This document shows positions 1-14,872 of a stretch of 14,872 bases of DNA, in pieces (the first letter of the stretch is position 1; the number at the start of each line of letters is the position of its first letter). The position numbers were made by a program, and so were the translations under genes. This DNA comes from Chthonomonadales bacterium (GTDB lineage Bacteria > Armatimonadota > Chthonomonadetes > Chthonomonadales > Chthonomonadaceae), in assembly GCA_038217285.1 (NCBI GenBank), contig JBBQPO010000154.1:1-14872 (forward strand). The letters run 5' to 3'. Under the pieces are notes generated by a model. That model was given only the letters and a program-made list of their open reading frames with translations. It was not told the origin of the DNA and searched no databases.

Positions 1-2
1 CG

Positions 3-1148
3 GAATCCACGCTGCGTTCGTCCGACGTCGGCTATGACAACGCCCGGGTAACGGCGCGGATGGAAGCGTCTCTGAGCACGGCCCGCATCGCGGAGGCTGC
101 CGCGAAAGCCGCGCAGAGCGAAGCCGCCTTGCAGGCGGCCACTGCGAAACAGGAGCTTGTTCAGGCTGGCCCGCGCCGGCAGGAGCGTGAGCAGGCGACG
201 CTGGCGGTCTCACAGACAAAGGCCGGTCTTACGCTTGCTGACAACAATTTGAAGCGGATGCGCAGTCTCTTTCAGGAAGGCGCGATCTCCGCGCAGCAGT
301 TGGACCAGATCCAGGCGCAGTACGAGGTGGCAAAATCTCAGTTCGAGACGGCGCAGCAGGGCAAGAGTATCGTCGAGGAAGGCAGCCGCACCGAAGAGAT
401 CCGGGTGGCTCGGCAGACTGTCCTTCAGGCCCAAGCCGCCTTGCGGGAAGCCCAGGCGGGCCTGAAGTCGGCGCAGGCGAGCGCACTTCAGGCCGAGGTT
501 CGCAAGCAGGAGATCCAGGGCGCGCAGGCACGGATCGGTCAGGCTCAGGCCGGCCTCGATATGGCCAGGGTCACCCGTAACTACGCCGTTATCACCGCCC
601 CTTTCGACGGCATCATTACGAAACGCCTGGCGGATCCCGGCGCGATGGCAAGCCCGAGTCTGCCTTTGCTCCAACTTCAGGGCGGGGCGCTGCGATTGGA
701 AGCGGTCGTGCCGGAGAGTATTCTGGCCTCGGTGAGAAAGGGGATGGCCGTCCCTGTACACTTCGATGCTCTGCGGAACTCCTCCCTCACGGGGCATGTC
801 GTGGAGATCGCGCCTCAGGGAGACGCGAGCAGCCATACGTTCGTCGTGAAAATTACCCTGCCGCTCGGAAGCGGCGCGGTTGCCGGAATGTTCGGACGCG
901 CGCGCTTTACGACAGGATCCGAAAAACTGTTGTTGGTTCCTGCCTCGGCGGTCTTCGAGCGCGAGGGGCTGCACTACCTCTATACGGTGGATGACAACCG
1001 GATCGCCCGTCTGCGGATGATCACGGTGGGAGATACGGTTGGTCCACAGGTAACGGTCCTCTCCGGCTTGAATTCCGGCGAGCGCATCGTCACCACCGCT
1101 CCCCAACGGGTGACGGATGGCGTACGCGTTGTAGAAGAGACAAGGTGA
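3..1148 (+). CDS. RND efflux periplasmic adaptor (membrane fusion protein), 5'-partial
   Basis: Frame is open from base 3 (ESTLRSSDVGYDNARVTARM...), so ATG 60 is internal. Long Ala/Gln-rich alpha-helical hairpin, 'ITAPFDGII' lipoyl-half motif, 'PASAV' and 'VLSGLNSGERIV' C-terminal MFP motifs; 3 nt upstream of the RND permease. Confidence 0.93.
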   Translation, partial: ESTLRSSDVGYDNARVTARMEASLSTARIAEAAAKAAQSEAALQAATAKQELVQAGPRRQEREQATLAVSQTKAGLTLADNNLKRMRSLFQEGAISAQQLDQIQAQYEVAKSQFETAQQGKSIVEEGSRTEEIRVARQTVLQAQAALREAQAGLKSAQASALQAEVRKQEIQGAQARIGQAQAGLDMARVTRNYAVITAPFDGIITKRLADPGAMASPSLPLLQLQGGALRLEAVVPESILASVRKGMAVPVHFDALRNSSLTGHVVEIAPQGDASSHTFVVKITLPLGSGAVAGMFGRARFTTGSEKLLLVPASAVFEREGLHYLYTVDDNRIARLRMITVGDTVGPQVTVLSGLNSGERIVTTAPQRVTDGVRVVEETR

Positions 1149-1151
1149 ACG

Positions 1152-4100
1152 ATGCAGACCGATCCGGAAAAACCGACGTTTCAGGTGGGCATCGCCGGGC
1201 GGATAGCCGCCGCCTTCATCAACTCTAAGCTCACCCCGCTGATTATTATCGCCTCTCTGCTGCTCGGCGTTTTCGCGGTGCTGAAGACGCCGCGCGAGGA
1301 GGAACCGCAGATCATCGTGCCGCTTATGGACGTGATGGTCTCCCTGCCGGGCGCGACGGCGAAAGAGGTAGAGCAGCGCGTGACGAACCCGATGGAGAAG
1401 CTGCTCTGGGAGATACCCGGCGTCGAGTACCTCTACACGACCTCCAGCCCCGGCCAGAGTCTGGCGATTGTGCGGTTCTATGTCGGGCAGGACCAGGAGG
1501 CGGCCCTGGTGCGCCTGCGCGAAAAACTGCAGTCGCACTACGACATCATCCCGCCCGGGGCCTCTCTGCCGATCATCAAGCCGCGTTCCATCGACGACGT
1601 GCCGATCCTGGCGCTGACGCTGCACAGTTCTCACTACGACGCGGCCGCGCTGCGTCAGTTCGCGAGCCGCGTCGAGACGGCCGTCAAGCAGGTGGACAAC
1701 GTCTCGGAAACCATACTGATCGGCGGTCGGCGGAGGGAGATCGCCATTACGGTCGATAAGGATCGATTGACAGGCTTTGGCCTGACTCCGGACGGCGTGG
1801 CTCAGGCGCTTCAGGGGGCCAACCAGCGATCCCAGGCGGGAGTCTTCTCCCAGAACAACGCGGAGCTCTCCGTAAAAACAGGGGAGTTCTTGCGAACCTC
1901 CCAGGATGTCGGCAAGGTCGTGGTCGGCGCGGTCAACGGTCGCCCGGTCTTTGTAAGAGACATCGCCTCCGTACAGGATGGGCCGGAGGAGCCGAGCCAG
2001 GTTGTTCAGTTCGGTTATGGGCCTGCCGCCAAAAAGAGGGAGCCTGCGCTCGAACCTGCGGTGACTATCTCGGTCGCCAAGCGTCCCGGCAAGAACGCGG
2101 TAGACATCGCGAACGCCGTTTTGGCGAAGGTGGACAGTCTGAAAGGCCGACTGCTGCCCTCCGATGTAACGGTGACTGTGACCCGCAACTACGGCGAGAC
2201 CGCCGCCGAGAAATCAGGTGAGCTTCTCTACCACATGGGGATCGCAGTCGTCTCGGTCACGCTGCTCATCGCGATCACGCTAGGGAAAAAGGAGTCGCTG
2301 GTCGTGGCCGTCGCTATTCCGGTAACGCTGGCGCTGACCCTGCTGGTCTTCTATCTCTATGGCTACACCCTGAACCGCATCACGCTGTTCGCGCTGATCT
2401 TCTCCATCGGTATTCTGGTGGACGATGCGATCGTGGTCGTCGAGAACATCGTTCGCCACTACCGGATGCCGGACGGCGAGCGCCGACCGCCGCTCGAAGC
2501 CGCCATCCATGCCGTGGACGAGGTCGGCAACCCCACGATTCTGGCGACCTTCGCCGTCATCGCCGCGATCCTGCCGATGGCTTTCGTCGGTGGGCTGATG
2601 GGGCCATACATGCGCCCCATCCCGGTCGGAGCTTCGGCGGCGATGCTCTTCTCGCTCCTCATCGCCTTCATCGTCACCCCCTGGGCGGCGTACCGGCTGC
2701 TGCGGGGGGAGCACGGCAAATCTCACGGAGGCAAGCATGCACCGGGAACCGTGGAGGACGACGCCATGACCCGCCTCTATCGCCGGATCATGACCCCTTT
2801 GCTCCGCTCCTGGAAGGTGCGTACCGTCTTCTTCGTGAGCGTGATTGGCCTGCTTCTGGGCGCGATGGCGCTGGTCGGCTTCAAAGCTGTCACGGTCAAG
2901 ATGCTGCCGTTCGACAACAAGAACGAGTTTCAGATCATGGTGGATATGCCGACAGGAACGACCCTCGAACAGACGGCAGCCGCGACACGTGCGTTGGGAG
3001 ATTATGTGGCGACCATCCCCGAAGTCGAGAACTATCAACTGGTTGTCGGAACCTCCAGTCCCTACAACTTCAACGGCCTGGTGCGTCACTACTATCTGCG
3101 GAACCAGCCGTATCAGGCCGATATTCAGGTGAACCTCATCGGCAAAGGGGAGCGCAAAGCGCAGAGTCATGCCATCGCCAAACGGATCCGACCCGAGATC
3201 GAGCGGATCGCGAAGCGGTGGGGAGTACGCGTCAAGATCGCCGAAGTACCGCCTGGCCCTCCTGTGCTGGAGACGCTGGTGGCCGAAGTCTATGGCCCGA
3301 CCCCGGAGCGCAGAACGGCAGTCGCCCGGCAGGTGAAGCGGATCTTCGAGACAACCGACAGCGTCACCGACGTGGACTGGTATATGGACGACGACCAGCA
3401 GACCGTCCAGTTCGTAGTGGACGGCGAGAAGGCGGCGCTCAACGGAGTGGACACGCAGGCCGTCAACCGAACGCTCGAAATGGCCCTGGCAGGCGCCCAG
3501 GTCGGGCTGGCGCACGACGAGGCGGCAAGAGAAGATGTGCCGCTGCGGGTACGCCTTTCACGCGTGGACCGCAGCAGTTTGAATGGACTGGCGTCTCTTT
3601 CGGTCGCTGCAAAGGACGGCCGTCTGATACCGATCCGGGAACTCGTGAAGACGGTCGCGATCCCGACCGAGAAGGCGATCTACCATAAGAACCTGATGCC
3701 CGTCGTCTACGTTACCGGAGATGTGACCGGGCGGCAGGAGAGCCCCGTCTACGCCATCTTCGCCATGAACAACAAACTGGCCGACTTGCGACTGCCGGAA
3801 GGTTACAAGCTCAATGTTCTGAACATCGCCATGCCGTTCACCACCGACCGATTGGCGATGAAGTGGGACGGGGAGTGGCACATCACGCTGGAGGTGTTCC
3901 GGGATCTCGGCATCGCCTTCGCGGCCGTGTTGGTGCTGATCTATATCCTGGTGGTGGCCTGGTTCCAGTCGTTCACGACTCCCCTCGTCATCATGGCCCC
4001 GATCCCGCTGACGCTGGTGGGCATCCTGCCCGCCCATGCCCTGATGGGCGCGTTCTTCACCGCGACCTCGATGATCGGGTTTATCGCCGGGGCCGGCATC

Positions 4101-4457
4101 ATCGTGCGCAACTCCATCATTCTGGTGGACTTTATCGAGTTGCGACTGCGGGAGGGGATGCCGCTGGAACAGGCGGTCATCGATGCGGGGGCGACCCGTT
4201 TCCGCCCTATGCTTCTGACGGCAGCGGCGGTGATCGTCGGCTCGTTCGTCATTCTGTTCGATCCGATCTTTCAGGGACTCGCCATCGCGCTCATGGCGGG
4301 CGAGATCGCCTCCACGCTGCTCTCCCGCCTGGCGGTGCCTATACTCTACTATATGATGAAACGCCAGGAGCTGAGCCATAGCGCGCCTGTCAGCCTGCCG
4401 TCCGGCAAATCAACACCTCCAGGTGCGGATACCCCGAAACTGGCTGAAACACAGTGA
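1152..4457 (+). CDS. AcrB/AcrD/AcrF-family RND efflux permease
   Basis: 1101 aa with two hydrophobic TM clusters separated by large periplasmic domains; TM4 '[14 protein letters not shown]' (proton-relay Asp pair), '[12 protein letters not shown]' and 'RFRPMLLT' motifs. Confidence 0.96.
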
Positions 4458-4471
4458 ACCTGCAGAGAAGT

Positions 4472-4500
4472 CAGCCGACTTGCCACCAATCAGTCGGCTG
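4472..4500. repeat. Intergenic inverted repeat (stem-loop without U-tract)
   Basis: CAGCCGACT (4472-4480) / AGTCGGCTG (4492-4500): perfect 9-bp arms, 11-nt loop, between the permease stop and the DUF302 RBS. Confidence 0.6.
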
Positions 4501-4533
4501 GAAACGTACATCGGAATTAAGGAGAGAACAGAT

Positions 4534-4941
4534 ATGAACACTACGATAACACCGACCTATGGCCTCTCACTGACGCTCACGTCCACGTTTGACGAAACCA
4601 TGACGCGCGTCAAGGAGGCGTTTAAATCGGAAGGATTCGGCGTTCTAACCGAAATGAACGTACAATACACCCTGCGAGAAAAGATCGGACTGGAGATGGC
4701 TCCTTATACCGTGCTGGGGATGTGCAATCCTGACCTGGCGTCGCGCGCCATTGCGGCGGAACCCAACATCGGCCTGTTCCTGCCATGCAATGTGCTGTTG
4801 GCGCAACGCGGAGACCATGTGGAGGTAAGCGCACAGGACCCGCTCTTTATGGTTCCCATGACCGGTAATGAAGCCCTGCGGCCGATCGCTCAGGAGGCAC
4901 GGGAACGAATAGATCGCGCGCTCGCGCAGTTGCGGGCGTGA
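4534..4941 (+). CDS. DUF302 domain protein (135 aa)
   Basis: 'EGFGVLTEMNV', 'YTVLGMCNP' and 'IGLFLPCNV' are typical DUF302 motifs. Start moved from 4423 (which overlaps the permease) to ATG 4534, preceded by AAGGAG at 4519-4524. Confidence 0.9.
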   Translation: MNTTITPTYGLSLTLTSTFDETMTRVKEAFKSEGFGVLTEMNVQYTLREKIGLEMAPYTVLGMCNPDLASRAIAAEPNIGLFLPCNVLLAQRGDHVEVSAQDPLFMVPMTGNEALRPIAQEARERIDRALAQLRA

Positions 4942-5031
4942 TCGTACCGGTCGTCTCGCTTGAATAGAAAGCCTACGCAGGGAAAGACGGCAGCAACTGT
5001 CTTACCGGCGAGAAAGAGATAGGAAAATCGA

Positions 5032-5229
5032 ATGGACTGGTTGTATATCGTTGGTTTTGTGGCGTTCTGGCTGCTCTTGCAGCGCGTCATCCTGCCGAGA
5101 TTAGGCGTCTCGACTTGAATGGCGCCCGGCGCATGCGCGGTGGATCCGCGCCGAAAACAGCAGCAAACGGATGAGGAGATTTCTGCGGAACAGATCTCAG
5201 AACGGTCGGACATGACAGGGCGCAGGTGA
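5032..5229 (+). CDS. Small single-TM membrane protein, candidate selenoprotein (28 aa if UGA 5116-5118 is a stop; 65 aa if read as Sec)
   Basis: AGGA at 5021-5024, ATG 5032: MDWLYIVGFVAFWLLLQRVILPRLGVST-[UGA]-MAPGACAVDPRRKQQQTDEEISAEQISERSDMTGRR*. Fills the gap between DUF302 and the flavoprotein; absent from the ORF track. Confidence 0.65.
5135..5151 (+). promoter_or_regulatory. Candidate bacterial SECIS hairpin
   Basis: GCGCGG-TGGAT-CCGCGC: 6-bp all-GC stem with a G-containing apical loop beginning 22 nt after the in-frame UGA. Confidence 0.5.
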
Positions 5230-5246
5230 GGGAAGAAGAAGAACTC

Positions 5247-6917
5247 ATGAAGCAGAAAAGAGTACTGATCGTCGGCGGCGTCGCCGGGGGAGCAAGCGCA
5301 GCGGCCCGCGCCCGCCGACTGTCGGAAGAGGCGGAGATCCTGGTCTTTGAACGTGGTCCCCATGTCTCTTTCGCGAACTGTGGGCTGCCCTATTATGTAG
5401 GCGGCGAAATAAGTGACAGCAAAGATCTGGTGCTGCAGTCTCCGGAGGATCTTCACGCGCGCTTCAACCTGGATATAAGGGTGAACACAGAGGCGGTGCG
5501 CCTCGACCGCAACGAGAAGATCCTGGAGGTGCGCGATCTGCGCACCGGGGCCGTTGCGTACGAACCCTACGATGCGCTTCTGCTCTCTCCCGGCGCGAGC
5601 GCCATCAAGCCACGTATTCCCGGCATCGATCGCCCCGGTCACTTTACGCTCCGCACGGTGCCCGATACCCTTGCCATTTCCGCGTACATCGCTGAACATG
5701 GCGCACAGCGAGCGGTCGTTGTTGGGGGCGGCTACATCGGGATGGAGATGGTAGAACAGTTGGCACGGCGCGGACTGACCGTCTCCGTGGTCGAGGCACT
5801 GCCACAGGTCGTCGGGATCTTCGACGCCGAGATGGCGGCCTACCTGCATCGCGAACTCTCGGCAAACGGCGTCGATCTGCATCTCGGTGACAGCGTGGTC
5901 GCCTTCGAGGCTCCGGAAGAAGGAGAAGAGGCGGCGGCCTCTGTCGTCGTCCTCAAGAGCGGTGCAAGGCTGTCCGCCGACGTCGTCATCCTTGCCATGG
6001 GCGTACGCCCGGAGGTCGGGCTCGCGCATGCAGCCGGGCTGGAGATCGGCGCACTGGGCGGTATTCGCGTCGATAATCGGCTCCAGACAAGCGATCCACA
6101 TATCTGGGCAGTAGGAGATGCCATCGAGGTGCGGCACACCGTCACCGGAGAGTGGATGCTCATCGCTTTAGCCGGCCCGGCGAACCGGCAGGGACGCATC
6201 GCTGCCGACAACATTCTGGGCCGCCATTCCCTCTATGCAGGAACACTCGGCACCAGCATTCTGCGTCTGTTCGAGGTGACGGCGGCGGCGACAGGCGCCA
6301 ACGAGCGTATGCTCGACAAGGCCGGTATGGCTTATCAGGCGGTCCACCTCCATCCGAATGCGCATGCCGGATACTATCCTGGGGCCACACAGATCGCACT
6401 CAAACTGTTGTTCGCACCGGTATCCGGGAAAATTCTGGGGGCACAGGCCGTGGGACATTCTGGTGTGGACAAACGCATGGACGTCATCGCGACCGCGATC
6501 ATGGCGGAAATGACGGTTTCCGATCTTGCACAACTCGAACTCTCGTACGCTCCGCCCTTCGGGTCGGCCAAAGATCCGGTCAACCTCGCCGGCATGATCG
6601 CGGAGAATCTGCTTGCCGGCGATGTCGCGTCAGCCCAGTGGGACGAGGTCGAGAGTCTGGACGGCAACACCACTCTGCTGCTCGATGTGCGGCAGCCCGA
6701 GGAGTGGAACGAGGGACATATTCCCGGCGCGATTCCTATCCCGTTGACGGAGCTTCGAAATCGGTTGGTCGAACTTCCCGCAGACAGGGAGATCGTCGTC
6801 TACTGCCAGTCCGGCCAGAGATCGTACTATGCCTGCCGCATTCTTACGCAGAATGGCTTCCGATGCCGCAATCTGAGCGGCGCCTACCTGACCTGGTCCG
6901 CAGCCAGCGGACGATGA
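5247..6917 (+). CDS. CoA-disulfide reductase / NAD(P)H persulfide reductase-like flavoprotein with C-terminal rhodanese domain (CoADR-RHD/Npsr type)
   Basis: FAD motif 'IVGGVAGGAS', redox Cys in 'SFANCGLPY', NAD(H) motif 'GGGYIG..VVE', 'WAVGD', 'LSYAPPF', and rhodanese 'LLDVR...GHIPGA...VYCQSGQRS'. Start is ATG 5247 or GTG 5226. Confidence 0.93.
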   Translation: MKQKRVLIVGGVAGGASAAARARRLSEEAEILVFERGPHVSFANCGLPYYVGGEISDSKDLVLQSPEDLHARFNLDIRVNTEAVRLDRNEKILEVRDLRTGAVAYEPYDALLLSPGASAIKPRIPGIDRPGHFTLRTVPDTLAISAYIAEHGAQRAVVVGGGYIGMEMVEQLARRGLTVSVVEALPQVVGIFDAEMAAYLHRELSANGVDLHLGDSVVAFEAPEEGEEAAASVVVLKSGARLSADVVILAMGVRPEVGLAHAAGLEIGALGGIRVDNRLQTSDPHIWAVGDAIEVRHTVTGEWMLIALAGPANRQGRIAADNILGRHSLYAGTLGTSILRLFEVTAAATGANERMLDKAGMAYQAVHLHPNAHAGYYPGATQIALKLLFAPVSGKILGAQAVGHSGVDKRMDVIATAIMAEMTVSDLAQLELSYAPPFGSAKDPVNLAGMIAENLLAGDVASAQWDEVESLDGNTTLLLDVRQPEEWNEGHIPGAIPIPLTELRNRLVELPADREIVVYCQSGQRSYYACRILTQNGFRCRNLSGAYLTWSAASGR

Positions 6918-6945
6918 TACTCTCCTCAACACTATCTTTTATAAC

Positions 6946-6980
6946 TTGAGATACACTCTGTTTCATATCTATGGTAGAAT
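6946..6980 (+). promoter_or_regulatory. Putative sigma70-type promoter in an AT-rich intergenic tract
   Basis: Extended -10 TGgTAGAAT (6972-6980); alternatively TTGAGA (6946-6951) with an 18-nt spacer to TATGGT (6970-6975). Confidence 0.5.
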
Positions 6981-6989
6981 AGCCTTGAA

Positions 6990-7083
6990 CTATTTCGCCT
7001 GATATGATTTGTCGTTAAGCCCAGTATCCATGTTTTTTGCATTTAAGCGGTGGCGAAATAGAAGTGCTCCGTGTCTTGCACTT
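6990..7083 (+). other. Candidate structured 5' leader or ncRNA
   Basis: Perfect 10-bp inverted repeat CTATTTCGCC (6990-6999) / GGCGAAATAG (7052-7061) with possible inner pairing CGTTAAG / TTTAAGCG, directly followed by AAGTGC (7062-7067) / GCACTT (7078-7083). Confidence 0.4.
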
Positions 7084-7113
7084 GCCTCGTCGGCCTGCCT
7101 GAAGGAGAATCTC

Positions 7114-7308
7114 ATGCGATCCTGGCTCTGTGATGTCATTGGCTGCTCGGAAGTCGTCGCATGGGCGCGAGCGGCGCGAGTGGACGACTCTCCCGAAAAT
7201 TTTCTCTGCAATGCCTGCTGGCATGCACTGCGCGCCAACCACCCCGAGCGGACCACCTACTACACGGTATGCAATGCCGACCTTGCCACCCTCCCGGTTC
7301 AGCCCTGA
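7114..7308 (+). CDS. Small Cys-rich hypothetical protein (64 aa), possible Zn finger
   Basis: GAAGGAGA RBS at 7101-7108, ATG 7114; MRSWLCDVIGCSEVV...FLCNACWHAL..., i.e. Cx4C-x20-Cx2C. Confidence 0.65.
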   Translation: MRSWLCDVIGCSEVVAWARAARVDDSPENFLCNACWHALRANHPERTTYYTVCNADLATLPVQP

Positions 7309-7327
7309 TTCAAGTTCAAGAAGATCG

Positions 7328-8221
7328 TCAGCGCATCACCAGCACGGAGCAGTGGGCATGGTGCGCAACGCTATTGGAGACACTGCCGAGCAGCAGAGAA
7401 GTCAGAGCGCCCCGGCCCCGGGAGCCGAGGACGATCAGGCCGACGCCCAGGCGCCTGGCGAAGGCGGCAACGATCTCCGCAGGAGCACCTGTCTCCTGAT
7501 GACAGGAGCAGGCAACCCCGGTTCCTCTGGCTTCTGCACGAACGTCTGCGGTGATCTTCGCCAGCAGATGCTCCGCTCGGGAATACGGAGTCTCGCTGTC
7601 CGCGCCAAGATACGGCGACAGGCTGTAGGGAAGCGAAGCGCCGTCGAGCATATTGAGGACACGCAGAGAAGCGGCGAACTTTTGCGCGATCCCGACGGCA
7701 GCGACCGTGGCCTGAAGGGCGCCCTCCGAACCATCCGAAGCCAGCAGAACCTGCTGAAACGGAATTGGAATGTTACCCCGGACGATCAGGACAGGACAGT
7801 GGGCGTGATGCAGTACCCCTTCGGAGACACTGCCCAAGAGGAACGACGCCACATCGCTCACTCCTCGCCCGCCCAGCACAATCAAGTCTACGTCGTGCTG
7901 TTTGGCGACGCGAGTGATCGCCTCCACGGGACGACCGCATTCGAGCAAGGTTTCGTATTTAAGCCCGGCCTCCAGAAGAATTTTGCCGGTATGCTCGACC
8001 ATATCGCGCCGCGCTGTTTCGGCCTCTGCATCAAGCCCATCCTGACTGGCGGCAAACTCCCATCCCCCTCCTCCAAACGCCGGATACGCGGTGATGGCAG
8101 GGTCGTAGGTGTGTACCAGCACGACGGCGGAATGAAACGTTTGCGCGATCATCGCACCCATTCTCGTCGCCGCCAGGGCGCCTTCCGATCCATCCGAGCA
8201 GATCAAGATTTTGCTAAACAT
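7328..8221 (-). CDS. Universal stress protein, tandem two-domain (297 aa)
   Basis: Starts MFSKILICSDGS after an AGAAGGAG RBS; two USP domains with 'LGGRG...LLGSVS' and 'LGSRG...LLGSVS', each ending HAHCxVL. Confidence 0.93.
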   Translation of the reverse strand: MFSKILICSDGSEGALAATRMGAMIAQTFHSAVVLVHTYDPAITAYPAFGGGGWEFAASQDGLDAEAETARRDMVEHTGKILLEAGLKYETLLECGRPVEAITRVAKQHDVDLIVLGGRGVSDVASFLLGSVSEGVLHHAHCPVLIVRGNIPIPFQQVLLASDGSEGALQATVAAVGIAQKFAASLRVLNMLDGASLPYSLSPYLGADSETPYSRAEHLLAKITADVRAEARGTGVACSCHQETGAPAEIVAAFARRLGVGLIVLGSRGRGALTSLLLGSVSNSVAHHAHCSVLVMR

Positions 8222-8390
8222 GAGTCTCCTTCTTTCAGCCAGGTTGCCGTCAACAGGGTCGCTGCCGCTCAAAGCCGACCGGCATAAGAACCCATGGACG
8301 TATCGATTCATACCTGACCGCCCATTGCCGGAAACGCATGAGGTTCTCCTCTACGAACGAGCGAAGAGAGGCGCAAAACGATAGAGACCT

Positions 8391-8834
8391 CTATCGCATG
8401 ATCAGGACAGGGCAGGAGGCGTGGCGCAGTACGCCGTCGGAGACGCTGCCCAGGAGGAGAGTCTGCCAGTTGTTCAGACCGCGGCTGCCCAGTACGATCA
8501 GGTCTGCGTTTTCATCGTGCGCGATGGCGAGGATCCGGTCGACCGGGTGGCCGATCTCACGGCGGCACTCGTAGCGCAGTTTCGCAGCATCCAAGATGGC
8601 ACCGGTCTTCTCCTCGACGACTGTATGCAGTTCGGCGGCGTAACAACCCAGATTGCCGTCTGCCTCCGTGACGGATACCGGCAGGCCCGCGAAGGGGATC
8701 GGTATGTGGGCAGGATCGAACACACTCAGCAGAACGACGTGCGAATCGAATTTTTGGGCGATCTCGGCGGCCGCCCGGGCCGCAGCCAGAGCATGTTCGG
8801 AGCCGTCCGAACAGAGAACAATTTTACGGAACAT
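8391..8834 (-). CDS. Universal stress protein, single domain (147 aa)
   Basis: MFRKIVLCSDGS start aligns with the paralogue starts; 'ADLIVLGSRG...LLGSVSDGVLRHASCPVL'. Confidence 0.93.
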   Translation of the reverse strand: MFRKIVLCSDGSEHALAAARAAAEIAQKFDSHVVLLSVFDPAHIPIPFAGLPVSVTEADGNLGCYAAELHTVVEEKTGAILDAAKLRYECRREIGHPVDRILAIAHDENADLIVLGSRGLNNWQTLLLGSVSDGVLRHASCPVLIMR

Positions 8835-8868
8835 CGTTTTAGGATCCTTTCCCATCCGGAAACTGTTT

Positions 8869-9078
8869 CTATCGATTTTTCCAGCGGCGGGGAGCCGGTT
8901 CATAGCAGGCGACCCGTCCATCCAGGCTGGCTGGCAGGGTATCTTCCCTGTCCAGGACGATCTCACGATTCGAGTCGACTTGCCGGTAAACGCCGCGGGG
9001 AGCGCGTTCCCCAGCCAGGTAGAGGTCGCCTTCCCGTGGTTCTTTCAGAGTGGCGCCTGTTTTTGCGAATGTCGGCAT
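8869..9078 (-). CDS. Small hypothetical protein (69 aa), YjzC-like motif
   Basis: TAAGGAG RBS, ATG 9078; 'YLAGERAPRGVY...IVLDREDTLP' resembles the G-x2-AP-x-GxY...xP pattern of YjzC-like proteins (judged by eye). Confidence 0.7.
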   Translation of the reverse strand: MPTFAKTGATLKEPREGDLYLAGERAPRGVYRQVDSNREIVLDREDTLPASLDGRVACYEPAPRRWKNR

Positions 9079-9108
9079 GATTGTCTTCTCCTTACTTGGG
9101 ATGGCTCT

Positions 9109-9157
9109 ATTATGGGCCGCGAGGCGAGGGGAAATATCCGCTGAATGGCCGATTGTG
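9109..9157 (-). promoter_or_regulatory. Conserved operator copy 1 plus -10 box (leftward promoter)
   Basis: Minus strand CACAATCGGCCATTCAGCGGAT (9157-9136), 21-nt spacer, CATAAT (9114-9109). Confidence 0.7.
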
Positions 9158-9186
9158 CTCCGGGCCCTCTGTTGTTTCCGCTTAAA

Positions 9187-9235
9187 CACAATCCGCCATA
9201 GTGCGGATAGCTTTGTTCCTCAGACCTGACATACT
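9187..9235 (+). promoter_or_regulatory. Conserved operator copy 2 plus extended -10 (ATPase promoter)
   Basis: CACAATCCGCCATAGTGCGGAT (9187-9208), 21-nt spacer, CATACT (9230-9235) with TG at 9227-9228. Confidence 0.7.
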
Positions 9236-9300
9236 CGACATGACACTACAAGGGGGCAGCCTGGGCGGGAAGTTACCCTCTCTTCGGAAAGGACGCAAGA

Positions 9301-11214
9301 ATGTCTCTTGAGATCGCGAAAATGCCTGCGCCAAGTACGCCTGTGAAAATCAGCAGCCCCCCTCCGAACCGTTTACAGGGGGGGATCGCCGCGCTCGCCC
9401 TGCTCGGAATCGCCCTGCACCTGATCGTACGCTTTGGCTTTCCTGGCCTGTCAGGAACAGGAGGGTTCTCGCTGCGTGATCTCCCGCTGCTGGTTGTCCT
9501 GGTACTGGGCGGCACCCCCCTCGTGATCGGCTTGCTGAGGAAACTGGCCCGCAAAGAGTTCGGTTCCGACCTGCTGGCTGGCATCTCGATTGTGACTTCG
9601 GTTCTGCTGCACGAGTATCTGGCCGGGGCACTGGTCGTGCTGATGCTCTCGGGCGGCGAAGCGCTGGAAGCCTATGCCACGCGCAGCGCCTCCTCGGTTC
9701 TGCAGGCGCTGGCAAAGCGGATGCCCACGTTGGCACAACGCAAGGAAGGTGAAAACCTGATCGAGGTTCCCCTGGAGGACGTGAAGATCGGAGATGTGCT
9801 GGTGGTGTTTCCCCATGCCCTATGCCCCGTAGATGGAACTGTCACGGAGGGACACGGCACCATGGACGAATCCTATCTGACCGGAGAGCCGTACCAGGTG
9901 TCCAAAGCGCCGGGAATCGCGGTTCTGTCGGGCGCGATCAATGGGGATGCGGTGATTACGATCCGCTGCGACAGGCCGGCCCACGATTCGCGCTATGCCA
10001 AAATCATGCAGGTGATGCGCGACTCGGAGCAGCAGCGTCCTCATCTGCGACGCCTGGGAGACCAGTTGGGCGCGTGGTATACGCCGATTGCCGTCGGAAT
10101 CGCGGTCGTCGCGTGGGCGCTGGCAGGCGATCCGCACCGTTTCCTGGCGGTAATGGTGGTCGCGACTCCGTGTCCGCTTCTGATCGCGATCCCCGTCGCC
10201 ATCATCGGCTCCATCTCCCTGGCCGCCCGGCTGGGCATCATCATCAAAGATCCATCGGTGCTGGAGAAGATCAGTACGTGTCGTGTCGCCATCTTCGACA
10301 AGACTGGCACCCTCACCTATGGCAGGCCGAAGCTGACCGAAATTCTGCTCGCGGACGGCTTCGAGAGGAACGAAATGCTTGCGCTCGTCGCCGGCCTGGA
10401 GCGCTATTCCAAACATCCGCTCTCCGGAGCGATACTGGAGGCCGCCACCAAGGCAGGCGTCTCTTTACAGGATGCCGCCGAAGCGCGGGAACTGCCGGGA
10501 GATGGGGTGCGCGGGACGATCGGCGGGCGCACCATTCATGTGACGGGTCGGGGGAAAATGGCGCAGCTCTATCCGGATCTTGTCGGCTCTCTCCCCGCTG
10601 TTTCGGCAGGCATGGAGTGCGTCATCATCGTGAATGGAAAGTACGCCGCCACGTTTCGTTTCCGAGACGAACCGCGCCCCGAGGGCGCGCACTTCATCCA
10701 GCACCTGAGTCCGAAACACCATGTGCAGCGCGTGATGCTCGTCTCGGGAGACCGCGAAGCGGAAGTCTCCTACCTGGCAGAGCGTGTCGGCATCACCGAA
10801 GTGTTTGCCAGTCAGAGTCCAGAGCAGAAGCTGGCTCTGGTGCGCGCCGAGACTGTGAAAGCGCCGACGGTATTCCTGGGCGACGGCATCAACGATGCGC
10901 CCGCTCTGACGGCAGCAACGGTGGGGATCGCCTTCGGCAACGGTGAGATCACCAGCGAGGCGGCCGATGCCGTCATTCTGGACAGTTCCCTGGGGAAGGT
11001 GGACGTGCTTTTTCATATCGGACGACGGATGCGAACCATCGCGCTGCAGAGCGCCGTCGGAGGAATGGCCTTGAGCGGAGTGGGGATGCTGCTGGCCGCG
11101 ACGGGCCATCTCACGCCGGTCGCGGGCGCTGTCGGGCAGGAGATCATCGATGTCCTTGCGGTGCTGAACGCGCTGCGCGCGGCGATCCCACCGAAAGCGC
11201 TTTCAGACTACTGA
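9301..11214 (+). CDS. Heavy-metal P1B-type ATPase, P1B-5-like
   Basis: 'LTGEP', 'ATPCPL', 'FDKTGTLT' phosphorylation site, 'SKHPL', '[10 protein letters not shown]' and 'QEIID' in the last TM; no N- or C-terminal metal-binding domain. Start 9301 or 9322. Confidence 0.93.
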
Positions 11215-11246
11215 CGAAGACATCCCCGACGGTGCACCTGCCTTCC

Positions 11247-11296
11247 CACAATCCGCCATTTCGCGGATCTGCACGCCCTCTCTCCCGCGCTATCAT
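11247..11296 (+). promoter_or_regulatory. Conserved operator copy 3 plus -10 box (USP-ADH promoter)
   Basis: CACAATCCGCCATTTCGCGGAT (11247-11268), 22-nt spacer, TATCAT (11291-11296). Confidence 0.7.
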
Positions 11297-11347
11297 AGGA
11301 GTACGAATGGAGTTGCGATTCTGAGAAACCGTGATGGGAGGAAAACG

Positions 11348-12235
11348 ATGTTCAAAACTATTCTTGTCTGTTCCGATGGTTCGGATTCGGCGCTGAAGGC
11401 GGCTCGGACCGCCGCCCGCATCGCCTGCGAGTCCGGTTCCAAGTTGATTCTGCTCAATGTTTTCGATGATAGTATCTCCTCCCTGCCCTATCTCGGGGTA
11501 TGGGAACTGGGAATCCCAAAGGAAGATTTCGTGCAGTACGCTTCGCGGGTTCAGCAGCATGCCGAGGCGCGAACAGCCGCCGTTTTTGCAGAGGCCAACG
11601 TGCCGTTCCTGCCGCTGCGGGAGATTGGAAACCCGGTCGAGATCATCCTGAGCGTGGCCGAACGCAGAAACGCCGACCTGATCGTGATGGGCAGCCGCGG
11701 ACTGGGCGGCTTCAAGAGCCTGACGCTGGGCAGCGTCTCCGACGGGGTCGCGCATCATGCCTCCTGCCCGGTCCTGATCGAGCGGGGAAACACCACCGCG
11801 TTCCGTCGAATCCTGCTCGCTTCGGATGGTTCCACGGAGGCGCAGCAAGCCTCCTCTGCCGCCTTTGCGCTGGCGAAGTGGTTTGGCGCCGAACTCACCG
11901 TTCTGAATGTGTTCGAGCCCTTCGGCCCGGTCGCAGCGGTCGACTACCAGCCCGATTCTGCGGCAGCCTTCGCAGAGCAGTCTGATAGAGAGAAAACGTA
12001 TCGGGCGGTCGAGGAGAGTCTGAAGCCTGCGGAAAAGGAGACCGGGATTCCCTACTTTATGCACCAGGAGAGAGGGCATCCGGCGAAAGCCATCACCGAC
12101 TATGCCGACCTCGGTAAGTTCGATCTCGTTGTCCTCGGCAATCGCGGGCTGGGGGGGTTCGACCGACTGCTGCTGGGCAGCGTCTCGGATGCCGTGCTGC
12201 ATCATGCCAACAGTCTGGTGATGATCGTCCGCTGA
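11348..12235 (+). CDS. Universal stress protein, tandem two-domain (295 aa)
   Basis: GGGAGG RBS; MFKTILVCSDGS; 'MGSRGLGGFKSLTLGSVS' and 'LGNRGLGGFDRLLLGSVS'. Confidence 0.94.
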   Translation: MFKTILVCSDGSDSALKAARTAARIACESGSKLILLNVFDDSISSLPYLGVWELGIPKEDFVQYASRVQQHAEARTAAVFAEANVPFLPLREIGNPVEIILSVAERRNADLIVMGSRGLGGFKSLTLGSVSDGVAHHASCPVLIERGNTTAFRRILLASDGSTEAQQASSAAFALAKWFGAELTVLNVFEPFGPVAAVDYQPDSAAAFAEQSDREKTYRAVEESLKPAEKETGIPYFMHQERGHPAKAITDYADLGKFDLVVLGNRGLGGFDRLLLGSVSDAVLHHANSLVMIVR

Positions 12236-12273
12236 CCGGCGCACAGGCAGCAACAAGAAAGAAAGAAAGAACC

Positions 12274-13338
12274 ATGGAGACGATGCGCGCCAACGTATTT
12301 CGCGGCGTAAACCAGATCGGTATCGAGGAGGTTCCCAAACCTCATGCGGGTGTCGGAGAAGCGGTCATCCGGATCACCCTGACCACGATCTGTGGCACCG
12401 ACCTGCATATCGTGCGAGGGGAGTACCCGGTCAAACCTGGGCTGATCATCGGTCATGAGCCGGTCGGCGTGATTGAAGAGTTGGGACCGGGCGTCACGGG
12501 GTATGCGGTCGGCGACCGAGTCCTGGTCGGGGCGATCACACCCTGCGGCCAGTGTCACGGTTGCCTCTCCGGACACCTCTCCCAGTGCGGGCATGGCGAC
12601 GGTTATGAAGCGATGGGCGGCTGGCGCTTCGGCAACACGATCCACGGCGCGCAGGCCGAATATCTGCTGGTTCCCTCTGCGCAGGCGAATCTGACGAAAA
12701 TACCCGAGGGCGTCAGCGACGAGCAGGTGGTTCTTCTGGCGGACATCGCCTCCACAGGGTTTAGCGGGGCCGAATCGGGCGGTGTACGGATAGGAGACGC
12801 TGTCGTTGTGTTTGCGCAGGGACCGATCGGCCTGTGCGCGACCGCCGGCGCGAAGCTGATGGGCGCGGCCCTCATCATCGCCGTAGACTGCGACGAGAAC
12901 CGACTGGCGCTGGCGAAGCGCATGGGCGCCGACATCGTCCTCAACTACCAGGCGCAGGACGTCGTAGCCGAAGTGAAGCGCTTGACGGGCGGCGGGGCGG
13001 ATGTGACGATCGAGGCGCTGGGTACGCAGGAGACCTTCGAGAACGCGCTGCGCTGCCTGCGGCCCGGCGGCACGCTCTCCAGTCTGGGCGTCTACTCCGG
13101 CAAACTTCAGGTTCCCTACGATGCGTTCGCCGCCGGGTTGGGCGACTATCGCATCGTCACCACGCTCTGTCCGGGCGGCAAGGAGCGGATGCGTCGTCTC
13201 ATCGAGACGGTTCGGCATGGGCGCGTCGATCTGACCCCCCTGCTGACGCACTGCTTCGCGCTCGACGACATCACCGAAGCCTACGGGCTGTTCGGCGAGC
13301 GGCGCGATAACGTCGTCAAAGTGATGATTCGGCCCTGA
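12274..13338 (+). CDS. Zinc-dependent alcohol dehydrogenase (MDR superfamily)
   Basis: Catalytic Zn ligands 'ICGTDLH' and 'GHEPVG'; structural Zn site 'CGQCHGCLSGHLSQC'; Rossmann motif 'FAQGPIG...AVD'. Confidence 0.93.
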   Translation: METMRANVFRGVNQIGIEEVPKPHAGVGEAVIRITLTTICGTDLHIVRGEYPVKPGLIIGHEPVGVIEELGPGVTGYAVGDRVLVGAITPCGQCHGCLSGHLSQCGHGDGYEAMGGWRFGNTIHGAQAEYLLVPSAQANLTKIPEGVSDEQVVLLADIASTGFSGAESGGVRIGDAVVVFAQGPIGLCATAGAKLMGAALIIAVDCDENRLALAKRMGADIVLNYQAQDVVAEVKRLTGGGADVTIEALGTQETFENALRCLRPGGTLSSLGVYSGKLQVPYDAFAAGLGDYRIVTTLCPGGKERMRRLIETVRHGRVDLTPLLTHCFALDDITEAYGLFGERRDNVVKVMIRP

Positions 13339-13665
13339 TTTTCGGCCGCTCTTCTCCCCATAACGGGGCGCGCGACGCGTAGTCATGCGCGATCTCGTGG
13401 CCGACGCCGCCGAAATCCTCGGCAATTTCCGTCGCCCGTTGCAGGGCCGCTTCGACGTGCGGCAGGATGTTTTTCTCCCCGATATGCGCCACGAAATCGG
13501 ACTGCGCCAGCAGCTTCGCGGGCTGATTGCGCGCCCCGCAGAGCAGCAGCGTTTTGCCTGCCTTCGTCAGACGATCAGAGAAGACTTCCAGCGCATGCAG
13601 GCCGGTCGCATTGATCGCCGTCATACGGTCGTCGTCTCCGCGACACGGTAGATATACAGGAACAG
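13316..13665 (-). pseudogene. SulP-family anion transporter remnant (end of last TM plus partial STAS domain)
   Basis: 13624-13316 gives 'MTAINATGLHALE...KTLLLCG...QP...IGEKNILPHVEAAL', the second half of a STAS domain. In another frame 13665-13624 gives 'LFLYIYRVAETTTV', resembling the last-TM/linker junction. The TM core is absent. Confidence 0.75.
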
Positions 13666-13855
13666 GCCGTCCGCAAGCTTCCTATAGTTCTGCGAAACCG
13701 GACGGTTCCCGTGGCGGTCAACACTGTACAAAGAACCTTCGATTCAGGGTTGCCGGATCGGGCGGAGAATCACGCCGAAGAATGGAATCCGGTAGGGCTG
13801 AGACGACGTTCATTCTTCATGATCCGATGTCCGGATTTCCAGAAAGGAACTCGCG

Positions 13856-14764
13856 ATGACCCGCCTCACGCTCTCGATCCTCCTTCTCACCCTGATTGCG
13901 ACCGGCTGCAATAGGGCCTCGGCAGCAGAACTCAAAGTTACAGAGTTTGCTGAAACCAAATCAGTCACAGAGCCCAATGGTGCAGAAACACAACCCAAAG
14001 TTGCAGATTCCGCAGAAACCAAATATGTGGCCTTCCAAGTCCAGACCGGCCTCTATGGGTATGCGAGCCAATATCACCCGTTGCCAGGCCATTTTGCGCT
14101 CAGCAAGGCGCAGATGGAGGAGTTTGTTCACTCGGTGGTCAAGGCGATCGGAATGACGGGAGACGCCCGGAACAAACTGGCTTTCGCCGTGGGGCCACTC
14201 TGTTTCGACATGTCTGACGAGGAGACGCGCCAGTTCATTCACGATTCTTTTGCGGTCGCCCGGGAAAACGATGTGGCCGTGGCTTTTCACATCGATGATT
14301 CTATGTCCTGGGGAGAACGCAAGGATCTGATGTCCAATCCTGACAACATCGAGACCGCAGACTGGAAACAGCTACCCAACACGGGCCGGCGCGCGGATTG
14401 GGGTCCCAAACCCACCAGATTTCCGCCCCAGATGTGTTTCAACAGTCCCGCAATTCAGGCCGCCGTCAAAGCAAGGGCCTCCCTCATCGGCGCGGAAGTG
14501 AAAAAGGAGCGGGACGTTCTCAAGACCTCCGGCAAGGATCATCTCTTTGCCGGCCTCATCGCCGGATGGGAGACCCAGATGGGCCGCGATTTTGACACGG
14601 ATCGTTCCCTGGGCTATCGAGCTCTCAGCCATCGTGGATTCAGCGAAAGCAACCCTCCCAAGGATCTCGACCTCGAACGGGTCCAGGTCGTCAAGGAGTG
14701 GATGGAACTTTGGGCCAATTCTCTTCACGCGGGTTACTACACAGGGGGATCCATACATGGATAG
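13856..14764 (+). pseudogene. Hypothetical lipoprotein, probably 3'-truncated by IS insertion near 14733
   Basis: AAAGGA RBS; signal peptide with lipobox-like 'LTLIATGC'. The last codons (YYTGGSIHG*) are read through the end of the IS66-like element. Confidence 0.65.
13933..14024 (+). repeat. Imperfect 29-nt direct repeat in the lipoprotein N-terminal linker
   Basis: CAAAGTTACAGAGTTTGCTGAAACCAAAT (13933-13961) vs CAAAGTTGCAGATTCCGCAGAAACCAAAT (13996-14024): 24/29 identical, 63 nt apart (KVTEFAETK / KVADSAETK). Confidence 0.7.
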
Positions 14765-14872
14765 ATGGGGTTCCCCATAAATACTGACCGAAGAGCGCTC
14801 AAAATGCTGATCCCTTGCTTGCGCAGGGTGGAGATATAACCGCGTATCCGGCAGAAATGATCGGCACCGTCG
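14733..14872 (-). mobile_element. Right end of an IS66-family (ISBst12-group-like) insertion sequence, continuing beyond the window
   Basis: Transposase C-terminus followed at once by a terminal sequence reading GTTACTACACAGG on + from 14733, similar to GTAA-initiated IS66 inverted repeats (one mismatch in GTAA). Confidence 0.75.
14737..14871 (-). CDS. IS66-family transposase, C-terminal 44 aa (partial)
   Basis: DGADHFCRIRGYISTLRKQGISILSALRSVFMGNPIYPCMDPPV*; 'GAxxFCRIRGYISTLRKQG' matches the C-terminal motif I recognise from single-ORF IS66 transposases. Not in the ORF track. Confidence 0.82.
   Translation of the reverse strand, partial: DGADHFCRIRGYISTLRKQGISILSALRSVFMGNPIYPCMDPPV

Follow-up and report, generated by a model that had tools for sequence, protein, structure and literature searches.

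The analyzed window, a stretch of 14,872 nucleotides of a Chthonomonadales genome, contains on its forward strand five adjoining genes in the order RND adaptor, RND permease, DUF302, a small gene with an in-frame TGA, and CoA-disulfide reductase-rhodanese. The RND efflux pump occupies positions 60..4457 (adaptor 60-1148, permease 1152-4457). Its genes match the Pfam models HlyD_D23 (adaptor) and ACR_tran (permease); among the NCBIfam models, RND_mfp was matched and RND_permease_2 remained below its cut-off. The gene directly upstream of the small gene (4423..4941) encodes a DUF302 protein (Pfam PF03625, E 4e-21), and the later ATG 4531 may be its start. The downstream neighbour (5247..6917) encodes a CoA-disulfide reductase-rhodanese fusion according to the Pfam models Pyr_redox_2, Pyr_redox_dim and Rhodanese; with TIGR03385 it scored 471.6 bits, under the cut-off of 578.8. 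This corresponds to the setting described in an earlier sequence-only reading of the window, with DUF302 on one side and a reductase on the other.

The small gene (5032..5229) consists of 65 codons and the stop codon TGA 5227-5229, a layout shared by its orthologues. The ribosome-binding site AGGA (5021..5024), read from the sequence, is located 7 nt upstream of the ATG 5032, and further upstream the frame is closed by the in-frame TAG 5020-5022. Codons 1-28 encode MDWLYIVGFVAFWLLLQRVILPRLGVST, and codon 29 is the TGA 5116-5118, very probably read as selenocysteine in view of the TGA in orthologues and of Cys at the same column. Past this TGA, 36 more sense codons, opening with MAPGACAVDPRRKQ, run up to the TGA 5227-5229; in full, the post-TGA frame reads MAPGACAVDPRRKQQQTDEEISAEQISERSDMTGRR. 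As for the encoded protein, residues 2-24 (5035..5103) form one predicted transmembrane helix with the conserved L16, L21 and P22 (AlphaFold2 and alignment). The TGC codon 5134..5136 encodes Cys35, the partner of Sec29 (U-x5-C), and residues 36-65 (5137..5226) comprise a conserved AVDPR followed by a variable charged tail, a predicted coil. The SECIS-like hairpin GCGCGG/UGGAU/CCGCGC is located at 5135..5151, where positions 5135-5140 pair with 5146-5151 and the UGGAU loop (5141-5145) lies 22 nt past the UGA; it was characterized from the sequence, by folding and by comparison of 37 sequences. Thus, the ribosome-binding site, the start codon, the UGA, the 36-codon extension and the hairpin, all claimed in the sequence-only reading, agree with the sequence.

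The same reading placed the start of the next gene's frame at GTG 5226. The frame is indeed open from this codon, but the real start is more probably ATG 5247, because the matches to the CoA-disulfide reductase model and to Pyr_redox_2 cover the GTG 5226 frame only from residue 12 on. In the orthologous locus L020, the reductase domain starts at residue 5. Translation of the small gene would then stop at its second TGA, 17 nt ahead of the probable ATG of the next gene.

A further candidate in the window, an upstream selenocysteine-containing metal-binding domain of the P-type ATPase (9301-11214), was rejected, since the upstream frame holds TAA/TAG stops and the upstream region is taken up by Usp genes of the opposite strand.

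Conservation of the TGA codon and cysteine homologues

The read-through protein with U replaced by C was used as a query over 61 related genomes. As a result, 17 places were detected at E <= 1e-6, each with exactly one in-frame TGA, and the alignments at these places extend beyond it. In each of the extracted loci, a start codon is located 28-29 codons ahead of the TGA. The motif of the family can be written as LPxLG[VI][PS]T-U-x(4-10)-C-AVEPR. With a profile of 18 sequences, the gene was detected in 21 of the 68 class genomes, with TGA in all 22 places, and in 56 of the 401 genomes of the phylum sample (59 places). TGA was present in 56 of these 59 places, corresponding to 54 genomes with the TGA form. 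Of the three others, the place in G154 has TGT (Cys) at the column, the match in G219 stops just short of a TGA, and that in G187 is weak. About a quarter of the sampled genomes bearing SelA carry the small gene (54 of 401 overall). A single-sequence word search with the read-through protein gave no match, whereas the profile searches did; a dedicated search, itself weak evidence, found no longer fused forms.

Analysis of the reading frames showed that the frame of the gene stays open after the TGA for 16-42 codons in all 35 loci counted, three loci whose frames ran off the sequence end having been dropped. At least 15 open codons were found in the other two frames in 24 and 21 of these 35 loci, respectively. 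When 71 Sec and Cys forms were aligned together, no variation was seen at L21, P22, G25 and C35, and L16, T28 and the Sec/Cys column are each conserved in at least 90%; the downstream Cys is absent from two TGA forms, L053 and L072. The check proposed for homologues thus gave a positive answer, as the TGA is kept at residue 29 and conservation runs on past it.

A comparison of the profile with representative proteins yielded 1503 matches at E <= 0.001, 58 of them at E <= 1e-10. Among the best 150 of the 1503, the Sec column is Cys in 116, and in 95 of these 116 a second Cys follows four residues on (TCMSGxC), which is the usual spacing of the pair in the Cys forms. Tryptophan occupies the column in 21 of the same best 150, several of which also end in W; this fits a TGA read as Trp by the gene caller. 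Two of the 150 end at the Sec column, and a few have R, S or G there. A second collection added 109 relatives, of which 69 stop at the TGA position with a length of 28-31 residues and 32 have Cys at the column. Overall, the public protein sets contain more than 100 Cys-form clusters and at least 69 clusters ending at the TGA. Cysteine-aligned homologues, the existence of which had been proposed as a check, are therefore numerous (116 of the best 150 representatives, 32 of the 109 further relatives, and G154). The titles of Cys-form records point to Planctomycetales/Planctomycetaceae, Myxococcales, Deltaproteobacteria, Chloroflexota, Bacteroidota, Desulfobacteraceae and Cyanobacteriota, and every name given by the sources to the relatives is 'hypothetical protein'. 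One representative of 208 residues is the small protein joined to a thioredoxin.

The same data bear on the possibility that the UGA is a plain stop codon of a 28-residue membrane peptide, the hairpin and the open frame being a regulatory or chance spacer feature. The public gene calls do stop there, as seen in the 69 of 109 newly listed relatives of 28-31 residues. This explanation is nevertheless very improbable, as it has to face more than 100 protein clusters with Cys aligned to the UGA, in which the frame continues to a conserved second Cys, and a post-TGA frame that is open in 35 of 35 loci. The expectation that standard gene callers would miss or truncate the gene was borne out by the relatives ending at the TGA position, and premature ends set by gene callers at residue 28 are the probable reason why the family was overlooked. 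Numerous 'hypothetical protein' entries of 28-31 residues in the databases would accordingly be truncated selenoproteins, and with a profile made from the sequences collected here, annotation pipelines could recover the gene in full.

Hairpin downstream of the UGA and selenocysteine machinery

The minimum-energy fold of positions 5116-5165 in the window is a structure other than the hairpin, with z = 0.15 in comparison with dinucleotide shuffles. The energy of the hairpin alone is -11.6 kcal/mol, and the best fold that holds it reaches -16.8 kcal/mol as compared with the optimum of -18.2 kcal/mol; in comparison with synonymous recodings, z was -1.30. Taken alone, the hairpin of the window is within chance for such a G+C-rich sequence, and much of it stems from the CAVDPR peptide in G+C-rich codon usage. 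The unremarkable energy would suit the UGA as a plain stop. Since the hairpin is unexceptional in the single sequence, the case for it rests on the comparison with relatives.

In 37 aligned sequences (from the UGA to +48), a seven-pair helix is paired in 86.3% of cells, as compared with 18-59% in a control with slid partner columns. Compensatory (two-sided) changes were found in six of the seven pairs, and the observed covariation score was reached by none of 500 shuffles. RNAalifold returned no structure for this alignment, and the pairs were counted on a stated structure in its place. A strict scan (at least five uninterrupted pairs, -5 kcal/mol or better) detected a hairpin in 34 of 38 TGA forms, with the loop starting 17-23 nt past the UGA; a clean hairpin is missing from the remaining four. 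The range for the hairpin in the bSECIS model is 16-37 nt after the UGA. All 34 hairpins have G at one of the first two loop positions, and 33 have GG in the loop, whereas of 760 mononucleotide-shuffled sequences, 155 contained such a hairpin and 55 contained one with GG in its loop.

The stem itself varies among the relatives, being GCUCGG/CCGAGC in L032, UGCGGGAC/GUCUCGCA in L037 and UUGCGCGAA/UUCGCGCAA in one genus, each with a G-rich loop. The Cys codon of L030 is displaced by an insertion, but a hairpin, here a different one of 9 bp with the loop GGGU, is found at the usual distance from the UGA; the hairpin therefore tracks the UGA and not the peptide. When the natural sequences were compared with synonymous recodings in their own codon usage, 35 of 37 z values were negative with a mean of -1.71 (L022 was left out of this test, having too few long ORFs). 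The nine Cys-form loci gave a mean z of -0.74, and one of them, L071, retains a 9-bp hairpin with a GGC loop, which may be a leftover of a recent switch from Sec to Cys. Since the Cys forms also fold better than their recodings and L071 keeps the hairpin, folding energy separates the Sec and Cys forms weakly.

An Rfam search at permissive E-values gave chance-level matches only and no SECIS family. No promoter-like or terminator-like site was found in the region 4850-5350, and the hairpin is therefore not an intrinsic terminator. The lack of a terminator-like site, like that of a T run after the hairpin, also speaks against the UGA as a plain stop followed by a regulatory element.

The host genome (6.2 Mb, 459 contigs, 95% complete) was analyzed for the selenocysteine machinery. 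SelA (523 bits), SelB (396 bits), SelD and tRNA-Sec (73 bits) were all found above their cut-offs, as the sequence-only reading had suggested looking for; the genes of SelA, SelD and tRNA-Sec are grouped on contig C99, and selD has a single in-frame TGA of its own. In the phylum sample, SelA was detected in 51 of the 54 TGA-form genomes and in 218 of 401 genomes overall, although these counts ignore the kinship of the sampled genomes, in which events are not independent, and therefore overstate the independent support. Of the three TGA-form genomes without SelA, G050 and G283 have SelB above the cut-off, while in G300 (72% complete) SelB was not above it. SelA or SelB is thus present in 53 of the 54 genomes, a proportion that, set against 218 of 401 for SelA overall, is not expected of a plain stop codon. 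In the sole Cys-form genome of the sample, G154 (88% complete), neither SelA nor SelB was above the cut-off.

Taken together, the conserved TGA, the Cys homologues, the selenocysteine machinery and the conserved covarying hairpin support the selenoprotein proposed in the sequence-only reading, and the region 5032-5229 is very probably a selenoprotein gene with a 65-residue product. The UGA 5116-5118 would be decoded as selenocysteine by the host SelA, SelB, SelD and tRNA-Sec, and decoding would be directed by a hairpin inside the coding sequence with a G-containing apical loop about 20 nt past the UGA.

Membrane topology, gene neighbourhood and possible function

3D modeling using AlphaFold2 with the alignment of 71 sequences shows one helix at residues 2-24 with pLDDT of 95 and 88 in the first two ten-residue blocks. 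The remainder of the model is a coil with pLDDT of 56-70 and no secondary structure. In the 71 sequences, the N-terminal flank of the helix contains on average 0.32 K+R and 0.92 D+E, and the 24 residues from the LP motif on contain on average 3.03 K+R; K+R is greater after the helix than before it in 63 of 71 sequences. The positive-inside rule thus predicts an N-out, C-in topology, in which residues 2-24 would form a single membrane helix with a short acidic N-terminus outside. Sec29 and Cys35 would therefore lie on the cytoplasmic side at the membrane surface, ahead of a disordered charged tail, and would seemingly be within reach of thioredoxin and flavoprotein reductases. Features of a signal peptide or a lipoprotein precursor were not found, as the N-region is not positively charged and, in comparison with the lipobox consensus, the G-V-[PS]-T that precedes the Sec/Cys is no lipobox.

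The genetic context of the Sec forms was analyzed with Pfam in 38 loci, about 1.5 kb on each side. An RND permease is located directly upstream on the same strand in five of them (L019, L020, L023, L031, L037), and DUF302 is a neighbour in three by Pfam and in a fourth, L021, by eye. Pyr_redox_2 enzymes were found near the small gene in three loci, thioredoxins in two, ArsR regulators adjoining it in two (L022, L058), metallo-beta-lactamase-fold proteins in two, TauE in one and a YeeE-type sulfur transporter in one. At least one sulfur/redox neighbour is present in only 10 of 38 loci, with the RND permease instead or additionally in five, and in one genus the small gene lies in an unrelated but conserved context. 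Such a variety of contexts argues that the stretch downstream of the TGA is not a spacer tied to one neighbour, as a plain stop codon would suggest.

As for the Cys forms, nine genome loci were compared. In L077, L079 and L080, a fusion of metallo-beta-lactamase and double rhodanese is encoded directly upstream, and in L074 the same fusion is found nearby. This is the architecture of persulfide dioxygenase-rhodanese enzymes, and the Cys-form loci having it belong to Planctomycetota and Chloroflexota records. Thioredoxin, rhodanese-YgaP, TauE and Pyr_redox_2 genes also surround the small gene in Cys-form loci; a thioredoxin and a DsbD-type protein are encoded in L078, and an RND permease and a Usp gene in L082. 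Among the metagenome loci, ArsR regulators are found at L086, L097 and L099, and RND permeases at L098 and L102.

The recurrent sulfur/redox neighbours suggest a membrane-tethered selenol/thiol redox or sulfane-sulfur relay, and the simplest reading of the family may be a membrane-anchored selenol/thiol pair in thiol or sulfane-sulfur redox handling. The U-x5-C segment had been taken in the sequence-only reading as a redox or metal-binding pair, which it may be. A membrane-anchored selenoprotein with a role in sulfur or thiol redox is the likely best explanation of the data as a whole; the role taken by itself, i.e., sulfur/thiol redox handling rather than metals or the efflux pump, is a tentative assignment with a slightly less than even chance of being correct.

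According to a different explanation, the Sec/Cys pair of the selenoprotein would bind soft metals or metalloids (species of Hg, Cd, As, Se or Te) and, on the inner side of the membrane, exchange them with transporters and cytoplasmic enzymes in the manner of the MerT Cys pair. The C-x5-C-A-[IV]-P segment of MerT does resemble the U-MAPGA-C-AVDP of the small protein, but the MerT model has no match at the locus, and one helix is found here, not three. Regulators of the ArsR family adjoin the gene in L022, L058, L086, L097 and L099; these regulators, however, adjoin persulfide dioxygenase-rhodanese genes, so that persulfide sensing fits equally well. Heavy-metal-type P-type ATPases are encoded in the window and in L080, TehB-like and other methyltransferases in L026 and L030, and DUF305 in L053, all of which could be related to metals. 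The ATPase of the window has no N-terminal metal-binding domain match, and multidrug-type models score the RND pump higher than the CusA/CzcA model does. The 2026 review, in its available part, describes many transporter-associated selenoproteins as implicated in metal/metalloid resistance, which lends this explanation some weight. On balance, metal binding as the function of the pair appears improbable.

Even less probable is that the selenoprotein serves as an accessory subunit of the upstream RND pump in the fashion of AcrZ and AcrB, with the Sec/Cys pair sensing the pump's state or modulating it. A single-helix membrane protein has a suitable size for this, and the gene immediately ahead of it, in the same orientation, encodes an RND permease in 5 of 38 Sec-form loci as well as in the Cys-form loci L082, L098 and L102. 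Most loci, however, contain no pump within the stretch covered, AcrZ or other Pfam families are not matched, and conservation reaches past the helix into the Sec/Cys segment, which a pump role leaves unexplained.

Returning to sulfur/thiol redox handling, the Sec/Cys pair might, on about an even chance, cycle between the selenol/thiol and the selenenylsulfide or carry sulfane sulfur, be serviced by thioredoxin, by the CoA-disulfide reductase-rhodanese or by a persulfide dioxygenase-rhodanese, and make the small protein part of a membrane response to reactive sulfur species. Should the connection with sulfur stress prove right, the small protein would be a missing component of persulfide handling on the membrane side. 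A bolder proposal, that this is the first bacterial family of single-pass membrane selenoproteins and relays persulfide or oxidising equivalents to rhodanese-fused enzymes or thioredoxin, is rather unlikely; if the relay existed, membrane transporters and quinone-linked sulfide oxidation would be tied to cytoplasmic detoxification. Through the present results, a much larger unannotated Cys family (Planctomycetota, Myxococcota, Chloroflexota, Bacteroidota, Desulfobacterota) gains a name and a testable role.

Comparison with known protein families

Searches against Pfam and NCBIfam (June 2026) at E <= 1 gave no family match for the protein, 17 orthologues and 11 Cys forms. Chance matches to hydrophobic segments were the only Pfam/NCBIfam results for the family, and a sequence search of the PDB likewise returned chance matches to hydrophobic segments only. 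In the ESM Atlas, the Cys homologue P0004 falls into an unnamed cluster of 123 members, most commonly from Planctomycetota, with a score of 0.88.

Among the 119 selenoprotein families and subfamilies of Table 1 in the 2026 review, none fits a small membrane T-U-x4-6-C protein; the families of Haft & Tolstoy 2025 (mSystems) were compared as rows of this table only. BSepDB (2026), as described in the available part of its text, gathers previously reported families only, and a full-text search of the literature, over those portions of articles that are open to it, found no small or single-pass membrane selenoproteins in bacteria. The nearest entry of the 2026 table by motif is TsoA (LULAxC, NF045695), which was compared through its table line and its model; at E <= 1, no match to NF045695 or to the other NCBIfam selenoprotein models was obtained with the 18 members or with the Cys forms.

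Predicted bacterial selenoproteins with a Sec...Cys pair, for example, the UxxC thioredoxin-like proteins or TsoA, likewise have a conserved UGA, homologues with Cys at the column and a downstream hairpin with G in the loop, are likewise found in Sec-using anaerobe lineages, and have a second Cys close by, which points to a selenenylsulfide. Unlike the UxxC thioredoxin-like families, the small protein has no thioredoxin fold and consists of one helix and a disordered tail, and its Sec and Cys are separated by four to six residues (more in a few members) and not by two.

Another likeness concerns MerT, which has a membrane-proximal cytoplasmic C-x5-C-A-[IV]-P and from which a flavoprotein disulfide reductase receives a soft metal. 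Besides the similar segment of MerT (PF02411), the gene that follows the small gene in the window also belongs to the flavoprotein disulfide reductase superfamily. MerT has three membrane helices with a Cys pair in helix 1, whereas the small protein has a single helix and lacks an intramembrane Cys pair; the MerT model did not match the small protein, the 11 Cys forms or the locus, and one weak match was found elsewhere in the whole genome. AcrZ is a small single-helix partner bound to AcrB, and the genes of AcrZ-type proteins accompany an RND pump or share its regulation. The small protein is likewise single-helix, with an RND permease upstream in some loci, and has no sequence relation to AcrZ; its conserved Sec/Cys segment has no AcrZ counterpart, and most loci are without a pump.

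A similar architecture is that of SELENOK and SELENOS, small single-pass membrane selenoproteins of the eukaryotic ER with one N-terminal helix and a disordered charged cytosolic tail that bears Sec. In these proteins, Sec is near the C-terminus and the SECIS is located in the 3' UTR, whereas the small protein would have Sec beside the membrane and the SECIS within the coding sequence; the likeness is in architecture only, with no Pfam match to the small protein. The decoding mode is ordinary, and what is new is the family and its single-helix membrane architecture, by which the bacterial selenoproteome would gain a widespread family represented by a single-helix micro-protein and not by a thioredoxin-like enzyme.

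Variation at the Sec column and its hairpin

The sole Cys form of the small gene in the 401-genome phylum sample, locus L071 (genome G154, contig C465, minus strand, positions about 1301–1453), carries a TGT codon at the Sec column and retains a hairpin of 9 bp, whose GGC loop is located 19 nt 3' of the Cys codon. No SelA or SelB match above the cut-off was found in G154; L071 may represent a recent Sec-to-Cys switch that followed loss of the Sec machinery. In the Planctomycetales Cys form L074, the region at about 1523–1570 of the plus strand encodes C-A-V-S-P-H and contains a GUGCGGUG/CACCGCAC-type hairpin similar to the SECIS of the Sec forms.

Two TGA forms, L053 and L072, lack the downstream Cys, which is invariant elsewhere. 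Their sequences from Sec onwards read UMTNSSHVESR... and URIDSKPAAG..., and a strong hairpin is still present in L072 (loop CGGGA, 22 nt 3' of the TGA).

Database representatives of the family

Of the top 150 database representatives, 21 have tryptophan at the Sec column (P0008, P0031, P0044, P0058, P0065 and others), and several of these also have a terminal W. This pattern is expected from Sec-form genes called with TGA read as Trp. In addition, the 208-aa database protein P0112 combines the small membrane protein with a thioredoxin. This fusion could also have arisen from run-through in gene calling. At locus L033 a thioredoxin gene (1702–2178) lies immediately 3' of the Sec-form gene.

Host Sec genes and the gene neighbourhood

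In the host genome, the tRNA-Sec, selD and selA genes are all located within approximately 6 kb of contig C99 (2297–8015), with selD having one in-frame TGA of its own, and selB is found on a separate contig, C189.

The heavy-metal-type P-type ATPase of the window (9301–11214; TIGR01525, 482 bits) shows no metal-binding domain match at its N-terminus. A hidden Sec-containing extension of this protein was ruled out because TAA/TAG stops close the upstream frame. The ATPase gene is flanked by three universal stress protein genes (7328–8311 and 8391–8966 on the minus strand, 11348–12235 on the plus strand), two of which encode tandem-domain proteins. At loci L082 and L098, universal stress protein genes likewise lie between the RND permease gene and the Cys-form small gene.

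The open frame of DUF302 (4423–4941) starts at GTG 4423 and overlaps the RND permease gene at its 3' end (stop 4457). Conservation in the DUF302 frame sets in only near a second possible start, ATG 4531 (MNTTITPTYG...), which agrees with the region where the L021 homologue starts. The CoA-disulfide reductase-rhodanese gene (5226–6917) probably starts at ATG 5247 rather than at GTG 5226. A 2026 review lists the family of this enzyme as also having Sec forms (UGxP); the active-site segment of the window's protein is SFANCGLP, which makes this protein a Cys form.
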